Sequence record: LC765218.1
Length of the DNA stretch: 64,000 bases
Direction: 5' to 3' (one strand)
Part shown: positions 1 through 64,000 of the stretch, piece by piece
How positions within the stretch are numbered: the stretch's first letter is position 1
Layout of the letters: each line of letters starts with the position of its first letter
The notes under the pieces: model-generated
What the model was told of the DNA's origin: nothing
What the model saw: the letters and a program-made list of their open reading frames with translations, nothing else
The model's database searches: none
Made by a program: the position numbers and the translations under genes

Positions 1-59
1 GAAAGAATAAGATACGCTGTAGTGTATTATATTCTGACCTAACAACCAAAGGTACCAAC

Positions 60-428
60 GTGATGCAATGTTTTACACACGTAATGCGGCTAATGGTTGT
101 AGCTGGAATCTTAATGGTTCCACTGCAAGCTGAAGCTACAGAGGTGCGTGTCGATGAGGTTTATTGTGAAGCACTAGCACTAGCTGCTCATGCTACAGCA
201 GAAGCCCGCGGCCGTTCTGAACCCATTGCAAAATGGAAACAGAACCTCCTTGCCCTAAAGGGATACGGTGTGAAGGACAAAGATAACGTTCTTTACAAAA
301 TCCTGCCCAAAGCTATTCAAGACGTCCGTGGTATATACGACGCTAAGGATAGTCCGCGAGACGCATACATGGCATCGTTTGATTCATGCATGTCTGAAGA
401 TTACGGCAAAATGGTCGTGATTAGGTAA
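60..428 (+). CDS. Exported small protein (signal peptide, two Cys); paralogue of 21244-22516 trio
   Basis: Hydrophobic N-terminus ending LQA-EA; YCEAL and FDSCMS. Confidence 0.6.
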   Translation: MMQCFTHVMRLMVVAGILMVPLQAEATEVRVDEVYCEALALAAHATAEARGRSEPIAKWKQNLLALKGYGVKDKDNVLYKILPKAIQDVRGIYDAKDSPRDAYMASFDSCMSEDYGKMVVIR

Positions 429-439
429 TGGTACATTTG

Positions 440-459
440 GCCCTCCCTTCGGGGAGGGC
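440..459 (+). terminator. Stem-loop terminator, UUCG
   Basis: GCCCTCCC-TTCG-GGGAGGGC after stop. Confidence 0.8.
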
Positions 460-494
460 TATATGTCGTTTTTTATTTTACTTACGCTAAAAAA

Positions 495-515
495 TATCTC
501 AGATCTACATCATGT
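495..515 (+). promoter_or_regulatory. 21-bp intergenic motif, copy 1
   Basis: TATCTCAGATCTACATCATGT, identical at 19699-19719. Confidence 0.6.
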
Positions 516-550
516 GTTTGATCCCCCTACACACCCAACGAGGAAAATCA

Positions 551-1066
551 ATGTCTTTTATATCTGCGGAATCTTTCACTAATTGGAAGTTCTATAAGGA
601 ATTGAGAAAACAGCATCGCAAACATTTACAACTGTGTCGCCACCGAGCAATTTTGTTCTTTGGCGATGTAATAGGTAGACCCAGGTTGCATATTGATGGT
701 ATTTTATTCAAAGATCTATTTGTCATTCCAGATGTCTTCGTTGTCAGTGGTGGTGACGAGGATTCATTCGATCATCGACTGGAAGAACTGGACAAAGAAA
801 TATGTGTGATCATGAACAATGTCTTCGTACAGCTTGAAGCGGAAGCTATCAACGATTACTACAAAAGTTCTTCACGAGGTGTTACTATTCGTCCTAATGG
901 AGAAACTCCAGTAAAAGACGATGTTGTTATTGGTGAAGGGAAAATTTATATCTGTGATGGCAATGGCAATCTAAACTTACTTTCGAACGAACCTGGTGTA
1001 GTCTATGCATCGACAACTCCATGGTATCTTAAGCCATGGAATTTCATAAAGAACATGTTCCGTTGA
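551..1066 (+). CDS. Hypothetical protein
   Basis: ORF; GAGG RBS before ATG 551. Confidence 0.7.
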   Translation: MSFISAESFTNWKFYKELRKQHRKHLQLCRHRAILFFGDVIGRPRLHIDGILFKDLFVIPDVFVVSGGDEDSFDHRLEELDKEICVIMNNVFVQLEAEAINDYYKSSSRGVTIRPNGETPVKDDVVIGEGKIYICDGNGNLNLLSNEPGVVYASTTPWYLKPWNFIKNMFR

Positions 1067-1073
1067 GGTAATC

Positions 1074-1505
1074 ATGTATCCATTCCAGAAACCCAATGAG
1101 CTGCAACCACGTCATGAACTTGATGGTGATGTTATTACCAATCGTTGGGTTCCGGGTGTAGCACCGCGTACTTTAAAAGAACTCAAAGAAGTACATGCTA
1201 ACCTTCCCAAAGGTGATCTTAGTGCTCTCGATGAATTCAGCCGATCGGTTAGTCAATCCATCGATGCTTATCTCATTGAAGATAGCGATGAGTCTAATGC
1301 AGCTGTAAAGAAAATAATCTCGGAATCCAAGACATGGAACATTAGTGTCTATACGGGTACCCAGATCCATCACATACTCACGGCCAATCCCAAAATGGCA
1401 AATGGTCCTGAAGATGTAGGTTACTTCAAGAAATACCGTGATCACATGTCTTCTCTCAATAAAGAAAAGAAACTGATCACTTCTATCACTGAACGATTCC
1501 TTTAA
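1074..1505 (+). CDS. Hypothetical protein
   Basis: ORF with GAGG RBS. Confidence 0.7.
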   Translation: MYPFQKPNELQPRHELDGDVITNRWVPGVAPRTLKELKEVHANLPKGDLSALDEFSRSVSQSIDAYLIEDSDESNAAVKKIISESKTWNISVYTGTQIHHILTANPKMANGPEDVGYFKKYRDHMSSLNKEKKLITSITERFL

Positions 1506-1519
1506 TCTGGAGACTCAAA

Positions 1520-2317
1520 ATGATCAAACTCACTTCTGCACTGAATCAAAAACTGGTTGAAGCATACTACAACTGGAATGCAGATAACAACATGTACCGC
1601 TTCGACTGTGTTATCGATGTAGGTTATCTGGCAGAACCGCTTCGTAAAATCATGATGCGTTCGAAAGATTTCAATGCCACTAATGGTACCATCGTTCTCA
1701 ATCTGTCGGTAAATGCGTGCCGCCACATTGATTATTCGGGTGATTGCTTCTATGGTGAAATTGCTTTCTCGGGTATGCCTACTCGTTTGCATCTGCCATG
1801 GCATTCTTTCATTGGTGTGAATGTGCAGATCTCTGAGAATGCAAGTGTGTTCTCTTCGTTCCCTAATGTCGATCGGATTTTGTTTGATGCCGAGAATCCG
1901 ACGTATGTTCATCCCTTCCGCGATATTGCTAATGGTGCGCCTGGTACCGTCAGCATTGATATCGTAGATGTAATGGCATGGCTGGCAGAGAAGGGAATCA
2001 CCGATGTTCCCGTAGAGAAAGCGCTTGAACATGTACAGCACATGGTTAGCAACGATGACGATTTGTTCTCTCAGTTCTTGTCCTATGTTTCCGAACGTGC
2101 AAATACTCGGAAACTAAAAGAACTGGAAGAAACTGAAGATTTCATTGCTAATCAACCTGGTGTGGAGGTTAGTCCGATCAAGAAATACCCCGAACTGAAG
2201 GTTGTTGATAAACCTCTTCTCGACTTTGGCGATCTTCCCGGTGCACCAGTTAATGTTGCTCCATCCCGTTATAAAGGCAAGCCGAAGCTTACCGTAATTA
2301 AAGGAGGTAAAAAGTAA
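1520..2317 (+). CDS. sspB: SspB-like ClpXP adaptor protein
   Basis: YNWNADN..IVLNLSVNACRHI..IAFSGMP..LHLPW resembles the SspB core; C-terminal KPKLTVIKGGKK resembles the ClpX-binding tail. Confidence 0.7.
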   Translation: MIKLTSALNQKLVEAYYNWNADNNMYRFDCVIDVGYLAEPLRKIMMRSKDFNATNGTIVLNLSVNACRHIDYSGDCFYGEIAFSGMPTRLHLPWHSFIGVNVQISENASVFSSFPNVDRILFDAENPTYVHPFRDIANGAPGTVSIDIVDVMAWLAEKGITDVPVEKALEHVQHMVSNDDDLFSQFLSYVSERANTRKLKELEETEDFIANQPGVEVSPIKKYPELKVVDKPLLDFGDLPGAPVNVAPSRYKGKPKLTVIKGGKK

Positions 2318-2565
2318 TGTCTCTTGCAGGAGCTATTCTCATTAGCACTACTATTGTCTCTGGTATTTATGCTGGTGGTTCTTCTGAAACCACCACTAAG
2401 ATGGAAAGCATTGACTCCTGTTGGAAAGCTGTAGGTGCTATTCAAGATACAACAGCAGCGAATGGAACTAAAGTTAAAGTAGTTCGTACTCAGGCCGGTG
2501 TGGTTCTGGAATACGAATTCGATAATAAAAACATTCGTCGCGAAATGTCATGCGTTTCAATGTAA
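2317..2565 (+). CDS. Small exported/membrane hypothetical protein
   Basis: Hydrophobic N-terminus; TAATG overlap. Confidence 0.6.
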   Translation: MSLAGAILISTTIVSGIYAGGSSETTTKMESIDSCWKAVGAIQDTTAANGTKVKVVRTQAGVVLEYEFDNKNIRREMSCVSM

Positions 2566-2598
2566 TATTATGTAGTTGATCGTAAAGGTCAGCGCACC

Positions 2599-2618
2599 GG
2601 GGCTCCTTCGGGAGCCCC
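2599..2618 (+). terminator. Stem-loop terminator, UUCG
   Basis: GGGGCTCC-TTCG-GGAGCCCC then T-rich. Confidence 0.8.
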
Positions 2619-2649
2619 ATCTATTTTCTTTTTGTCGTGAGGTATAGAA

Positions 2650-3405
2650 ATGACATCTCCATTCGTAATGTCCCGTATCCATAAAGAGATCGCTGATGGT
2701 CTTTCTCTTGGCACTGTAGATATCGGACGCAAACCACTGGAGTTCGTATTTTGCACCCCCAGTTATGAAGAGTTTCAAGAACTCGTAGCTATCTCTGATT
2801 TTGTCAAGCAACTTGGACATGACCTTAAAGTGTTTCATGGTACGCTTGATGCACTCGGAGACCACGCGGACGAGTTTGACTACTACATGACCGCGGGTAA
2901 CTCATACGGGCATATGACCGGTGGATATGATGGTGCCCTAGCTACCCGTTTTGTTAACATGCAGAAAAATGTGGTTCACGATATCAATCGTTTCCACAAC
3001 GGTGAGTTAAACGTAGGTTCCTGTGCTTGCGTTCAATTCACCAAACTTAATGGTATCACTGCAACACTCCTGTACACTCCTACGATGCGTGTTCCTCGCA
3101 GGCTACCCAAAGGTTCGGATGTTCCGTATCTAGCCTCTAAGGCAGCTCTAGATGGCATTGCTGGGTGTGAATGGTACGGTAAACAAAAGAAAGATTCTTT
3201 CCGTGTCCTCGGTTGCCTGATGGGAACCGGCACTGGTGTTATTCCAGCCCGAGTAGCTGTAACCCAATTTGCAATTGCGTTGTACAACTATACTTACCCG
3301 TCCAATGTAGAGAAGCTGTTTAAGGATGGTCAACGTACTGACAACGCTATTCGTGAAACCTGGAAAGAAGAGGGCGGGTTCTGGAAACTTCGTCTTGAGG
3401 AATAA
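2650..3405 (+). CDS. Macrodomain (ADP-ribose binding/hydrolase) protein
   Basis: AGNSYGHMTGGYDGAL, GELNVGS, LLYTPTMRVP, LMGTGTG match macrodomain loops. Confidence 0.8.
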   Translation: MTSPFVMSRIHKEIADGLSLGTVDIGRKPLEFVFCTPSYEEFQELVAISDFVKQLGHDLKVFHGTLDALGDHADEFDYYMTAGNSYGHMTGGYDGALATRFVNMQKNVVHDINRFHNGELNVGSCACVQFTKLNGITATLLYTPTMRVPRRLPKGSDVPYLASKAALDGIAGCEWYGKQKKDSFRVLGCLMGTGTGVIPARVAVTQFAIALYNYTYPSNVEKLFKDGQRTDNAIRETWKEEGGFWKLRLEE

Positions 3406-3407
3406 AC

Positions 3408-3674
3408 ATGGCATCCTTAATTAGCTATACCCCTGTTGAACGCAAACGAGAATTCGATCTGAAGTACAAACACAATAATAACATCCACTTCGTTATCGAC
3501 AACAGTCACACTGGTAATATGCCGGTCGTGGAATCAGTTGCAGATGGGTTTAAAGTCATCTGTACGGATTATCAGAATTTCAATATGCACCGCCGTGACG
3601 AAAGTCCATATTGGGATCATTTCTACGAAGTAGCTGGTATCCCGAAATCCTACGACCCTGAGGAAAAGAAATGA
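3408..3674 (+). CDS. Hypothetical protein
   Basis: ORF with GAGG RBS. Confidence 0.65.
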   Translation: MASLISYTPVERKREFDLKYKHNNNIHFVIDNSHTGNMPVVESVADGFKVICTDYQNFNMHRRDESPYWDHFYEVAGIPKSYDPEEKK

Positions 3675-3979
3675 TTAGTTACGTTGCTGAAAGCACCACT
3701 GAAGATTCGCTGGTTAAATACAAAGTCGACTTCGGTACTATTCCAACTCCCCGTAAACTGATTGCCATTAAGCAAAATGATGAAGTTTTCGAACTGGGTG
3801 AAATCAACACTGATGATAACACTTATCAGTATTACGATAAACGTAATAACCTAGTCGTAGCTGTTGTCAAATATGACGAATTCAATAACAGTATTCGTCT
3901 CCTTACCGAACGTAAACACACTGAGAATTATGAATTCATATTCGGTTCTCACTCGGTGAAATTCAAAGGTGAAAAATGA
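3671..3979 (+). CDS. Hypothetical protein
   Basis: ATGA-coupled ORF. Confidence 0.65.
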   Translation: MISYVAESTTEDSLVKYKVDFGTIPTPRKLIAIKQNDEVFELGEINTDDNTYQYYDKRNNLVVAVVKYDEFNNSIRLLTERKHTENYEFIFGSHSVKFKGEK

Positions 3980-4380
3980 ACAATCCAACTGTAAACGCTT
4001 TACCTCTTCCAACTACTAATGAAGTCAAATTTTTGTTGACTCCGTTCAACAATTATAAACTGACTGTACCGCCGTCTCGTGGTCACTACTTCATCGGGTT
4101 GACTGAAGTCACTGCTTACATTAACCCAGGTAACATGGGTATCATCGTACCCAGTTGCGATCACCTGATGGGTATCTCTCGCACTAGCAATAGTTCAGGC
4201 GATTACACTGAAGTTCAATACATGGCAACTGATGAACTTGTTCCGAACGGTGCTCGTGTGTGGGTTGATGGCGGTAGTATCCATTATGAATCTGATGGTG
4301 ATGACGCCCGTGCCGAATCTGGTATCATTCTCCAAGTAACTGCAAAGTTCCTAAAGGTAGTTGAAGATGACAATCTCTGA
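3976..4380 (+). CDS. Hypothetical protein
   Basis: ATGA-coupled ORF. Confidence 0.65.
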   Translation: MNNPTVNALPLPTTNEVKFLLTPFNNYKLTVPPSRGHYFIGLTEVTAYINPGNMGIIVPSCDHLMGISRTSNSSGDYTEVQYMATDELVPNGARVWVDGGSIHYESDGDDARAESGIILQVTAKFLKVVEDDNL

Positions 4381-4705
4381 AATCGTAAGTCGTAACCTAC
4401 TGCAATCCACTGGTGCTTGGGCAGTCGTCCATAACCGTGCTACCATGAACTTCATTGCTATCGGTCATGACCGTAAGGTTATTAAAGGTATCAGTCTGGG
4501 TTATCCGGTGAATGTTGGTGATGTCGATTTCAGTCATGTCGTGGATGTCCCTATGACCTTCGAAATCAGTTATCAAAATGATCCTCATCTGGGTCATCCT
4601 ACTGGTAATATGGAAGCTCTTCTGAAAGCTATTGAAGAAACTACCCATAAAACTCTAGGTCTTCCTAGCAAGTTGACCGTAGCTTCTAACGATGGAGGTG
4701 TTTAA
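4367..4705 (+). CDS. Hypothetical protein
   Basis: ORF coupled to thyA. Confidence 0.65.
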   Translation: MTISEIVSRNLLQSTGAWAVVHNRATMNFIAIGHDRKVIKGISLGYPVNVGDVDFSHVVDVPMTFEISYQNDPHLGHPTGNMEALLKAIEETTHKTLGLPSKLTVASNDGGV

Positions 4706-6048
4706 TGCATCAGTATCTACAACTACTTGAAGATACCCAGAAGTACGGTGTATTTAAAGGTGACCGTACTGGTACGGGTACTACCTCTTTGTTCGGTAGA
4801 CAGTTCCGCTATGATCTTCGTAACGGTAACCTCCCTGTAGTGACCACCAAGAAGATTCATCTTCCGTCGGTTGAAGAAGAACTCAACTGGATGAAGTCTG
4901 GTGACACTCGCCTTGAGTATCTCCTGAGCAAGAACGTTACCATTTGGAATGAATGGGTTAAACCAGGTACTGAAGTATTTGAAATTGTTTCTGATGAGTG
5001 GTTAACCACGGCTGTTCAGAAAAAGTTCAAAAACGTTCCATTTGAAATGCACTTCAGTAATGAGATCGGTGATGTTGATTGGAAGTGGCTTGAACCCGAG
5101 CAGGGTACCCCAGCTAAACTTCTGATTAATCTGAAGACGTGGGCCGATACGGAACGCTTTGGTCCTGGTCCTAGTGCTTATGATTATTACGGCATGGCTC
5201 TACGTGTTTATCGCATCACTATTGGCGATGCAAAGATCGTAGTCAAAGACAAAGATGGTTCTCTTGTTGCTTACCGTTTAATCGGTGGTGACCTTGGTCC
5301 TGTCTACGGCAAGACATGGCGTGATATCGATGACGTTCGAATTGTCCCCAAAGTCGACTGGGTTAACTACGAGAAACGTGGTTTTAAATTCGTGGTAGAC
5401 GTACCTGGTGAAGACTATACTAAAGACGAGTGTGTTATTCGTCGACATGTGGATCAGGTTCAGGAACTCTTGTATCAGTTGGAGCATAATCCGGATAGTC
5501 GTCGTCTGATTATCTGCGCTTGGGATCCTCGGTTGGTTGAAGATCAAGCACTACCTCCATGCCACGCATTTATTCAGTTCTGGACTCGTGAGCTGACTCT
5601 AGAAGAACGTTATGAATGGGCGCAGGAAAATGATCCAGAATCACAGAACATTTATCTAGAGGATCAGCAACCTGAAACTGGACACGAGCTATGGGATAAA
5701 CTCGGGGTTCCGAAACGAGCTATCAGTTGCCAACTCTATCAAAGATCGGCGGACGAATTTTTGGGCGTGCCCTTTAACATCATGTTCTATTCGCTGATGA
5801 CCCATCAATTGGCGAACCAGTTTAACATGGTAGCAGAAGAGTTCATCTGGACTGGTGGTGACTGTCACATCTACAGTAACCATGAGGAACAGGTTACTCT
5901 GCAACGTTCGCGGAATACTTATCCTACTCCTACCATCCGCTTCAAGCCTGAGGCCAAAGGTAAACCTTTCCTTGATATCACTCGGGAAGATTACGAGATT
6001 CTGGATTATCAGTTCCATCCGCACATTGCTGGTAAAGTTGCTGTTTAA
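4705..6048 (+). CDS. thyA: Thymidylate synthase with large insertions
   Basis: DRTGTGT, RRLIICAWDP, ALPPCH, YQRSADEFLGVPFNI, GDCHIYSNH. Confidence 0.97.
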   Translation: MHQYLQLLEDTQKYGVFKGDRTGTGTTSLFGRQFRYDLRNGNLPVVTTKKIHLPSVEEELNWMKSGDTRLEYLLSKNVTIWNEWVKPGTEVFEIVSDEWLTTAVQKKFKNVPFEMHFSNEIGDVDWKWLEPEQGTPAKLLINLKTWADTERFGPGPSAYDYYGMALRVYRITIGDAKIVVKDKDGSLVAYRLIGGDLGPVYGKTWRDIDDVRIVPKVDWVNYEKRGFKFVVDVPGEDYTKDECVIRRHVDQVQELLYQLEHNPDSRRLIICAWDPRLVEDQALPPCHAFIQFWTRELTLEERYEWAQENDPESQNIYLEDQQPETGHELWDKLGVPKRAISCQLYQRSADEFLGVPFNIMFYSLMTHQLANQFNMVAEEFIWTGGDCHIYSNHEEQVTLQRSRNTYPTPTIRFKPEAKGKPFLDITREDYEILDYQFHPHIAGKVAV

Positions 6049-6055
6049 CATAAAC

Positions 6056-6073
6056 GCCTCCCTTCGGGGAGGC
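6056..6073 (+). terminator. Stem-loop terminator, UUCG
   Basis: GCCTCCC-TTCG-GGGAGGC-TTTATTTT. Confidence 0.85.
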
Positions 6074-6101
6074 TTTATTTTCCTTTGGAGGTATACTTCT
6101 T

Positions 6102-6509
6102 ATGAACAATATCGAACTTAAACATCAGCTTGAACTCGCCGTAGAACTGATGGGTGTAGACCCTGCTCCACTTAAAATCGGTATCGCTGGTGATCGAGTT
6201 GATACTGCAACACGATGCGGTATTTTCAATGGGAAAGATCCGGGTAGAGAATTCAGTATCGGTCTTGGAATTGTTAGCCGAAAGCAATGGCTTGAACTCA
6301 CTGATGATTCCCTGATTCTCAATAAACCAAATAAAGATCCGGTTGTCATTCCCTATGACGCTATCTATGAGTTGAACATTCCTCTGGAATATGGCGAACA
6401 AGCAGAAAAAGAAGGTTGGATGTATTACAACCTTCTCGGGGAATCGATGTTCATGTATTTGGATACCGGTAAAGAAGAGAAACTTCAACTAGCTAAGGTA
6501 GAAGCCTGA
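6102..6509 (+). CDS. Hypothetical protein
   Basis: ORF with GGAGG RBS; coupled to next gene. Confidence 0.7.
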   Translation: MNNIELKHQLELAVELMGVDPAPLKIGIAGDRVDTATRCGIFNGKDPGREFSIGLGIVSRKQWLELTDDSLILNKPNKDPVVIPYDAIYELNIPLEYGEQAEKEGWMYYNLLGESMFMYLDTGKEEKLQLAKVEA

Positions 6510-7333
6510 TGGATCCACGACACCCAGTTAGCGATGAAATGCGCGCAACGGTAAACGCTGAACTTGACCGAATTGAGAGGAAGTACGGTGTAAAGATTAT
6601 TTACGCTTGTGAGTCTGGTAGTCGTGGTTGGGGTTTTGCTTCTACTAACAGTGACTATGATGTTCGTTTCATCTACGTTAACCATCCGAGTCATTACGTT
6701 CGTGTAGATAACGAAGGTCGTGACACTATCGAGGAGATGGTATCGAAAGAACTCGATCTAGCTGGTTGGAATATCACCAAGACTCTACAGTTGGCTTATA
6801 AGTCCAACCCAACTCTGTTGGAATGGCTAAACTCTCCGATCGTCTATCGGAAGAATCAATGGGACTACGATCTGATTCGTTCCTATGCCATCAAGCACTT
6901 CATTCCTGAATCGAGCTTCATGCATTATATCTCCATGGCCAAACAAACCAAGATGCGATGGCTGTCGGATGATAAGGTTCGAATGAAGAAATACTTCTAT
7001 GCTTTGCGTCCTCTACTTGCAGCATTGTGGGTAGAGACCAGTCGTGAACATCCACCCATGGTGTTCCATGAACTGTTGCCTATTCTGTCTGATCCTACTC
7101 TGTACAAGCGTATCCAAGAATTGGTTAACGCTAAGGTTGGAGCTACTGAGCAGGATCTCGTTGACCGTTGCCCAGTTCTTGATCGGTTCATTGATTTCCA
7201 TCTGGCTAAAGAGAAACCAAACTTCGGCGAATACGAACGTCCGGATATCTACAGGCTCAGTGAACTCGCTTGGCACTTCGTTGATCAATACAAGTTCGAC
7301 ACGTTCCAGTTACTACATGGTACTGAAAAATGA
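6509..7333 (+). CDS. RlaP/YcgL-family nucleotidyltransferase (Pol-beta fold)
   Basis: IIYACESGSRGWGFAS..SDYDVRFIY, DLAGW, SNPTLLEWLNSPIVY, KKYFYALRPLLA. Confidence 0.88.
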   Translation: MDPRHPVSDEMRATVNAELDRIERKYGVKIIYACESGSRGWGFASTNSDYDVRFIYVNHPSHYVRVDNEGRDTIEEMVSKELDLAGWNITKTLQLAYKSNPTLLEWLNSPIVYRKNQWDYDLIRSYAIKHFIPESSFMHYISMAKQTKMRWLSDDKVRMKKYFYALRPLLAALWVETSREHPPMVFHELLPILSDPTLYKRIQELVNAKVGATEQDLVDRCPVLDRFIDFHLAKEKPNFGEYERPDIYRLSELAWHFVDQYKFDTFQLLHGTEK

Positions 7334-7920
7334 ACGGCGGATTAGAGATGGCTATTATAAATGCAGCAGCGGCACGTTCCCCACACGGTTACAGTGAATC
7401 CATCGGCTGTAAGATAACTACCCGTAAGGAACCGTACGTGCCTATTTCCAAATGGGTTAAATTACGGTGTGTCGTATTGTATCTACTCTGTCTGTTATTC
7501 TTGAGTGGCGCAATCTACAACAGCTTGTATTCGGAATACGTAACCAAACGTAAGACGGAGGTGATTCTAACTTGGAAGTGGGAGGAATCTTACAAGTACA
7601 AGAATGGCGTTTATACCGAACTAATGAGTCGTTGGGAAGGGAAGATGAAAGGAAAACCTTTCGTCTATGAAACCAAGCTGGATAATTACACCTATCACCA
7701 TGTTCCCGTAGGTACAAATTATGTCCTCGATATCGCCCCGCGCGATGTTGATGAAAGTAATAGCCTATGGATTATCATGAGCTTGGTATGGGCAGCTTTA
7801 GCTGCCATCTTGGGTGGACCTGCAATGTGGTTCAGTGTGAGACCATGGTTTGTTGATGTAGAACTCCGGAGGAAAGAGAAAGAATGTGCTATGAAAGAAG
7901 AATCATCCCACTCGCAATAA
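7330..7920 (+). CDS. Membrane protein, two TM helices
   Basis: Two long hydrophobic segments. Confidence 0.65.
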   Translation: MNGGLEMAIINAAAARSPHGYSESIGCKITTRKEPYVPISKWVKLRCVVLYLLCLLFLSGAIYNSLYSEYVTKRKTEVILTWKWEESYKYKNGVYTELMSRWEGKMKGKPFVYETKLDNYTYHHVPVGTNYVLDIAPRDVDESNSLWIIMSLVWAALAAILGGPAMWFSVRPWFVDVELRRKEKECAMKEESSHSQ

Positions 7921-8270
7921 ACTCTTATCCTCTTCCAGCGTTCTTATGGAATGAGCGGTGCCTTCGGGCACCAAAGCCCTTCATGATCGATGGCTACTAT
8001 CACATACCTCCCTATCGTAGGGTAAGACCGGGATTTATAGTTGTTCCTACTGGCTTCACGACAACGCCTAGTACCGTAAGAGATGTAGTTGAGCCTCTAC
8101 GCGGTCGAGTGCGTAATACCAATAAGGCTATTGACAATTTACTCAAAAGTCTTATCTAATACGGACATGCATGACATTACTCTACATGTCCTTGGAATTC
8201 TGCGATCCCGACCTTGGCACAACGTTAAATCGTTGAATTCCTAAACCTTAAAACATCCGGAGCGTCTACA

Positions 8271-9524
8271 ATGACTACTCAAAATTACGTTATGCTGAAC
8301 GAACAAAATGAATTCCCAATCAAAGGCTGGGTTAAGGGCGTACCGGTTGAAGCCGATGCTAAGCGTCAGCTGAAAAACATTGCGGGACTCCCGTTCATTT
8401 ACAAGCATTTGGCAGTAATGCCTGATGTCCATCTTGGGACCGGTGCTACCATCGGTTCTGTTATCGCTACTCGGGGTGCAATCATTCCGTCTGCGGTAGG
8501 GGTCGATATTGGGTGCGGAATGGCCTGCCAGCTGACTGATCTGACAGCTAACGACATGACTCGTGGCCTACAACATCTTCGATATAGAATCGAGTCCCGT
8601 ATCCCCCATGGTCGTACTGACAATGGCGGACCTAACGACCGTGGTGCATGGAGTGACTTCAACCTCGTTTACAAGAAACTCGAACCAGAACTCCAAGTTC
8701 AGGTTAAGAAGCTTGAAGAGGAACTGAAGCTCATTGTAGCTAAACACCCCAAACTGGGTAAAGCAGCTAACCGTGCGTTCAACCATGCTGGTACCCTCGG
8801 CACTGGTAACCACTTCGTCGAAATCTGTCTGGATGAACAAGATCGAGTTTGGATCATGCTCCATTCGGGTTCTCGTGGGATCGGTAACGCTATTGGTCGG
8901 TACTTCATCGAGAAAGCAAAAGAGGAGATGCGGCTCTACCACATCAACCTGCCTGATCAGGACCTCGCTTATCTGCCGGAAGGTACCAAGTACTACAACG
9001 ATTACATCGAAGCTGTACATTGGGCTCAGCGTTATGCAGCACTCAACCGTACCATCATGATGCGGGCGACCATTGAGGCTGTAGCTGATTACATGGGTCG
9101 TCCAATCAATACCAGTCTCACTGCGGTCAACTGCCACCACAACTACGTGTCGTTCGAGAATCACTTCGGTGCGAAAGTATCCGTTACTCGTAAAGGCGCT
9201 GTACGGGCAGATGAAGGCATGTATGGTATTATCCCTGGATCGATGGGTGCAAAGAGCTTCATCGTGAAAGGTAAAGGGAACCGCGAGTCCTTCTGTTCGT
9301 GTTCGCACGGAGCAGGACGTGTCATGTCCCGAACCCAAGCCGCTAAGACTTTCACTCTTGAAGATCATGCTCGTGATACTGCCGGTATAGAATGCCGGAA
9401 AGACATTGACGTAATCGACGAGACTCCAAAGGCTTATAAGAACATCGAAGACGTAATGGCTGCTCAGGATGACCTCATTGAGATCGTCCACACCCTGCGT
9501 CAAATTGTTTGCGTCAAGGGCTAA
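8271..9524 (+). CDS. rtcB: RtcB RNA ligase (3'-P/2',3'-cyclic-P to 5'-OH)
   Basis: MPDVHLG, VGVDIGCG, GTLGTGNHF, LHSGSRG, HHNY, TRKGA, SCSHGAGR, DETPKAYK. Confidence 0.97.
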   Translation: MTTQNYVMLNEQNEFPIKGWVKGVPVEADAKRQLKNIAGLPFIYKHLAVMPDVHLGTGATIGSVIATRGAIIPSAVGVDIGCGMACQLTDLTANDMTRGLQHLRYRIESRIPHGRTDNGGPNDRGAWSDFNLVYKKLEPELQVQVKKLEEELKLIVAKHPKLGKAANRAFNHAGTLGTGNHFVEICLDEQDRVWIMLHSGSRGIGNAIGRYFIEKAKEEMRLYHINLPDQDLAYLPEGTKYYNDYIEAVHWAQRYAALNRTIMMRATIEAVADYMGRPINTSLTAVNCHHNYVSFENHFGAKVSVTRKGAVRADEGMYGIIPGSMGAKSFIVKGKGNRESFCSCSHGAGRVMSRTQAAKTFTLEDHARDTAGIECRKDIDVIDETPKAYKNIEDVMAAQDDLIEIVHTLRQIVCVKG

Positions 9525-9531
9525 CCCGAAC

Positions 9532-9547
9532 GGGGACTTCGGTCCCC
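9532..9547 (+). terminator. Stem-loop, UUCG
   Basis: GGGGAC-TTCG-GTCCCC. Confidence 0.75.
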
Positions 9548-9571
9548 ATAACTTTCCTAAAGGAAAAATAA

Positions 9572-10459
9572 ATGATTCGAATTACTCAGCTTCACGGTAA
9601 CGGCCTGGCAGATCACTACGATTGTCAGCCCTTTAAATTCCCTGGCGGTGAGATCGGTATCAAGATCCCTCTGAAAGATCACAGAAAGAAAGGTGAACAA
9701 TTCATAGTCAATGCTTGGCTTCGTAATAGCGATGACATCATGGAACTGTTCCTGGTGTTCGATGCTATTCGTCGTCAACGTATTCGTCCTGAAATGCACC
9801 TGGTTATTGGTTATCTGCCGTATGCACGACAAGATCGTGTTTGCGATGAAGGTGAACCTTTGTCGATCAGTGTGATGACTAGCTTGATCAACGCATTGGA
9901 TGCTACATCCGTGTGTTTGTACGATCCGCACAGCAATGTGTCGCTACCGCTCATCAACAACTGTCGTGAAATCACCCAAGCTGATATTATCAAGAGCTGG
10001 GTATGTGTAGAAGGACAACTTCTGGAAACTCCACAAGAATGGTGGTTGGTTGCCCCTGATGAAGGTGCACGTAAAAAGATCGAAGCCATTGCAAAAGAGA
10101 TTGGCGCTGCTGGCGTACTCTACGCTTGCAAGAACCGTGAACTGTCGACTGGTAAGATCACCCATACGTCTTTGTTGAATGCCCATGATGTTCCTCGGTT
10201 AGCAAAGCTGTTGGTTATCGATGACATCTGTGATGGTGGCCGCACGTTCATTGAACTTGCTAAGGTTATCCACGAACAGTGCATCGTAGATCAACTGGGT
10301 CTGTTTGTAACCCATGGTATTTTCTCCAAGGGTTTCGACGAGCTGAACGAATACTACGACTATATCCAGACCACTAACACCTATCATCCTAACGCCGTAA
10401 ATGATTATCGGCATGATGGTGTACGTGACCCGAAATTCTTCTCCCATTCTGTTTTCTAA
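9572..10459 (+). CDS. prs: Ribose-phosphate pyrophosphokinase-like protein (NARP1 Adps-type by context)
   Basis: FKFPGGE, YLPYARQDR, DPHS, VAPDEGA, VIDDICDGGRTF, VTHGIFS. Confidence 0.9.
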   Translation: MIRITQLHGNGLADHYDCQPFKFPGGEIGIKIPLKDHRKKGEQFIVNAWLRNSDDIMELFLVFDAIRRQRIRPEMHLVIGYLPYARQDRVCDEGEPLSISVMTSLINALDATSVCLYDPHSNVSLPLINNCREITQADIIKSWVCVEGQLLETPQEWWLVAPDEGARKKIEAIAKEIGAAGVLYACKNRELSTGKITHTSLLNAHDVPRLAKLLVIDDICDGGRTFIELAKVIHEQCIVDQLGLFVTHGIFSKGFDELNEYYDYIQTTNTYHPNAVNDYRHDGVRDPKFFSHSVF

Positions 10460-10475
10460 TCCGAGGATCAAAAAT

Positions 10476-12242
10476 ATGTCTAATGCTCTCTATGCTGCAA
10501 CTGCTACTGACTGCTACAAACCCGGTCATGGTGCTCTGTACCCGAAAGGTACTGAACGTAAATATGCTAACTTCACCCCGCGCTCTGCTAAGCAGTTCCT
10601 GCGGTCGAAGTCTTGCTCTGCGTTCTACGATAACAAAGTCGTTAACTTCGGGTTGCAAGGTACCTGGCACGAACTGGTAGAACTGTGGGATCGCACCTTC
10701 TTCAATCTGCCTCGTGAAATTGCCGTCAAACGTGCACAACGTCGTTTCGACAACATGTGCGGTAAAGGCGTAATCAAACATGAGTGTCTGTACAAACTAC
10801 ATGAACTGGGTTATCTGCCTCTGACTGTACTGGCTATTGATGAAGGTGAACGTGTTAACATTGGTGTTCCAACTTTCGTAGTTTACAACAGTCTGGATGA
10901 CGATGATCATTACTGGCTGGTGAACTATCTGGAAACCATCGTTAGTTCGTACAACTGGAAAATGATTTGCAACGCAACCATCGCTGCTGAATACCAACGT
11001 GTATTGAACCATTATGCTGACCGTACTTGCGATAACCGTGAGCACGTTAAGTTCCAAGCACATGATTTCAGCTTCCGTGGTATGAGTGGCCCTGAAGATG
11101 CAATGCGTTCTGGCTCGGCTCACCTGACTAGCTTCGCTGGTACTGATACCATCCCGGCACTTGATTACGCTGAGATGTATTACGGTGCTAATAGCGATAC
11201 TGAACTGTTGGGTGCTTCGGTTACTGCAACCGAACACGCTGTAGCCACTACCAACATCCTGTACCGTTTGCAAATGAAGATCAACTTCCTCAAAGAGGAA
11301 GGTACTGTGATCACGCCGGAACTGCATGACAAACTGCGACTGGAAGCTGAACGTGACTACATTCTGGAGATCATTCTTCAGAAAGTTCCGGAAGGCATCA
11401 TCTCGCTGGTCTGTGATTCCTTCGACTTCTGGGGTGTTATCTCTGATGTTCTCCCGAGCATCCGTGCAGAAATCGAAAGTCGTCTGAAGAATGAACTTGG
11501 CCTTGCCAGGGTTGTTGTTCGTCCTGACTCCGGTGATCCGGTTAAAGTTATTACTGGCTACATGGCTTACCCGACTGAGTTTGCAGATCGCGCTGATTTC
11601 GAGAAGCACATCGGTGAACTGGGGTCCATTGAGTTCAGTGGCTACGAAGTTGTACGTATCGCAGGCGAATACTACGAGATCAATCACATTGCTTCGTTGC
11701 TCTCCGATTTCCTGTCTGAAAAGACTATCCCGGAAGTTGAAGTACGTGGTGCGATTGAAGTCCTGTGGGATTCCTTTGGCGGTACTGTTAACGGTAAAGG
11801 CTTCAAATGCCTGAACGAATATGTTGGCCTGATCTATGGCGATTCGATTACTGTAGAACGTACCGAGCAGATCATGTCTCGCTTGGAACGTAAAGGCTAC
11901 GCCTCTAGTAACGTCGTTCTCGGTATTGGTAGCTACACCTATCAGTACAACACTCGCGATACGTTCGGTATGGCCGTTAAAGCCACTGCTGTTCAGATCG
12001 AAGAGGAATTCGTAGAGCTGTATAAAGATCCAAAAGCTGCATCTAGTAAGAAGTCTGCAAAAGGTTTCCTTCGTGTAATTAAAGATGAAGAAGGTAACTT
12101 CGTTCTTGAACAAGAAGCCGACATGTCTTGGGCGACTCTGGAGACAGAATCCGGCGAATTGAAGCTGTTCTTTAAGAATGGTGAATTCTACAAGAACGAC
12201 ACGATGGCAAAAATCCGGGAACGGATTGCGACCTCTCTGTAA
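10476..12242 (+). CDS. nadV: Nicotinamide phosphoribosyltransferase-like protein (NARP1 Namat-type by context)
   Basis: TDCYKPGH, HDFSFRG, GTDT, ATEHAV, CDSFD, VRPDSGDP, LIYGDSIT, GIGSYTYQ..RDTFG.AVKA; AGGA RBS before ATG 10476. Confidence 0.92.
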   Translation: MSNALYAATATDCYKPGHGALYPKGTERKYANFTPRSAKQFLRSKSCSAFYDNKVVNFGLQGTWHELVELWDRTFFNLPREIAVKRAQRRFDNMCGKGVIKHECLYKLHELGYLPLTVLAIDEGERVNIGVPTFVVYNSLDDDDHYWLVNYLETIVSSYNWKMICNATIAAEYQRVLNHYADRTCDNREHVKFQAHDFSFRGMSGPEDAMRSGSAHLTSFAGTDTIPALDYAEMYYGANSDTELLGASVTATEHAVATTNILYRLQMKINFLKEEGTVITPELHDKLRLEAERDYILEIILQKVPEGIISLVCDSFDFWGVISDVLPSIRAEIESRLKNELGLARVVVRPDSGDPVKVITGYMAYPTEFADRADFEKHIGELGSIEFSGYEVVRIAGEYYEINHIASLLSDFLSEKTIPEVEVRGAIEVLWDSFGGTVNGKGFKCLNEYVGLIYGDSITVERTEQIMSRLERKGYASSNVVLGIGSYTYQYNTRDTFGMAVKATAVQIEEEFVELYKDPKAASSKKSAKGFLRVIKDEEGNFVLEQEADMSWATLETESGELKLFFKNGEFYKNDTMAKIRERIATSL

Positions 12243-12249
12243 TAGACAT

Positions 12250-12267
12250 GGGGAGCTTCGGCTCCCC
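12250..12267 (+). terminator. Stem-loop terminator, UUCG
   Basis: GGGGAGC-TTCG-GCTCCCC-TTT. Confidence 0.85.
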
Positions 12268-12294
12268 TTTATGTCATAAAAAAGATTTCAAATC

Positions 12295-12302
12295 TATATT
12301 AC
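12295..12302 (+). promoter_or_regulatory. phiKZ-type early promoter core
   Basis: CTATATTAC after AT-rich tract. Confidence 0.75.
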
Positions 12303-12331
12303 TCTCTTGTATCCACAACGAGGTAACTGCA

Positions 12332-12730
12332 ATGTCGAATAAAGACCGTTTAGATGAAAAGAAAGAATGGCAAGAATCGAACCCAGTTCTCAATGAGTTC
12401 TGCTGGACTATAAGTCGTACCATGGGCGACGTAGCACGTACCAGTGACGACCGTACTCCCATTGTCGATATCCCTGCTGGAAAGACTTATGAAATCACTA
12501 CCAACCAGGAGAACGATATTTATAATGTCGGTCTTGAAACTGGTATGGTGAACTTCGTTGATCACCTACGCGAGAATGGTTACAAGATCATCTCGCCGGT
12601 AAGTGGGCATCCTGTCCCATTTGAGCAAGCTGTAACCTTGGTAAATAGCACAGAGCAGGTCGTACAAGAACTACCTGGTAAGTCTTTCGTTGAAACCTTC
12701 TATGATTATAACTGGGGTGTGAATACATGA
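12332..12730 (+). CDS. Hypothetical protein
   Basis: GAGG RBS before ATG 12332. Confidence 0.7.
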   Translation: MSNKDRLDEKKEWQESNPVLNEFCWTISRTMGDVARTSDDRTPIVDIPAGKTYEITTNQENDIYNVGLETGMVNFVDHLRENGYKIISPVSGHPVPFEQAVTLVNSTEQVVQELPGKSFVETFYDYNWGVNT

Positions 12731-12933
12731 TCGCAGCGCCGCCGACACCGGGTAAAGTAACGATAGATGGTTTACGTCGAACGTTGTCAGATCAGATTGA
12801 AGCTGAAATTTCATTGGCTTGTCGTGAAATTGAACTGACAGACATTCGTTATGTAGATCAAAAAGAAATACTCGAAATAGTGCGGCGGTTCCGTAATGAC
12901 GTTCGCACAACCATCACTGATAAAGGTAAATAA
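12727..12933 (+). CDS. Hypothetical protein
   Basis: ATGA-coupled ORF. Confidence 0.6.
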   Translation: MIAAPPTPGKVTIDGLRRTLSDQIEAEISLACREIELTDIRYVDQKEILEIVRRFRNDVRTTITDKGK

Positions 12934-12934
12934 A

Positions 12935-14290
12935 ATGACGATTGAAATGGATGAATTGAAACCGATCCGCGAAGGTTTTGGTGTAGTAGAAGAAACTCGT
13001 AAGCTTGCACGCATTGTTGAGATCGATGATGTTGTGAAACACCCTAATGCCGATGCTCTGGAATTGGCTATTGTTGGTGGTTGGCAACTTTGTGTAAAGA
13101 TGGGCGAATATAAGAAAGGTGATCGCGCTATTTACTGCGAGATTGATTCTCTTCTTCCTCTGGATAACGTTAAGCTCTTCGGTTTTCTTGAGAGCCGTCG
13201 GTCCGACAATCGACGTGTAGACGGTAAAAACTATCATCGTTTGAAAACTATCAAGCTTCGTAAAGAGCTCTCTCAAGGACTACTGGTTCCGATTCCCGAT
13301 GAGTTCAAAGATGAACCCGTTGATACTAACCTGACCCTGAAGCTGGGTATCCTTAAGTACGAGTCTGCTCCTCCGATGGTATCGAAGGCTCATGCAGCAC
13401 GTAACGCTCCGTGGATCGTTAAGCTTGGTGCCAAGCTGATTGGTAATCTGGGTGGCGCTCTGAAACCGTGGCCTGAGATGCTAACTAAGTCCGATCAAGA
13501 CCGCATTCAGAATAAGACCGTTGCGTTTTATAACCTGAAAGAAGACGGTGATGACATGGAAGTTACCTATAAGCTGGATGGTAGCTCCATGACCGTATTC
13601 TGTGTCGATGACAAAGGTATTCGTACTGGCGTTTGTTCGCGGAACTACGAACTCGGAATGGGTGGTGAGAAGTGGGGATTCATCCAGCAGCTTCGGTATT
13701 GGGTTGGTAACTTCCTTATCCGTAACCGTAATCTGTTCCGTAAGAAGACCTGGGTTACTCCAGAAGGTAAACTTCGTAATGGTATTATTCTGCCCCTTTG
13801 GACGAAAGGTACCGCTATCGAAGACAATAACTTCGTACGTGTAACTAACCAACAACAGATCATCGAACGTCTTCTCAAGTTCCACAAGAACACCGGTCGC
13901 TTCATTTCTGTACAAGGGGAACTGATTGGACCATCTATTCAAGATAACTTTGAAGAAGTGGCTGATTACGATTATTACATCTTCAACGTATATGAGGATG
14001 GTAATCGTGAACTCCTGCCGGCCGAAGCACGAGCTGTTGTAAAAGACCTTGGTCTGAATTATGTTCCCGTACTTGACCCGTGCTGGAAACCTTCTAAGGA
14101 AATGTCTGTTAAAGATGTTCTCGCTATGGCTGAAGGTCCATCTGCATTTAAGAACAAGCGCGGATACCGGGAAGGTCTGGTATTTAAGTCCAACCAACGT
14201 GTTCTGTCGTGGAAAGCCATTTCGACTAATTATCTCTTGAAGAAAGAGAAAGAAGAAGAGAAAGCAGCTGCTAAAGAAGACGCTGTATAA
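12935..14290 (+). CDS. ATP-dependent RNA ligase, Rnl2/DRB0094-like, with N-terminal OB-like domain
   Basis: KHPNADALE, YCEIDSLLP, motif I YKLDGSS, QGELIG, REGLVFK, WKAIS. Confidence 0.9.
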   Translation: MTIEMDELKPIREGFGVVEETRKLARIVEIDDVVKHPNADALELAIVGGWQLCVKMGEYKKGDRAIYCEIDSLLPLDNVKLFGFLESRRSDNRRVDGKNYHRLKTIKLRKELSQGLLVPIPDEFKDEPVDTNLTLKLGILKYESAPPMVSKAHAARNAPWIVKLGAKLIGNLGGALKPWPEMLTKSDQDRIQNKTVAFYNLKEDGDDMEVTYKLDGSSMTVFCVDDKGIRTGVCSRNYELGMGGEKWGFIQQLRYWVGNFLIRNRNLFRKKTWVTPEGKLRNGIILPLWTKGTAIEDNNFVRVTNQQQIIERLLKFHKNTGRFISVQGELIGPSIQDNFEEVADYDYYIFNVYEDGNRELLPAEARAVVKDLGLNYVPVLDPCWKPSKEMSVKDVLAMAEGPSAFKNKRGYREGLVFKSNQRVLSWKAISTNYLLKKEKEEEKAAAKEDAV

Positions 14291-14297
14291 CGACATA

Positions 14298-14317
14298 AAG
14301 GGAGCTCTAGCTCCCTT
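14298..14317 (+). terminator. Stem-loop terminator
   Basis: AAGGGAGC-TCTA-GCTCCCTT plus T-run. Confidence 0.85.
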
Positions 14318-14343
14318 TTTATTTTTGTCAAGAAGGTGAATAT

Positions 14344-14730
14344 ATGTCACAAGCTCTAAAATTCCTGACTCGTAATTTGGATAGTGAAGAACTATACCTG
14401 ATATTGAACTGGAAGACCGATAAGGTTCTCTCTCCTATTCTTCAGACAGTTGGTATCCTATCTGAAGAAATGGGTGAAGAAGGGCGACGCGTCTACTATA
14501 AGTTCGATAACGCCATTTGGAAACTTTGTCGACTTATCCGGGCCGAACATAATCTTCCAGAGTTCCAAGAAGATCTCATCAGTGTTGTTCGCAACTACTT
14601 TAAGTTTATCTGGCGTGACGATGGATTCAATATTGTTATCTTTGAAGAACCTGGATATGCTCGTGTCGAGTATAGTACTACCATTGACGTAATGGACATC
14701 TTCCATGAAGGTAAACCTCGTCGGCTCTAA
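14344..14730 (+). CDS. Hypothetical protein
   Basis: ORF with RBS. Confidence 0.65.
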   Translation: MSQALKFLTRNLDSEELYLILNWKTDKVLSPILQTVGILSEEMGEEGRRVYYKFDNAIWKLCRLIRAEHNLPEFQEDLISVVRNYFKFIWRDDGFNIVIFEEPGYARVEYSTTIDVMDIFHEGKPRRL

Positions 14731-14986
14731 GAAAACCATAACTGCATTGCTGTATAACAACAATGTATATTCGTTTGCTTTCTTTGCTGAGACAATCAGG
14801 AAAGCTATTGAAGCGTATGACCCAAATCAGCGCTTCACCATCAGCTATCGTCGTTATATGCCACTATGGCAGAAAATCCGGATGACGATATTCCGCCAAT
14901 ACTCGGATCAGATGTATGTCAATCAAATAAGGATCCAGCTTCAGACGGACAAAACCTGGGAAACTATTCTTGACGTAGAGGGATAA
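14705..14986 (+). CDS. Hypothetical protein
   Basis: Packed ORF. Confidence 0.55.
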   Translation: MKVNLVGSKKTITALLYNNNVYSFAFFAETIRKAIEAYDPNQRFTISYRRYMPLWQKIRMTIFRQYSDQMYVNQIRIQLQTDKTWETILDVEG

Positions 14987-14988
14987 AC

Positions 14989-15438
14989 ATGTCAATATTT
15001 TACCGTTACGCTAGTCAACCTAAAACAGAAATTGTTTGGTGGAATCCCATTAGTTGGATTAAACGTGGTTGGCAAGAACTCACCACAGCTAATGCATCTG
15101 ATGGACACACGTTCTTTACAGCGTTATATTTCTGTTCTCTCCTTCTGTCAATGTGGTTGATCCATATTCTATTCGTGGGTTGGTTCCGTTGTCTGTTTAT
15201 ACCTCGGTGTTGGATTGGTCGAGTTGATCAGCTGAAGGAAGGTTACATTTATGATTGGGGTACTTACACGAAAGAGGCTAGAGAATGTATTCTAGCTAAT
15301 TCTGATAGCCCTCACGCAATTGTAAAAATCGTTGAACGAGTTAATCCAATCTTCATGGCAGATGAAGGTTTCTGTAGTATATACTCACCTAACTACAAAT
15401 GGAAACGAAGCTGGCGTGAACTTTTTTCTCGGAATTAG
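14989..15438 (+). CDS. Hypothetical membrane protein
   Basis: Hydrophobic central segment. Confidence 0.6.
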   Translation: MSIFYRYASQPKTEIVWWNPISWIKRGWQELTTANASDGHTFFTALYFCSLLLSMWLIHILFVGWFRCLFIPRCWIGRVDQLKEGYIYDWGTYTKEARECILANSDSPHAIVKIVERVNPIFMADEGFCSIYSPNYKWKRSWRELFSRN

Positions 15439-15490
15439 AAAATACCGAGTTAACTGATAATGTGTTATTAACTATAAACAGGAAACGAAA

Positions 15491-16048
15491 ATGTCTCAAG
15501 AAATCGATTTGACTGTATCTCCGCTGGAACCTCGTAAAGAGACTCCCCTACAACCGACTGACGTTTTTGACATCGTCCGTAAGTGTGGTCTTACTGAAGA
15601 CTTTAAACGTCTCTGCTATGAAGATGCCACTCCAGAAGAACTCGATTTTAATCCTGACGTAGTTACTGTCTACCGTCATGATCTCGGATTGAAATTCCTT
15701 CGTGGTAAAAATCTGCCGACTACGCTGGAAGATCTGAAGGATCGAACTGAAGTTCTGTTTGAAACCATGACTGCTGGTAAGATTGACTATAAAGCCGGTG
15801 AAATGATTGTTCTTTTCCCTCGCCCTGTTTATAGTGGTAGCGATCTTAAAAATAACATGGTCATTGCCATTGTTAAAGAAGACTTTAAGTTCGAATCTGA
15901 CGTAGATCTTAACTGTGGCGGCGAAGAGAATTTCGAAATTGCGATGCGCCCCTATGTAGAAGGTGGACAACTGGAACTGGTTACTAATCCTGGTCTTCGT
16001 GTGTATAGCGCGTATGAACGTTGGACTTTCCTGGAACGGTTTAAATGA
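15491..16048 (+). CDS. Hypothetical protein
   Basis: ORF with RBS. Confidence 0.7.
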   Translation: MSQEIDLTVSPLEPRKETPLQPTDVFDIVRKCGLTEDFKRLCYEDATPEELDFNPDVVTVYRHDLGLKFLRGKNLPTTLEDLKDRTEVLFETMTAGKIDYKAGEMIVLFPRPVYSGSDLKNNMVIAIVKEDFKFESDVDLNCGGEENFEIAMRPYVEGGQLELVTNPGLRVYSAYERWTFLERFK

Positions 16049-16614
16049 AAATTCTTGAACAACTGACACAAAAAGGTCTGCTTGACGAATTCATTTCTGA
16101 ATTTTGTACGACCTCTGCTCTCGGTCCACAAGTTATTTCAGATCGTCTTCCCGATGCCAAGAAATGGTTGGAAAGTCATTCTATCACATTTGAGTCGAAG
16201 GGGAGCATCGAAAGAACCCCTCGGCTCATTGCAGAATCTGATTTCCGTATTGATCAATGGATGCGTGTTGTAAACAATAAGCTGGACTATCTTGAGACAG
16301 CTTATGATAAAGCAATTGAACAAGGGGTTAGTCTAAATAACAGCTTCTTCAATTACGATATCAGTGTCCTGTATACTCTTGATAAAAAGCGTCTAGATGC
16401 TTACCCAATAACTGTCGCTCGGGTTAGAGCCTTTGCAGAGAAGATCGGTGCGCAACCTTATCGTCTTCTTAATGGCGATATTAATACGAGGATAGCTTAT
16501 GAGGAAGAATACTACGCCGCGTACGTCAAGGAACCATATAAGGCGATCATGGGAAACCCCGACTACTACAAGGAAACCATCGAAGCCGCGAATGAATGCT
16601 ACGGACGTCCGTGA
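16045..16614 (+). CDS. Hypothetical protein
   Basis: ATGA-coupled ORF. Confidence 0.7.
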   Translation: MKILEQLTQKGLLDEFISEFCTTSALGPQVISDRLPDAKKWLESHSITFESKGSIERTPRLIAESDFRIDQWMRVVNNKLDYLETAYDKAIEQGVSLNNSFFNYDISVLYTLDKKRLDAYPITVARVRAFAEKIGAQPYRLLNGDINTRIAYEEEYYAAYVKEPYKAIMGNPDYYKETIEAANECYGRP

Positions 16615-16870
16615 TATTTATCGCGACATCGAATCGTTAGTTCCTGTCCCACCTCCATTGAAAGAACCAATTCCAGTGAGTGTCGATCCAGTCTATTCGA
16701 CGATAGACATAGATTGGAATGAGAAGAAATCTGGTGTCAAGTTTGTACCCAGAGAACGATTCAATCTGTTTGACGGTATATCGCCGTGGACATGGTTCTG
16801 CATCGCCTTTCTCTCTGGATGTTGGATTGGTATCGAAATCATTAGCGCTTACTTAACGAGGTCATTATGA
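16592..16870 (+). CDS. Hypothetical protein, C-terminal TM
   Basis: Likely start MNATDV; hydrophobic C-terminus. Confidence 0.6.
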   Translation: MNATDVRDIYRDIESLVPVPPPLKEPIPVSVDPVYSTIDIDWNEKKSGVKFVPRERFNLFDGISPWTWFCIAFLSGCWIGIEIISAYLTRSL

Positions 16871-17178
16871 GTCTGCTCCTTTCTGCTTGTCAACGACTGC
16901 ATGCTATCGCCACTGTTGGTTTCCCCAACTATCTAAAAGATCGAGCTACTTTTGTTGGAGATAAGGAGTATATTCTCCAGGTAATTGCACATTTCGAAAA
17001 GTATCACTGGACTGAACAGTTGAGTGAAGCTATCAATGATTATGTACGCAGTCGTAAGAAAGCGCGTACATGGACAGTCACCGTTGTACCTTCGATTCTT
17101 CAACCTGGTACAGCTCTGTTTAAGTTCAAAGGTGACGATGGTAGTACTCTTTCTATTCGCATTAGGAAAGCTCTATGA
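16867..17178 (+). CDS. Hypothetical protein
   Basis: ATGA-coupled ORF. Confidence 0.65.
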   Translation: MSLLLSACQRLHAIATVGFPNYLKDRATFVGDKEYILQVIAHFEKYHWTEQLSEAINDYVRSRKKARTWTVTVVPSILQPGTALFKFKGDDGSTLSIRIRKAL

Positions 17179-17237
17179 GAGACGATTATGAAGGTTTCTG
17201 ATTCTTGGGAAGACTACATCTTCTCTTAACGTCATAT

Positions 17238-17259
17238 AAGCCCGGCGTTAGCTGGGCTT
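17238..17259 (+). terminator. Stem-loop terminator
   Basis: AAGCCCGGC-GTTA-GCTGGGCTT. Confidence 0.75.
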
Positions 17260-17280
17260 TATATCGATTAGGGTATTCCG

Positions 17281-17748
17281 ATGTCAGCAAAAAATAAAAT
17301 CAACATAGATCTATACGAAGTGTATCTCCGCTTCATTTATTTGAATCAGGCGATAAAACTTCCACGTACTGAATTCGAGCAATTCAAAAAAGAGTTTGTC
17401 AGAAAGGTACGCTATTTTTATAAAAACGTAACCAGAGCTCCTCTCATCTGGAACAATAGTCATTATCTCGTTCAACTTTACAGAGTAATGGTTGAAGAAG
17501 ATAAAGAAGCTATTCAAAAAGAAATTCAAACCGAACTCGATTGGCTGTTCGATATTTGTCGTATTTGGATCGACTCTCCTAATTGGAATGGAGTCGGTGT
17601 AGATGAGTATGTTTACCGAACAGATCTATTCCATATCGAATCTTATTACAGATGGGTTTGGAATAGAAGGGCAGAAATTGTTTATCCTCCCTTCTCAGAA
17701 ATCAAAGAAATCTACATCGCCATCGAAAAAGAACTTGAAGGAAAATAA
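17281..17748 (+). CDS. Hypothetical protein
   Basis: ORF. Confidence 0.65.
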   Translation: MSAKNKINIDLYEVYLRFIYLNQAIKLPRTEFEQFKKEFVRKVRYFYKNVTRAPLIWNNSHYLVQLYRVMVEEDKEAIQKEIQTELDWLFDICRIWIDSPNWNGVGVDEYVYRTDLFHIESYYRWVWNRRAEIVYPPFSEIKEIYIAIEKELEGK

Positions 17749-17749
17749 A

Positions 17750-18310
17750 ATGCAATCCAACAGTATCCGTAATCAAATCCTCGTTATGACCGATGACCCT
17801 GCTACCAGCCTGGCTATTCGCAATGTGCTTTCTAATGGGTTGACATCTCTTGGTCTTAACCACGAAGTAATGCACACCGGTCGTGAAGACTATGATAATC
17901 TCGATCCCGCTGTAATCTTGGGTAAGTTCAAAGAAGACAAGTATCATCTCACTGTCAGTGAACATGCTATTCATCCATGTGGAACCAAAGTGTCTCCACC
18001 GGTGAATAATGCAATTAACCCACTTTGGAGTAAAGAACTCCGCATTGCTGTTCTTGGTGGTACTCATCGTGGTAAATTAATTCTGTGTAGCGCCATTTAC
18101 CACATTCTGGTAGAACACCTGAAACTGGTTGATGCTAACAAGTTCACTCTACGTGATATCGATGGTCCTCGTTTCGCCATCGAGTGTCCTCTTGGTACAG
18201 AGCATTGGCCTGCTGCGGCTGAAGCCATTAGTCGTTGGGGTATCGATCTGCGTTCGGTGTTCCTGGAATCTACCCAGAGTCTCGATCCGATTCTGCGTCG
18301 CTCCATCTGA
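17750..18310 (+). CDS. Hypothetical protein
   Basis: Start MQSNS directly after upstream stop. Confidence 0.65.
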   Translation: MQSNSIRNQILVMTDDPATSLAIRNVLSNGLTSLGLNHEVMHTGREDYDNLDPAVILGKFKEDKYHLTVSEHAIHPCGTKVSPPVNNAINPLWSKELRIAVLGGTHRGKLILCSAIYHILVEHLKLVDANKFTLRDIDGPRFAIECPLGTEHWPAAAEAISRWGIDLRSVFLESTQSLDPILRRSI

Positions 18311-18315
18311 ATCAC

Positions 18316-18333
18316 GGGGAGCTTCGGCTCCCC
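18316..18333 (+). terminator. Stem-loop terminator, UUCG
   Basis: GGGGAGC-TTCG-GCTCCCC plus T-rich. Confidence 0.85.
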
Positions 18334-18374
18334 TTTGTTCTTTTCTTTTTTTGCATTTAAATACATTAAAAACC

Positions 18375-18382
18375 TATATTAC
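18375..18382 (+). promoter_or_regulatory. phiKZ-type early promoter core
   Basis: TTAAAAACCTATATTAC. Confidence 0.75.
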
Positions 18383-18454
18383 CAATTTGATATTCGTAAA
18401 GATATCATTCAAATACGTAAAGAAGATCATCGATAGTCCATAGAGGAATGTTCC

Positions 18455-18859
18455 ATGAACACCGAAATCCAAACCAGCGTACATATCACCATTCTGCAAC
18501 GCATTGCAGAAGCTGTATTCGTTTACTATAATAACGCTTTCCGTCGTGAAGCTGCTAATGCCCTCCCCACTGTTGAGGTTGGTGACGCTACTGTTACCTT
18601 CCATCATCGCTCCGTTGATCGTCGCCTGAGCTATGTCGTTGCTGAAGTAAAGGTATCTGATCGTCTGTGGAACGTCGTACAGGAATATAGCTATGGCGTC
18701 CCTGGTGGCATTGACTTCCAACTAGTTGGAGGTACAGTTTCTGATGACATCATTTCGGATATGGAAGAAGTGAACAGTTTGTTTACAGAGGCAGTTGCAT
18801 ACTGTTCCTCTAACTTCGATCAATACGGTAAACCTATCACGGTTAAAACTAAAGTCTAA
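18455..18859 (+). CDS. Hypothetical protein
   Basis: GAGG RBS. Confidence 0.7.
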   Translation: MNTEIQTSVHITILQRIAEAVFVYYNNAFRREAANALPTVEVGDATVTFHHRSVDRRLSYVVAEVKVSDRLWNVVQEYSYGVPGGIDFQLVGGTVSDDIISDMEEVNSLFTEAVAYCSSNFDQYGKPITVKTKV

Positions 18860-18895
18860 CTGTTTCTTCTAACCCACATTGCAAGGATTTAATTT

Positions 18896-19234
18896 ATGGA
18901 TACCGATAAGCGTTATCAAGAGCTGTGGAAGAAAACAATAGTCATGGTTGTCACCGATACGGTCATGTCGCATCCAAGTTGCTTGGATAAAGAGCATGTA
19001 CATTTCTGCGATGGGACACAGGTGATAATCGGTGATACCAGTTTTGATCCGGAAGTAAAAACCTGGACAATCGCCGTAGGTACCGGTCCTGGTATCCTTC
19101 ACTTCGATGTGACCGTTCATGACGGTGGCGTAATAATTAATGACTACGCTAGTCGCGGTTGTATCGAATCTGCTGAGCTATACCGTGACTGTGCGCAGGT
19201 TCTTGTGAAATGGGCCGAGTATGTAACTCGATAA
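18896..19234 (+). CDS. Hypothetical protein
   Basis: AAGGA RBS. Confidence 0.7.
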   Translation: MDTDKRYQELWKKTIVMVVTDTVMSHPSCLDKEHVHFCDGTQVIIGDTSFDPEVKTWTIAVGTGPGILHFDVTVHDGGVIINDYASRGCIESAELYRDCAQVLVKWAEYVTR

Positions 19235-19244
19235 GGAAAAAGTA

Positions 19245-19637
19245 ATGGATCAAGAATTCCATCGCCTTCGTCGTAATGAACTTTATATCCTTGAACACGA
19301 TGCAATCTCAATGGCATTGTTCAGGTTCATTCTCGATAAAGTTACACCAGAGAAGCTTCCATATATCCTCAACAACATCACTGGTCCAGATAACCACTCG
19401 GTTGATGTGAGGATTGATTGGAAATCTGAAGCACCAGAACGTTTCATCGTTCATATCACGGCAACTCGTGACAAAGAGACATCTTGGATCGAATATGAAT
19501 TCGACATAGACTGCATGAACCATTTGACGATCTTTAAGAAATATCGTCAAGGAAGTCGCTCCGAGGGTTGGATGAGAAGTCTTCTTCATGAAGTGCTTCG
19601 CTACGTAGCCCAGAACTGCGATGCATTAAAAGCTTAA
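19245..19637 (+). CDS. Hypothetical protein
   Basis: AAGGA RBS. Confidence 0.7.
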   Translation: MDQEFHRLRRNELYILEHDAISMALFRFILDKVTPEKLPYILNNITGPDNHSVDVRIDWKSEAPERFIVHITATRDKETSWIEYEFDIDCMNHLTIFKKYRQGSRSEGWMRSLLHEVLRYVAQNCDALKA

Positions 19638-19647
19638 GGTGCATAAA

Positions 19648-19669
19648 GCCCTCTCCTTCGGGAGAGGGT
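19648..19669 (+). terminator. Stem-loop terminator, UUCG
   Basis: GCCCTCTCC-TTCG-GGAGAGGGT. Confidence 0.8.
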
Positions 19670-19698
19670 ACTCTATCTTTTTCTTTACCGTTAAAGAT

Positions 19699-19719
19699 TA
19701 TCTCAGATCTACATCATGT
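19699..19719 (+). promoter_or_regulatory. 21-bp intergenic motif, copy 2
   Basis: TATCTCAGATCTACATCATGT. Confidence 0.6.
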
Positions 19720-19746
19720 AGATGATCATGAACTCATTACTAGGAG

Positions 19747-20232
19747 GTGTCCATGATAGAACTACATCCTATTTTGGAGGCGGTTGTACTTACAGCCATC
19801 CGTTCTTCTACCATGGCATGCGGTAGAGCGGACGAGCTTGAAGAGGAATATAGGGCATTCTTTGCCGAGCCTCAATTTAAGCGCCGGATTCCAATTAAAG
19901 ATAAGAAACATTGGTTCACAGTTGAAAGTGGTCAACAATTCCTTTATCGTGAACACGTGCTTGATTTAATGAGCGGTGTGGACGATGAGGATGATGACGA
20001 CGAAGACCTCGATGATACCCTAGACGAAGAGGATATGTCCAAACTTCGATTCTATCAATTGCAGATTGAAGATGGTCCGATCTATTATGGTTCATTCGAT
20101 CCGCTTGATCTAATCGATCTTGAAGATGCATATGAAACGGGTATTCTCCAAACTAAAACTTGGATGGACGTAATTCTCGTTAATTGTGGATTCTTTGTTG
20201 ATCCTAACGAGAAGATCCTTTTTCCTCAATAG
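19747..20232 (+). CDS. Acidic hypothetical protein
   Basis: DDEDDDDEDLDDTLDEED tract; AGGAGG RBS. Confidence 0.7.
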   Translation: MSMIELHPILEAVVLTAIRSSTMACGRADELEEEYRAFFAEPQFKRRIPIKDKKHWFTVESGQQFLYREHVLDLMSGVDDEDDDDEDLDDTLDEEDMSKLRFYQLQIEDGPIYYGSFDPLDLIDLEDAYETGILQTKTWMDVILVNCGFFVDPNEKILFPQ

Positions 20233-20255
20233 TACTAACGCTTAACGTGGAGTAA

Positions 20256-20864
20256 ATGATGGATATTGTAGCAGAAGCATATCAGCAAGTTAAAGCTATC
20301 TTGGATACTCGCATCCCGGCGAACGTGCTTCCGCTATGGAAAGGGCATCACACAGTAGAGTTAGCAGCAGCTATTGGTGTAGGTTATACGATCGGTTCTG
20401 GTGAACGACGTAAAGGTTCTGGGCTACCGGTATGGACACATTTGCACAATGCAGCATCCATCGGTAAAATGTTTGGACTTGGTCCTGGCGAACAGGCTGC
20501 CTTGTGGTTACATGACATCGTCGAAGATAGTAGCTGGACTCTCGATGACGTTCTAACTCATTTCACGCCGTATATCACCAAACTTGTACAAGGTTTAACG
20601 CAGCCGAATTTTGATGCTCCTCGGAAAGTTCGAATCGATGCGTATCATCGGCAATTAGAAGAATGTTGTGACGTTACACAGACGTGCAAACTTATTGAAT
20701 CTCTCACCAACGTGTATGTCATCGTTGATGATGCTCCTAAGTTTGCGCCCGTCTTCCTCAAAGAGAAATTGGACCTCTATAATCGAATGACTAAAGCTCA
20801 TCCGGTAGTAAGAGATGTATTCAAGATTTTCTTAGACGAGGCATTTGCTAAACTGGAGGCTTAA
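20256..20864 (+). CDS. HD-domain hydrolase, Mesh1/SpoT-hydrolase-like (small alarmone hydrolase)
   Basis: WTHL..AA, AALWLHDIVEDS, F..YITKLVQGLT, CKLIESLTN. Confidence 0.75.
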   Translation: MMDIVAEAYQQVKAILDTRIPANVLPLWKGHHTVELAAAIGVGYTIGSGERRKGSGLPVWTHLHNAASIGKMFGLGPGEQAALWLHDIVEDSSWTLDDVLTHFTPYITKLVQGLTQPNFDAPRKVRIDAYHRQLEECCDVTQTCKLIESLTNVYVIVDDAPKFAPVFLKEKLDLYNRMTKAHPVVRDVFKIFLDEAFAKLEA

Positions 20865-21136
20865 TGTCATACTACCTTGCTTTTATAGTTGGTATAGTAA
20901 CCGCCTATATCTCTGCTTATCATGAGAGTGTAGCGATAGTTATGTTCATAGGTACATCCATCTGGTTCTACCTTTATATACAACTGGAAGCACGTGGTAT
21001 TTGGAAAGATATTTTCAAATGGTCACCCGTGTGGTATAAACGTTGGGTAATTGGACATAACTTTTTGATGCCATGCGTATTCGCTATATGGATTGGCTAT
21101 CTGGTCGGTCCAATTGTAGAGTCGTATGCTATCTAA
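20864..21136 (+). CDS. Small membrane protein
   Basis: Three hydrophobic segments. Confidence 0.65.
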   Translation: MSYYLAFIVGIVTAYISAYHESVAIVMFIGTSIWFYLYIQLEARGIWKDIFKWSPVWYKRWVIGHNFLMPCVFAIWIGYLVGPIVESYAI

Positions 21137-21140
21137 ACAT

Positions 21141-21162
21141 AGTCCTCCCTTCGGGGAGGACT
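21141..21162 (+). terminator. Stem-loop, UUCG
   Basis: AGTCCTCCC-TTCG-GGGAGGACT. Confidence 0.8.
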
Positions 21163-21243
21163 TTATGTTGGATGGATATTACATTTAAAACATTTGAATC
21201 ACTACATAACAAACTTGACATATACTCAAAAGAGGTTAAGGAG

Positions 21244-21600
21244 ATGAAACGCTATATAATCGCTTTTCTGATCATGATGTTTACTGGTTGCCAACCATCG
21301 TTCGCTGAACGTGATCAACAGATAACCGAAAAATCCTGTAAGATCGCTGTATCTATGTCCCGCGATGTTATCAAGATCTTTCGGAATGGCGGTGACCAGT
21401 TCCAAGCAATGTCCTATTTGAATAAGCGCATGGGCGACACTGATAACGATGACATTCGTACTGGTGCCATCTATGCACAAGTTCTTGTAATAGATATTAA
21501 ACGCAACATAACTAAACGTTTTCCTGATAAAGATATTATTCAGGCCGTAATCGAAAGTTGTGAAGCTAACATGGGTTACAAATTCGCAGGGAGTAAATGA
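21244..21600 (+). CDS. Exported protein (signal peptide, paired Cys)
   Basis: MKRYIIAFLIMMFTGC; KSCKIA, IESCEA; GGAG RBS. Confidence 0.65.
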   Translation: MKRYIIAFLIMMFTGCQPSFAERDQQITEKSCKIAVSMSRDVIKIFRNGGDQFQAMSYLNKRMGDTDNDDIRTGAIYAQVLVIDIKRNITKRFPDKDIIQAVIESCEANMGYKFAGSK

Positions 21601-22052
21601 ATATGTTCGTTCGTCTTATTGTAGGTTTTGTAATGATAGCGGTAATGAGCGTGGCCAATGCAGCGCCGGTACCTAAAGGTTTCATGCGGGATATCCGGAT
21701 GGTTGACACTGAGCTCTGCGAAAAAGTCGAGATTATCGCGACTGCTCTTGCCATCGATAACATGCAGAGTTCTGTGGGTGCACGGGATCTTTCTCAACAA
21801 GTAGTTACTGCTCTTCTTAATAACGAGAGCAAAGACCCAACCAGTTGGGCAACATTCCATTTCATTTCGGTCTATTCGCCAACGTTGCACGGTAACCTCT
21901 ACAGTAAAACCTACCGGCTTAGCTGGCTTAATCTGAAAGGTAATCTCAGCCAATACCCTGATTTTATTGGCGGTGCAGCTTACCTCGATTGCAAAAAAGC
22001 AATCGGCACTAAGTTCGAATACCTTCGTCCTATTGTAGGTCGCGCCCTTTAA
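21597..22052 (+). CDS. Exported protein (signal peptide, paired Cys)
   Basis: VANA-AP cleavage site; ELCEKV, YLDCKK. Confidence 0.65.
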   Translation: MNMFVRLIVGFVMIAVMSVANAAPVPKGFMRDIRMVDTELCEKVEIIATALAIDNMQSSVGARDLSQQVVTALLNNESKDPTSWATFHFISVYSPTLHGNLYSKTYRLSWLNLKGNLSQYPDFIGGAAYLDCKKAIGTKFEYLRPIVGRAL

Positions 22053-22066
22053 ACTGAGGATATTTC

Positions 22067-22516
22067 ATGAAACATGTAGCAGCTCTATTTCTTCTCGTCT
22101 TGTCCTTTGCAGTCAATGCGAATAATTATCTCGTGTTGAACGATGACGTATGTGCGCTGGTTTATCAAACCAGCATCGTTGTCGGTAATCAGATTGAGGA
22201 GAAGAACGCTAATTCTGATCAAGCTTCGATTGCTGTTCAGAATGCGTATTGGACTCTATGGAATAAAGTGAAAGACATGCCGAAATCCATGGAGTACGAA
22301 ATCACTGCAAACCTTACGGCTCTGTGGTATATCAAAGACAAGATCGTTAACTTCCATGTTGACATTACGCGATACAGGAAACAGTTTGGTCCAAATGGTT
22401 TTAATGGGATGACTGCGACCGATCGTGCGGCTGAAAGATTGTTTTCTGCATGTCGGATGAGTAAGAGTTTCGATCCTAAACCTTTTACGGTGCCTAACCC
22501 AGCCGATAAGAAATAA
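22067..22516 (+). CDS. Exported protein (signal peptide, paired Cys)
   Basis: AVNA-NN cleavage site; DVCALV, FSACRM. Confidence 0.65.
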   Translation: MKHVAALFLLVLSFAVNANNYLVLNDDVCALVYQTSIVVGNQIEEKNANSDQASIAVQNAYWTLWNKVKDMPKSMEYEITANLTALWYIKDKIVNFHVDITRYRKQFGPNGFNGMTATDRAAERLFSACRMSKSFDPKPFTVPNPADKK

Positions 22517-22524
22517 ATGCATAT

Positions 22525-22546
22525 GCCCTCTCCTTCGGGAGAGGGC
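22525..22546 (+). terminator. Stem-loop, UUCG
   Basis: GCCCTCTCC-TTCG-GGAGAGGGC. Confidence 0.8.
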
Positions 22547-22573
22547 TGTATGTACTAAAATTTTTTTCAAATC

Positions 22574-22581
22574 TATATTAC
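22574..22581 (+). promoter_or_regulatory. phiKZ-type early promoter core
   Basis: TTTCAAATCTATATTAC. Confidence 0.75.
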
Positions 22582-22611
22582 GTATTTGCTGAATCCATAA
22601 GGACTTTACAA

Positions 22612-22782
22612 ATGACGTATAAGAGGAAACAGTCTATCTGGTTAATGATAATTGGACTAATCGTCTTTGTCATTATTGCCTGTATCTACACGAAGAAACA
22701 CGCTGAACGTCAAGTTGAGCAATGTAAAAAATATCCCCTTTCTTGTCAAGAGGTAGTTACACATGTCCAGTCGTTCCGCTGA
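22612..22782 (+). CDS. 56-aa single-TM protein (not in ORF track)
   Basis: AAGGA RBS; MTYKRKQSIWLMIIGLIVFVIIACIYTKK.. Confidence 0.55.
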   Translation: MTYKRKQSIWLMIIGLIVFVIIACIYTKKHAERQVEQCKKYPLSCQEVVTHVQSFR

Positions 22783-22957
22783 TCGTCTTCAAGTACTTGT
22801 AAATGGTGGTAAATCGGTTATCGCTACAAACCCAGATATCGCAAAACGTATCGCCAGTCTTGAGATAGGTTGGGAAGAACGTTCTGGTGAATTACTTCCC
22901 ACTGTAAAAATTACATTCCGAGATCCAGAACCTTTGAGGGGTGGTGTAATTGGCTAA
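22763..22957 (+). CDS. Hypothetical protein
   Basis: GAGG RBS. Confidence 0.6.
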   Translation: MSSRSADRLQVLVNGGKSVIATNPDIAKRIASLEIGWEERSGELLPTVKITFRDPEPLRGGVIG

Positions 22958-23444
22958 CAAGATCGCAATAATCCACGGTACATGGATGCCTGATCCAGAT
23001 AATGAGACCGGCTGGGAACTCGCTGTCGTTCCGCTTGTTCAGACGTATTGCAATTCAAATTGTACTCGTTATATCCCTGGTGGTCAATTCAGTCTGATTA
23101 ATCTGACTGATGATACTGTTCTCGATAAGGCTATTAATAACTCAATGTCATTTACGCATGACATTGAAACTTTTATCAAGGTAACAAATAAACCAGGTAT
23201 TCATCGAATGACACCTGTTCCTAAAACAGGTAGTATCACCATGCATAATCTCGGCCAGTTGGACGATGAAGGTGAAGAGTATGATGTTTACCTGATGATC
23301 CCAAGTAATATTAATGCCGCTCTTAAAGACCGGTGTTTTGAATGGGATGGAATGTACTTACTGAGAGACATCGAGGTTGAAGAAGATGAGCTGTTGGAAT
23401 TGGCTACCTTGGAACTTCTCAAGCAAGTCCGCTTCGGTGAATGA
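22950..23444 (+). CDS. Hypothetical protein
   Basis: Packed ORF. Confidence 0.6.
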   Translation: MANKIAIIHGTWMPDPDNETGWELAVVPLVQTYCNSNCTRYIPGGQFSLINLTDDTVLDKAINNSMSFTHDIETFIKVTNKPGIHRMTPVPKTGSITMHNLGQLDDEGEEYDVYLMIPSNINAALKDRCFEWDGMYLLRDIEVEEDELLELATLELLKQVRFGE

Positions 23445-23832
23445 CTCAAATGTCACGTCACTAAATAAAAAAGAGTTATCTTTTATGCTTCGAGATAGAA
23501 CCATTGTCATAGATTCTAAAGAAGAGTTCTATGACAAATATGTTCGCTACATGACAACTCAAATTCTTCGGGATATCCGTTCTGAAATGGAATTGGATGA
23601 TTATGGTGGAAATTACGCGAACGTAAAATATGATTCGTCTGGAGCAGCCTGGTTCGAAATACATGTATCCCACATACTCACAAAAGAGTTAAAACTCTCT
23701 CTAAGAGAAGCAATGGGTAAGCATGGTTGGTCAATTGAAATCATTGATGAGGCTAGCCCTACTAATGAAACAGGTGAGTCAATTGTGACCCGTATTAAAA
23801 TCTATCTCACTCATGGAGAGCTTGTCCGATGA
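23437..23832 (+). CDS. Hypothetical protein, xGW-motif paralogue
   Basis: LREAMGKHGWSIEI; start uncertain. Confidence 0.6.
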   Translation: MNDSNVTSLNKKELSFMLRDRTIVIDSKEEFYDKYVRYMTTQILRDIRSEMELDDYGGNYANVKYDSSGAAWFEIHVSHILTKELKLSLREAMGKHGWSIEIIDEASPTNETGESIVTRIKIYLTHGELVR

Positions 23833-24173
23833 CCCTTGGTATTTCAAAATCGCTTCTGGAAGATGCAATCAAAACTCTCCGGATGGAAACCGACAATTGT
23901 TCTATTCCGACAAAAAGTGAAGTTATTGCGATGCTGGTAGAACGCCAGGCTAATGAAGTCTGTGCAAGCATCCGTAAAAAGATCCTTGAAGATCTACCTG
24001 GTTTCAATAACTTCCATTATGTCAGAAACTATGAGATTGTTGTCGAACATAAAGACGACATTGCTTTGTCTGTAAAGAAAGTTGTTAAAGCGCGGTTGAA
24101 AGAAGCAGGATGGACGAAGGTAGAGTTCTGCGAACATAGTTGCGGTATTACAAAGATCAGGATCAAGCTATGA
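23829..24173 (+). CDS. Hypothetical protein, xGW-motif paralogue
   Basis: VKARLKEAGWTKVEF. Confidence 0.65.
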   Translation: MTLGISKSLLEDAIKTLRMETDNCSIPTKSEVIAMLVERQANEVCASIRKKILEDLPGFNNFHYVRNYEIVVEHKDDIALSVKKVVKARLKEAGWTKVEFCEHSCGITKIRIKL

Positions 24174-24592
24174 AAAACACCCGTTTAGTAGAAGTGGCTA
24201 AACATGCCTATTGTTTAATCGGTGGTCTGCCTGAGCCAGAAGACCTTGATGAAAATGAAAAAGAATACTGGGCGACTATACCGAGTGAAGACATCAAACT
24301 TGCTTCGCATTGGAAACTCGTATCTACCGGTCCTCTTTACGACCTCCTGATGAAGTTTAGTAAAATAGACCACGATCGAGTTAACCCTTATCCGGGTGGT
24401 CCCACTCTTAACACCGATGAACTTGAAACATTCAGGATTCCAGGTGAAGATGAGGGTGCTTTGATTTGGCGTGATGTCTGTATCACGTGGTACAAACGAC
24501 CAGGGCGTTGCATGTGTGCTTCAAGGGATCTCACCGATGAAGAACTCGTGCAACTAGAACAAGAACTCAACAAAGCGATCGAAAAACCATGA
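24170..24592 (+). CDS. Hypothetical protein
   Basis: ATGA-coupled ORF. Confidence 0.65.
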   Translation: MKNTRLVEVAKHAYCLIGGLPEPEDLDENEKEYWATIPSEDIKLASHWKLVSTGPLYDLLMKFSKIDHDRVNPYPGGPTLNTDELETFRIPGEDEGALIWRDVCITWYKRPGRCMCASRDLTDEELVQLEQELNKAIEKP

Positions 24593-24957
24593 CCGTATAT
24601 TTCGAAGGCACTGGTGAACCGCGCGCAGCCACGTTCAGTGAAGTACGTGATCTGTTTATAGACGCGGTAAATAGTAAACGAGATGAAATTCTCGCTGAAG
24701 CTGAACAAGGTAAGTATGAGGCATATGTCAATCCGAATGCTGCCATGGCGGATGATATTGTCTCTGGTGTACTCGGTGTGATTGAAGGTAACCATCCCGA
24801 CTGTCCCGGTTTTTCACTCATTCCTAAGGTGGGTGAAGAAGAAAAAGCCGAAGCTATTGAAGCAGGTGGAAACTGGATTCCATTCGCATCTGAAGATGTG
24901 GAAGCAATCGATATTTCCGATGGGGTAGTTGATTATTTCAAATTGGTAAACAGCTAA
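24589..24957 (+). CDS. Hypothetical protein
   Basis: ATGA-coupled ORF. Confidence 0.65.
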   Translation: MTVYFEGTGEPRAATFSEVRDLFIDAVNSKRDEILAEAEQGKYEAYVNPNAAMADDIVSGVLGVIEGNHPDCPGFSLIPKVGEEEKAEAIEAGGNWIPFASEDVEAIDISDGVVDYFKLVNS

Positions 24958-25457
24958 TGAACTACAGTATCATCGAAGCTCCCATTCTTGTGAAGATGTC
25001 CCTACGTTCGATCATAGAGAACAAACTTTACGAACAATCCGGTTCACTCTGTCGTTATATCAAAACCATTCTGAAAAATGGTACCGTGAGACGTTACCGT
25101 GTGGTAATGGCGATCGATGATACTGATGGTGCACTGGTTGGTTATATCTTGCACAATACTGGCCGTCGTAATCTCTGTATGTTCTACGTTAAACCCGAAT
25201 TCCGGCGAAAAGGCGTCGGTTCAGGTATGGTGAAAGAACTACGACGATTGACTGGTTCAAAACTTCTACGTGGTTATTATGGTTTCCATGGATACCAACA
25301 TTTCTACGAGAAGCATTACATCTACCAAGTCGATGCTGACTTCACGACTGAAGAAACTAAACGCATTCTGAGGGGTGAAGTTAAAGCATCATCCATTCTG
25401 AAATACCGGCAACACAAACTACGTCTTAAAACCAAACAACTTGTAGGAGAAGCTTAA
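24957..25457 (+). CDS. GNAT-family acetyltransferase
   Basis: Motif A FYVKPEFRRKGVGSGMVKEL; FYEK. Confidence 0.8.
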   Translation: MNYSIIEAPILVKMSLRSIIENKLYEQSGSLCRYIKTILKNGTVRRYRVVMAIDDTDGALVGYILHNTGRRNLCMFYVKPEFRRKGVGSGMVKELRRLTGSKLLRGYYGFHGYQHFYEKHYIYQVDADFTTEETKRILRGEVKASSILKYRQHKLRLKTKQLVGEA

Positions 25458-25747
25458 TGGCTACTCAACTGATTGGCGCTGCTGTAGAAGTACGTACTGA
25501 GGCAATTGAACTGTTCAAGAACAAAGTTCGTGAACTCAGTAAAGATGACACCAACGACGGCAATGATGTTCTTTGCGGGGCAGCTGCTGCCGCTATTGAC
25601 TATGCGGTGGGTGGTGTTCTCGACGCTGTTGAAAACCATTACGAGGATATCATCACTGGGTCTACCGACCACGATGAAGACCCTGGTGTGAATCTCACTT
25701 GTGTCTCCGGGCTCTCGGAAACCTACTTCGAGTCCGTGAATACCTGA
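25457..25747 (+). CDS. Hypothetical protein
   Basis: TAATG-coupled ORF. Confidence 0.65.
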   Translation: MATQLIGAAVEVRTEAIELFKNKVRELSKDDTNDGNDVLCGAAAAAIDYAVGGVLDAVENHYEDIITGSTDHDEDPGVNLTCVSGLSETYFESVNT

Positions 25748-26088
25748 TGAAGGTTCCTTCGTTAGATTGGAACGATCCAGACCTTGACTCCTTGCTCCGA
25801 GTGAGTGGGGAGTTTTCTGCCGTTGTTATCGACCTTGAGAAATCCATTATCAATGTCGGTGTTGCAATGTTAAATGATCTTCTGGATAAAGCAACGGTTG
25901 ACGTGGTTGACAAGACGGGTATAGCTGAAGGACCTGTCCGTGAATGGCTAACTGACTTTGCTTACAAGCTCGGTGACATTAACCTCTCCGCTGTGAAAAT
26001 GGTGGAGAACCATTCTCTGGATACTTCAGCTGCTAGTCACGTTGTGGGTTCCATCTACTCCTATCACTACGACAGGGTTAACACATGA
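25747..26088 (+). CDS. Hypothetical protein
   Basis: TGATG-coupled ORF. Confidence 0.65.
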   Translation: MKVPSLDWNDPDLDSLLRVSGEFSAVVIDLEKSIINVGVAMLNDLLDKATVDVVDKTGIAEGPVREWLTDFAYKLGDINLSAVKMVENHSLDTSAASHVVGSIYSYHYDRVNT

Positions 26089-26300
26089 GTGATCCGGCTA
26101 ACGCTCTTATCGAGTATTACGCATCTCGTGGTCTTAGTGGCGTAATGGCTACACATGAACTACATACACAGATCAACGGCGATCACATCATCTTCGGTGG
26201 TGGTTGGACCGAGACAACAGAGAAAGCAGCATCATCGCTAAGGCGGCGAATGAAGCGTAGTTCCATAACCGAGGTGAATGTATGGAAGAAGCGAAAGTAG
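26085..26300 (+). CDS. Hypothetical protein
   Basis: ATGA-coupled ORF. Confidence 0.6.
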   Translation: MSDPANALIEYYASRGLSGVMATHELHTQINGDHIIFGGGWTETTEKAASSLRRRMKRSSITEVNVWKKRK

Positions 26301-26617
26301 AATACCCCTACCATGATAACGAATTTCAGAGCGGGAAAACAAAATTCCTACAAGATGAAATTCGCGAACGGGTAGATGGCATCATCAATGAAGGTTTCGC
26401 TGATATTTCATATAACGGCGAAGGACGAATGATGTCTAAACTCTTCACTGATACTGCAAGAAAAGCTGCTTTGGCTACTATCGATGCTATTCAGACTCAT
26501 GGTCAAATCATGATCGTCGGTAGTGATGTGTACGATGAAGAGGGTAAAATCCGCCTCACTAGTACGCCGTGGTATCCTGATCTCACGCAATCTCTTTTTG
26601 AGGGAGTTAACACGTGA
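26282..26617 (+). CDS. Hypothetical protein
   Basis: GAGG RBS. Confidence 0.6.
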   Translation: MEEAKVEYPYHDNEFQSGKTKFLQDEIRERVDGIINEGFADISYNGEGRMMSKLFTDTARKAALATIDAIQTHGQIMIVGSDVYDEEGKIRLTSTPWYPDLTQSLFEGVNT

Positions 26618-26958
26618 CTGATACGAAAGATGATTGTCCCTTTAAACCTACAAAAGAGTGGTTAAGAGCAAATGACTTATTCCTCCAAGAGTTTTCAGAA
26701 ACTCATGAAACGTTCAGCCGAGAAAATGTGCTCCGTTACACGGACGCTGCACAACAAGACGCGTTCGATGAAGGAATTAAAGAAGGTATCCTTCTGGCCC
26801 TTCGGTTCCTGAGTTCAGGTAACTATCGTTGCTCCAGGGATTATGACTCTAAGCTCAAGCGGAGTAAATCTGTAACTGATCGCGCTGTTGGTGTTAGGCT
26901 TATTTCTGATAATAACAATACCTTAGCAGATCAATATTTCAAACACGTTAATCAATGA
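26614..26958 (+). CDS. Hypothetical protein
   Basis: GTGA-coupled ORF. Confidence 0.6.
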   Translation: MTDTKDDCPFKPTKEWLRANDLFLQEFSETHETFSRENVLRYTDAAQQDAFDEGIKEGILLALRFLSSGNYRCSRDYDSKLKRSKSVTDRAVGVRLISDNNNTLADQYFKHVNQ

Positions 26959-26965
26959 GGTAAGT

Positions 26966-27316
26966 ATGCATAATCTAAACATCGTTATTATTGGTAGTCC
27001 ATTCCTCTATGGAATCCTCACACTGATTTCGATTGGTCTGGCGGGATGGATTCTGTTCTCTAAAAAGAACTGGGTAAAACAACTTGGTTTTGCAAAACGC
27101 TTCCTCATCGCTTTGGTCATCGTAATCTTCTTCCAGTTGTCGCTGCTTCAAATTACCACTCCGGTGAAACAATCAGCGGTAACTCGATTCGATGCACCGC
27201 TGGTTGATCAATCAACTATCCCGGAAAAAGTTACCAAACCCCAAGATAATGTGTCGAAAGCTCAATCTTCTTTTGACGAACAACTCAAGAAATCTAAACA
27301 GGAAAACGCGCAATGA
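26966..27316 (+). CDS. Two-TM membrane protein upstream of SPFH gene
   Basis: Two hydrophobic helices; ATGA-coupled to SPFH. Confidence 0.7.
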   Translation: MHNLNIVIIGSPFLYGILTLISIGLAGWILFSKKNWVKQLGFAKRFLIALVIVIFFQLSLLQITTPVKQSAVTRFDAPLVDQSTIPEKVTKPQDNVSKAQSSFDEQLKKSKQENAQ

Positions 27317-28179
27317 AAAAGTATATCCAATTTGTTTTTGCAATTCTGATCGCTCTCGCAGTTACCGGTTGTTCGTTTGAGGTTATTCCTCCGGCGCACA
27401 AAGGTAAGCTACTCACTGTTAACGGCTATTCCCCGGAAGTTCTCGAACCCGGTAAACTCACTGTCTATGGACGTGATCAACTCATCCTGCTGGATGGTTC
27501 GGTACAGACCAAAAACGAACAACTGACTGTAAAAATGGCAGATAAACTCGATCTGACTTTTACCGTTAGCTTCCGGACTCGCGTTGCTGGTAACGAACAA
27601 GTTATCAACGCCATGTTCAACTCGATCACCGTTGTTGACAACATCGTTACCCTGGATCAAGTTTACAGTATCTACGGGCGTGATGTAGTTAGCTCGGTTT
27701 CTCGTTCTGTGCTCGGCAAATATAAAGTCGAAGAAGTTCCTGCAAACTTCGATAAGATCACTGCTGATCTTCTGGCCAAACTCCAAGAAGCAATGAAAAA
27801 TTCTCCGCTTGAAGTATCTAACGTTACTCTCGGTAGTCTGAAGTATCCGAGTGTTATTACTGAAGCTATTGAGAAACAAGCTGAGCGTGAACTTGCTATT
27901 CAGACCGAGAATAACCAGCAAGCGATTGAAATGACCAAACGCACTAACGCCTTGAAACTGGCCGAAGCTGATCGTGAGGTTGAGCTGACTAAAGCACGTA
28001 CCCTGCGTGATCAGAACCAAATCGTTGCTGCGGGTATCAGCGAGAAGCTTCTGCAATATCGTGCTCTGGAAGTCCAAGAGAAAATGGCTAACAGTCTGGG
28101 TAACTCCGGCTCGTCCATCTTCGTTCCGTATGAAGCACTGAACAGCACTGGCATGAGCAATCGTGTATTCAGCAAGTAA
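27313..28179 (+). CDS. SPFH/band-7 domain lipoprotein
   Basis: Lipobox AVTGC; VIPPAHKG, LEPG, VSNVTLGSLKYP..ITEAIE, coiled-coil tail. Confidence 0.85.
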   Translation: MKKYIQFVFAILIALAVTGCSFEVIPPAHKGKLLTVNGYSPEVLEPGKLTVYGRDQLILLDGSVQTKNEQLTVKMADKLDLTFTVSFRTRVAGNEQVINAMFNSITVVDNIVTLDQVYSIYGRDVVSSVSRSVLGKYKVEEVPANFDKITADLLAKLQEAMKNSPLEVSNVTLGSLKYPSVITEAIEKQAERELAIQTENNQQAIEMTKRTNALKLAEADREVELTKARTLRDQNQIVAAGISEKLLQYRALEVQEKMANSLGNSGSSIFVPYEALNSTGMSNRVFSK

Positions 28180-28232
28180 TCTAAGCTGCGCATCTTAGGG
28201 TGCGCAGCTATACCTTCTCTCTAATTAAGGAT

Positions 28233-28550
28233 ATGAAAATGGAACATGTAGAAAACGTAATTGAACAACATGCGTCTCTGACCAATGCTGGTGCTTCTGT
28301 ACTGAAGTATTGCGAGGATCTTAAAGCAGATCTTCTTAAAGGTCTCGATATTGAAGCTGAAGCAGTCAAGGTGCATTCGACGTTTATCGATCGAGCTATC
28401 GCTGGTACCATGGCTGGTATCCAGAATGATTTCCATCTGGTACCAAAGTTCATCGTTAATGAGAGTGGTGAATCTCAGACTGTTGAAGTCGCTCCTAATA
28501 CTCTGGAGATTGATCTGGCAGCATCCTACTGGGCCACTGTCAACAACTGA
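28233..28550 (+). CDS. Hypothetical protein
   Basis: AAGGA RBS. Confidence 0.65.
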   Translation: MKMEHVENVIEQHASLTNAGASVLKYCEDLKADLLKGLDIEAEAVKVHSTFIDRAIAGTMAGIQNDFHLVPKFIVNESGESQTVEVAPNTLEIDLAASYWATVNN

Positions 28551-28560
28551 TCTGACATAA

Positions 28561-28582
28561 GGCTGTCCCTACGGGGACAGCT
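28561..28582 (+). terminator. Stem-loop terminator
   Basis: GGCTGTCCC-TACG-GGGACAGCT plus T-run. Confidence 0.85.
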
Positions 28583-28603
28583 TTTTTGACGTTTAATTTT
28601 TAG

Positions 28604-29035
28604 GTGAAAGGTATGCCATTTACTATACCGACATCAGCTATTATTCTTTTAATTCTAGCTGGTTTAATTTGGTTAACATTGCCATCTGAAACAAGTAAGA
28701 AAGAGAAACCAAAAAAGAAAGAAAAGCGACGTGTCATTATTGGTAGTATGACACACTACGTTGGTAGTAATCTTATTGCTTATTCAGACTTCCGTCGAAT
28801 GTATCTAGACTTTCCAGATACCCAAGGCACTGTGTTTCTTTGCTGTCAGGATAGAACAATTGAAGTATACCAATCTCTTGAATCGGCATACCGAATGGCA
28901 GGGGAAGATACGCATTCTATTCTAGAAGTTACTTTGGTTGGCGATCCTGAATGGAGTGTTAAAGTAGAGCAGGTTACAGAGGGGCAAACCGGTGTACGGA
29001 CTGAACTTGGCTTTGGTATTATCGCTATGAAGTGA
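28604..29035 (+). CDS. N-terminal TM hypothetical protein
   Basis: Hydrophobic anchor then Lys-rich linker. Confidence 0.6.
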   Translation: MKGMPFTIPTSAIILLILAGLIWLTLPSETSKKEKPKKKEKRRVIIGSMTHYVGSNLIAYSDFRRMYLDFPDTQGTVFLCCQDRTIEVYQSLESAYRMAGEDTHSILEVTLVGDPEWSVKVEQVTEGQTGVRTELGFGIIAMK

Positions 29036-29086
29036 CCGATGTTATGTACAGCAATACCGCTGTTCATGACTATGGAGAATCACCCA

Positions 29087-29494
29087 ATGGCGATTTATTC
29101 CCTGGACGAAGCCGGCAAGGCTATGTCCGATGCTGAGATTGCTCAGTACGAAGATGCTATCAACGAATATCTGTCTCTTCCTGGGACTGTTGATTTCCTT
29201 AACGATCCGGAACAAGCTGTCCATTTCGTTCACCGTCATTTCCGTAATGTCACCATTGCTGAAACTTCCGTTGCTGCTCTAAAGAAAGCGATTGAAGATG
29301 CCGGTTGGAAATCCGTTTCCGTTGAAATCAAGAATGGAAATGAGATGTTCGTTAGCTTCTATGTTGAAGAACAACCGGAAGCTCCGGTAGAACCTGAACC
29401 TGGTGAAGGCGGCGATAACGAAGGTGAGAATGGTGGCACTGGCGGTACTCCTCCGGAGACTGGCGGCGAAACCGAACCCGACGTTGGTGAGTAA
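29087..29494 (+). CDS. xGW-motif paralogue with Gly/Glu/Pro-rich tail
   Basis: LKKAIEDAGWKSVSV; GGAG RBS. Confidence 0.65.
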   Translation: MAIYSLDEAGKAMSDAEIAQYEDAINEYLSLPGTVDFLNDPEQAVHFVHRHFRNVTIAETSVAALKKAIEDAGWKSVSVEIKNGNEMFVSFYVEEQPEAPVEPEPGEGGDNEGENGGTGGTPPETGGETEPDVGE

Positions 29495-29502
29495 ACATAA
29501 TT

Positions 29503-29522
29503 GCCTCTCCTTCGGGAGAGGC
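29503..29522 (+). terminator. Stem-loop, UUCG
   Basis: GCCTCTCC-TTCG-GGAGAGGC. Confidence 0.8.
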
Positions 29523-29565
29523 GTTATGTCCTTTTTTTCTTTTATATTTAAACGCATTAAAAGCC

Positions 29566-29623
29566 TATATTACAACTGTGATAATAGAAGGTTATATTTA
29601 AACCTTTTAAATCCCTATATTAC
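29566..29623 (+). promoter_or_regulatory. Tandem phiKZ-type early promoters
   Basis: TATATTAC at 29566-29573 and 29616-29623. Confidence 0.75.
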
Positions 29624-29659
29624 AAATGTGATATTCCACCATGTAAAAAGGATAGTACA

Positions 29660-30265
29660 ATGAAACAATTGCGAAAAGAAATTCTGAGTAATACCATCGA
29701 CGGTATTCCGTCTGCATGTGAGCTTCACCTGTACGTTGATTTCATTTTTAACGTACCTGTGTTCATCGTCCATAATCAACTAGCTAAAGATTTCGATGTA
29801 GACGATGTTCGTCGTTACGGTGCTGTGTTCGTGGATTTCTATTCCGCGATGAATTTCATGCAACTCGCTAAAGCTACCTGGTATGGTAACACCGAGATCG
29901 AACTCGGGCGGGTACAAGGGTGCATCAAATACCATGAGCTTTATGAGCTACTGGAAGACAAAAACGGTGATGATGAACTTATCATCGAGATCTCGGCTGG
30001 GAACAAATTTGTGTTTCTCACTGTTGGAGATGATCCCAATTCTCTTCACTTCACATCGGATATCAGCAAGGCATGTAACTTCAATAATCTTGGACATGCT
30101 GACATGATTATCGCTCGCCTTGGACTCGCGTGCGAGATGGCGTCCGTAACCGAAATCATCAAAACTGGAGTTTTCAACGATCATGATGTCGTTAACTTCA
30201 GTGTTCTCCGAAAAACCGCAGAGCGTACACATAGTGTCGTTCGCCACTACACCACTAATATTTAA
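29660..30265 (+). CDS. Hypothetical protein
   Basis: AAGGA RBS. Confidence 0.7.
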   Translation: MKQLRKEILSNTIDGIPSACELHLYVDFIFNVPVFIVHNQLAKDFDVDDVRRYGAVFVDFYSAMNFMQLAKATWYGNTEIELGRVQGCIKYHELYELLEDKNGDDELIIEISAGNKFVFLTVGDDPNSLHFTSDISKACNFNNLGHADMIIARLGLACEMASVTEIIKTGVFNDHDVVNFSVLRKTAERTHSVVRHYTTNI

Positions 30266-30279
30266 AAGGAAAATTCAAA

Positions 30280-30516
30280 ATGCTGACTTACAACATCCTG
30301 AACGATATGGTTACCATCATCCATCTGGATCCGGTTACCATGACTCCCGAGCGCTTCCAGGCTTACAACATGCATGTGGCTGGTAAACTCGGACATGATG
30401 CACGTGCTTTCATGAAGAAAGATGGGCACGGCTACGACGTGATCGAATGCTGGGGTTCCAGCGTAGAAGCCAAAGAAAAACTGATTCAAGCACTGCGCGA
30501 GGTTGATTCCAAATGA
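30280..30516 (+). CDS. Hypothetical protein
   Basis: AAGGA RBS. Confidence 0.65.
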   Translation: MLTYNILNDMVTIIHLDPVTMTPERFQAYNMHVAGKLGHDARAFMKKDGHGYDVIECWGSSVEAKEKLIQALREVDSK

Positions 30517-30905
30517 GTATCGTATCTGTAAAGGTTACTCGTAAGCGTAAAGGCGTTATCCATGTTCCTCGTGGTGTTGGGTGTGCCGTTAATCCCGGTA
30601 CCAATCTGATCAGTATCGAATACAACCGTGCTGATAATTACGGTATCGCTGACGGTGTCAATGTCTTCGAGATTGATGGATTCGATAATCCCATCAATAG
30701 CCGTAATGCAGAGCTCGTCGAATGGGTAAAAGCCTGTAATGGCGAAAATATCGTTGTCCATTGTGAAATGGGCATGAAGCGTTCCAAGCAAGTAGCTCTG
30801 TGGATCATCGAACACTTCGGTTACCACATGATGGATACCATTGAATTCCAGCGGCCGGGTGATGGAAACTGGGTTCGTTACAACCGCTATCGCTCGGGAG
30901 AATAA
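30513..30905 (+). CDS. CX5R (PTP/dual-specificity-like) phosphatase
   Basis: IVVHCEMGMKRSKQVA P-loop. Confidence 0.75.
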   Translation: MSIVSVKVTRKRKGVIHVPRGVGCAVNPGTNLISIEYNRADNYGIADGVNVFEIDGFDNPINSRNAELVEWVKACNGENIVVHCEMGMKRSKQVALWIIEHFGYHMMDTIEFQRPGDGNWVRYNRYRSGE

Positions 30906-30906
30906 C

Positions 30907-31437
30907 ATGTTCGAACTCAAATTCGCTGAAAAGGAAAGTTTCCCTGGTCGTGGTCCATGCATTGAACTCTATGGTGACTATGTCACCGAGCGTGTATGGG
31001 AAGCTGTTCATCGGGTTGTTACATGTAACCTGATGTCCTCTCCGTTCTATCAAGCAAAACAAGGTTTCAGTGTATTCTTCCAAGGCGGTCATAATGACCC
31101 ACGTGGAAAATGGATCCTTCTGGAATTCTGGGTTGATGACATCGAGAAAACCAACGAATTCGTCCGACTCTTGTCGATTGAAGTTGATAAGGTTCTGATG
31201 AAGCGTAATACCCAGATCTGCGTTAACCCGTACAAAATGGGTTACGATGATGGCAGTGGTTCTTATACCGCTCTCAGTGAAATCCATAAAGAAACTGGCT
31301 GTCGTGTTGACTGGGGTTGTTCGATGAGCCCCATCACATTCCATCCAGAAAATAACCTGGAACATCGTGCAGTAACTAAACTCTGTGAGATGTTCCAACT
31401 TCCTGTAACTCGCTGGAAAGACACCTGGGAAGTCTAA
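30907..31437 (+). CDS. Hypothetical protein
   Basis: GGAG RBS before ATG 30907. Confidence 0.65.
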   Translation: MFELKFAEKESFPGRGPCIELYGDYVTERVWEAVHRVVTCNLMSSPFYQAKQGFSVFFQGGHNDPRGKWILLEFWVDDIEKTNEFVRLLSIEVDKVLMKRNTQICVNPYKMGYDDGSGSYTALSEIHKETGCRVDWGCSMSPITFHPENNLEHRAVTKLCEMFQLPVTRWKDTWEV

Positions 31438-31479
31438 CCCGGAATCCCAATCTACTGATTAACTAAAAAGGAAAATGTA

Positions 31480-31953
31480 ATGTTCGGTTCTAATAATACT
31501 GCTGATCGCCGCCTCGCTTCCACTCTGGCTCAAGAAAACAAAATCGAGATCGTGGGTGGTAATATCGTCCTGTCGGATCTGTATCGTGCAACTCCTCTGA
31601 TGGACGACAAGCTGTTGTTCAACGTGGAGGCTCTTCCGGAATTCATGCCCCACCTACTGACCTTCGCTCCGGTGGAAGTCGAACGCAAAAATCTGATCCT
31701 GGGCGATGAGCGGGTGTTCCAGCTGATCGAGAACTACATCGAAAATATGACCGATGAGGAAGCGCTGGTTATTCGTAACCAAATCGATCGCATCAATGTC
31801 GTTTATGGCATTCGTTCCATCGAGTGTTACAAAGACAGCTTCATCGTGCACTTCAACATGGGCAAGAAACCCATGAGCGCGATCATCGCTGTGTTCAACA
31901 TGGTTGATGGTGTCGATACCTTCGAGTACGCTCATCGCACTTCTCTGAACTAA
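31480..31953 (+). CDS. Hypothetical protein
   Basis: AAGGA RBS; many C-ending codons. Confidence 0.7.
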   Translation: MFGSNNTADRRLASTLAQENKIEIVGGNIVLSDLYRATPLMDDKLLFNVEALPEFMPHLLTFAPVEVERKNLILGDERVFQLIENYIENMTDEEALVIRNQIDRINVVYGIRSIECYKDSFIVHFNMGKKPMSAIIAVFNMVDGVDTFEYAHRTSLN

Positions 31954-31957
31954 TGAC

Positions 31958-31977
31958 AGGGGACCTTCGGGTCCCCT
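31958..31977 (+). terminator. Stem-loop terminator, UUCG
   Basis: AGGGGACC-TTCG-GGTCCCCT. Confidence 0.85.
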
Positions 31978-32001
31978 TTCTATACATTTTTCTTTAGGGT
32001 C

Positions 32002-32358
32002 TTGAAAATGCAAGTTAAACAAGGTTGGGGTTCACTCCCCGAGTCGTTGTCTCTCTTCGACAACACGAGTAAGGCTTCTGAAGCATTCCGTAAGGTACGC
32101 GAAGCTAATCCAGAAATGTTCAATGTTGTTGATCAAACGCGCATTATTATTCGGTCTGGTGTATTGGAACCGGAGAACTGGAAACTCGATGACCACACTA
32201 AAGGTCTGGTCTATCGCGTCAGTATGGGTAGTATGCCGTGGAACATGGCAGACTATCAAGAACTCCGGCAATGGCTTTTCCGTTTGGGTTATGTCAACCC
32301 TTACATCGAATACAACCCTGAAAAATCTATGGTCACCATTCAATTTGAGATGCCATAA
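32002..32358 (+). CDS. Hypothetical protein
   Basis: ORF. Confidence 0.65.
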   Translation: MKMQVKQGWGSLPESLSLFDNTSKASEAFRKVREANPEMFNVVDQTRIIIRSGVLEPENWKLDDHTKGLVYRVSMGSMPWNMADYQELRQWLFRLGYVNPYIEYNPEKSMVTIQFEMP

Positions 32359-32780
32359 TGACTGAACTCGACGAAAAGATAAAGAAGTTATTGGACTGGA
32401 GTTGGCGTGTAGAGATAGAGCCTCGCCATTATAATGGAAAGGCCACTCTGACACAAATGCTATGTGGCCGTAGTTGCTATTATGGATCCTTCATCGATGC
32501 CAATAAACTCTTGGTGTCTGATGAAGACAAGAAGACTATGTTTGAATCCGCTAAGGCTACGAAGCAATTCGTATCACTTAGCATCGAGCTTACCTACAAA
32601 GAACCTAAAAAGTACTCGTGGGAAAAACAAACATATCGAACTAAAACCTTGTGCATCTGGGCCGATACCATTAGCAAAGCTGTGCAGATAGCTTATCTCT
32701 ATTTAGATGAACATACGACTAATGAGACACATGACAATGGTCAGTCTGTTTATAAGGTCGTAAAATTACCCGGAGAATAG
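32358..32780 (+). CDS. Hypothetical protein
   Basis: TAATG-coupled ORF. Confidence 0.65.
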   Translation: MTELDEKIKKLLDWSWRVEIEPRHYNGKATLTQMLCGRSCYYGSFIDANKLLVSDEDKKTMFESAKATKQFVSLSIELTYKEPKKYSWEKQTYRTKTLCIWADTISKAVQIAYLYLDEHTTNETHDNGQSVYKVVKLPGE

Positions 32781-32782
32781 AC

Positions 32783-33043
32783 ATGAATTCTAACATCAAA
32801 CTGGTAAAAAACGAAGGCGAATGGCTGGTACAGAAAATGGAAACTCAAAACAAGTTTACGTTTTCGCTGGATGATGATACCAGTTGGGTGTCACTAGGAA
32901 TTCATCCTGACTCGGGTCTTCGTTTCGAATGTAATATGAGTGGTGTTCTAGAACGGGTTTATCGAGTGAAAGACAACATTGATCTTGATGTGGTTGAAAT
33001 CCCATCTAACCATGGTCTTGCACGCCAACTTAATATTCAATGA
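32783..33043 (+). CDS. Hypothetical protein
   Basis: GGAG RBS. Confidence 0.65.
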   Translation: MNSNIKLVKNEGEWLVQKMETQNKFTFSLDDDTSWVSLGIHPDSGLRFECNMSGVLERVYRVKDNIDLDVVEIPSNHGLARQLNIQ

Positions 33044-33444
33044 GGTTATCAATGTTTATTGAAACACTGGTTAACTTATGCATCATAGTTGCGGTAATTG
33101 CACTTGCTTATACAGTCGTTCGTTTTGTATTTAGGATCAGGAAACATTTCGTCGTAAATGTACTACATGTCCGAGGTGCAGTGAGTCGCAAAATACCAAT
33201 TAAAAATAAAGGTAATTGCTATGGGCTGCGTGATGGTAGGAACCAGTTCTATGTTGTAGTTAGAAATGGTGAAGTGACCTACCACAAAAACCTTACCAAT
33301 CTGGAGATAGATTTAATCTCCAACGATGCTGATACCCTGTACTTCAAATATCACCAAGTCTGGTTAAGAGGCGGTGGTGCTTATAAATTCGAGGAATTCG
33401 ATTTGAAGGGTAACAATAACGTTATTGATTGGAGGACAATCTAA
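33040..33444 (+). CDS. N-terminal TM hypothetical protein
   Basis: Hydrophobic anchor; ATGA-coupled. Confidence 0.6.
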   Translation: MRLSMFIETLVNLCIIVAVIALAYTVVRFVFRIRKHFVVNVLHVRGAVSRKIPIKNKGNCYGLRDGRNQFYVVVRNGEVTYHKNLTNLEIDLISNDADTLYFKYHQVWLRGGGAYKFEEFDLKGNNNVIDWRTI

Positions 33445-33458
33445 CACGGAGATTCCGT

Positions 33459-33836
33459 ATGGATAAAACTCTCATTGAGTTATCTTTTCTATTATTCATG
33501 ACTGCATTACTACTAACTTGGGTAATGATTATTATTCATCGTCCTCTTGTAGTGAATAATAAGCGCGTGAATATAGAAGTAGTAGGATACTCACATGACG
33601 GTATAAAAACGACTCCGGTCTGTTCGAATCCTGTTGTGGTCGATAGCTTAGATTCGACATTTTATGTCTATCTTTCTAATGACATGGTTATACTAGATCA
33701 ACGCTATAGGGAAGATTTGATATATCAGTCCTCGTTCTATTATGTCATTGAAACTTCATTGAATGAATTTGTTCGAGTCATTAGAACGCGATCTGATAAA
33801 CCCATTAGCTTCAATTTCAAATTTGGAGAATACTGA
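33459..33836 (+). CDS. N-terminal TM hypothetical protein
   Basis: Hydrophobic anchor; GGAG RBS. Confidence 0.6.
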   Translation: MDKTLIELSFLLFMTALLLTWVMIIIHRPLVVNNKRVNIEVVGYSHDGIKTTPVCSNPVVVDSLDSTFYVYLSNDMVILDQRYREDLIYQSSFYYVIETSLNEFVRVIRTRSDKPISFNFKFGEY

Positions 33837-34276
33837 TGACTGAGAAAGTCTCTAGTTCTATCCGTGTACCGCTTTACCAAATGGGTAAGAGCGATAAGCA
33901 CTTCGCACAACATCTACGTATGCCTGTTTATCGGGTTGATATAGAAGGTGTTGGTTCGGTTCTGTCTAGTTATGTGAAGGTGGATTCCACGTTCAATATC
34001 TTTGCACTCTGCGGTGGTGATGAAGACATTCGTAAACTGAAGATTGAAGAAGTCGCCTACGTTGATTCGGGTGATAATATTCTATTCCACAAAGTCACCG
34101 AACACGATCCTATCGAAATTCGTCGCGATGGTCTTTTCCGTTTTGGTATGGTATCCAAGATGGATGGACTGCGGTGGGGAACTACCTTCGAAGTCGATGG
34201 TGTTACTGGTCATGCTGTGATCAAGATCGATCGGGAATCTCCGATTATCGGAGTTAAGTTCTCTCTGGTAGCTTAA
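33836..34276 (+). CDS. Hypothetical protein
   Basis: TGATG-coupled ORF. Confidence 0.65.
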   Translation: MTEKVSSSIRVPLYQMGKSDKHFAQHLRMPVYRVDIEGVGSVLSSYVKVDSTFNIFALCGGDEDIRKLKIEEVAYVDSGDNILFHKVTEHDPIEIRRDGLFRFGMVSKMDGLRWGTTFEVDGVTGHAVIKIDRESPIIGVKFSLVA

Positions 34277-34282
34277 CATAGA

Positions 34283-34302
34283 GCTCTCCCTTCGGGGAGA
34301 GC
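34283..34302 (+). terminator. Stem-loop, UUCG
   Basis: GCTCTCCC-TTCG-GGGAGAGC. Confidence 0.75.
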
Positions 34303-34335
34303 ATTATGTCGTTACATTCAATTGTTTTAAAAGCC

Positions 34336-34343
34336 TATATTAC
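34336..34343 (+). promoter_or_regulatory. phiKZ-type early promoter core
   Basis: TTTTAAAAGCCTATATTAC. Confidence 0.75.
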
Positions 34344-34369
34344 AAGCTTGGTCAACCGGGGAACATGTA

Positions 34370-34726
34370 ATGAAAGATATACTGATCCGTGAATCACGTA
34401 ATGCGGCTGTAACTAGCGTCATGCGTATTTATTACGATCAACAACATAAGGCTGGTGTAACGACTGAAGCTGCAACGAATGCTATCGTTGATGCTTTCAA
34501 CAATCGTTTCGACTTCAAAGCTGAACTGAGGGATAACGCAAACGATGAACGTCTGTTTGTTGTAAACTGTATCTTCGAGGGACGGGATCGCCGTTACCTC
34601 ACTGTTTGGGTTGATCGTTCCACGGGTGAGATCAATGCACATGCAAATCACACTCTGAATTGGCCCGATGCAAATCGTTTCCAACGTGAACTAATCTCTG
34701 TCGCTGTAATTGCTTCAACGGTGTAA
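34370..34726 (+). CDS. Hypothetical protein
   Basis: First ORF after early promoter. Confidence 0.7.
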   Translation: MKDILIRESRNAAVTSVMRIYYDQQHKAGVTTEAATNAIVDAFNNRFDFKAELRDNANDERLFVVNCIFEGRDRRYLTVWVDRSTGEINAHANHTLNWPDANRFQRELISVAVIASTV

Positions 34727-34727
34727 A

Positions 34728-34841
34728 ATGCAACAAGTTACAACAAGTAAACAAAAATATATCATCAACACGATACTCGACCAAAAATGGAGAGAGCGTA
34801 AAGATGTAGTGACAGATAAAGCGAAAGGTAAAAAGAAATGA
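34728..34841 (+). CDS. 37-aa basic peptide (not in ORF track)
   Basis: MQQVTTSKQKY..KAKGKKK fills the gap and is ATGA-coupled to next gene. Confidence 0.45.
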   Translation: MQQVTTSKQKYIINTILDQKWRERKDVVTDKAKGKKK

Positions 34842-35137
34842 ACTTCAGTACTCTCATTAGTGATACAATGAAACTTAGTGCTAACCTGGCAAAGAACGAT
34901 GTCGTTAAAGGCATGGTATTGCAGGCGGCCAGGGATATCTTTATTACCCGTACTGATAGAGAAAAAGGTTATACCGAAACAAAGTATGCCAATGAAGGTG
35001 ATGACCTTGAAATCATTTGTGAGGATGTAGATAATCCAGCTGGTGGTTTCCGGGTAATCAACCATGATAATTTCAATCAGATTGAAACCATCCCATTTAG
35101 TGAGATGGAAGATACATTCAACGACTATGGTAAATAA
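34838..35137 (+). CDS. Small beta-rich protein (SH3-like?)
   Basis: YANEGDDLEII. Confidence 0.6.
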   Translation: MNFSTLISDTMKLSANLAKNDVVKGMVLQAARDIFITRTDREKGYTETKYANEGDDLEIICEDVDNPAGGFRVINHDNFNQIETIPFSEMEDTFNDYGK

Positions 35138-35168
35138 ACATAGTTATCTCGATCAAGAGGAATAAACC

Positions 35169-35366
35169 ATGAGTGTTAAAGCTACTGCTCTGGAAAACAT
35201 CACTGCCAACGTTAGTGATAGTGGGCCTGGTTTAATAATGGCAAATAAAGGTGATGAACTCAAGATCATTCGTAAGGTAAGCGGGGACACTTACGAGGTT
35301 GTTCTATCGAGTGATCCTGAAGCTGTATCGTTCTATGCCTCCCGTAGTCAGATTGTCATTCATTAA
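35169..35366 (+). CDS. Small beta-rich protein (SH3-like?)
   Basis: MANKGDELKII..TYEV. Confidence 0.6.
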   Translation: MSVKATALENITANVSDSGPGLIMANKGDELKIIRKVSGDTYEVVLSSDPEAVSFYASRSQIVIH

Positions 35367-35380
35367 TAGAGGATTCGAAA

Positions 35381-35905
35381 ATGAAAGTAGGTGATCAGTT
35401 CTATACAACCACCACACTGCGCACGCAGGATAATCCGAATGTAACCTATCATCCTGGCTGGGTACTTACCCTCGAAAAAGAAATGGAAGGCACTACACTG
35501 TTTATCGGTGTAGATAGCTGCGGACGTCGATTCGTGGTCGGACCTCATAATGGGGTAGCCACTGATATCCCAGTCGATCCTGAACTTTTCCGCCGTGCTG
35601 TTGCACGAGGATATGATGGTAGCCCCGAGTTCTTCCGCAAAGGTTACAACCGTATCCTCGAAATGCAATTGAAGGTGGCGATGGAAGGTCGTCAGATCTT
35701 TATGATTTCTGACGAGGCATTGGACAAAGCCATTCAACTCGACTCCGAAATGGAATCTATTGGTGTATTCGATCCTATGTATGAGCAACATAAAGCTAGC
35801 CGAGATGCGTATCTCAACATGGCTGAGATTCTCAGTAAGCTGGAATCGCTTGTTGTTACATATCGAGAAGAATCCCGTCTACTCTTCCCAGAATACCACA
35901 AGTAA
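35381..35905 (+). CDS. Hypothetical protein
   Basis: GAGG RBS. Confidence 0.65.
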   Translation: MKVGDQFYTTTTLRTQDNPNVTYHPGWVLTLEKEMEGTTLFIGVDSCGRRFVVGPHNGVATDIPVDPELFRRAVARGYDGSPEFFRKGYNRILEMQLKVAMEGRQIFMISDEALDKAIQLDSEMESIGVFDPMYEQHKASRDAYLNMAEILSKLESLVVTYREESRLLFPEYHK

Positions 35906-35949
35906 TACTGGGCTGCTAAATGTAATAGTCATTTAGCAAGGATTTTGAA

Positions 35950-36309
35950 ATGCAACAGGCATTCCATGGTGAAACCCAATACAACAAATGGTCTTCGACT
36001 ATCTGGGGTAGGGGGAAACGTAAAGATGTTGTAACGAATGGGTTGTACTGCATTGTCCATCTTGGGACCGGTAAGTTCGTCATGGGGCGAAGTAAAACAG
36101 TCTCTAAAGATGTAGACCAATTGATCGCACGCATTAAAGGACAAGCTAGCCCTTGGCCTAAGATGAATCGATTGATGGAAGGTGATCCAGAAAACAGTGA
36201 TCTGGAATTGTTGGAGTTTCCTGCAAGTCAAGCAGAAGCCAAACAAATCGAAGGTCGCATTCGGATCGCCCTAAAAGAAACGCAGTATAGCTATCTGTTA
36301 CTCAATTGA
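35950..36309 (+). CDS. GIY-YIG-like domain protein, degenerate
   Basis: GLYCIVHLGTGKFVMGRS; C-terminal YLLLN. Confidence 0.55.
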   Translation: MQQAFHGETQYNKWSSTIWGRGKRKDVVTNGLYCIVHLGTGKFVMGRSKTVSKDVDQLIARIKGQASPWPKMNRLMEGDPENSDLELLEFPASQAEAKQIEGRIRIALKETQYSYLLLN

Positions 36310-36325
36310 GGACCTTCGGGTCCTC
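36308..36325 (+). terminator. Stem-loop terminator, UUCG
   Basis: GAGGACC-TTCG-GGTCCTC-TTT. Confidence 0.85.
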
Positions 36326-36346
36326 TTTATTCCCTTAGGAGCGAAC

Positions 36347-36991
36347 ATGTCTAATGTAGTTGATGTTGCAGGAACTGTATCTGGTATGGCCATTCAACCG
36401 AACAACCCTGTATTCGAGATGTCGCATGTACTCGAACAAAAGGTAGCAGATATCCAGAAGGCGATTGTTAATCAATTCGAAGGTAATGACTACGTTATTT
36501 ATACGCGTCGTGCTGACGAACTGCCGCAAGCACGTTTCACCATTGGTCTTGGTCGAACCGGGTTACCTGAATTTGTTACCATGGGTCTTACTGAAAAAGA
36601 TTACGTGCGTGACATTTTCCGTGCAGCTGCTGTAGCCGCAGATACTGTTGATATTGAGGAACGGGATCTGTACAACGCTGGAGACTGGGCAGACTATCTG
36701 AACGAAAAGCTGTTGTCGACCAAAAATCTTCGCTACTACTATCGGTTCATTCCTATTGACTCCGAACAGTTCATGCATGGAGTTGGTTTGAACTGCGGCC
36801 GTTTTTATGGACAGAACTCCGACCGTGTACGTGTAGTGCAATTGATTTACTCCCTGGATGGGTATTTCCCTGATGAAGAAGGTTATCCTTCTAATCTCAT
36901 CGATCAACCTATCCTCCCGCAAATCCCTTACGGTTACCCGCATCGTGCATCTACACGTTTCGCTGGTACCGATAACCGTTGGTTGAATTGA
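36347..36991 (+). CDS. DUF4262-like protein
   Basis: FTIGLGRTGLPEFVTMGL; VVQLIYSLDGYFPDEEGYP. Confidence 0.5.
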   Translation: MSNVVDVAGTVSGMAIQPNNPVFEMSHVLEQKVADIQKAIVNQFEGNDYVIYTRRADELPQARFTIGLGRTGLPEFVTMGLTEKDYVRDIFRAAAVAADTVDIEERDLYNAGDWADYLNEKLLSTKNLRYYYRFIPIDSEQFMHGVGLNCGRFYGQNSDRVRVVQLIYSLDGYFPDEEGYPSNLIDQPILPQIPYGYPHRASTRFAGTDNRWLN

Positions 36992-36998
36992 GGTAAAC

Positions 36999-37229
36999 AT
37001 GGAAAAGAAATTCAAATGTGGTACGTTCATTCTCACCAATAATCAGGTAAAGAATGCCAAAGGTGAGATCTATATGGAAGCAGATCAACCGGGTCGAATC
37101 ATGGTAGTCGATCCGGCAAAAGCTCCATTGATGTATGGTATTCGTCGAGATGAAACCACCATCAATTACGTGTATGTCACTGAAACTGATATCCGTGTAA
37201 ATCCGGCGTTCCCTCTACCAAGTCTGTGA
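36999..37229 (+). CDS. Small hypothetical protein
   Basis: GAGG RBS. Confidence 0.65.
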   Translation: MEKKFKCGTFILTNNQVKNAKGEIYMEADQPGRIMVVDPAKAPLMYGIRRDETTINYVYVTETDIRVNPAFPLPSL

Positions 37230-37236
37230 GGTAAGC

Positions 37237-37596
37237 ATGGTATTTAACTGGGATACATCGGGAGCGAATAATATTCGTAACCTGATGCTCCCCGTTCAAT
37301 CGCCGTACTACATGAAGGTCTCGACCGAAGATGGTCGGGATCTTTTGTGGTTCGTTCGAAAGCGCGGTGAGAAGATTGCTGAATGGATCACTTCTTATGT
37401 TAATGAGGAGTTGGTCCGGTGGAAAGACTTCAAAACAGCTCAGCTTATGCTGGCACATGTAACCACTCAACCTGACCTACCTAAGTTGATCCTGGCAATG
37501 GGTGAAACTCCGGGTAATTACAAAGTTAAACTTGTGTATCTCCGCGATCATGAGATTGCGGCAAGTACAACTATCTCAATCGCTAAAGAGGAATAA
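37237..37596 (+). CDS. Hypothetical protein
   Basis: GAGG RBS. Confidence 0.65.
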   Translation: MVFNWDTSGANNIRNLMLPVQSPYYMKVSTEDGRDLLWFVRKRGEKIAEWITSYVNEELVRWKDFKTAQLMLAHVTTQPDLPKLILAMGETPGNYKVKLVYLRDHEIAASTTISIAKEE

Positions 37597-37599
37597 GTC

Positions 37600-38079
37600 A
37601 TGGCCTATAGCCTGGGTATCGCTGTACGTGATAGTTCGGTATTGATCGTCACCAACGATTTCAAATACGAGAACATTGTTCTGTTTAAACCTATCAATGG
37701 CATGAAGATCGAAGGTGCTTCTGTTCATCTGGTATGCATCTGCTTCGGTGACAAAGAGAAGCGTTCTCTGGTTCACGAGATCATGACCAACAACGAACGG
37801 ACCGACTACAGTCGTGAAGACATTCTGGCCATGATGACCGAGCATGGTGTGGAACTTCGCGTTATCGCCGACAAAGTGGTCCATGTATTCCAGAACATCC
37901 GGGATGTGGCTACACACGGGATCATCGATTCCAATACCACTACCTTCTGGTTTGGCGATACGGAGCATCGTAAACTGTTCTTCCCGTATTGTGGTAAAGA
38001 AGGTAAACCTTTCCGTCAAGCTTATCGTGACGAAGAACTCTGTCGTGTATTCGAGTTCGTAACCGTTATCAACCTGTAA
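37600..38079 (+). CDS. Hypothetical protein
   Basis: GAGG RBS. Confidence 0.7.
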   Translation: MAYSLGIAVRDSSVLIVTNDFKYENIVLFKPINGMKIEGASVHLVCICFGDKEKRSLVHEIMTNNERTDYSREDILAMMTEHGVELRVIADKVVHVFQNIRDVATHGIIDSNTTTFWFGDTEHRKLFFPYCGKEGKPFRQAYRDEELCRVFEFVTVINL

Positions 38080-38089
38080 CAACATAATT

Positions 38090-38107
38090 GCCCTCCTTCG
38101 GGAGGGC
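38090..38107 (+). terminator. Stem-loop, UUCG
   Basis: GCCCTCC-TTCG-GGAGGGC. Confidence 0.75.
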
Positions 38108-38135
38108 TTCTATTTCGTAAAGAGGAAAATCAAAA

Positions 38136-38516
38136 ATGAAACGTAAACTCGTAGATGTACAAGGTCTTCCCCGGCTTATCGTCGAACGTATCTCCAAACA
38201 TCGCATGCATCACCATAAGGATCGTGGTTGCAGTCCGCTGATTGTATTCGAACTGAATACCGCCCTCACTCGCATGGAAGTTCTTCTAGAGGCATTGTCT
38301 AAGATTGATTTCTATGACATGTCTCTTGTTCATGATCAGATCTTGTTTGACACAGAAGATGGCGATAACATCATCGCTATCTTCACTTCTTTCCAACGTC
38401 AGTTCATTGGACGCAATCCAACGACTGTTCTGCTTTTCGATGCAATTATCGACCTGTGCACTACTCTCCACATTCGCGACGAAGAATGGTGGGTTGAATA
38501 TAGCCGTTTCAATTAA
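38136..38516 (+). CDS. Hypothetical protein
   Basis: GAGG RBS. Confidence 0.7.
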   Translation: MKRKLVDVQGLPRLIVERISKHRMHHHKDRGCSPLIVFELNTALTRMEVLLEALSKIDFYDMSLVHDQILFDTEDGDNIIAIFTSFQRQFIGRNPTTVLLFDAIIDLCTTLHIRDEEWWVEYSRFN

Positions 38517-38533
38517 CCAAAAGGAATATACAA

Positions 38534-39049
38534 ATGAAACATATCGTAGTTTATGGTAAGCAGGGTGTAATCATCGCACGTGATAAAGCCAATGAAGATA
38601 CGGACATCCGTTTCGATTGGGGTATGCGGCGAGAAGGCGAGGAAGATCTTGTAACCTATCGCGGTGAAACCGCGAAGCTTTTGGTTATCCAGTCTGGCGA
38701 TTGGGCAGCAAATGAACTTGTCCGTAATCGTCTAAAAATTCTTGACTTTGGTGGAAATATCATCGATGTCGATATCATCGATGCTCTTACCGATGAACTG
38801 GGGAATCATAAAGGCGATATCTGTGTCGCTCTTTTTACTGACCATTCGGTAACCACATTCACCCGAGATTACTCTGACAACAGTACTAGGGTCATCACAG
38901 ATATCTATCCCGAAACTGGTATGAGTTTCGTTAAGTCTCCTGACGTTGATCTCGATGGACTGGAGGACGCCGATACCCTCGATGAATTCTCCCAGTTGTT
39001 CTGGAAGGATCTTGATCTGATCATTAACGGATGGTACGAATTCAAATGA
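38534..39049 (+). CDS. Hypothetical protein
   Basis: AAGGA RBS. Confidence 0.7.
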   Translation: MKHIVVYGKQGVIIARDKANEDTDIRFDWGMRREGEEDLVTYRGETAKLLVIQSGDWAANELVRNRLKILDFGGNIIDVDIIDALTDELGNHKGDICVALFTDHSVTTFTRDYSDNSTRVITDIYPETGMSFVKSPDVDLDGLEDADTLDEFSQLFWKDLDLIINGWYEFK

Positions 39050-39489
39050 GTGCTTTCATTCCTCAATGGCGTCGTGACACCAATAACATCGACCATAAAT
39101 ACGGCTTCGAACTGGCTGCATACGGTAACACCAACGGTTCCGGTATCTATGCTTTCATCGAACGTCACGTCAAATACGTAAACAAGAAAAAGAAACAGGA
39201 ACATGATGAAGTTATTCAAGTAATTCATCTTGGTAAACCGTATATCCGTAACTGGGTACATTACCCGGTAATCAATTCTACTGATCTCGGTTTGTTGTTC
39301 GGTCATGATGATGACATGCTTGACGATGCTTACAACCGTATTCAAACTGCGGAGTACGTATCGGTAGAGTTGATGGAATCTATTTCAAAAGAATATCAGG
39401 TCTATATCACAGCTGTGATTGACGATATCAAATACGTGTTCAGTCCTGAACGCACATTCAAGTCTGATGAGGGTTATGAAAATGGCTAA
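39046..39489 (+). CDS. Hypothetical protein
   Basis: ATGA-coupled ORF. Confidence 0.65.
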   Translation: MSAFIPQWRRDTNNIDHKYGFELAAYGNTNGSGIYAFIERHVKYVNKKKKQEHDEVIQVIHLGKPYIRNWVHYPVINSTDLGLLFGHDDDMLDDAYNRIQTAEYVSVELMESISKEYQVYITAVIDDIKYVFSPERTFKSDEGYENG

Positions 39490-40000
39490 GTCTAAGGAAC
39501 AGAAGAAAGCAGAAGCATTGGAACGTGCTCGTCATGCGTATCTGCGTGACAATCTTTACACCTTCTGCGGTTATATGCCTGGCGGTTCTCACTGGATTAT
39601 TGACGGTGATCCGAACGAACAACTTGAAGGGATGTTGGTCCAATGCAAATTGGTGATGGATAAGGTGAAAGAGCTCAAGCTCGAAAATCTGACTGCCAAC
39701 AAATCCATGTGGACCACCATGACAAGTTGGGATCCGCTGCATGTATTTACGTTCCTGATTGGACGTAAAGAAAATTTGTTGGAGTTGATCCGACAAATGC
39801 ATGATGCCCACTGCGCTGAAATGCCCGAGGGTGATCCGTGCCGCCGTGATCTTTACGGTAATGGTTTCGTTCGGGAAGAAGAACTGAATAAGTTCGTTAA
39901 ATGGTTGAAAGTAAGTCATCCGAAGTTCTTCACCACCTACAACTGGATGTCCTATAACGAAATTATCAAACCCGTCCAACCTAAAGTTACAACTGCTTAA
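39482..40000 (+). CDS. Hypothetical helical protein (paralogue set A)
   Basis: MAKSKEQKKAEALERA. Confidence 0.65.
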   Translation: MAKSKEQKKAEALERARHAYLRDNLYTFCGYMPGGSHWIIDGDPNEQLEGMLVQCKLVMDKVKELKLENLTANKSMWTTMTSWDPLHVFTFLIGRKENLLELIRQMHDAHCAEMPEGDPCRRDLYGNGFVREEELNKFVKWLKVSHPKFFTTYNWMSYNEIIKPVQPKVTTA

Positions 40001-40026
40001 TTCCATCAAGCCCTGAGGAAATAGAA

Positions 40027-40482
40027 ATGCCTAAAGTTAATTCCATGCTCGAAAACAAACTCCGTGATCTGGCCAAGGACGAGCGTTACTACGCTGTGCT
40101 GACCGAACTGTTCCCGGCCATGATGCGTACCATGCCGTCTGGTCTGAACTACAAACCTGGTCGTGAAGGTGTTGTCGAGTTCCATCATCGCCTGGCTGAA
40201 CTGAATGACATCGTTCGTGAGATTGATGTCAGTTGGGGTGGTATGCCGATTGAAGACGAACCTTTCGTTAAATTGGCTACCATCGATTCTCTGGTGGTTC
40301 TTTCCACTCCGGCTGGTGTCCGTAAGTATGTTCACCAATGGCGTGATATCTGTAAAGCGCTGGAACTACCGGCAGACTCCGATGTATGGCGTGCACGTCA
40401 ACCTGAAGGGGTTGATATGAAATCTGTCTGGGCTGAGTTCCAGGAGGAACTCATTGCTTATCTACGCGAGGTAGTAGTCTAA
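40027..40482 (+). CDS. Hypothetical protein (paralogue set B)
   Basis: LENKLRDL..FPAMM...NYK. Confidence 0.7.
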   Translation: MPKVNSMLENKLRDLAKDERYYAVLTELFPAMMRTMPSGLNYKPGREGVVEFHHRLAELNDIVREIDVSWGGMPIEDEPFVKLATIDSLVVLSTPAGVRKYVHQWRDICKALELPADSDVWRARQPEGVDMKSVWAEFQEELIAYLREVVV

Positions 40483-40943
40483 TGGCTAAAGCAACCACCA
40501 ACCCCATTATCCAGGAAAAACTGAACGAACTGCGATACGATAGCGACTGGCTTTACTACATGTCTATCCAATTTCCGAGTTGGATGTCCATGACGCCCGG
40601 AGCATCGAACTATAAAAACAGCATGACTCCAGATGAGTATTACGCACATATCCAAGCCTGGCGTTCGATGACGGATGATCTGATTCGTGTTCGTGAGGTT
40701 CTTGGTATCAGCATGAGCGGAATGACCAGTGAAACTCTGGTTCATTTGGATGTTAATGAAGTTATGCGTGAGTTCAGTCTGTCGGCTACACTGCGTAACC
40801 ATCGGAACCAATGGAAAGCTAATATGCTTTACCTAGGTCTTGATTGCGGCGACCACCTCTGGCGTCCAAAAGAAAGAGAGCTGGTAGTTGGTCAAACTGA
40901 GTGGGCTCGTTTCCGCGAGGCCATCATCAATGGCGTTTACTAA
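40482..40943 (+). CDS. Hypothetical protein (paralogue set B)
   Basis: IQEKLNEL..FPSWM...NYK. Confidence 0.7.
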   Translation: MAKATTNPIIQEKLNELRYDSDWLYYMSIQFPSWMSMTPGASNYKNSMTPDEYYAHIQAWRSMTDDLIRVREVLGISMSGMTSETLVHLDVNEVMREFSLSATLRNHRNQWKANMLYLGLDCGDHLWRPKERELVVGQTEWARFREAIINGVY

Positions 40944-40952
40944 GGAACTAAA

Positions 40953-41546
40953 ATGAAAAAGCTTACTCTGGAAGCCCTCCGAGGCAAACTACATGCAATG
41001 GCTTTTCTGCGGGTCAACTATCATGGTTGGATCATTCAACGTAATCGTGCAGCTGGCTACGATTTGATTAATATCGTTTATGACGATACCACTATCCTGG
41101 TAGGTACAGACGATCCCAAGCGGATTGGTTCTTTCAACAAATGGATGTCGGGTGTAGAGAAAGGTTATCTCGAACCGGTTAATGCCACCATTCGAAAGAT
41201 GTATTTGTCTCCTGAAGCTTTAGTCATGAATGGTGATTCCGAGGGTATGGATCTGGATGATCACCTCGGTTTCATCGGAGACGTACTTGGTAAGAATATC
41301 CAGGTCATAAAAGATGCTCGTCGTGAAAACAGTTTTGGTCATTATGTTCTAAAAGATGACAAGCTGTGGTACGTACACTACATGCCAAGTATCTACAAAG
41401 TCAATACGGGTGAAATGTTGTTCACCTGTTTTGAAGGTGAATACAAAAGTATTCCAGAATATCCGCAAACTTACGCTCCGGTAAGAATGCAGTTCAAGGT
41501 CGAATATAACCTTTCTGGTCGAGTGGAGCATCATGATGGAGACTAA
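40953..41546 (+). CDS. Hypothetical protein
   Basis: AAGGA RBS. Confidence 0.7.
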   Translation: MKKLTLEALRGKLHAMAFLRVNYHGWIIQRNRAAGYDLINIVYDDTTILVGTDDPKRIGSFNKWMSGVEKGYLEPVNATIRKMYLSPEALVMNGDSEGMDLDDHLGFIGDVLGKNIQVIKDARRENSFGHYVLKDDKLWYVHYMPSIYKVNTGEMLFTCFEGEYKSIPEYPQTYAPVRMQFKVEYNLSGRVEHHDGD

Positions 41547-42042
41547 AAAATCGACAAAGACACGTCGTCAAATCGCTGCATTTAAAAGAGCATTCGAATC
41601 ATGGATGGTGACGATTCGTAAGTTTCATTCTTACTCTGGTAAAGGTACACCAGATGTCAGTGTGATGACCGATCTCCTTCATTGCCATAGGAATCTTCTA
41701 TGTGTAGCGAAAGAAAACGGTATCTACATGGACGTGATGGGAGTAGATCCTGCTAACCACACTGTCTATGAACATGCGAGTTGGTTGCTTTCGTATTCCT
41801 ATTGGGACACGATCGTACATCTGAACTTTCAACTACCAAAGAACAAGTTTAAAATCTGGTCAGAACATCCCGTTAGCGAGAGACGTGCTTTCGGGAAAGC
41901 ACTTAATGTTCTTGCACTGGCTTTCAAACATTACGATGAACACAAAGAACTCCTCCGTGAGTTTAGGGATATTGAAAATGGCAAAAACGCAAAAGCAGAA
42001 AGCGCTGGAAGCAGCAACCCGGAAGCTGATCAAGTTCTATAG
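41533..42042 (+). CDS. Hypothetical helical protein (paralogue set A)
   Basis: SWLLSYSYWDTIVHLN. Confidence 0.6.
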   Translation: MMETKKSTKTRRQIAAFKRAFESWMVTIRKFHSYSGKGTPDVSVMTDLLHCHRNLLCVAKENGIYMDVMGVDPANHTVYEHASWLLSYSYWDTIVHLNFQLPKNKFKIWSEHPVSERRAFGKALNVLALAFKHYDEHKELLREFRDIENGKNAKAESAGSSNPEADQVL

Positions 42043-42424
42043 TGATACGTTTCCGATGTTGATCGTAGCTATCGAAATGTGCGAGGGTGATGGTTCCGAC
42101 CATCGCCTTCGTGCGGTATTCGATGCCTATAAAAAGACCTGTAAGATGGCAGAAGAGGCAGGAGTTGATCTTAGCCTCTATGGGGTCAAGCTAACTGACG
42201 TTGATACATTCACTAGTTTCCGCTGGTTCATCGAAGGTGACTATATTTGGGACATGATCAAGAAGCTCAATAAGGCGAAATATGATCAGGTTTCAGATCT
42301 TCCTCGCCTGACCGAATGGAGTGAGTTAGACGGCCATCAAAAACTTCAGTTCGCTCAAGGTCGTAATTACATCATCGATCGGCTTAAAGAAAAAGCCACT
42401 TGCGACCGATTCAAAAACTATTAA
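41978..42424 (+). CDS. Hypothetical helical protein (paralogue set A)
   Basis: MAKTQKQKALEAA; RWFIEGDYIWDMIKKLN. Confidence 0.65.
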   Translation: MAKTQKQKALEAATRKLIKFYSDTFPMLIVAIEMCEGDGSDHRLRAVFDAYKKTCKMAEEAGVDLSLYGVKLTDVDTFTSFRWFIEGDYIWDMIKKLNKAKYDQVSDLPRLTEWSELDGHQKLQFAQGRNYIIDRLKEKATCDRFKNY

Positions 42425-42431
42425 AAGGAGA

Positions 42432-42953
42432 TTGAAAATGACTAAGACTCTTCATGTCGTACGTGTCCGGGACGGTATCGTCGATAGCCTCAATAACGAG
42501 GGTTTGTGGATCGACAAACATGTAAACTGTCTTGAAGACAAATGGGAAGCTTACAAGCAGACCGTTCAGTTTCAAAACATGAACTGGGGTACTCTGTACT
42601 TCGTTAGCGAGGTCGATCCGAGCACTGGTGGTGACCTTACTCCTTATCGTTATCATGAGGTATGGATCTGTCAGCGAGGTGTTGTACAGAAGCTGGATCT
42701 GGTCGGTGATCTCGAAACTGGTATGATTGGTCCTGACCATGTCGTTGCGATTGTAACCACAAACGACGGTATAGAATATGGTTTCGTAAACAGTGTCTGG
42801 GGTGATCGTCTGGATCACAGCCATTACTACGGAGATGCTATTATGCTCCCGTGTGAAAATGCACAAGAGGCAGCAGCAGTAAATCGTATTCTGGAGAAAC
42901 TCTCGAATGGGATTACTCTGTCGGTTCCTCTTGTAATGAAACGGATTAAATAA
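42432..42953 (+). CDS. Hypothetical protein
   Basis: AGGAG RBS. Confidence 0.7.
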   Translation: MKMTKTLHVVRVRDGIVDSLNNEGLWIDKHVNCLEDKWEAYKQTVQFQNMNWGTLYFVSEVDPSTGGDLTPYRYHEVWICQRGVVQKLDLVGDLETGMIGPDHVVAIVTTNDGIEYGFVNSVWGDRLDHSHYYGDAIMLPCENAQEAAAVNRILEKLSNGITLSVPLVMKRIK

Positions 42954-42966
42954 CGGAGTACTTCCC

Positions 42967-43326
42967 ATGGACTACAAATGGCACGGTAAGATCGTTGTAG
43001 AGATTCACGGTAGTGGTTGCAGCAATGGATCCGGTGTAAGTTATCTGGTACGGGAGGGTTCCAAAAAGCATGATCAACGAGACTATGCTATTATTTCCCG
43101 TATCGGATTCCAAGATACCTTGTTACTCGATGAGCATGAGGTCGAAGACTATCTGAATAACGTAGCTCCTTCGATCGCTCATGCCATTTGGGAGTCCGAA
43201 GGGCGGCCGAGTGATAATCGCATGAATATCCGTGCTCTACGTGTAGACATGGACAGTCTGTTCAATAGGTTCCAGATTTATTCTGGAAGTCCTATCGATA
43301 TGGACGATAGCTACAAGGCCGTGTAA
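42967..43326 (+). CDS. Hypothetical protein
   Basis: GGAG RBS. Confidence 0.65.
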   Translation: MDYKWHGKIVVEIHGSGCSNGSGVSYLVREGSKKHDQRDYAIISRIGFQDTLLLDEHEVEDYLNNVAPSIAHAIWESEGRPSDNRMNIRALRVDMDSLFNRFQIYSGSPIDMDDSYKAV

Positions 43327-43390
43327 GGCTCATAGACGATGGATGTTGTAAAAGGCATCCATCGTATGAGTTTATCAAGAGAAACGCATC

Positions 43391-43906
43391 ATGGACAAAC
43401 CAGAGCTGTTGTATCATGGCTCTCTCTACAAACAGAAGGAACTCATGCCAGGCTTTAAAAGGTCCGGTAAGTTAACAGTGTGGGATGGGGTTGAGTCTAA
43501 CCTAAATCTTTACGCTACCTCTGTCAAACGAGAAGCTGAACTACTTGGAATAGGTAGCGCTGTAGAAAAAGAGTTTAACTCTGATCGCTTCGTTGAGATC
43601 AATGGCGACATATGGATCTTCTCCGATCGATTAATCACACTTGAAGAATTCCTCAAGTTGACGATCTATGTTTACACTATTCCCTTCCGCGATTCAGATG
43701 GATGGCAGAAGAATAATAATCCGTATAACAACATTGATACTGAATGGACTACTCGGAAGACTATCCACAATGTCACAGTTGAAGAGGTAGACCTTCGTGA
43801 AGTTATGAAGGGTAAAGTTGTTACTTCGACTACTGCGCCCATGGATACAGATTTCAAGGTTCTTCTGCGTCGATATCCGAAAGACGTATTGATGTATAAA
43901 TTCTGA
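43391..43906 (+). CDS. ADP-ribosyltransferase-fold protein (Arr-like)
   Basis: LLYHGS..L.PG, NLYATS..EA, IYVYTI, distal TEW. Confidence 0.6.
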   Translation: MDKPELLYHGSLYKQKELMPGFKRSGKLTVWDGVESNLNLYATSVKREAELLGIGSAVEKEFNSDRFVEINGDIWIFSDRLITLEEFLKLTIYVYTIPFRDSDGWQKNNNPYNNIDTEWTTRKTIHNVTVEEVDLREVMKGKVVTSTTAPMDTDFKVLLRRYPKDVLMYKF

Positions 43907-43924
43907 GAGCTCTTCGGAGCTCTC
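43905..43924 (+). terminator. Stem-loop terminator, UUCG
   Basis: GAGAGCTC-TTCG-GAGCTCTC-TTT. Confidence 0.85.
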
Positions 43925-43947
43925 TTTATTTCCTCACGAGGTTTGAT

Positions 43948-44184
43948 ATGCTGACAGTTATCTTTAAGAGACATGACAAGCGTCATGAGCTCTGTATTGG
44001 CAATCCTGAAGATCTTATCGCTCTGTTGATTGTATTGCAGAATAGCGATGAGGTCAGTGAATATAAAGTTATTAACTCCGATTCAGGTGTAGTTAAAGAC
44101 TTTAAGATTTCTTTTGGTTGGGGTAATGAGTTCTTTAGTAAGAATGCTCCTGATGGTTTCACCTGGAGCAATAACCTTATCTAA
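43948..44184 (+). CDS. Hypothetical protein
   Basis: GAGG RBS. Confidence 0.65.
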   Translation: MLTVIFKRHDKRHELCIGNPEDLIALLIVLQNSDEVSEYKVINSDSGVVKDFKISFGWGNEFFSKNAPDGFTWSNNLI

Positions 44185-44426
44185 AAAAAGTTAAGGAATT
44201 TTATACTGGATCACCTTGATCTAATGAGGGGGAGATTACCCCTCTTTATTCTTCTTTTAATATACACTACCTTTAGGTACATCCGAAATGAGTATTAAAC
44301 TCCCAATACAATCCAGCATAATAGTTCCTCGGATAGCAGCTACCTCAAGAGTAGCTGTACCGAGTAAGAATACACTCCCCACCCCCGTTGTATGTAATTA
44401 CTTTAACCAAAAGAGGAAAATGCGAC

Positions 44427-45224
44427 ATGGCTAAATTCATTGGTATCTACGACCGTTTCGATATGGAGAAGGTCAAACAGGTTTTCAAGCTAACTGAACT
44501 TGACGATCTGGAAATCATTCCCTGTAATGGAGAGAACTTGCTGACTGGTGTAGTCGCTTACACTGGTGGTAACATCAGTCGTTATATGGAAGAGCAGCTT
44601 CATCAGGCTAAACTGATTCTGAATGGCCTCGGTATCTATTGCGAACACAATGAAGTCGACGTAGAAGATTCCAGCGCCACTAAGGTATACCTTGGACCGC
44701 ATGGTGATCTGTATCTGCTTTGTAAGAGCCATGTAGACTTCTTCGGAATGTCCCGTGAAGAAACCTGTTCACTGGGTATTGGTGATGGGTTCGCTCGTCC
44801 TGTTCAAATCCGTACCGACAACAACGAACACCTGTTCATTCGTGAGTTCTACTTCATGGGTGAACATAACGCACTGCGAAATGCGCGCCGCTATTTGCAG
44901 CACATCGTTCGCCGGAGTCGTCTCCTGAAAGAATCGGATATGGAGGAGATTTCTCGTCGAGCTGCTGGTAAGGTTACCATCATCGGAATTACTAGCCACG
45001 GTGTTGTCTACGATCTGGTTTCTCCGAAAGCGATCAAACAAATCCACAACATTCAATGGCGTCTGGATCCGATTGCTGAGCGTGTGGCTGGTTACACGAT
45101 CTATCAGGTTACCAGTAAATGCCGTGAACTTCCAGTAGCAACTAAATGGTCTCTGTTGGCTCTGGCTGATCGTGACTATCGTGATGCTATTAACCAATTC
45201 CTCCCGGAACAAGGTACCGAATAA
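44427..45224 (+). CDS. Hypothetical protein
   Basis: GAGG RBS before ATG 44427. Confidence 0.7.
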   Translation: MAKFIGIYDRFDMEKVKQVFKLTELDDLEIIPCNGENLLTGVVAYTGGNISRYMEEQLHQAKLILNGLGIYCEHNEVDVEDSSATKVYLGPHGDLYLLCKSHVDFFGMSREETCSLGIGDGFARPVQIRTDNNEHLFIREFYFMGEHNALRNARRYLQHIVRRSRLLKESDMEEISRRAAGKVTIIGITSHGVVYDLVSPKAIKQIHNIQWRLDPIAERVAGYTIYQVTSKCRELPVATKWSLLALADRDYRDAINQFLPEQGTE

Positions 45225-45433
45225 TGTACTCTATCGCCTGGAATCAACTCGTTGACGATATTCTCAGTAAAGGCGTACTGCCTGTAACCATGAAAGCTAA
45301 AGCTGAGATGCCTACTCGGGCAAGACCACAGGTGATAACTGCATACGCGGACGGGATCTTCCCCGTCCGTGATATGTCGTGTCTTCCACATTCTCGTAAA
45401 TCGGTTTATTACAAACAAGGAAATGAAGTATGA
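45224..45433 (+). CDS. Hypothetical protein
   Basis: TAATG-coupled ORF. Confidence 0.6.
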   Translation: MYSIAWNQLVDDILSKGVLPVTMKAKAEMPTRARPQVITAYADGIFPVRDMSCLPHSRKSVYYKQGNEV

Positions 45434-45771
45434 ACGCTATCGAACAAGTAAACGCTGTTGAACATGATGAGTACGTCGATCTGGTTTTCCCGTACATGAT
45501 CGAAGATTTGGCTAACGCTGTCGATGGTGTTAACATCGCTGCATTGGAAGGTTTGGATTATCACATCGATAAGGCCCGCCAATACAAGGAAGAATGGGAG
45601 CAGGCTGGTCTGAGTTTCAACCGTGCCTCTCTGATCTACCTTCTCACCTTCATGCGTGTATTCATTCAGGATACCCCGAAGCACGAATCCTGTCAGTGGG
45701 TCATCAACAACTACAAGACTTATCTGCCGTTCTTGGAACGCGGTGAAGCCATCCATATTTTGGAGGAGTGA
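45430..45771 (+). CDS. Hypothetical protein
   Basis: ATGA-coupled ORF. Confidence 0.65.
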   Translation: MNAIEQVNAVEHDEYVDLVFPYMIEDLANAVDGVNIAALEGLDYHIDKARQYKEEWEQAGLSFNRASLIYLLTFMRVFIQDTPKHESCQWVINNYKTYLPFLERGEAIHILEE

Positions 45772-46334
45772 ATATGAAAGGACAAATGCATTTCGCCCAG
45801 GCAGTTTTTGCCGATCAGGTTGTTTTCTTCGGTCGTAAGGATTGCGGTTTCAATACCCATGTCGTTCGCTTCCATGAAAATAACGACAACACTTACCATC
45901 CCCCGCAGGAAGAACGCAAACAGAAAATCAAGTGTATCATCATTGGTGGTGAAGATACTCTGGTTCGTCGTATTCGTGATCTGCTTTGGGATGATGATGT
46001 TGGCCGGTTTTACGATAGCTTTACTTCCGGCCATCTGAGTGAGATCCGCGCGTTGATCCAAGAAACCCATCACGATAACGGCGCTCAAGGTAACTGTCTG
46101 TTCATTAATGAACATCATCACGTTTATGATGTGTTCTGCGGTTATACCTATAATACTTCGATTCCGTTGACGCAGTGGTATCCGGACACTGCTATTGCGA
46201 AATCGTTGTATCATGGGATGGAAACCGGAGAATTGAAGACCGTCAAACTGTCGGGCTATGTGCTTGCAATGGAGCGTGTCGGTTTGCTCGCTGCGTGCGG
46301 GTATGATCGTTGGCGTGTAATTGACTTTGAGTGA
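45768..46334 (+). CDS. Hypothetical protein
   Basis: GGAGG RBS; coupled. Confidence 0.65.
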   Translation: MNMKGQMHFAQAVFADQVVFFGRKDCGFNTHVVRFHENNDNTYHPPQEERKQKIKCIIIGGEDTLVRRIRDLLWDDDVGRFYDSFTSGHLSEIRALIQETHHDNGAQGNCLFINEHHHVYDVFCGYTYNTSIPLTQWYPDTAIAKSLYHGMETGELKTVKLSGYVLAMERVGLLAACGYDRWRVIDFE

Positions 46335-46543
46335 ATGAAATGACTTATCGTGTTACTGTTCGTGCTAGTGAACGAATTGAAGCTTCAGCCTTGAAAGGGC
46401 GGACTTCTTATCTCTGTGCAGAAAAGGATGAACCCCTAACTCTGCTCGGTCAGATTCCTGGGACTGATCAATTTGTGGTCAGTGTTCAGGATCGTGCACG
46501 TCCTCTGGTATTCAAAGCCAGGGAACATGAACTGAAGTTCTAG
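46331..46543 (+). CDS. Small beta-rich protein (SH3-like?)
   Basis: LCAEKDEPLTLL..QFVV. Confidence 0.55.
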   Translation: MNEMTYRVTVRASERIEASALKGRTSYLCAEKDEPLTLLGQIPGTDQFVVSVQDRARPLVFKAREHELKF

Positions 46544-46578
46544 AAAAAGTAGACCTCTATTCTAACCGTTTAGAGGTC

Positions 46579-46586
46579 TATATTAC
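46579..46586 (+). promoter_or_regulatory. phiKZ-type early promoter core overlapping an inverted repeat
   Basis: TATATTAC; IR arms 46550-46559 and 46571-46580. Confidence 0.65.
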
Positions 46587-46622
46587 TTTTATGCCGTTAA
46601 GCTTAACCAAAAGGAAAATGCA

Positions 46623-47450
46623 ATGAACTTCAATGAAAGTGTCACAGCTGTCATGAACATTTACGTTGATGATCGTGAAAATAAATATGCGAAATATGTA
46701 GCGCGAGCTGCGCGTGAGGAAATTAAGTCATTCAATCTGAGTGAACTCACCAAGAACCATCGGATGCGTATTTCCGATAACGTGGAACCACATCTTCTTC
46801 GTTTTCATTTGCCGGGAGAACAAACGCAAAAGCTTTACCCGTATCATCAACTGATGCGTCGTCTGGCATATATCGAAGATTTCACCCTTAATGGCGACGT
46901 TAAGGTGGATGTAAAAATCGCACGTAATGTGTATCGTCCACCACACGTCGTAAACTTCACTGAAGGATTCTGGTTCGGTCCTGAAGTTCAGTCGTACAAA
47001 ATTTACAAGAATGCCCGAGGGAGAAAGGCTGAGTTCCGTCCCGGTTACGACGATTTGATCGAAGAAATCTATGTCGTCGGTGAAGGATCCTGGGCACAGA
47101 AATGTGCAGGTGAGCTTCGTCGTATTTCCCGTGAAGGTGGTAAAGAATACCGGTTCCCTATTGAGAAAATTAAAAAGCAGCAATGGCGTTATAAGTTCCT
47201 CCGCGGACAATGCTTTATCATCTTCAAGTGTTATACTGGTCTATTCATTGTGACCTATGAGCAACCTTTGTATCAACGTCACATTGGCGATGAAGAAAGG
47301 AAGAACCACGGTTACATGATCGGTGGGGAATATATTCCCGCACTCACTGAAAACATGCTTTCGATGGCCAACCATGAGATTATCGAGAAGCATCCGATCC
47401 AAAATACATACACTCGTGGAAACTTCAGCTACGTGAGGGAAAAGAAATGA
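46623..47450 (+). CDS. Hypothetical protein
   Basis: AAGGA RBS; coupled to AAA gene. Confidence 0.7.
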   Translation: MNFNESVTAVMNIYVDDRENKYAKYVARAAREEIKSFNLSELTKNHRMRISDNVEPHLLRFHLPGEQTQKLYPYHQLMRRLAYIEDFTLNGDVKVDVKIARNVYRPPHVVNFTEGFWFGPEVQSYKIYKNARGRKAEFRPGYDDLIEEIYVVGEGSWAQKCAGELRRISREGGKEYRFPIEKIKKQQWRYKFLRGQCFIIFKCYTGLFIVTYEQPLYQRHIGDEERKNHGYMIGGEYIPALTENMLSMANHEIIEKHPIQNTYTRGNFSYVREKK

Positions 47451-48961
47451 TTCAGGAGTTTATGTCCTGGTACAAAGAGATCATGTCGATCAATCCGACA
47501 TTCGCATCTTTAGTCGGTGTTGGTTTGGGTGGCTGGGTGCTTATGATGGCGCGAAGTTTACCTAAGAAAATGTTCAACGCAATTCGGAATCAGGTTGTCA
47601 CATCCCTGATAATGAACAATGGTGGACATGGCCCTAATGAAGAACAGTGTATCGCCTTCATGAAGTGGTTCAAACAACAACCTATTGCCAGGTTCAGTCG
47701 GAAGCTATCGTTGAACTCTATGTGGAATGGTAGTCCCTCTCCTAGCACTGATATCGGTGCTGGTTTTGGTACCCATTTCTTCTTCTACAAAGGGCGCTTC
47801 TTCTGGTTCAATCGCTCTAAGCTGGATAGCTCTGGTACTCATATGGAAAAATTCCAGATTGAGATCCACGGCTTGACTAGGAACACTCAACTACTGTTAG
47901 ATCTTGTAGAGGAATTCCGTGTTAAGGGAGATGATAAAGAAGTCTGCGTCATTCCATGGGAAGGCTTGCGTTGGGGTGATTCTATCCCGATTACTAAACG
48001 CGCGCTGAACACAGTTATCATGAACCGCAAACAAAAAGCGGAGATCATTGGTAAGATTGAAGAGTTCTTCTCTGGACGGGAGTGGTATGAGTCCCGTGGC
48101 ATGCCGTACAAAATGTGCGCTATGCTTTCAGGTCCCCCTGGCACTGGTAAGACATCTATCGGTAAGGCAATCGCTTCGGCGTTTAATAAGAATATTTATT
48201 GGTTGTCTTTAGCCAGTATCTCAGATGAACTGCTTCGTAAAGCTGTTACGTCTATGCCTTCTGGTAGTGTTCTGATGATCGAGGACTTCGATACCAATAA
48301 GGCAGTCCAGAATCGTTCGCTTAAGAAACTGACAGCTGGCGAGGAAGATGAGTTGGATAGCCTTATCACTCAGATGGGGTTGACTAACTATCGAGTGATA
48401 GATAATGGCGGCGGACCCATGTGTATATGGGATATACCCGGTGAAGATTTCAGTGTTGGGTATCAGCAACACAACCCAACTGAATCGCGTCAATACCGAG
48501 ATGTCATTGGAAACAGCTTTGATGCACCGGTGCCGGAAGAACCCCTTTCTAAATACATTGCCGATGACCCAATTATGCTTCGCATATGGGAACTTCATAA
48601 CCGTCGTGCGAATGGAGGTGAAGAAGATACTCGCATGGGTGGCCTAACACTCTCTGGCCTGTTGAATGCCCTTGATGGGGTTGTTCCGTTGGATGGATCG
48701 CTGATTCTTCTAACTACCAACCATCCAGAGCACCTTGATCCAGCATTGGTTCGTAAGGGCCGTGTTGATCATCAATGGGAGATCGGTCTGCTGGAGGATG
48801 CAGAAGTTCGTGATTATATCGAGCTGATGTTCCCGTCTACTCAAGTGGATAAAGGCATTGTGTTCCGTTCAATTGCCGGTTGTGATCTGCAAGCTCTGTT
48901 TGCAGAAAACCGCAATGACGTTAAAGCCTTCATCGAGTCTATCCCGAAAGATATCGTTTGA
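47447..48961 (+). CDS. BCS1-like AAA+ ATPase with N-terminal TM
   Basis: Walker A GPPGTGKT, Walker B LMIEDFD, LTLSGLLNALDG, LTTNHPEHLDPALVRKGRVD. Confidence 0.88.
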   Translation: MIQEFMSWYKEIMSINPTFASLVGVGLGGWVLMMARSLPKKMFNAIRNQVVTSLIMNNGGHGPNEEQCIAFMKWFKQQPIARFSRKLSLNSMWNGSPSPSTDIGAGFGTHFFFYKGRFFWFNRSKLDSSGTHMEKFQIEIHGLTRNTQLLLDLVEEFRVKGDDKEVCVIPWEGLRWGDSIPITKRALNTVIMNRKQKAEIIGKIEEFFSGREWYESRGMPYKMCAMLSGPPGTGKTSIGKAIASAFNKNIYWLSLASISDELLRKAVTSMPSGSVLMIEDFDTNKAVQNRSLKKLTAGEEDELDSLITQMGLTNYRVIDNGGGPMCIWDIPGEDFSVGYQQHNPTESRQYRDVIGNSFDAPVPEEPLSKYIADDPIMLRIWELHNRRANGGEEDTRMGGLTLSGLLNALDGVVPLDGSLILLTTNHPEHLDPALVRKGRVDHQWEIGLLEDAEVRDYIELMFPSTQVDKGIVFRSIAGCDLQALFAENRNDVKAFIESIPKDIV

Positions 48962-48970
48962 CGATATATT

Positions 48971-48991
48971 GCGGTGGGGAAAACCCACCGC
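48971..48991 (+). terminator. Stem-loop terminator
   Basis: GCGGTGGG-GAAAA-CCCACCGC-TTTT. Confidence 0.85.
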
Positions 48992-49036
48992 TTTTCTCAA
49001 TTAAATAGAAAATACAAATTCTAAGAGGAGTACCTG

Positions 49037-49726
49037 ATGTACACTAATGATTCCAAGACCGCAGCGTACGAGAATACTCGCCACCTGATCATGAAATACA
49101 TGGCCGACTTCACCAATACCTCAACCCCACCTAAAGTTAAAAAGGGTTGGTATGCTTTGGTCACCCGCGATACTGGGGACGTATGGCTTGCGGAGTCTCC
49201 GTCATTTTCTGCTGTAATGCAACGCTTCCGTTCTGGAAGTATGGCAAACATGCCGGTTGCTATTGATGAAGCAGTAAAGGCTGGTCAAAAACTGGATCTT
49301 TGGTTCTGTACTAAACCGGAGATCAATGTGGAACAACTGCGAGAAGAGTTGGATCAAAGGGATCAACTTCTGCAACGAACTGCGCCACGTAAATCTTCCA
49401 ATGGTAGGGTGTTCGTCATCCGCCATGATAAGTCGGCGGATTATTTCCTGACGAAAACCCGTAATAATAATACCACGGAATATGAAGTACTGACCAAGTT
49501 CATGTACTACATTGGTAAGATCGAACACTCTCACCATTTCCGTTCGAACAAGCTTCTTCAGAGCTTCGTTACTGAACAAGCTGAAGATATCCTGAAATGT
49601 CGGGGTTTCACTATCACCGAGGTAGCTGAGTTCAAGTCGATTGATGAAGCAATCGAGATCATGGAAAACTTCACCATCGATTCCCCTATGGGTCGATGCT
49701 TGAATCAAAGCTTCACTCGTCATTAA
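49037..49726 (+). CDS. Tandem degenerate GIY-YIG-like protein
   Basis: GWYALVTRDTGDVWLAES and GRVFVIRHDKSADYFLTK. Confidence 0.45.
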   Translation: MYTNDSKTAAYENTRHLIMKYMADFTNTSTPPKVKKGWYALVTRDTGDVWLAESPSFSAVMQRFRSGSMANMPVAIDEAVKAGQKLDLWFCTKPEINVEQLREELDQRDQLLQRTAPRKSSNGRVFVIRHDKSADYFLTKTRNNNTTEYEVLTKFMYYIGKIEHSHHFRSNKLLQSFVTEQAEDILKCRGFTITEVAEFKSIDEAIEIMENFTIDSPMGRCLNQSFTRH

Positions 49727-49803
49727 AATGTACTGAGGCTACATAATCTAGTGAGTGCTTATGTAGCCTCTAATCTCTTTTAAGAATTAATAGGAATAGC
49801 TCC

Positions 49804-50505
49804 ATGTCGACAAAGATCATCAATCTTCCCTTCGTACAACTGGTCCTGAAACGCATCAGTGATTATACGTTGAATCATCAGTCTGGTTTGGATGATGTAC
49901 CGCATCTGTGCGTAAAGGTAAAACATAACAACGGTTATGCCTGGTTTGGCGTTAACATTCTCAACCACGAAACTCGGGCATGGTCCAGTTTCGAGGTCGA
50001 TGAAATGAAAGCTCGTTTCCTCGAAGCAATCAACAAACTGTGCGATGTAATCGAGATCGTTACAGATGTATCACGACTGATGGAATCTATCCAAGATGTT
50101 GTAACTGGTCGTAAGCGTCCCACCTTCTTTGGTGGTCATGGAAACGACATGATCCAAATGCACACGATCAATAACGTGCAGTTGGATGTATATCGCGAAG
50201 ACATCAATTCAGACACCATGTCTTACGGAGGCTTTGCAGCTGAAGTTCGAATCAATGGTCAGGACTATCCTCTGTTCCTGTATCATCGTGGCGTTATTCT
50301 CTATCACTACATCAATGAGGTAGATGCCAAACGACTGATCGTAGATTCGTTGACCAACAACTTTGGTGAATTGTTTGAGAATTATGAAGTTGATGAACAA
50401 CATGTAAATGTATTCCGTGTAGTTGAACGCACGCGGAATAAAAATCGTAATGAGGCGGACAGTAGAACCATCCGTTCTCTGACCGATAGCCGACGGAGCG
50501 CATAA
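49804..50505 (+). CDS. Hypothetical protein
   Basis: AGGA RBS. Confidence 0.7.
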   Translation: MSTKIINLPFVQLVLKRISDYTLNHQSGLDDVPHLCVKVKHNNGYAWFGVNILNHETRAWSSFEVDEMKARFLEAINKLCDVIEIVTDVSRLMESIQDVVTGRKRPTFFGGHGNDMIQMHTINNVQLDVYREDINSDTMSYGGFAAEVRINGQDYPLFLYHRGVILYHYINEVDAKRLIVDSLTNNFGELFENYEVDEQHVNVFRVVERTRNKNRNEADSRTIRSLTDSRRSA

Positions 50506-50927
50506 TGGCTTCTCAACTCATTGTTGTCGATCTCACTAAAGGTGGGCAAAAAGTCGACTTCAGTGAGTTGACTAGAGAGCCCACTGATAGTCTAATGTTC
50601 TATGTTGGAGAGGAACATGAGGCGGCCCATCTACATCAATTCTCCTATAACCCAGAATTCAGTAACTGGCAGAAACTAGAGTTCTGTATTTTCTGGGATC
50701 GTCAACATCGTCCTACAGCGGAAGATCCTCGTGTTGAAACTGACACTGAGTTATACATCCGTAAATTATGTAGACAATACGAAGTTGCCATCGATGGGTA
50801 CATGTTAGGTGTTAAGCACTTTGGACAACGTACTATCGTTGAGTTCAAAATGAAGGAAGAGATAGCTACTCCTCTAACTTTAGATTGGACAAAGGTCGAA
50901 CCTCCACCTAGGGAGGTAATCGTTTAG
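50505..50927 (+). CDS. Hypothetical protein
   Basis: TAATG-coupled ORF. Confidence 0.7.
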   Translation: MASQLIVVDLTKGGQKVDFSELTREPTDSLMFYVGEEHEAAHLHQFSYNPEFSNWQKLEFCIFWDRQHRPTAEDPRVETDTELYIRKLCRQYEVAIDGYMLGVKHFGQRTIVEFKMKEEIATPLTLDWTKVEPPPREVIV

Positions 50928-50928
50928 T

Positions 50929-51095
50929 TAAAGGTTACGCACTATCATATGCGTTTCCTGATCCTTTACGATAGCTCTTTTACAATTTGGTTAAGCTGGG
51001 CTGAAATCCAGCGATCGACACGATGGGTTAGAGTCCCATCACCTTTAGGGGTCTTCCATCGGCTGATCCCTGTGACTAGTGTCACAACCAACCTT
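50929..51095 (+). ncRNA. Candidate structured ncRNA-1 (multibranch junction)
   Basis: Intergenic; TTGGTT/AACCAA encloses four hairpins; terminator follows. Confidence 0.55.
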
Positions 51096-51098
51096 GAG

Positions 51099-51124
51099 CT
51101 CCCTCCCCTTGATCGGGGGAGGGG
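51099..51124 (+). terminator. Stem-loop terminator
   Basis: CCCTCCCC-loop-GGGGAGGG then TTTATTTT. Confidence 0.8.
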
Positions 51125-51157
51125 TTTATTTTGTCTCTCGTCAATAGGAACCTTCAA

Positions 51158-51625
51158 ATGGCAGTAACTCTTAAATTCCCTTTTATGCCGTCTCTTGAGC
51201 CAGCTGAGCTTACGGCTGTCATTCGCGATATCTATCTTGATCAATGCGCGGAGAAAGGCACGACTCCTCATCCCGAAGCATTTGAGCATCAGCCGGTTGT
51301 CCATGTAACGAATATGGTACATGGCGAGGGAGAAGATGTTCACTGGGCAGAAGATAGCGATAGTGAGAATCTACATATCTGCTTTACCTGCCCGCTGACT
51401 GGCGCACTTGCTAAGGTCGTCCAGCCTCTCAATTACACTGCCCCTATGAACAAGGTGTGTGTACGTCTCTGGATTGAGCATATGCTGCTCACCATGTTGG
51501 AACTTTTGCTGTTTACTCAAATGCAAGAACAAATTACAATAATGTCCAATGCAGCAAGCGAACGACGTACTATCATAACCAAATCCATCCATGCAAAGAA
51601 GGAGCAACTCGATGCAGCTCAGTGA
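51158..51625 (+). CDS. Hypothetical protein between the two RNA candidates
   Basis: AGGA RBS before ATG 51158. Confidence 0.7.
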   Translation: MAVTLKFPFMPSLEPAELTAVIRDIYLDQCAEKGTTPHPEAFEHQPVVHVTNMVHGEGEDVHWAEDSDSENLHICFTCPLTGALAKVVQPLNYTAPMNKVCVRLWIEHMLLTMLELLLFTQMQEQITIMSNAASERRTIITKSIHAKKEQLDAAQ

Positions 51626-52142
51626 TCTACGTATCCCCACTGAGATCATTCCTATTGGTCTGTGCTGTCTTTGGGCGCGCGAACAATACGTTGATCCAAA
51701 TGGCAATTATCTATTCACTACCAAAGAGGTTATTAGAGGTATCCATCTGGATAAGATGGTGGAAGAGTTTAATAAAGCTATGCGTGAACATTTCTATCAT
51801 AGCAACCACATCGAGATCACTCTCCATGGTATCGAAATCAAAGATAACAAAGTCCATTACTTTCATCAAGAACCTGCTGTTGAGTTCTATGATAAAGTGA
51901 AAGCACAGTATTGCAACGTTGAGCTGGCTCGTTATGATGCTGACGTAATGGACAAAGACCTGTTCTTTGATATGGTGTCGAAAGAAATCGCTGACCTGAG
52001 TAAGATGATCATGCAGCATATCTACTTTAAGTTTGACCGAGTACAAGCGGAGACCTGGTCTCGTTACCTGCTAGCACGTGGATCTAATAAAAGAAACGGG
52101 GCTGGTCTTGAGTCAGTTGACGTAGAAGTTAAACTCTCGTAA
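51612..52142 (+). CDS. Hypothetical protein between the two RNA candidates
   Basis: AGGAG RBS before ATG 51612. Confidence 0.7.
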   Translation: MQLSDLRIPTEIIPIGLCCLWAREQYVDPNGNYLFTTKEVIRGIHLDKMVEEFNKAMREHFYHSNHIEITLHGIEIKDNKVHYFHQEPAVEFYDKVKAQYCNVELARYDADVMDKDLFFDMVSKEIADLSKMIMQHIYFKFDRVQAETWSRYLLARGSNKRNGAGLESVDVEVKLS

Positions 52143-52145
52143 AAG

Positions 52146-52172
52146 AATACTTGAGTTGTAATGATATACGAG
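52146..52172 (+). promoter_or_regulatory. Stable-RNA-type promoter motif
   Basis: AATACTT-N6-TAAT-N2-TATACGAG; 20/27 identical to the motif before tRNA-Thr. Confidence 0.65.
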
Positions 52173-52500
52173 GACTAATGTCCCAACAGAACAGAGGTCA
52201 CCCGGATCATCTCCCCTAAGGCTCCCCGTCGCCATATTAGGGTGCCGCAGTGACCTCACCTTATTCCCACTAGCTTTCGGTGTAAGTGGGCTCTCTCCGC
52301 ATAAGATCGGAGAGACTAACAGCGATCCATGCCAAAGGATCAAGCCGAAGCAGGTATATTGACTTGGCCGTCTTTATATCTGAAGTTACGACGGTTACTA
52401 CCTCCAGTTGAGAGGGGTATCCCCGAGTGGCGTTACCTAACCAGATGGGTGCCGACCCGTAATCGGTGCCTTAGCTGGCCAGCTTTCTGGTAAGGTAATC
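52170..52500 (+). ncRNA. Candidate ~330-nt structured ncRNA-2, unknown class
   Basis: GC-rich intergenic block with at least eight helices, a tRNA-type upstream motif and a terminator. Confidence 0.7.
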
Positions 52501-52509
52501 TAACGAATA

Positions 52510-52532
52510 GCCCGCTCCGTTGAGGAGCGGGT
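52510..52532 (+). terminator. Stem-loop terminator
   Basis: GCCCGCTCC-GTTGA-GGAGCGGGT-TTTATT. Confidence 0.85.
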
Positions 52533-52571
52533 TTTATTCCGTCTCAGCTTGTAAACAGGAGAATATAAAGA

Positions 52572-53249
52572 ATGACTATTGTCATATGGGATGGTAAGGA
52601 TCTTTTGGTTGATCGAGTTACTACGATCACCCAGAGCGATATCACTGGAGAGGATGGTACACCACAACCATACTACGTGGAACTGGACAAGTCCAAGATC
52701 TATCTTGCTTCTGAGAACAAATGGGAAGCTAAAGTCTGGGGTCGAGCTATAAAAGCATTTACAATGGTTGGTGATACGGAACATCGTCATTGCTGGCTGA
52801 ATTTCTTGGAGACAGGAGATGATGTACATAGTCTAGCAGAGACCGCAAAGAATTTCCAACACCTGCTTACGCCTAATGCCGAATACATCCTCATCGATGA
52901 AGATAATGTTCTTCATGTGTTCGAATCAACCCATGACATGTTTAGGAGCAATTATTATTCCACGCCTGCACGTAAACCAATCATCTTTGGATGCGCTGTA
53001 GCAGTTGAACTGCTGAATAATGTATTCACTTCATCTGAGAACAAACTGAGTCCGTTGGAATGTATGGTTCTAGCGCAAGCGCATTATCCCGTTTTGGGTA
53101 GGCGGTTTGACCACTGGAATGCTGAATCTAATATACTCACACGTGACAACGACCTTAGTGATCGTGCACGTCATTGGGTTGCTAGTCGTGCGGTGAAAAA
53201 GATTTCGGTTAACTCTAAACCACGCCCAGTTAATATCGTAAATAGGTAA
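52572..53249 (+). CDS. Ntn-hydrolase (HslV/proteasome-beta-like) fold protein
   Basis: MTIVIWDGKDLLVDR N-terminus with Thr2; later KSKI and IIFGC segments. Confidence 0.5.
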   Translation: MTIVIWDGKDLLVDRVTTITQSDITGEDGTPQPYYVELDKSKIYLASENKWEAKVWGRAIKAFTMVGDTEHRHCWLNFLETGDDVHSLAETAKNFQHLLTPNAEYILIDEDNVLHVFESTHDMFRSNYYSTPARKPIIFGCAVAVELLNNVFTSSENKLSPLECMVLAQAHYPVLGRRFDHWNAESNILTRDNDLSDRARHWVASRAVKKISVNSKPRPVNIVNR

Positions 53250-53254
53250 ATATA

Positions 53255-53383
53255 ATGCGCAACCTCCCTGAAGAACGGCTTAAACGTCGTCAACGTGATA
53301 TGCGTAAAGATAAGCTACAACGTGGATTGATGTGGTCGTTCATCAGTGTCGTTGTCGTTGTATCTATTATCCAACTCTTTTAA
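53255..53383 (+). CDS. 42-aa basic single-TM peptide (not in ORF track)
   Basis: MRNLPEERLKRRQR..LMWSFISVVVVVSIIQLF; AGGT RBS. Confidence 0.5.
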   Translation: MRNLPEERLKRRQRDMRKDKLQRGLMWSFISVVVVVSIIQLF

Positions 53384-53396
53384 AAGGTAATTGAAA

Positions 53397-53930
53397 ATGT
53401 CCCAACATGAAATCGCTATTGCAAAAGAACTCTTCACCTTCAAAACTTTCGTTGAACGTATGGTCCACGCCGCAAAGCTTCTTGGTATGACCTGGCAGGT
53501 TAAAAGACGTAATGCTACCGGTGATATCGTTCACACTGAAGTAACTGGTAACGAAGGTGGTCTTGCTATCGTAGCTGACCATGAAATCGCAATACCGATC
53601 TACGGCGAACAACTCCTTCTAAATGAAGGTGAAACGCCATGGCTGATCGATGAAAAAGATCCTGCATTCATTGAGGTCAATCGCATACTGACTGAATACA
53701 ACCGTGTCATCACTGCGCCGCTGTATAAGTCGATGCGGGATATCCTCCCATTCTCCAAGCTTCTTGTTGATCGTTTTCCAATCTACAATGACCATCCCCA
53801 ATTTGCTACTTACCTGGCGGTAAATCCTCTCAATGAGACCGACGGTTATCGTATCAATAAAGATGGTAAATTCGCTTGGTGGACTGGTAGCGGTAAACAT
53901 CGTATTTACGATGTGATTGAATTCAATTAA
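53397..53930 (+). CDS. Hypothetical protein
   Basis: AAGG RBS. Confidence 0.7.
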   Translation: MSQHEIAIAKELFTFKTFVERMVHAAKLLGMTWQVKRRNATGDIVHTEVTGNEGGLAIVADHEIAIPIYGEQLLLNEGETPWLIDEKDPAFIEVNRILTEYNRVITAPLYKSMRDILPFSKLLVDRFPIYNDHPQFATYLAVNPLNETDGYRINKDGKFAWWTGSGKHRIYDVIEFN

Positions 53931-53939
53931 CAGCATAAT

Positions 53940-53961
53940 GTCCTCTCCTTCGGGAGAGGAC
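53940..53961. terminator. Stem-loop between convergent gene blocks
   Basis: GTCCTCTCC-TTCG-GGAGAGGAC at the strand switch. Confidence 0.8.
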
Positions 53962-53978
53962 TTATGTCTTATTTTTTT

Positions 53979-55103
53979 TTATTCCATCAGCTTCCAGCAG
54001 ATATCGATATTAGATAGTAACCAGTGGTCATACCAAAGAATAGTAGCTCCAGTGGTATTCTGCCTAACGTACTTAGATGCTTTGTTATTAGATAGTGCCA
54101 CAGCTGTATACGCATCTTTCTTATTTATCATGTCGTATTTAACTTGTAAGTTAGATGCCGTACGTAAAAGTTTATTGTTGTTCATAGGTGTAAATAAGTT
54201 ATCAAACATCCATTGATCCATAATGAATGGTCGATAGGTATGCCCTTGATAAACAATATCACGACCTTGTTCAACTAAGCCTTTAAACCTACTATCACTT
54301 TTAATTTGCGGTGTTATATAAGTACCATCGAGCGTACCTGTAACAGCTGAAAAACCTGGATCAAAATCATTATTACCGAGAACGGTTACATACTCTTCAC
54401 TAGATAAGTTATTCTCATCGAGAGCACTTGCAAATAAACGGCGATATAAGTAATTATATTCACTGTCTGTAATTACGCGTACTACATACTCGTAACCATC
54501 TTTTGTTAATCGTGCTTTCCCTTGTGGGTATTCACCTAGATGGCTCGCTGTCTCTGGTGTATTTGTATTAACTAAGTCGTTAGCATACGCAGCACCTGCT
54601 ATGTAGAGATCTCTAAAGGATGCCCGTACAAGAGGTCTAGTTGGAACAAGTAGTACTTTGTTATTGTAGATACATTTCTCTAAGCGACCATTTGTTTTAT
54701 CACTTGGCACTATTCCATTATCCGCTCCACCCATAGCACTGACAATTTCATCAGTCCAGAAAGGTGGTGTATCAAATGTACCGTAGCGTCCTTGTAGAGA
54801 GTCTCCACGAATAACAAAATCAGGGAAACCTGGTTTAATTTCTAGACCAGTATTCCTTCGAGCTGATGTGGGGTATAGGGAACTGTATCTTGTTGTTCCA
54901 CGATACTCTAAACCAACCATGTAATACACTAGTCGATCATCATCTACTGTATCATCTCTGAAAGATAATGTGCCACGAAATACAGTAATCAAAGGTTCAG
55001 GTAAATTGTATTCTGTGAACCTATTATAACTTCGATAAATATTGATCGTATAATTTTCACCCATCGGGAGATTATTATAGTCAGCTAGATTGATAATAAT
55101 CAT
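53979..55103 (-). CDS. Putative virion structural protein (FN3-like N-domain)
   Basis: INIYRS..SFRDDTV..YYMVG then TG..PG..GDS..G.YG; paralogue of next gene; start ATGA-coupled at 55103. Confidence 0.6.
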   Translation of the reverse strand: MIIINLADYNNLPMGENYTINIYRSYNRFTEYNLPEPLITVFRGTLSFRDDTVDDDRLVYYMVGLEYRGTTRYSSLYPTSARRNTGLEIKPGFPDFVIRGDSLQGRYGTFDTPPFWTDEIVSAMGGADNGIVPSDKTNGRLEKCIYNNKVLLVPTRPLVRASFRDLYIAGAAYANDLVNTNTPETASHLGEYPQGKARLTKDGYEYVVRVITDSEYNYLYRRLFASALDENNLSSEEYVTVLGNNDFDPGFSAVTGTLDGTYITPQIKSDSRFKGLVEQGRDIVYQGHTYRPFIMDQWMFDNLFTPMNNNKLLRTASNLQVKYDMINKKDAYTAVALSNNKASKYVRQNTTGATILWYDHWLLSNIDICWKLME

Positions 55104-56080
55104 TGTGTGTCTAAGCCACCGTAAGTTAAGATTGGCCAAATCAAAGCATGATTAACAGCTGTCTCTAATTCAGGTTCTTCCGATCTGTACGTTACCGGCA
55201 TTATTAAGTTAGCCGGATCAGTCGGGGAATCAGGAATATTTTTCGTCCAGTGTAATAGAGTTCTATCACTGTATTGTTGACCAGGACCAATTGATGGGAT
55301 GGATGTAAGTATAGTCCCGCTCAGTTCCCCTTGTGTGAAATGTGCAACGTTGCTATAGAAAGAGAACTTACCCGTTTTATTCGGGTTTATTTTCTGCCCT
55401 GTTACGTTACCATAAACCGTATCGATAACTCGACCGTACATTTCAGAAATAACATCGATCATATTTGCCAATGGAATAAATGTTCCATCTTTCATGTCAA
55501 GGGCTTGAGGGAATTGAACAATCCATCTATGACCACCTTTATTAACAGCTATCCAGCCTCCGTCTAGTAATGTCTTATAATTTTCATTCTCTTTATCAAC
55601 TTCATTATTATACGCTATCGGATATTCTAAGATATATTTAGATATACCGCGAATTCTATATTTATGCAAGTTGATGTTAGGCGGTGTTACTGGTGCAGGA
55701 ACAGTTATTCCGATCGCACTCCGAAGATCATCCAACGTAGGAATAATAGTCGATGAAATTTCATTGTGAGTACAATAGCCAAAATGTGCGTCACCAAACA
55801 CAGTTCTACCTAGACCAGGACCTGTGTCATTTTCACCTGAGAAACTAAATATCTTTGACCATGCTTCTTTATGATTATCCAAGGTAGTTTTAAGTCTATA
55901 TGTGTAAGTAGTAGACTCATCTAGCCCTTGATCTTGATAGCGTTCATCCGATGTTGGAACGGTAGCAATTAGAATACCTTCCCATTCGGCTAATGGTGCA
56001 TTACCTTCCGCTCTGTAGATACTTGTAAACGTTGGTTTATCCGGTAATGGATCCACCCAACGTAAATTGATGTTAATCAT
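55100..56080 (-). CDS. Putative virion structural protein (FN3-like N-domain)
   Basis: LRW..SIYRA..YQDQGL..YTYRL then DTGPG..GDAHFGY. Confidence 0.6.
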   Translation of the reverse strand: MININLRWVDPLPDKPTFTSIYRAEGNAPLAEWEGILIATVPTSDERYQDQGLDESTTYTYRLKTTLDNHKEAWSKIFSFSGENDTGPGLGRTVFGDAHFGYCTHNEISSTIIPTLDDLRSAIGITVPAPVTPPNINLHKYRIRGISKYILEYPIAYNNEVDKENENYKTLLDGGWIAVNKGGHRWIVQFPQALDMKDGTFIPLANMIDVISEMYGRVIDTVYGNVTGQKINPNKTGKFSFYSNVAHFTQGELSGTILTSIPSIGPGQQYSDRTLLHWTKNIPDSPTDPANLIMPVTYRSEEPELETAVNHALIWPILTYGGLDTQ

Positions 56081-56226
56081 TGCTCTTCCTCAACGTCTGC
56101 TCGGTCAGCAGGTAATACGGTTGTAAAAGATAAGGCAATTGGGATAATACCATCTGTCTCATTAAACAGATCAGTTATCGGAAGTAGTATTTCTCTACCG
56201 TCGATTGTTAATAATGCTTCAAACAT
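56077..56226 (-). CDS. 49-aa MFEALL peptide (not in ORF track)
   Basis: MFEALLTIDGREILLPITDLFNETDGIIPIALSFTTVLPADRADVEEEQ; ATGA-coupled to 56080. Confidence 0.6.
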   Translation of the reverse strand: MFEALLTIDGREILLPITDLFNETDGIIPIALSFTTVLPADRADVEEEQ

Positions 56227-56331
56227 AAATATCTCACTATAGTTGACGGCATACACGAAGCCATTAAAATGACTCCGCGCATGCGTACTACATATCTACT
56301 GAGAAGATACACCTTCATATCATACCGGCAT

Positions 56332-56357
56332 AAAGCCTTCCCCAACGGGAAGGCTTT
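56332..56357 (-). terminator. Stem-loop terminator
   Basis: AAAGCCTTCCC-CAAC-GGGAAGGCTTT. Confidence 0.8.
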
Positions 56358-56361
56358 TATG

Positions 56362-56538
56362 TTATTTATTTCTACGGGTTATCCGATAACCAAGTGCACC
56401 GAGATCAACTCTGAAAAACCCTTTACCTTTATTGAAACCACCACCAACTCTAACCATACGATCGCCTTTCGGCATCTCTATTTCAGTTAGTTTAAATGTA
56501 CGAGTGAAAGCTACATACTTGTGAACCAGTGTACTCAT
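56362..56538 (-). CDS. Small basic hypothetical protein
   Basis: MSTLVHKYVAFTRTF..; GAGG RBS. Confidence 0.6.
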   Translation of the reverse strand: MSTLVHKYVAFTRTFKLTEIEMPKGDRMVRVGGGFNKGKGFFRVDLGALGYRITRRNK

Positions 56539-56545
56539 AATCACC

Positions 56546-56806
56546 TCAATGTAAAACGTTCGAACCGTCATGCTTATGGCAATCGCAGGTACAGAGTTCT
56601 TGCTCAATTCCACCTATGATTACAAACGTAGCCTTAGCTACAGGTACATCATGTTTCTTAGCATGCCATACAGCTAACTCATCTGTACGTTCTTTCTGAA
56701 CGATATCGTCTACAACGCCAAATATCTTTCTTAATACATCGATGTTAAAACTACCATCACGATTGATGTAGTTCATATAGACGGCATTACAACATGCGAA
56801 AGCCAT
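56546..56806 (-). CDS. Hypothetical protein
   Basis: TAATG-coupled ORF. Confidence 0.5.
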   Translation of the reverse strand: MAFACCNAVYMNYINRDGSFNIDVLRKIFGVVDDIVQKERTDELAVWHAKKHDVPVAKATFVIIGGIEQELCTCDCHKHDGSNVLH

Positions 56807-57105
56807 TACTGTTTACTCCCTGTATAGAACAATGGACGCAAATCAGTTTGATAATACTCGTCCTTCACGTGTGTAAAGTTCTTATCAAAGCTTTCTGTTT
56901 TATAGGAAGTTCTCAATCCGTTAGGCCATACAACGAGCATATCACCAACTTCAAAGTCAGTGATCAGAGACTCGAATTCATTAGGGGTAATGGTATCACC
57001 GCCCGTCTTAACGAACCGACTAGCTATAAATCCACTCCCCCAATCAGAAGACATCCAGGCACCAGCTTCTGTGATAAGTTTTGCACGAACTAGAGTTTTA
57101 GTCAT
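56806..57105 (-). CDS. Hypothetical protein
   Basis: GGGGA RBS. Confidence 0.6.
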   Translation of the reverse strand: MTKTLVRAKLITEAGAWMSSDWGSGFIASRFVKTGGDTITPNEFESLITDFEVGDMLVVWPNGLRTSYKTESFDKNFTHVKDEYYQTDLRPLFYTGSKQ

Positions 57106-57283
57106 ATTTGTTTCCCCAGTTTACTGTTTTGTTGAGAAGAGTAGCACTTGGCTTTCTATTCCGAATTTGTCTTTTAATAGATTCGTTTAGCTCTTCCATT
57201 GTTTCTCGAACTTTAGCCAATCGTTCCTTTTGTTCATTTGTAGGAACACTACTAGCTATACCCTGCAAAGCTTTTAGTGACAC
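57098..57283 (-). CDS. Hypothetical protein
   Basis: Packed ORF. Confidence 0.5.
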   Translation of the reverse strand: MSLKALQGIASSVPTNEQKERLAKVRETMEELNESIKRQIRNRKPSATLLNKTVNWGNKYD

Positions 57284-57336
57284 GTCTTTACCCTAGATAA
57301 TGTTTAACCATAGGATCTGGTCTTTCAGTATATTCA

Positions 57337-57900
57337 TCATTGTATTTGGATTGAAGTCTCATAACCGCCAGACGTCTTGTACGACCTGAATCTTTTTGGA
57401 ACTGGTATATCGTAACGACGGCACCATTTTCTAACAGCGTTATCTGATACGCCGTATTTCTTCCCAATTTTAGTTAATGGTAAAATATGTAGATCGGCAA
57501 TGAGCTGATCTTTATCGGGTCGCTCCACTTTACGATTACCTTTACCCGTGCATTCAAGGCTACAATAATATTCTTGCTCTGTACTAAGTACAGAACCACA
57601 ACATCTACAAAGTTTAGTGGGGTACTTAGTTGGATCTATACCCATCCTCCGCATCCATGCATGTAATTTAACATGCATTGCATCGGGAAGGATTAGTAGA
57701 TTTTCTGGGTGATTATTGGACCTGTTCTCATCCAAGTGATGTACAACTTCATCGTCATATAAAGGACGACCCAATACTTCCTCGGCTACGACTCGATGTT
57801 CATAAACCCACCCCCACATATTCTTATTCTTCTTAGCTTCTGGGTGATCCGGCCTATAAAGCAAAATATATCCGTTCAGTTCTCTCGAACGCTCTTCCAT
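57337..57900 (-). CDS. HNH homing-endonuclease-like protein with C-terminal HTH
   Basis: YEHRVVAE, VVHHLDENRSNNHPENL..HVKLH; CRCC..CS.EC; LTKIGKKYGVSDNAVRKW. Confidence 0.85.
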   Translation of the reverse strand: MEERSRELNGYILLYRPDHPEAKKNKNMWGWVYEHRVVAEEVLGRPLYDDEVVHHLDENRSNNHPENLLILPDAMHVKLHAWMRRMGIDPTKYPTKLCRCCGSVLSTEQEYYCSLECTGKGNRKVERPDKDQLIADLHILPLTKIGKKYGVSDNAVRKWCRRYDIPVPKRFRSYKTSGGYETSIQIQ

Positions 57901-57935
57901 AATTCATTGCTCCAGGTTCAATCAATTATACAGCA

Positions 57936-57965
57936 TATTGCAACTGGACCCAACCAGTTGCAATA
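57936..57965. other. Perfect 12-bp hairpin between tRNA-Thr and HNH gene
   Basis: TATTGCAACTGG-ACCCAA-CCAGTTGCAATA. Confidence 0.7.
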
Positions 57966-57975
57966 CATTAGAGAC

Positions 57976-58053
<78 letters not shown>

Positions 58054-58094
58054 GAAATTTGAATTGAGTACTGGAATCTACATCACTGAATACT

Positions 58095-58121
58095 CTCGTA
58101 TACTATTAGACACGAAGTATT
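58095..58121 (-). promoter_or_regulatory. Stable-RNA-type promoter motif before tRNA-Thr
   Basis: AATACTT-N6-TAAT-N2-TATACGAG on minus strand. Confidence 0.65.
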
Positions 58122-59700
58122 ATTTTATTTCGTATTCGACTACGGGTGTTGTTTTAGATACATCACCACCAAATCGATAGACTCCATCGGATACAACTAA
58201 CATCTCTTCATACGAAGAAATAGCTGGGAAGGTATCTCCGATTAGTTCTGGCTCTTTATTAAGTTGCACCAAAGCTAATCGTGTTCCGGAGTTATTCGTC
58301 ACATAGATGTTATTACCGAATATGATTCCTCTATACGTCGAATATTTGTTGGCAGGCGCATTCAAAGGAATGACTTCAGTTGTACTAAAATCAGAACTAA
58401 TCTTTACGTAGTCCGTTGGCGAGATGTTTGTCCCACCTATTGTTAATCTACCTTGAGATGCAACGATAACTAATTCACCATTATCGTTAAATCCTAAATT
58501 ATGATGCCATAATTCAATTGGTAGAACATCAGCAATCATGCCGATTTCATATGTCGTAAGGTTAACTGTTATAATGTTCTTATGGATTTTATCACTGCGT
58601 CCAGAGAAACCACCAACAATGTACAGTATATCGTCTTTAACTATACTAGCTGTACGTTCGATGTAATATGCATCGACTAAACCTGGAATAGCAGCTAGCT
58701 TTTTAGTTTCCCATGTGTCGGTAGCTATCGTGTAAATATAAATAGTCGGACCAGTAGACAATGGGTTACCATGCAAAATCAACTTACCATTATTGTAAAC
58801 CATATTGGTTGTAGTTGTCTCGCCTTGGAACGGAACTGTAGATGGTAACTTGGTCCATGTTTTAGTATCTCGGTCTAACCGATGTAAGTCGGACATGAAC
58901 GTAGTAGGTCCTGTTGTATATCCACAGGCCATGTAAATATCGTTGTTATCCGAATCATACGCGAGTACTGGCATCCCACGTTGCGGCGGTGGATTTACAG
59001 TCGACAATACAGAGGTAATACCTTTAAGTTCCTTTGGCGGAATATATTCAAGTACCGGTCGCCATCCACGATAACTAGTAGCTTCTGTTGGCGGATGACC
59101 ATCGTAAATATAAAGGCCATTCTTTGCCTGAGGATGAGTTGTCGATGGTGAAAACTGTAGGTAATTACCATTGGTATTTCTATTAGCCGCCCAGTTATAA
59201 CTTCCGTTTCCGGCGCCTATAAGTTGTTCATCTGTGTACTTTGCCCAACTTCCTTTAGTTGTAACATTGCCAAAAATATCCCACAATTCAGAACCTTCAT
59301 TACCTTGAGTAGCGATATCCGAATAAGGATTTACTCCAGCATTCATTAGACGAACTTTAAACATGTTCCCATCGATTACAATAACTTTACTACCATCTAT
59401 TAAACCAGCCTCGTCAAGTTGGTTTGGACTAATGGAATGGAGAATAGCTGTCTTCGAATAATAAAGAATAACATTATTTCTAGATACTTTAATCCAACCA
59501 GCATCTGTATTTATAGTACCAATGGAGTCAAGCTCAACAAGTGTTCTTAACTGAGGGTAAGTTATAAACTTGTCGCTTGTCAACTCACCATACAGACCAA
59601 GTGTCGAATCACCTTGTTCAAAGGTAGATGGACCCGGTAGTTTATTTCCTGTAGCCTTAATGAGTGCAGACAATAATGATTCGAACATAATTTTATCCAT
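58120..59700 (-). CDS. Putative tail-associated protein: conserved N-domain plus kelch-like propeller
   Basis: MFESLL near start (59688); PGP..GDS.LG.YGE..FI..GWIK..FKVRL N-domain; six kelch-like blades. Confidence 0.7.
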   Translation of the reverse strand: MDKIMFESLLSALIKATGNKLPGPSTFEQGDSTLGLYGELTSDKFITYPQLRTLVELDSIGTINTDAGWIKVSRNNVILYYSKTAILHSISPNQLDEAGLIDGSKVIVIDGNMFKVRLMNAGVNPYSDIATQGNEGSELWDIFGNVTTKGSWAKYTDEQLIGAGNGSYNWAANRNTNGNYLQFSPSTTHPQAKNGLYIYDGHPPTEATSYRGWRPVLEYIPPKELKGITSVLSTVNPPPQRGMPVLAYDSDNNDIYMACGYTTGPTTFMSDLHRLDRDTKTWTKLPSTVPFQGETTTTNMVYNNGKLILHGNPLSTGPTIYIYTIATDTWETKKLAAIPGLVDAYYIERTASIVKDDILYIVGGFSGRSDKIHKNIITVNLTTYEIGMIADVLPIELWHHNLGFNDNGELVIVASQGRLTIGGTNISPTDYVKISSDFSTTEVIPLNAPANKYSTYRGIIFGNNIYVTNNSGTRLALVQLNKEPELIGDTFPAISSYEEMLVVSDGVYRFGGDVSKTTPVVEYEIK

Positions 59701-59822
59701 TGAAAAGTGACTGTTTACAGAGGGGTGGCTGTATAGAACTTCACGTTCCTACTCCCTTTCCGTCTAAGGCCTCCCCATTATAGGTACTTACCAAAAGACT
59801 AAATCATACAATTTGCAACATA

Positions 59823-59845
59823 AAGCCCGCCTTTCGGCAGGCCTT
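59823..59845 (-). terminator. Stem-loop after tRNA-Leu, GAAA loop
   Basis: AAGGCCTGCC-GAAA-GGCGGGCTT on minus strand. Confidence 0.75.
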
Positions 59846-59852
59846 ATTAAAA

Positions 59853-59938
59853 TGGTAGGAGCAGAGGGACTCGAACCCACAGTGCCTTACGACGGCTGGA
59901 CCTAAACCAGCTGGCTATACCAATTCGCCTATGCTCCC
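59853..59938 (-). tRNA. tRNA-Leu(TAG)
   Basis: GGGAGCA..GCTGG-TT-TAG-GT-CCAGC, long variable arm, GTTCGAGTC, ACCA. Confidence 0.95.
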
Positions 59939-59963
59939 ATGTAAAATAGCGCTTAACGCTAAT

Positions 59964-59992
59964 TCTTACATATAATCACTATACCAGTATTT
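59964..59992 (-). promoter_or_regulatory. 29-bp conserved element before tRNA-Leu
   Basis: AAATACTGGTATAGT-N5-TATGTAAGA; same as 62875-62903. Confidence 0.75.
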
Positions 59993-59996
59993 CTTT

Positions 59997-60935
59997 TCAC
60001 GGGTTTTCTGGATCGTAAACCCACAGGTCATTATGATAGACACCATTTGTATAACCACCAGATAAATAAATCTTACCGTTATAAACTTCCATATTGGCGT
60101 AGAACCGAGTAGGCGGCATCTTACCAGGAGGAAGAATTATATTTGACCATGTGTCAGTTTCAATATCGTAAACACTGAAAATATGATCGTTATTAATAGT
60201 GTTAGGAGTAGAACTTGTACCAGATTGACCACCGAATACATAGATCTTATTGTTAAGAGCTACGGCAGAATGTCTGTTCCTATTTACAAGACCATTCTTG
60301 TGGGGTGTCCATGTATTGTTGTCGACATTATAACTTCTGAATGTGGCAACTGACGTATTAGCTGTTTCATAGCCACCTAACGTGTAGAGGCGTCGACCAT
60401 GACTTGTTAAAGTCGCATAACGAATTTGATAAGGTGGTGTCAAGTTAGCTACTGTGAAGTTATCGGTATTATAGCTCTTAAATTCATACATAATACCTTG
60501 TGCACCGTTACCACCAAATAGGTACACCTTATTATCAATAGCTGACATGCAATGACTGTTACGTACGGCCAATCCACCATTAGAGCGTGTTACAGGTGTA
60601 ATTGTCTCACCATCAATCGTAAACTCAATCATCGTGTTTGTATCAGCAGAACCAGTGTATCCACCGAATACATAAAACTTGTTATCAACTAAACCACCAG
60701 CTGCACGTAAATTAACGTTTGCTCCTGCCGGTAGTTCTTTCCATTCGTCTGTTAAGAAATCATAGACGGATACAGTATTGAACGCGTTAGTGGTAGCACG
60801 TCTACCACCGAAGATATAAAGTTTGTCTCCTACGACAACAGAGGTTGACTGGTTTCTTCCGACGTCGGGTCCCTGTAGCTGAACCCAACCTTGCTTACTT
60901 TTATATTCCCCAATTCCTAACAATGCTTCAAACAT
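59997..60935 (-). CDS. Six-blade kelch beta-propeller protein
   Basis: MFEALLGI start; six YxFGG-type kelch repeats. Confidence 0.9.
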   Translation of the reverse strand: MFEALLGIGEYKSKQGWVQLQGPDVGRNQSTSVVVGDKLYIFGGRRATTNAFNTVSVYDFLTDEWKELPAGANVNLRAAGGLVDNKFYVFGGYTGSADTNTMIEFTIDGETITPVTRSNGGLAVRNSHCMSAIDNKVYLFGGNGAQGIMYEFKSYNTDNFTVANLTPPYQIRYATLTSHGRRLYTLGGYETANTSVATFRSYNVDNNTWTPHKNGLVNRNRHSAVALNNKIYVFGGQSGTSSTPNTINNDHIFSVYDIETDTWSNIILPPGKMPPTRFYANMEVYNGKIYLSGGYTNGVYHNDLWVYDPENP

Positions 60936-60969
60936 AACGATTACCTTTCGTCAAAATCATAACATATAA

Positions 60970-60985
60970 CCTCCCCGAAGGGAGG
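60970..60985 (-). terminator. Stem-loop terminator, UUCG on minus strand
   Basis: CCTCCC-CGAA-GGGAGG on plus strand. Confidence 0.8.
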
Positions 60986-60995
60986 CTTTATGTTT

Positions 60996-61211
60996 TTAAT
61001 CTTGATTAGCTAACCATTCTTTAAGAAGAGCAACGAAATTGACAGGCTCTTTTACAATTTGACCATTTCGACAAACTGGTACTTTTTCAATATTCGGGTC
61101 ATCCATAATTGGTCGATACCATTCCTGGAATTTCTTATTCAGGTCCCGACTAAAAATTTCCGTAATGAGTGCGCCAAGTCCATCGTCTTGGAACGGAGCG
61201 GTTTCGTACAT
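60996..61211 (-). CDS. Hypothetical protein
   Basis: GAGG RBS before ATG 61211. Confidence 0.55.
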   Translation of the reverse strand: MYETAPFQDDGLGALITEIFSRDLNKKFQEWYRPIMDDPNIEKVPVCRNGQIVKEPVNFVALLKEWLANQD

Positions 61212-61498
61212 TTTTGTTCCTCTGTAGTTATAGCAAGTTTTACAAGGGCTAGCCGGTGGGTTACCCAAGCTGTAATGAAATCTCCACGTGTAGTACAATC
61301 GTAGCTTACATGTGCTTGATATTCAGGATGGTTAATATTGAATTTATCTATGACCTTAGACCGTAGATAGTCTTCGGCTGCTTTTGTTGACATCCCTTCT
61401 ATATTTGGGAATTCTTCAATAAGTAGCTCTGACAACATTTTATTTCTTGAAGCTAGGTCTATATCAGCCTCAGTATGACATGGCATGAAAGCTGTCAT
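61139..61498 (-). CDS. Hypothetical protein
   Basis: GAGG RBS. Confidence 0.55.
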   Translation of the reverse strand: MTAFMPCHTEADIDLASRNKMLSELLIEEFPNIEGMSTKAAEDYLRSKVIDKFNINHPEYQAHVSYDCTTRGDFITAWVTHRLALVKLAITTEEQKCTKPLRSKTMDLAHSLRKFLVGT

Positions 61499-61500
61499 GG

Positions 61501-61692
61501 TTACCTCTTTACATCCTTTGACATACTGTTATATAGCCCAGTATAAAACGACATAAAACTCTCCTTATCGGAGAGTCGTATATCGGATATCAAAACCAGT
61601 CTCTTTTTGATCATGACATCCATCGTGAGGTGACAGTTAGTGGAACTGAAGAGACACCTTTCCGTATGGTCGGCCCAATCGACTTCCCTCAA
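61501..61692 (-). CDS. Hypothetical protein
   Basis: Packed ORF. Confidence 0.45.
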   Translation of the reverse strand: MREVDWADHTERCLFSSTNCHLTMDVMIKKRLVLISDIRLSDKESFMSFYTGLYNSMSKDVKR

Positions 61693-61998
61693 TCATCGGC
61701 TTACCACTATTAGCCTTTGGTTTCCAGGTGCTATAAATGGTCACATCGAAATACTACAGTCTACTGGGCCTAATGTGAGATGTTTCTACAGGCAGCTTTC
61801 GATGAAGTAACTTTGTTCGTTACATACTGTAACCAACAGAGTATTTTTTTTAATCTAACGTACAGAGTACACCGATTAAACGGAACGGGCAGGTCAAGAC
61901 CCACCAAATAGCTTCAAATACTGCACCAATTATTTCACCAACTACATTGAGGGCTTGTCGCCCTTTATGCTGTTTTTCTTTTTTGACATCGGTCATTA

Positions 61999-62169
61999 TT
62001 AACAAACCATAATTGGTACTTCAAGACCATTGCGTTCACAATGTTCTTCAAGTTTACGTTGAGCTTGGTTGAACTTAGCTAGTTCTTCAAGAGTTTTCTT
62101 TTGGTTATCAGCAAGTTGTTCTGGACTCTGACAATCGCGAATTGCTTTTATAGAAAGATTAGGAATCAT
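61999..62169 (-). CDS. 56-aa hypothetical protein (not in ORF track)
   Basis: MIPNLSIKAIRDCQSPEQL..; follows stop at 62173. Confidence 0.5.
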   Translation of the reverse strand: MIPNLSIKAIRDCQSPEQLADNQKKTLEELAKFNQAQRKLEEHCERNGLEVPIMVC

Positions 62170-62172
62170 AGG

Positions 62173-62709
62173 TCACCCGAAAGATTTACGTGCATCTGCT
62201 TCATTATCAAACAAACGACAACCCCAGATATAAGCTGCATCCAGTTCACCCCGGAAACAGTCTTTAACTTCTTTACTAGCTGTCTTCATGTAGTTATCTA
62301 CTGCATCTAAGAAAGAGTAACCTTCAGCTTTACCTACAAAGCTAGCTATACTGGATTCACCAGTAGCTCGATGACCTTCTTGCCAAATCTCATACTCTTT
62401 CTTCTTAAGTACAGTACCACGTTGTTCTTCTAAGACTTTCATTACTTGATCAAAGTCTTCATAACCCATGCGACTGAGACGAGCAATGAGACTTTGCTGT
62501 GCTTTACCATCTAACAACGTCTCATGCATCTCTTTGGTGGCTTCTAGGTACACGCCGTTTTGGAGGAGGATCAAGAAGTCATTAAACTTCATATATTCAC
62601 CACCCTCGTTATCTAAGACCATCTTAGTCTCATTGACAGTGTCCTGTGGACTCAATAGAATCTTAGGCACTGCGGGCGACCAACGTTTAATCAAACTTAA
62701 TGCTGACAT
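62173..62709 (-). CDS. Hypothetical protein
   Basis: AAGGA RBS before MSALS. Confidence 0.65.
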   Translation of the reverse strand: MSALSLIKRWSPAVPKILLSPQDTVNETKMVLDNEGGEYMKFNDFLILLQNGVYLEATKEMHETLLDGKAQQSLIARLSRMGYEDFDQVMKVLEEQRGTVLKKKEYEIWQEGHRATGESSIASFVGKAEGYSFLDAVDNYMKTASKEVKDCFRGELDAAYIWGCRLFDNEADARKSFG

Positions 62710-62739
62710 GTTATTTCCTTTTGTAATAGTTGACATAAA

Positions 62740-62759
62740 GCTCTCCCCGAAGGGAGAGC
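62740..62759 (-). terminator. Stem-loop after tRNA-Tyr, UUCG on minus strand
   Basis: GCTCTCCC-CGAA-GGGAGAGC on plus strand. Confidence 0.8.
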
Positions 62760-62771
62760 ACTATGACGCAT

Positions 62772-62860
62772 TGGTGGAGAGGACTGGACTCGAACCAGTA
62801 ATGCCCGATACGGACGGCTGATTTACAGTCAGCTGGGGTTACCAATTTTCCTATCTCTCC
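62772..62860 (-). tRNA. tRNA-Tyr(GTA)
   Basis: GGAGAGA..GCTGA-CT-GTA-AA-TCAGC, long variable arm, GTTCGAGTC, ACCA. Confidence 0.95.
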
Positions 62861-62874
62861 GAAATCTGGTATAG

Positions 62875-62903
62875 TCTTACATAGTATTACTATACCAGTA
62901 TTT
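62875..62903 (-). promoter_or_regulatory. 29-bp conserved element before tRNA-Tyr
   Basis: AAATACTGGTATAGT-N5-TATGTAAGA; also within a 10-bp IR (62866-62875/62889-62898). Confidence 0.75.
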
Positions 62904-62904
62904 A

Positions 62905-64000
62905 TTAAATTCCAAGACGATAGAACTTGTCTGTAATTGTATTATTACTGGCTCCAGTTAGACCACCGCCAACATATGCTGTGCCATTAATAAATCCACC
63001 ATAGCCATCATTCACACCGTTTGGTAGTTCTGGTAGTTTACGCCAAGTTCTCGATTGGATATTATACGCATTGGCTTTTCTACGTTTGTCTTCGTCAACA
63101 CCGCCAATGTATATAATTTCTTCATCGTTAGTCAGCATTACACCGTAACTGTTAACACCTGGCCCATCGGTAGTCGGTAGAGACTCCCATGCAAATGTAT
63201 TCATATTCATTCGATCAAATCGACCGGATTGCGAACCATTTACAAATCCACCATAGACATACATGTACTCGCCGACAACAACCGCTCTATGTGAAGATCG
63301 TTGGATACCACCTTGCGCGACTCGTTTTGACCACATGTTAGATGCAATATCGTAGACGAACAACGCGTCAGATTCATTATTCCCGCCAAGCAAATAGAGC
63401 TTACCATTATAATGAACCATCGTAGCTTGTGTTCTAAATACTGGATTAGATGAACCCGGAGAAGCGGGTGTAATAGCCGTCCAATCATTGGTCGCTACGT
63501 TATAACGCCAGAAATCCGCTGATTGGTTAGATCCACTGAATAGGTACATATGTGTATCATTTGCAGCTGCACACATATTGGCACGTGCACTCGGACTTAA
63601 ACCAGATCCAGTGAATAGACCGTTCCATGTATTAGTCTCAGGATTATATTTATTAAACGCGCCTCTATATGCACCTGTACTTGTATACCCGCCGAACATA
63701 TACAGTTCATCATCTATTACAACCGCAGTGGAACCTCGACTATCATAAGGTGCGTTTGCCATTACTTCCCATTCAGTTTTACTTGGAGGGATAGGAATAG
63801 TGAATTTATAGATAGCTGCTTTCGTTCTTTCAGGGGTGTTAAAAAGGGCATCATCGATAACAATGTCCGAACCACCGATCAGATACAGATCGCCATTCGA
63901 TGGATTTAATGCGACTGATGTCCCATGGACCTCACCAATATTCGTCTCAGTAACAACAAATTGTTTTTCGGCGATATAATAACGAACACAATGAATCTTA
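62905..64000 (-). CDS. Kelch beta-propeller protein, 5' end beyond window
   Basis: Six kelch repeats in 62905-63762; frame stays open to 64000 with another blade (DLYLIGG). Confidence 0.88.
   Translation of the reverse strand, partial: KIHCVRYYIAEKQFVVTETNIGEVHGTSVALNPSNGDLYLIGGSDIVIDDALFNTPERTKAAIYKFTIPIPPSKTEWEVMANAPYDSRGSTAVVIDDELYMFGGYTSTGAYRGAFNKYNPETNTWNGLFTGSGLSPSARANMCAAANDTHMYLFSGSNQSADFWRYNVATNDWTAITPASPGSSNPVFRTQATMVHYNGKLYLLGGNNESDALFVYDIASNMWSKRVAQGGIQRSSHRAVVVGEYMYVYGGFVNGSQSGRFDRMNMNTFAWESLPTTDGPGVNSYGVMLTNDEEIIYIGGVDEDKRRKANAYNIQSRTWRKLPELPNGVNDGYGGFINGTAYVGGGLTGASNNTITDKFYRLGI

Follow-up and report, generated by a model that had tools for sequence, protein, structure and literature searches.

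A candidate small RNA with a tRNA T-arm-like hairpin, conserved downstream of PHIKZ287.1-like genes in nucleus-forming Pseudomonas jumbo phages

Chimalliviruses enclose transcription, for which they use their own polymerases, in a nucleus with a protein wall, and the study of their RNA biology has only just begun. To our knowledge, a handful of small RNAs has so far been found in phiKZ and 201phi2-1, none of them with a known function. A tRNA-like module is part of two groups of small non-coding RNAs of bacteria or phages whose roles are uncertain or of a scaffold type: YrlA (Y-RNA-like) and the stable 'species 1/2' RNAs from the tRNA cluster of phage T4. Their tRNA-like domain is fuller, comprising an acceptor-like stem besides D- and T-like arms, and their genes lie beside rsr or in the tRNA cluster. 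A class of 3'UTR-derived sRNAs that have an internal promoter of their own and use the terminator of the mRNA was defined in bacteria, where the promoters are of the sigma-70 type and the seeds depend on Hfq. Late promoters of phiKZ carry the motif TATG and initiate transcription at its G (PMC4666361; PMC12809450); these four bases are necessary but insufficient for a promoter (PMC4666361). ONT-cappable-seq of phiKZ and 201phi2-1 has revealed short promoter-to-terminator RNAs, e.g. sRNA005/sRNAgp182 (PMC10914365; PMC11512511). The element described here comes from the same phage family as these RNAs, likewise lies ahead of a gene between a phage promoter, here putative, and an intrinsic terminator, and holds a position that is conserved across genera, but sRNA005 has another sequence and another locus, ahead of a tail gene homologous to phiKZ gp182, and no T-arm-like hairpin has been reported for it. 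Like the 3'UTR-derived sRNAs, the element is located immediately 3' of a CDS, with a promoter-like motif just beyond the stop codon and a terminator that also serves the upstream operon, whereas its polymerase would be the phage's own. The likeness to YrlA and T4 species 1/2 lies in the tRNA-like module, and no Rfam family matched the element or its relatives. With the T-arm of tRNAs the element shares a 7-nt loop, invariant G-C closing pairs and a covarying stem; in contrast to a tRNA, its T-arm-like stem has 6 bp, and acceptor stem, D-arm, conserved anticodon loop and CCA are absent.

The window (the whole 64,000-nt stretch of LC765218.1 that was analysed) belongs to a nucleus-forming Pseudomonas jumbo phage of the BRkr/PA1C type (Pawinskivirus, Chimalliviridae). 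The element is intergenic and lies on the + strand between two genes: it is preceded by a 140-aa PHIKZ287.1-like gene, the stop codon of which is at 50925-50927, and consists, from 5' to 3', of a promoter-like motif, a structured RNA and a terminator, followed by a ribosome-binding site and a gene at 51158. In all homologues it is found 3' of the same conserved gene pair (PHIKZ287/287.1-like), while the downstream genes vary. Since BLASTP revealed no similarity across groups between the proteins encoded downstream in the window, PhiPA3, the D6 group and phiKZ, the downstream genes are non-homologous between genera and the element is not gene-specific. Searches of the flanking proteins against Pfam and PHROGs yielded no function assignment. 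The sole functional assignment among the neighbours, by the same databases, was an AAA ATPase encoded two genes further upstream. A literature search returned no mention of the locus or of a T-loop RNA in such phages, and neither Rfam nor the literature open to search yielded a description of this ncRNA family. The explanation that we favour, with about even confidence, is that the locus is the gene for a non-coding small RNA of approximately 180 nt on the + strand (predicted extent 50951-51132, with the putative +1 and the last base of the terminator's U-tail as its limits), belonging to a family common to several genera of nucleus-forming Pseudomonas jumbo phages. Such an RNA would be produced from its own start at the TATG motif (G 50951), by read-through from the PHIKZ287/287.1-like genes, or by both, and would end at the intrinsic terminator (51100-51132). 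Its 5' segment (50954-50986) may be the working end, contacting a protein or a target RNA (purine-rich, e.g. ribosome-binding regions), with the 3' hairpin scaffold, built around the T-arm copy, protecting and presenting it.

The ViennaRNA minimum-energy structure of 50929-51135 (+) was a five-way junction plus a terminator, and every helix listed by the first-pass annotation was found in the sequence at the positions it had given. These are a 5' helix (TAAAGG 50929-50934 / CCTTTA 50963-50968); a small inverted repeat at 50937-50954 (ACGCA 50937-50941 with TGCGT 50950-50954), which holds TATG 50948-50951; the junction-closing helix of the minimum-energy prediction (TTGGTT 50987-50992 / AACCAA 51086-51091); hairpin 1 at 50995-51012, which resembles an anticodon arm (GCTGG 50995-50999 / CCAGC 51008-51012); the T-arm-like hairpin 2 at 51022-51040 (GATGGG 51022-51027 / CCCATC 51035-51040, a 6-bp stem with a 7-nt loop at 51028-51034); hairpin 3 at 51047-51071 (AGGG/CCCT, a stem of 6-7 bp with an 11-nt loop); and hairpin 4 at 51072-51085 (GTGAC 51072-51076 / GTCAC 51081-51085, 4-nt loop), which abuts hairpin 3 and the closing helix without a spacer. 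The fold energy was -75 kcal/mol, compared with -56.4 +/- 4.4 in 200 dinucleotide shuffles (z = -4.2; none of the 200 as good). The reverse strand folds about equally well (z = -4.2), so energy alone cannot assign the strand; the + strand is the RNA strand because a T-run follows the terminator and because a G.U pair in hairpin 3 is kept in 7 of 11 sequences. A terminator scan also confirmed the U-tailed terminator that had been proposed as the element's own: a G+C-rich hairpin (51100-51124; 10 pairs, seven of them G-C, with a loop of 5) is followed by a T-rich tail, as expected of a rho-independent terminator. It is found in every homologue, with compensated changes in the stem. The locus retains the earlier designation as a structured non-coding RNA element on the + strand with an intrinsic terminator.

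Eleven full homologues were identified in Pawinskivirus, PhiPA3, Psa21, D6, RVTF4 and metagenomic phages, all of them after a PHIKZ287.1-like gene and measuring 172-205 nt between the same anchors; no fewer than four phage lineages have retained the element. It is better conserved than its surroundings: in the relatives HPP-Temi, L046 and L044, the element is 84-93% identical to that of the window and the flanking CDSs 64-81% (92.9% against 77.5% and 80.1% for HPP-Temi, 91.2% against 81.1% and 75.2% for L046, and 84.2% against 69.7% and 63.5% for L044). The best-conserved part is the pyrimidine-rich, largely unpaired 5' segment (50954-50986, +; unpaired probability approximately 1 for 50978-50986); over the first 45 nt, identity to the relatives is 93.5-100%, against 64-81% for the genes on either side, and letters of the 5' segment are common to several genera, including phiKZ. 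The latter phage has a short version only (94 nt; locus AF399011 262641-262781), in which TATG, the 5' segment and the terminator are present and the T-arm domain is absent, pointing to the 5' segment as the core of the family. Within the window, an 18-mer of the 5' segment is unique even with three mismatches. The only long complement of the segment in the 64 kb is a perfect 16-nt match at 61046-61061 (-), inside a 71-codon ORF, for which the chance expectation is about 1e-3. As a target this site was rejected: it carries substitutions in PS119XW and HPP-Temi at the rate of the surrounding coding sequence, and since it decays like coding sequence it is treated as a chance or lineage-specific match. 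A 4-bp contact between the 5' segment and the loop of hairpin 3, seen by eye, was likewise discarded as too short and inconsistently kept.

The helices differ in how they are conserved. The RNAalifold consensus retains the T-arm-like hairpin, hairpin 3, hairpin 4 and the terminator. For the T-arm-like hairpin and hairpin 3 together, 91.6% of cells were paired (76.5% in shuffled controls), 7 of 13 pairs showed changes on both sides, and the covariation score was 0.432, compared with 0.142 in shuffles (0 of 500 reached it) and 0.02-0.13 with slid partners; these values refer to 11 related sequences from few clades and to a shuffle control that ignores relatedness. Four of the seven pairs of hairpin 3 changed on both sides (one of them G-C/C-G/U-A/A-U), and several letters of its loop vary little or not at all; in RVTF4 its place is taken by a longer, divergent hairpin. 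Covariation, which had been suggested as a check, is therefore seen in these two hairpins but not in the closing helix: five of its pairs are invariant in all five genus-level sequences, so that they cannot covary, the sixth is broken in two of the five, and the helix has no counterpart in PhiPA3, D6, Psa21 or RVTF4. Accordingly, the five-way junction holds as the minimum-energy fold of the window's sequence but not as a conserved unit. Hairpin 4 is invariant in its stem within the genus, apart from one G-C to G.U change in one of five sequences, and varies in its loop; other genera have at this site a hairpin of other sequence and length. The 5' helix TAAAGG/CCTTTA, previously taken to form a 5' domain, has been lost from contig L045 and from PhiPA3 and was not upheld as a conserved part. 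With its cross-genus covariation, its conservation above that of the neighbouring genes and its tRNA-derived module, the element is a small-RNA candidate with stronger comparative support than most, and a defined RNA that specialists can seek in existing and new transcriptome data.

TATG at 50948-50951 is found directly 5' of the conserved 5' segment in ten anchored sequences and in L044, L046 and L045, and the arms of the inverted repeat around it change in a compensated way between genera. We infer from this sequence pattern that TATG is a putative start motif of the phage's non-virion RNA polymerase, which would take G 50951 as +1. The stretch from the stop codon (50925-50927) to the element contains no terminator, and upstream transcripts must therefore run into it. 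This run-in, together with the constant upstream gene pair and the differing downstream genes, is what would be expected if the element were a 3' untranslated end-module of the upstream operon, which terminates transcription in cis and shields the mRNA 3' end from exonucleases and has no separate function as an sRNA. We regard this as rather unlikely, because the terminator hairpin alone would suffice for such a role, the strongest conservation lies in the unpaired 5' segment and not in the protective hairpins, and the conserved TATG suggests a separate start for the element. If it were only a 3' end module, the finding would be an ordinary one. Alternatively, a transcript starting at TATG could be the 5' leader of the gene at 51158, with an RNA that senses a signal or a protein and either terminates at 51100-51132 or reads through. 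The succession of promoter-like motif, structured RNA, terminator, ribosome-binding site and gene agrees with such a conditional terminator, and short premature-termination 5'UTR RNAs have been described in phiKZ (17; PMC10914365) and 201phi2-1 (eight; PMC11512511). However, the downstream genes are unrelated between genera, no Rfam riboswitch or leader matched, and inspection of the single and consensus folds revealed no shared antiterminator pairing, that is, no conserved fold competing with the terminator, as a riboswitch or attenuator would have. A leader of this kind consequently appears improbable.

The first-pass annotation had stated that no T-loop is present, but hairpin 2 (51022-51040) is T-loop-like: it has a stem and a 7-nt loop closed by G-C, as in a tRNA T-arm, and is identical at 13 of 14 positions to the T-arm of the window's tRNA-Leu, a likeness reached by one of 2000 shuffles. 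This tRNA is one of three in the window (tRNA-Leu, -Thr and -Tyr; 57976-62860, -; Rfam RF00005). The PhiPA3 copy of the hairpin equals the tRNA-Leu T-arm over a 13-base core, from which the core in the window is one letter off, and tRNA T-arms were weak partial matches of model R1. The hairpin is present in all 11 homologues, with three of its six pairs compensated (A-U/U-A/C-G, U-A/A-U and G-C/A-U), the two loop-adjacent G-C pairs invariant, the loop length constant, and loop positions 1, 2, 4, 5 and 7 invariant. In tRNAs, T-loop position 3 pairs with the D-loop; in the element, this position is free to vary (A in nine sequences, C in one and G in one). Moreover, the letters of the 5-bp stem of hairpin 1 are those of the tRNA-Leu anticodon stem, and hairpin 1, spacer and T-arm-like hairpin are colinear with the anticodon arm, variable region and T-arm of tRNA-Leu. 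The T-arm-like hairpin probably descended from a phage tRNA gene, providing an example of a tRNA part re-used inside another phage RNA. A more far-reaching version, which we consider improbable, is that the hairpin is a working tRNA-elbow mimic that joins a regulatory RNA to the tRNA-handling machinery (which might be T-loop modification enzymes, RNase P, the ribosome or RNA export from the phage nucleus), the 5' segment being the cargo or effector; if true, the hairpin would be more than a leftover of a tRNA gene, and the RNA would represent a new class of phage riboregulator.

The same likeness to tRNA-Leu, in the T-arm-like hairpin and in the stem of hairpin 1, is what speaks for the proposal of the first-pass annotation that the RNA is a tRNA mimic or a decoy for host anticodon nucleases or other tRNA-directed defences. 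We consider this very unlikely, because hairpin 1, the sole anticodon-arm-like hairpin (50995-51012), has an unconserved loop. Counted from the 5-bp stem, this loop has 7 or 8 nt in close relatives, not a conserved 7 nt, and differs in its letters between near-identical phages; the unpaired part comprises 5 or 6 nt above a G.U or U.G closing pair. Within the genus, hairpin 1 has two-sided changes at three of its stem pairs; the hairpin that PhiPA3 carries at this site is entirely unlike it in sequence, and no aligned counterpart was found in the D6/Psa21/RVTF4 group. Nor is a cloverleaf formed: the closing helix has 5-6 bp, compared with the 7-bp acceptor stem of a tRNA, encloses four hairpins, and is not followed by a discriminator or a CCA end; the absence of CCA had been noted before, and acceptor stem and D-arm are absent likewise. 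ARAGORN called no tRNA or tmRNA at the element or in the loci of ten relatives, and neither ARAGORN nor Rfam detected a tmRNA, i.e. a tRNA-like domain with a tag frame. With Rfam 15, only the three tRNAs of the window passed the gathering threshold; at permissive thresholds the tRNA model did not match the element even at E <= 10, the best sub-threshold match over the element scored 20.7 bits (threshold 40), mostly from the terminator, and the loci of six relatives gave no match. These searches, which the annotation had named as checks, thus detected neither a tRNA nor a tmRNA at the element.

A protein or peptide product could be encoded by the overlapping 72-aa ORF (50949-51167, +), the translation of which had been named as the observation that would speak against a non-coding RNA, or by a leader peptide of approximately 7-22 codons over the 5' segment. 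In three close relatives (HPP-Temi, phiLBG22 and contig L044), 1-nt indels disrupt the 72-aa frame, and ORFs on the + and - strands had no PHROG match; the ORF was therefore judged not to be a gene. Short ORFs over the 5' segment are found in PhiPA3 (22 codons) and in the D6/Psa21/RVTF4 group (7-18 codons, with a Shine-Dalgarno-like stretch), and where the window, D6 and PhiPA3 differ in spacing within the segment, they do so by multiples of three. However, indels of 1-2 nt shift the frame inside the segment within the D6 group, and in phiKZ the nucleotide letters are retained, yet the ATG is followed directly by a stop; in D6, a stop occurs at the third codon. A coding explanation is therefore highly improbable, and by these comparisons the element is non-coding. 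Alternatively, the 5' segment could be conserved for a role at the DNA level, e.g. as an element close to a promoter, or, in some clades, because it encodes a short peptide. That the element is the functionless remnant of a decaying tRNA gene, as its resemblance to a T-arm, and the fact that hairpin 1, spacer and T-arm run in the order of tRNA-Leu, might suggest, is hardly credible and is disfavoured by the conservation data, namely conservation above that of the neighbouring genes, two compensated hairpins and retention in at least four lineages.

Further members of the small-RNA family were sought with sequence patterns and flanking proteins. In IMG/VR, the exact 19-nt T-arm pattern gave a single match, attributed to chance, and the 18-nt 5' pattern matched PA7 itself and, by chance, coding sequences. 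Among bacterial genomes, the longer gapped pattern had 18 matches in unrelated taxa, none of them with the RNA module, and searches for the locus with single proteins returned PhiPA3 itself or nothing. The longer gapped pattern also identified, among chance matches, two further phage lineages (L020 with its copies, and L021), and a large protein search added three contigs, two of which were useful. As for other intergenic regions, the window has one other non-coding gap, at 52143-52571. In 201phi2-1, the 449-nt gap after gp424 has a T-loop-like hairpin, but this gap is homologous to 52143-52571 of the window, and 201phi2-1 was therefore not counted as a member of the family.

Over the 1.3-kb stretch around the element, identity was 100% with Pseudomonas phage BRkr, 99.6–99.8% with PA1C, PS119XW, phiHQ and HHBS36_1, 89.7% with phiLBG22 and 81.2% with HPP-Temi. 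All of these phages belong to the genus Pawinskivirus, with genomes of ~300 kb; among these records, the Chimalliviridae (nucleus-forming phiKZ-like phages) are named only in the taxonomy line of phiHQ. The element (50951–51132, + strand) fills the gap between two + strand genes coding for proteins of 140 aa (50505–50927) and 155 aa (ATG at 51158, end at 51625). It is better conserved than both flanking coding sequences in HPP-Temi (92.9% identity versus 77.5% upstream and 80.1% downstream) and in the Pawinskivirus-like contigs L046 (91.2% versus 81.1% and 75.2%) and L044, which is metagenomic (84.2% versus 69.7% and 63.5%), the first 45 nt of the RNA being 97.8%, 100% and 93.5% identical, respectively. 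When phiLBG22 (L002, 3106–3734) was compared with 50505–51132, the upstream gene was 99.8% identical and the element only 94%, and identity was back to 100% at 60940–61300, a pattern suggesting a mosaic with a recombination boundary near the element.

Homologues of the 140-aa protein were found in PhiPA3 (49%), phiKZ-type phages (~40%), RVTF4 (33%), D6 (29%) and Psa21, with weak ones in 201phi2-1 and Noxifer; in each phage a PHIKZ287 homologue precedes the gene and a gap of 141–449 nt follows it. The gaps of PhiPA3, RVTF4, D6 and Psa21 contain recognisable homologues of the element, to which a gapped pattern scan added two metagenomic phages, L020 (with six identical copies) and L021, and a protein search the contigs L044 and L046 and a partial one, L045. 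From the common TATG to the terminator, the predicted RNA would measure 172–205 nt in relatives; phiKZ and PA7 carry a 94-nt version in which the TATG and the conserved 5' segment (50954–50986 in the window) are followed by a small hairpin unrelated to those of the element and by a terminator resembling its own. At this locus in phiKZ (L016, AF399011), PHIKZ287.1 is annotated as a 52-codon CDS (2256–2414); the tblastn match of the 140-aa protein spans 2001–2411 and the PA7 annotation is full-length, and the CDS annotated in phiKZ may fall short of the true gene. The upstream homologue in L044 (1817–2239) is called as pieces of 89 and 41 aa, corresponding to one apparent interruption, which may be genuine or an assembly error.

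In every relative the conserved 5' segment is preceded, at a distance of 3–24 nt, by a TATG (50948–50951 in the window). The TATG is part of a small inverted repeat, and the two arms of this repeat show compensated changes between genera. Late promoters of the phiKZ non-virion RNA polymerase are defined by a TATG whose G is the +1 (PMC4666361). Short RNAs running from promoter to terminator are common in phiKZ (17 candidates) and 201phi2-1 (11), and one of them is conserved across genera at a different locus (PMC10914365; PMC11512511).

All helices listed in the first-pass annotation are present at the positions it gave, and the MFE fold of 50929–51135 (+ strand) reproduces its five-way junction and terminator: a closing helix (50987–50992/51086–51091) encloses four hairpins, the last two abutting, and a 10-bp terminator hairpin and T-run follow (51100–51132). 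The fold energy was -75 kcal/mol versus -56.4 ± 4.4 in shuffles (z = -4.2); the reverse strand folds equally strongly, so that energy has no power to assign the strand, and the RNA is placed on the + strand by the terminator T-run and the G·U pairs retained in relatives. An outer 5' helix (TAAAGG/CCTTTA), also proposed, is lost in L045 and PhiPA3.

RNAalifold, run on nine and then eleven sequences, retained hairpin 2 (51022–51040), hairpin 3 (51047–51071), hairpin 4 (51072–51085) and the terminator. Pairs of hairpins 2 and 3 were counted in a 53-column alignment: 91.6% of cells held standard pairs versus 76.5% after shuffling (0 of 500 shuffles equal), both sides had changed in 7 of 13 pairs, and the covariation score was 0.432 versus 0.142 (0/500), these figures coming from a small sample of eleven sequences from few clades and from shuffles that ignore relatedness. 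With the 3' partners slid by 1–3 columns the score was 0.02–0.13. At one stem position, hairpin 2 has A-U in five sequences, U-A in three and C-G in two; hairpin 3 has a position with G-C in five, C-G in three, U-A in two and A-U in one. Both the low scores of the slid controls and the variety of pair types speak for a real constraint on hairpins 2 and 3. The closing helix does not vary among the five genus-level sequences (except for a sixth pair broken in two of them) and has no counterpart among the other homologues compared; the junction is therefore a plausible fold for Pawinskivirus and is not the unit that is conserved. Hairpin 1 (50995–51012) showed three compensated pairs among the genus-level sequences and has a loop that is not conserved among relatives; the hairpin that takes its place in PhiPA3 has a wholly unrelated sequence, which was counted as support, and no aligned counterpart was found in the D6/Psa21/RVTF4 group. 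The architecture of the 3' domain is variable, with hairpins 2 and 3 kept.

Contrary to the initial reading that there is no T-loop, hairpin 2 resembles a T-arm: its stem ends in two invariant G-C pairs below a loop of 7 nt, five letters of which are invariant in 11/11 homologues. Its 13-base core is one letter off the T-arm of the window's tRNA-Leu (59866–59878, - strand), and the PhiPA3 copy equals the tRNA-Leu T-arm over the same 13 bases. Local alignment of tRNA-Leu with 50993–51041 returned exactly the hairpin 2 stretch (13/14; score equalled in 1 of 2000 shuffles), and the T-arms of the window's tRNAs were weak partial matches of a covariance model built from the element. The only variable position in the loop core (A in nine, C in one, G in one) is the one that pairs with the D-loop in tRNA, which fits the lack of a D-arm. 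Since five stem pairs of hairpin 1 are also the same as in the tRNA-Leu anticodon stem, the element may plausibly descend from a tRNA gene. The window's three tRNA genes (Thr-TGT, Leu-TAG and Tyr-GTA; 57976–62860, - strand) alternate with ORFs on the - strand. The 312-aa gene that separates tRNA-Leu from the small ORF in the window is missing in HPP-Temi, where tRNA-Leu directly follows this ORF.

The 5' segment is the part that every version has in common, the short one of phiKZ among them, and is pyrimidine-rich, predicted to be mostly unpaired, almost invariant in the genus and unique within the window. Because this segment is universal and the 3' domain, though variable, keeps hairpins 2 and 3, the element is most likely a small RNA in which the 5' segment would be the working end and the structured, tRNA-derived 3' domain the scaffold, a division of labour that we infer. 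No terminator is present between the 140-aa gene and the element, which must therefore also lie at the 3' end of upstream operon transcripts. The genes downstream of it differ from genus to genus and are not related to one another, which ties the element to the conserved upstream gene pair or to itself. A cis-acting 3' end module, against which the conserved TATG suggests a separate start, is unlikely. A conditional terminator, or leader, acting through the T-run hairpin on one gene is doubtful to a somewhat greater degree, as the differing downstream genes argue against a leader dedicated to a single gene.

When the window was searched for targets of the putative small RNA, a perfect complement of 16 nt turned up at 61046–61061 (- strand; chance expectation ~1e-3), inside a 71-codon ORF (61211..60996, -). 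It is complementary to 50974–50989, where the element is most accessible, and G·U pairs would extend the match. The site is identical in phiLBG22 and BRkr (PA1C being 99.7% identical over the 361-nt query) and has two changes in PS119XW and four in HPP-Temi. It was not counted as a target because in the latter two it has drifted as much as the coding sequence on either side, with no change in the RNA segment; the complement is probably a coincidence. A 13-nt perfect complement to 50953–50965 lies at 33133–33145 (+), inside ORF 33040–33444 (chance expectation ~0.06).

A three-phage alignment of the element with ~50 nt of each flank had 93% column identity, versus 81–90% across the 1.3-kb region. 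Translation of the overlapping 72-aa ORF (50949–51167, +) had been named as evidence against an RNA; its frame is broken by 1-nt changes in HPP-Temi (deletion in the hairpin 1 loop), phiLBG22 (insertion in the terminator) and L044 (extra insertion in the 5' part). The equivalent ATG is followed immediately by a stop codon in phiKZ and has a stop as third codon in D6, and PHROG searches with this ORF and a 125-aa ORF on the opposite strand gave no family match. Judged from these comparisons, the element is non-coding, and a short peptide is very improbable. In the clade of RVTF4, D6, L020, L021 and Psa21, an ORF of 7–18 codons preceded by a Shine-Dalgarno-like stretch enters the conserved 5' segment; 1–2-nt indels alter its length and frame, and phiKZ has none.

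Acceptor stem, D-arm and CCA end are all absent, the last as noted in the first-pass annotation, and the tRNA checks that it proposed (ARAGORN and an Rfam covariance search) rejected the element and all relatives tested, which rules out a tRNA. The T-arm is a module common to tRNA and the element, which is not itself a member of that class. A model of hairpins 2 and 3 found one copy per phage locus, nothing further within the 64-kb window, and no match in the phiKZ, PA7, 201phi2-1, Viktualia and Noxifer loci or in 18 bacterial contigs sharing the 5' pattern by chance. A tRNA decoy, with the T-arm likeness in its favour and the missing acceptor stem, D-arm and CCA end against it, is scarcely credible; a dead tRNA remnant, compatible with the plausible descent but disfavoured by the apparent constraint on hairpins 2 and 3, is the least probable reading.

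The element shares phage family and layout with the short RNAs of phiKZ and 201phi2-1, from which it differs in locus and sequence, and gene layout with bacterial 3'UTR-derived small RNAs. It appears to be a phage small RNA carrying a tRNA-derived module, covered by no Rfam family and with its locus unmentioned in the literature searched. A second, larger non-coding gap of ~430 nt (52143–52571, + strand), without a match in Rfam, precedes a PHIKZ289/PhiPA3 gp355-like gene and has an intrinsic terminator (52511–52531) at its end. Two parts of it, the initial 33 nt and an internal stretch of 18 nt, match Viktualia and the gap of 449 nt that follows gp424 in 201phi2-1 (L015, 2379–2827), and a gap in Psa21 has the same start motif.

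Follow-up and report, generated by a model that had tools for sequence, protein, structure and literature searches.

Between two plus-strand ORFs in the genome of the Pseudomonas jumbo phage BRkr lies a gap of 429 bp (52143-52571 of the 64,000-nucleotide stretch of record LC765218.1 analysed here, hereafter the window), and it raises the question of what, if anything, this DNA encodes. Nucleus-forming jumbo phages are a main model of phage cell biology and have their own transcription, and their known noncoding RNA (ncRNA) repertoire amounts to a handful of uncharacterised candidates. The reading we favour, at a probability of roughly 0.6, is that the gap is an ncRNA gene of an uncatalogued phiKZ-like family, and that its product is a stable, trans-acting RNA with a partner-binding core.

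Strand and transcription signals of the gap

A first-pass annotation, made from the sequence alone, had placed a structured plus-strand RNA with a tRNA-type promoter and its own terminator in this intergenic gap, and proposed an Rfam scan, a comparison of the fold with shuffled sequence, and a search for homologues and covariation as checks. The boundaries of the gap were borne out, with the flanking plus-strand ORFs ending at 52142 and beginning at 52572. Folding of the plus strand gave a z-score of -4.36, with 0 of 100 shuffles equally good, compared to -2.58 for the minus strand. Together with the G-U pairs, the promoter and the terminator, these scores point to the plus strand as the RNA strand, as had been claimed, and all features of the gap described below are on this strand. 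The size had been put at ~330 nt; measured from the inferred transcription start (~52168) to the U-tract, it is instead ~370 nt.

The promoter motif, of the type associated with RNA genes, occupies 52146-52169 and has the form AATACT, 13 nt, TATAC within the window; transcription would start at ~52168-52170, at the end of this 24-nt motif. The upstream element is, as previously noted, 20/27 identical to that of tRNA-Thr, and the 24-nt pattern derived from it has four matches in the 64-kb window, just the gap RNA and three tRNAs, against 0.04 expected. Across 271 loci, the exact pattern was found before homologues of the gap RNA, before a phiKZ tRNA and at one unassigned place, and nowhere else. 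A northern-validated phiKZ ncRNA reported at 270595-270485(-) (PMC10914365) begins at the final base of the 24-nt motif, and the 201phi2-1 study assigns tRNA-Leu of that phage to a middle promoter (PMC11512511).

At the other end of the RNA, the U-tailed intrinsic terminator is present at 52510-52536, with a 9-bp G+C stem, the loop GUUGA and then UUUUA. A terminator follows the RNA in every lineage, with a stem sequence that differs between them. In all lineages, an ORF with a Shine-Dalgarno sequence lies 10-40 nt past the terminator; this leaves no space for a promoter, so the same transcript must at times read through. In BRkr, this ORF (52572-53249, outside the RNA) encodes a 225-aa protein of the phiKZ gp289 family and starts 36 nt past the terminator with its own Shine-Dalgarno sequence. 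The tRNA-Tyr gene in the window displays the identical order of promoter, RNA, terminator, Shine-Dalgarno sequence and ORF, indicating that such a layout alone is no proof of cis-regulation. The gap RNA heads the last plus-strand operon ahead of a convergent block of tRNA and structural genes, with the tRNA cluster 5.4 kb away.

The region might not be a functional RNA at all, given that small plus-strand ORFs of 41 and 54 codons are present and that some GenBank records annotate short CDSs within it. However, no ORF shared across lineages was found in the gap, and ORF length shifts even between close relatives. The flanking ORFs are complete, each with its own stop or start, and vary between lineages, so the gap does not split a gene, and no Rfam intron model matches. 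Moreover, the RNA carries its own promoter motif, and substitutions within it preserve base pairs, as described below. It is therefore extremely improbable that the region lacks a functional RNA, and readings of the gap as a small ORF or a 3'-UTR were likewise considered and rejected. The promoter and terminator data support the first-pass proposal, and a noncoding, structured, plus-strand gene with its own promoter and terminator is the product that the sequence predicts.

The core and its extension

Near the 5' end, a small terminal hairpin termed P0 (52172-52183; GGAC UAAU GUCC) forms part of the minimum free energy (MFE) fold. PhiPA3 has GGAA...UUCC at the same place, with both sides of the stem changed, and the 201phi2-1 clade has GGAG...CUCC. 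This is followed by domain 1 (52194-52257), the universal core of the family, which comprises 64 nt and folds into a four-helix hairpin consisting of P1 (52194-52201/52250-52257; GAGGTCAC/GTGACCTC), P2 (52203-52205/52245-52247), P3 (52214-52219/52237-52242) and P4 (52220-52222/52231-52233). Two covariance models (R1 and R3) detected exactly one copy of domain 1 per phiKZ-like locus. Covariation in this 5' core was strong: an alignment of 21 distinct sequences has 94.4% of its cells paired, and both sides have changed in 17 of the 20 pairs; such alignments were fitted to the covariance model and hence lean towards the structure. The covariation score was 0.759, compared to 0.237 in shuffles (0 of 500 reached 0.759) and at most 0.171 when the alignment was slid. 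By this measure, comparative support for domain 1 is as strong as that for accepted RNA families.

The stems of domain 1 frame several unpaired elements that hardly vary. AUCUC (52209-52213), on the 5' side of an asymmetric internal loop and opposite an invariant UG (52243-52244), is identical in 19/19 sequences at each position, compared to 4/19 to 15/19 for the adjacent stem positions. The apical loop (52223-52230) contains CCCGUC (52225-52230), present at the DNA level as CCCGTC in all 20 of the lineages listed; in the model alignment it is identical in 16/19, the remaining three being set as insertions. A single-stranded tail 3' of P1 (52258-52265) carries a near-invariant CCU (52259-52261; 18/19, 18/19 and 19/19 by position). 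No conserved complement of the invariant loops was found within the RNA. That domain 1 represents a functional core, with stems that vary while staying paired around invariant or nearly invariant AUCUC, CCCGUC, UG and CCU, is well supported by these comparisons.

In the long forms of the RNA, of which BRkr has one, further domains follow. The P5 junction (52273-52351) comprises a long-range pairing of 52273-52280 with 52345-52351 that encloses hairpins P5a (52292-52299/52308-52315) and P5b (52324-52328/52337-52341). Both P5 strands are invariant across all long forms and thus show no covariation, so that we infer this pairing; when folded alone, the segment closes via P5 around two to three hairpins in 9/9 long forms tested. 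P6 (52352-52381) is a hairpin that all long-form lineages form here, each with a stem sequence of its own. The P7 domain (52384-52432) is closed by 52385-52389 with 52427-52431 and flanked by conserved GAAGUUA (52382-52388) and GCG (52430-52432). Its closing helix is kept in all lineages, with the fifth pair being C-G in the BRkr, PhiPA3 and 201phi2-1 lineages and U-A in Viktualia, L035 and L031.

The P8 domain (52432-52499) consists of stacked outer helices (52432-52438/52493-52499 and 52440-52445/52486-52491) bearing a 9-bp hairpin, P8a (52447-52455/52463-52471), and a smaller one, P8b (52473-52476/52481-52484). Between BRkr and HPP-Temi, nine pairs differ over the whole RNA, eight of them within P8; three are double-sided and six single-sided changes, and none is broken. 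In the Viktualia clade, 91% of the outer-helix and P8b positions are paired, compared to at most 40% when slid, and four pairs are changed on both sides. The P8b stem covaries, being mostly GCU/AGC and ACU/AGU in PhiPA3. Its loop, GGCC (52477-52480), is self-complementary and, being invariant, offers no covariation evidence; the letters TGGCC are invariant in 10/10 aligned long forms. Alignment with MAFFT misplaces the variable hairpins of both domain 1 and the extension, and RNAalifold recovers little from such alignments, so covariance models and segment folds were used instead. A P8 covariance model built from the BRkr group only did not reach other lineages, and the P8 architecture recurs in most of the nine long-form segment folds. 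Taken together, the comparisons make a common helix architecture of the long forms beyond domain 1 a well-supported prediction.

Several helices proposed in the first-pass annotation are part of this architecture and are supported by comparison, namely the P1 strands, CCCTAA/TTAGGG, TCTCTCCG/CGGAGAGA, GATCC/GGATC and TTACCT-A-ACCAG/CTGGT-A-AGGTAA. Three others lack such support. CCGTC/GACGG crosses the conserved P6 hairpin and is missing in other lineages, ATGGGT/ACCCGT is displaced by P8a, which shows compensating pair changes in HPP-Temi, and CCCACT/AGTGGG occurs only in the BRkr and PhiPA3 lineages and competes with the invariant P5 pairing. The repeats pointed out earlier, two copies of GGGTGCCG and GGTGCC a third time, do exist, but P8a is built from the second and third of them, which are not kept in HPP-Temi.

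Homologues and known RNA families

Every locus of a phiKZ-like Pseudomonas phage with enough flanking sequence carries a homologue of the RNA, and its place in the genome is constant. A short form of ~130 nt is present in phiKZ (~263171 to ~263300 of AF399011), T2P, Phabio, D6 and Psa21-like phages, and a long form of ~350-480 nt in the BRkr group, PhiPA3, Viktualia and 201phi2-1 (~475 nt in the last). The family spans at least seven genera or lineages, encompassing Phikzvirus, Pawinskivirus, Miltoncavirus, Serwervirus, Phabiovirus, and the Psa21, D6 and Viktualia types. When viral and genome contig collections were scanned with sequence patterns, all model-positives among the matches listed were on phiKZ-like jumbo phage contigs, and 0 of 120 listed matches from bacterial or archaeal contigs scored with the model; two narrow DNA patterns matched only PhiPA3 among viral contigs. 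As far as sampled, the RNA family thus appears specific to phiKZ-like Pseudomonas jumbo phages.

The genes around the RNA are far less constant. Downstream, at least four unrelated families are represented (gp289-like, 201phi2-1 gp425-like, small hydrophobic proteins and others), and on the upstream side BRkr, PhiPA3 and phiKZ have genes without homology to one another. PhiPA3 matches at the DNA level only within the RNA, and its adjoining protein is just 32% identical. What is conserved at this place is thus the RNA itself and not its flanking genes. Searches of six neighbouring proteins against Pfam and PHROGs returned nothing informative and lent no support to the 'integrase' label of PhiPA3 gp354; a single-sequence structure prediction for the conserved gp287-like neighbour had a pLDDT of 32.5 and was unusable.

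At gathering scores, Rfam 15 (4227 families) identified only tRNAs in the whole window, and at E <= 10 the region 52050-52650 yielded weak matches to Thr_leader (two) and to a toxic sRNA (one), each of them due to the terminator hairpin. ARAGORN found three tRNAs and no tmRNA in the window. We therefore rejected tmRNA, on the ARAGORN result and the absence of an Rfam match at 52050-52650, as well as RNase P RNA, 6S RNA and SRP RNA, for which the Rfam scans gave no covariance-model match. A group I or II intron was rejected given the lack of an Rfam match, the complete flanking ORFs and the unrelated upstream ORFs of BRkr, PhiPA3 and phiKZ. The same assignments had been set aside in the first-pass annotation, and that exclusion is upheld. 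GOLLD, ROOL, OLE, raiA and other catalogued large ncRNAs, insofar as they are in Rfam 15, had no match either, and an RsmA/CsrA-type sponge was rejected because GGA motifs, judged by eye, are not enriched in loops.

We found no description of this RNA family in the literature, and it appears to be undescribed. The closest known RNAs in phage group and layout (promoter, short structured RNA, terminator, next gene) are the ncRNA candidates of phiKZ and 201phi2-1. According to the main texts, these came from ONT-cappable-seq and Grad-seq, examples being the northern-validated 3'UTR_PHIKZ298 RNA and sRNA005 upstream of a tail gene (PMC10914365, PMC11512511). The PHIKZ298-associated RNA shares the 24-nt promoter motif with the gap RNA and begins at the motif's final base, but the candidates in the main texts differ from it in sequence and fold and are without homology to it. 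Those main texts mention no RNA between phiKZ gp288 and gp289, nor any long relatives. The phiKZ short form may be among 17 unnamed 5'UTR-derived candidates that the main text counts for that phage. The 201phi2-1 screen, as described there, kept only units of <250 bp, so the ~475-nt form of that phage would be left out.

Possible roles of the RNA

In the reading that we favour, the RNA would be made in the middle phase of infection by the phage non-virion RNA polymerase and, like the tRNAs, would exist as a discrete, stable molecule that acts in trans. Domain 1 may serve as a recognition module, its C/U-rich single strands binding one partner common to the phages or to their Pseudomonas hosts, which could be a protein or else a G-rich stretch of RNA resembling a Shine-Dalgarno sequence. 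AUCUC, CCCGUC, UG and CCU would then be either exposed or taken up in a tertiary contact. The C/U-rich loops may resemble an anti-Shine-Dalgarno sequence, a likeness we regard as a lead only. The additional domains of the long forms would provide a lineage-specific scaffold, and pairing between two copies of the RNA could occur through the GGCC loop, which is invariant and self-complementary. The Rsa RNAs of staphylococci are base-pairing small RNAs with C-rich loops aimed at Shine-Dalgarno sequences. The gap RNA family likewise shows conserved unpaired C/U-rich letters on hairpins, and its short forms have an A/U-rich linker and an intrinsic terminator at the 3' end; in contrast to typical seed-type small RNAs, however, its stems are far more structurally constrained, and the long forms have at least 12 helices.

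It is also conceivable, though unlikely, that the RNA is a subunit of a phage-specific ribonucleoprotein or self-assembling particle, in which domain 1 would dock onto a conserved phage or host machine, such as the ribosome, the RNA-degradation machinery or a defence nuclease, and the GGCC loop and multi-junction body would associate copies. GOLLD and ROOL are large structured orphan RNAs of phages and prophages that are often found beside tRNA genes. The gap RNA is likewise phage-encoded, multi-domain, several hundred nucleotides long and linked to tRNAs, the link consisting here of the common promoter type and the tRNA cluster 5.4 kb away, and its self-complementary loop could let copies associate. 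On the other hand, it is smaller, neither GOLLD nor ROOL matched it in sequence or structure in the Rfam scan, and, unlike them, it has a core of 64 nt that some phages encode by itself in a ~130-nt RNA; within the sample covered, it is confined to phiKZ-like Pseudomonas phages. If this reading were true, the RNA would be a jumbo-phage counterpart of these orphans, acting in host take-over or counter-defence.

Two cis-acting explanations have to be weighed against a trans-acting RNA. The main rival, which seems to us somewhat unlikely, is that the RNA is a leader governing read-through of its own terminator into the following operon. Such a leader would work on the transcribing phage polymerase itself (processive antitermination), or else through a bound phage protein that modulates termination. 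The put RNAs of HK022 are structured processive antitermination elements located directly 3' of a promoter, ahead of terminators and an operon. The gap RNA is also structured and lies between a promoter and a terminator and operon, a likeness of layout only; the long forms are far larger than put RNAs, there is one copy per locus, and the polymerase is a non-canonical phage enzyme. The order of promoter, domain 1, terminator, Shine-Dalgarno sequence and ORF in all lineages, without space for a second promoter, is nonetheless what a leader would predict, as are the position of domain 1 ~15-25 nt from the inferred start in the short forms and BRkr and that of the RNA at the head of the operon. 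The transcriptome studies of 201phi2-1 and phiKZ (phiKZ, PMC10914365) also describe many short 5' transcripts with early terminators and suggest antitermination. Yet tRNA-Tyr shares the layout, which is thus generic for RNA genes here, and the single copy per locus contrasts with the many terminators in these genomes. The long forms moreover place 250-350 nt of extra conserved structure between domain 1 and the terminator, and the Viktualia clade has two extra hairpins between the start and domain 1. The terminator arm pairs with domain 1 no better than shuffled sequence in three cleanly extracted lineages, a weak and crude test, and domain 1 coexists with the terminator in the MFE fold of 10 of 11 short forms.

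A riboswitch, with domain 1 as the aptamer for a metabolite or ion and the terminator as the expression platform, is considerably less probable still. Domain 1 does resemble an aptamer, being a 64-nt hairpin whose stems covary around internal-loop and apical-loop letters that do not change, and in the short forms the terminator and gene lie within 10-15 nt of it. However, no Rfam riboswitch matched, and the downstream genes, from at least four unrelated families, lack the functional coherence expected of a riboswitch regulon. In a crude test, no competing fold of aptamer and terminator was seen in 10 of 11 short forms, and none of three cleanly extracted arms paired better than shuffled arms. 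In the long forms, more than 250 nt separate domain 1 from the terminator.

Whichever partner a trans-acting RNA of this kind may have, the family stands out for its wide conservation, its covariation, the coexistence of minimal and elaborate forms with one core, and its tRNA-type promoter. Its 64-nt core, with four single-stranded elements that stay invariant, also constitutes a defined, testable object whose partner can be looked for. The 24-nt motif in turn represents a promoter class that can be used for finding further RNA genes in phiKZ-like genomes, and one more candidate surfaced in the window.

A structured, non-coding RNA gene

The window is 100% identical to the Pseudomonas aeruginosa jumbo phage BRkr (LC765218), its position 51500 corresponding to 175500 of that record. 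Its gap at 52143-52571 is bordered by two plus-strand ORFs, and in records of the BRkr type, which include the close Pawinskivirus-type relatives phiHQ, PS119XW, HHBS36_1, PA1C, phiLBG22, and HPP-Temi, it carries either no annotation or short hypothetical CDSs. Compared with dinucleotide shuffles, the plus strand of the gap folds with a z of -4.36 (-145.9 kcal/mol) and the minus strand with a z of -2.58, in keeping with the first-pass annotation, which had favoured a plus-strand structured RNA. Most of the helices read there by eye are present, while three had to be corrected. The U-tailed terminator (stem 52510-52518 / 52524-52531, then UUUUA, plus strand) matches its earlier description, and the 20/27 identity between the upstream element and that of tRNA-Thr was borne out. 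The structured feature in this gap is real. In PS119XW, the loop and adjoining pairs at the top of the terminator are the reverse complement of the BRkr version (52519-52523), a small inversion that keeps the hairpin.

Searches for known families agreed with the earlier failure to assign the RNA to a classical one. Across the whole window, Rfam 15 at gathering scores returned nothing besides three tRNAs, a permissive scan (E up to 10) of 52050-52650 gave only three weak matches, all borne by the terminator hairpin, and ARAGORN found no tmRNA. Translation of a small ORF, named at first pass as a refuting outcome, is unlikely on sequence grounds, since ORFs inside the gap are 54, 42, or 39 codons long depending on the close relative, and no ORF on either strand is common to different lineages. 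An intron is likewise unlikely, given that BRkr, PhiPA3, and phiKZ have upstream genes without similarity to one another. The non-coding reading is strongly supported. Short hypothetical CDSs are annotated over the RNA in the GenBank records of HPP-Temi (locus L002, 2287-2504), HHBS36_1 (L006, 1287-1412), and Viktualia (L009, 1586-2036), and the annotated start of 201phi2-1 gp425 falls inside the 3' domain and terminator of the RNA (L013, 2858-3124), the ATG 3' of the terminator being the likely start. The "putative phage integrase" label of PhiPA3 gp354 (134 aa; L001, 2600-3004) finds no support in Pfam or PHROGs.

Distribution and covariation of the RNA

At the DNA level, the match to PhiPA3 is limited to the 5' part of the RNA (52158-52316), and the neighbouring protein is only 32% identical. 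Profile searches located a copy in phiKZ, inside the 166-bp spacer that separates gp288 from gp289, and one of full length in Viktualia, and BLAST from these two recovered copies in 201phi2-1, Phabio, and all phiKZ-type phages. A profile of the 3' end also matches unrelated terminators (phiKZ locus L012, 11434-11480 and 18815-18867; L009, 4767-4819), because terminators of these phages resemble one another both in their G+C hairpin and in the letters 3' of it (TTTAT followed by a CCGT-like stretch). Using the conserved neighbouring phiKZ gp287 family as an anchor, an IMG/VR search yielded 21 loci, and the RNA lies 1.2-3 kb downstream of the gp287-family gene in every one with enough downstream flank; for the two anchor loci truncated at a contig end, further fragments of those contigs (L021 and L106) supply the missing part. 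In GenBank, this family occurs in Pseudomonas phages only (65 records). Among the matches listed from pattern scans of IMG/VR and 185,579 species genomes (115 viral and 120 cellular stretches), all model-positive ones are on phiKZ-like jumbo contigs.

The universal core, domain 1 (52194-52257, helices P1-P4), was modelled first from four sequences and a hand-drawn structure. This covariance model found one copy per locus, including in lineages outside its training set, and a second model built from its matches found 22 copies (21 distinct), again a single one at each locus and always in the gene sense. In the second-model alignment of the 21 distinct sequences, 94.4% of cells are in standard pairs and 17 of 20 pairs are changed on both sides, a strong outcome for the covariation test proposed at first pass. 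The covariation score was 0.759 versus 0.237 for shuffles, with 0 of 500 shuffles reaching the observed value, and fell to at most 0.171 when partners were slid by 1-3 columns; an earlier count gave a like picture. Fitting the alignment to the model biases it toward the structure, but such a bias would yield a far weaker effect and far less diversity of pair types than observed here (up to five for a single pair). Counted against the letters of the window, stem positions agree in just 4-15 of 19 sequences, whereas the unpaired AUCUC (52209-52213) and UG (52243-52244) are identical in all 19 and the unpaired CCU (52259-52261) in 18-19; CCCGUC (52225-52230) was found in every lineage. Stems that vary freely around unchanging single strands are a hallmark of RNAs that, through their shape, present specific letters to a partner.

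Two forms of the RNA were found. In the short form (phiKZ, T2P, Phabio, D6, Psa21, and several uncultured lineages), the promoter is followed by a leader of 15-25 nt, domain 1, a brief A/U-rich linker, and the terminator, ~130 nt in total. The long form (the BRkr group, PhiPA3, Viktualia, 201phi2-1, and the further loci L021, L031, L032, and L035) has an extra 250-350 nt separating domain 1 from the terminator, and the Viktualia/201phi2-1 clade carries two additional hairpins 5' of domain 1. Downstream of the RNA, BRkr, PhiPA3, and phiKZ have a gp289-like gene, 201phi2-1, Phabio, L032, and L035 a gp425-like gene, several short-form lineages a gene for a small hydrophobic protein, and Viktualia and L031 genes of another kind. 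The conserved unit is the RNA, not its neighbouring genes.

Because sequence alignment is unreliable in the extension, long forms were cut at four conserved letter blocks and the segments folded alone, giving a common arrangement in most of nine sequences. An invariant long-range pairing (52273-52280 with 52345-52351) closes a junction of two or three hairpins. It is followed by a hairpin whose stem sequence differs in each lineage (52352-52381), a domain closed by 52385-52389 with 52427-52431, the fifth pair being C-G or U-A depending on the lineage, and a terminal domain (52432-52499) in which two stacked outer helices carry a variable hairpin and a short one with an unchanging GGCC loop. 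Between BRkr and HPP-Temi, nine base pairs differ, eight of them in the terminal domain, and all nine remain paired (three changed on both sides, six on one), compared with 11 changes at 146 unpaired positions. Pairing in the outer helices and GGCC hairpin reaches 91% within the Viktualia clade and drops to 40% or less when partners are slid; four of these pairs differ on both sides. As the 52273-52280/52345-52351 pairing and the GGCC loop are without covariation, we infer these two elements.

Possible modes of action

We favour a stable, trans-acting RNA, with a mechanism proposed from structure and gene layout: a conserved partner would recognise the C/U-rich single strands displayed by the core, the domains specific to the long form could serve as a scaffold, and the self-complementary loop might be a site of self-association. 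The main rival is a leader acting through processive antitermination or a protein, as suggested by the Shine-Dalgarno sequence and ORF found within 10-40 nt past the terminator in every lineage. However, tRNA-Tyr in the window has exactly this layout, with a Shine-Dalgarno sequence and ATG ~25 nt past its terminator, implying that this is how RNA genes are packed in these genomes. The generic nature of the layout is one reason for preferring the trans-acting RNA; the others are the arguments against control of the terminator by domain 1 and against a metabolite riboswitch. Arguments against a terminator switch are that terminator stems differ freely between lineages, that domain 1 and the terminator coexist in the minimum-energy folds of 10 of 11 short forms, and that the long-form terminator is more than 250 nt from domain 1. 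In addition, where the terminator arm was cleanly extracted, shuffled arms pair with domain 1 just as well, in a crude comparison for which extraction was imprecise in several lineages. A metabolite riboswitch would be expected to regulate related genes, but the downstream genes have nothing in common.

Phage ncRNA candidates are named in the phiKZ and 201phi2-1 transcriptome papers, a Grad-seq summary, an antisense-oligomer screen, and a 2026 review, the main texts of which mention no ncRNA at this locus. The 201phi2-1 screen, by its published description, kept only units <250 bp, which would exclude the ~475-nt form of that phage. It seems that the family has not been described, although its phiKZ short form could be listed, unnamed, among the "5'UTR-derived" candidates.

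The promoter motif and other RNA genes

A 24-nt promoter pattern drawn from the elements of the RNA (52146-52169), tRNA-Thr, tRNA-Leu, and tRNA-Tyr has exactly four matches in 64 kb (0.04 expected), one before each of these genes. In the regions 57976-58121, 59853-59991, and 62772-62902 (minus strand), each tRNA gene is preceded at a distance of 22-45 nt by the motif and followed by a terminator-like hairpin. In 271 loci, the exact pattern occurs only before RNA homologues, once before a phiKZ tRNA, and once in L106, the latter copy (86-108 of contig IMGVR_UViG_3300041411_000080, from an uncultured jumbo phage) lying away from the RNA locus.

Near-matches in phiKZ stand in front of tRNA-Asp and of the 3'UTR_PHIKZ298 RNA, whose re-annotated, northern-supported 5' end is at 270595 on the minus strand (PMC10914365). 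This end is the last base of the motif (L012, 16596-16619; AF399011, ~270595-270618, minus strand), which would make 3'UTR_PHIKZ298 a primary transcript read from a promoter of its own and not a product of the 3' UTR. The corresponding 5' end of the BRkr RNA would, by analogy, be at ~52168-52170. The 3' end of the motif resembles the phiKZ late promoter TATG, in which G is the start (PMC4666361). We infer the timing of the RNA from the tRNA-Leu of 201phi2-1, which has been assigned to a middle promoter (PMC11512511).

When up to three mismatches were allowed, the pattern gained only chance-level matches and a single near-match at 61822-61845 (two mismatches), which lies inside a ~670-bp ORF-poor gap. 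The 323 nt downstream of it, including a terminator-like hairpin, fold with a z of -3.44, and the surrounding stretch (61499-62172, minus strand) is conserved among BRkr-type phages only, at 82-93% identity. This stretch may hold a second ncRNA gene, with a possible RNA at ~61550-61821.
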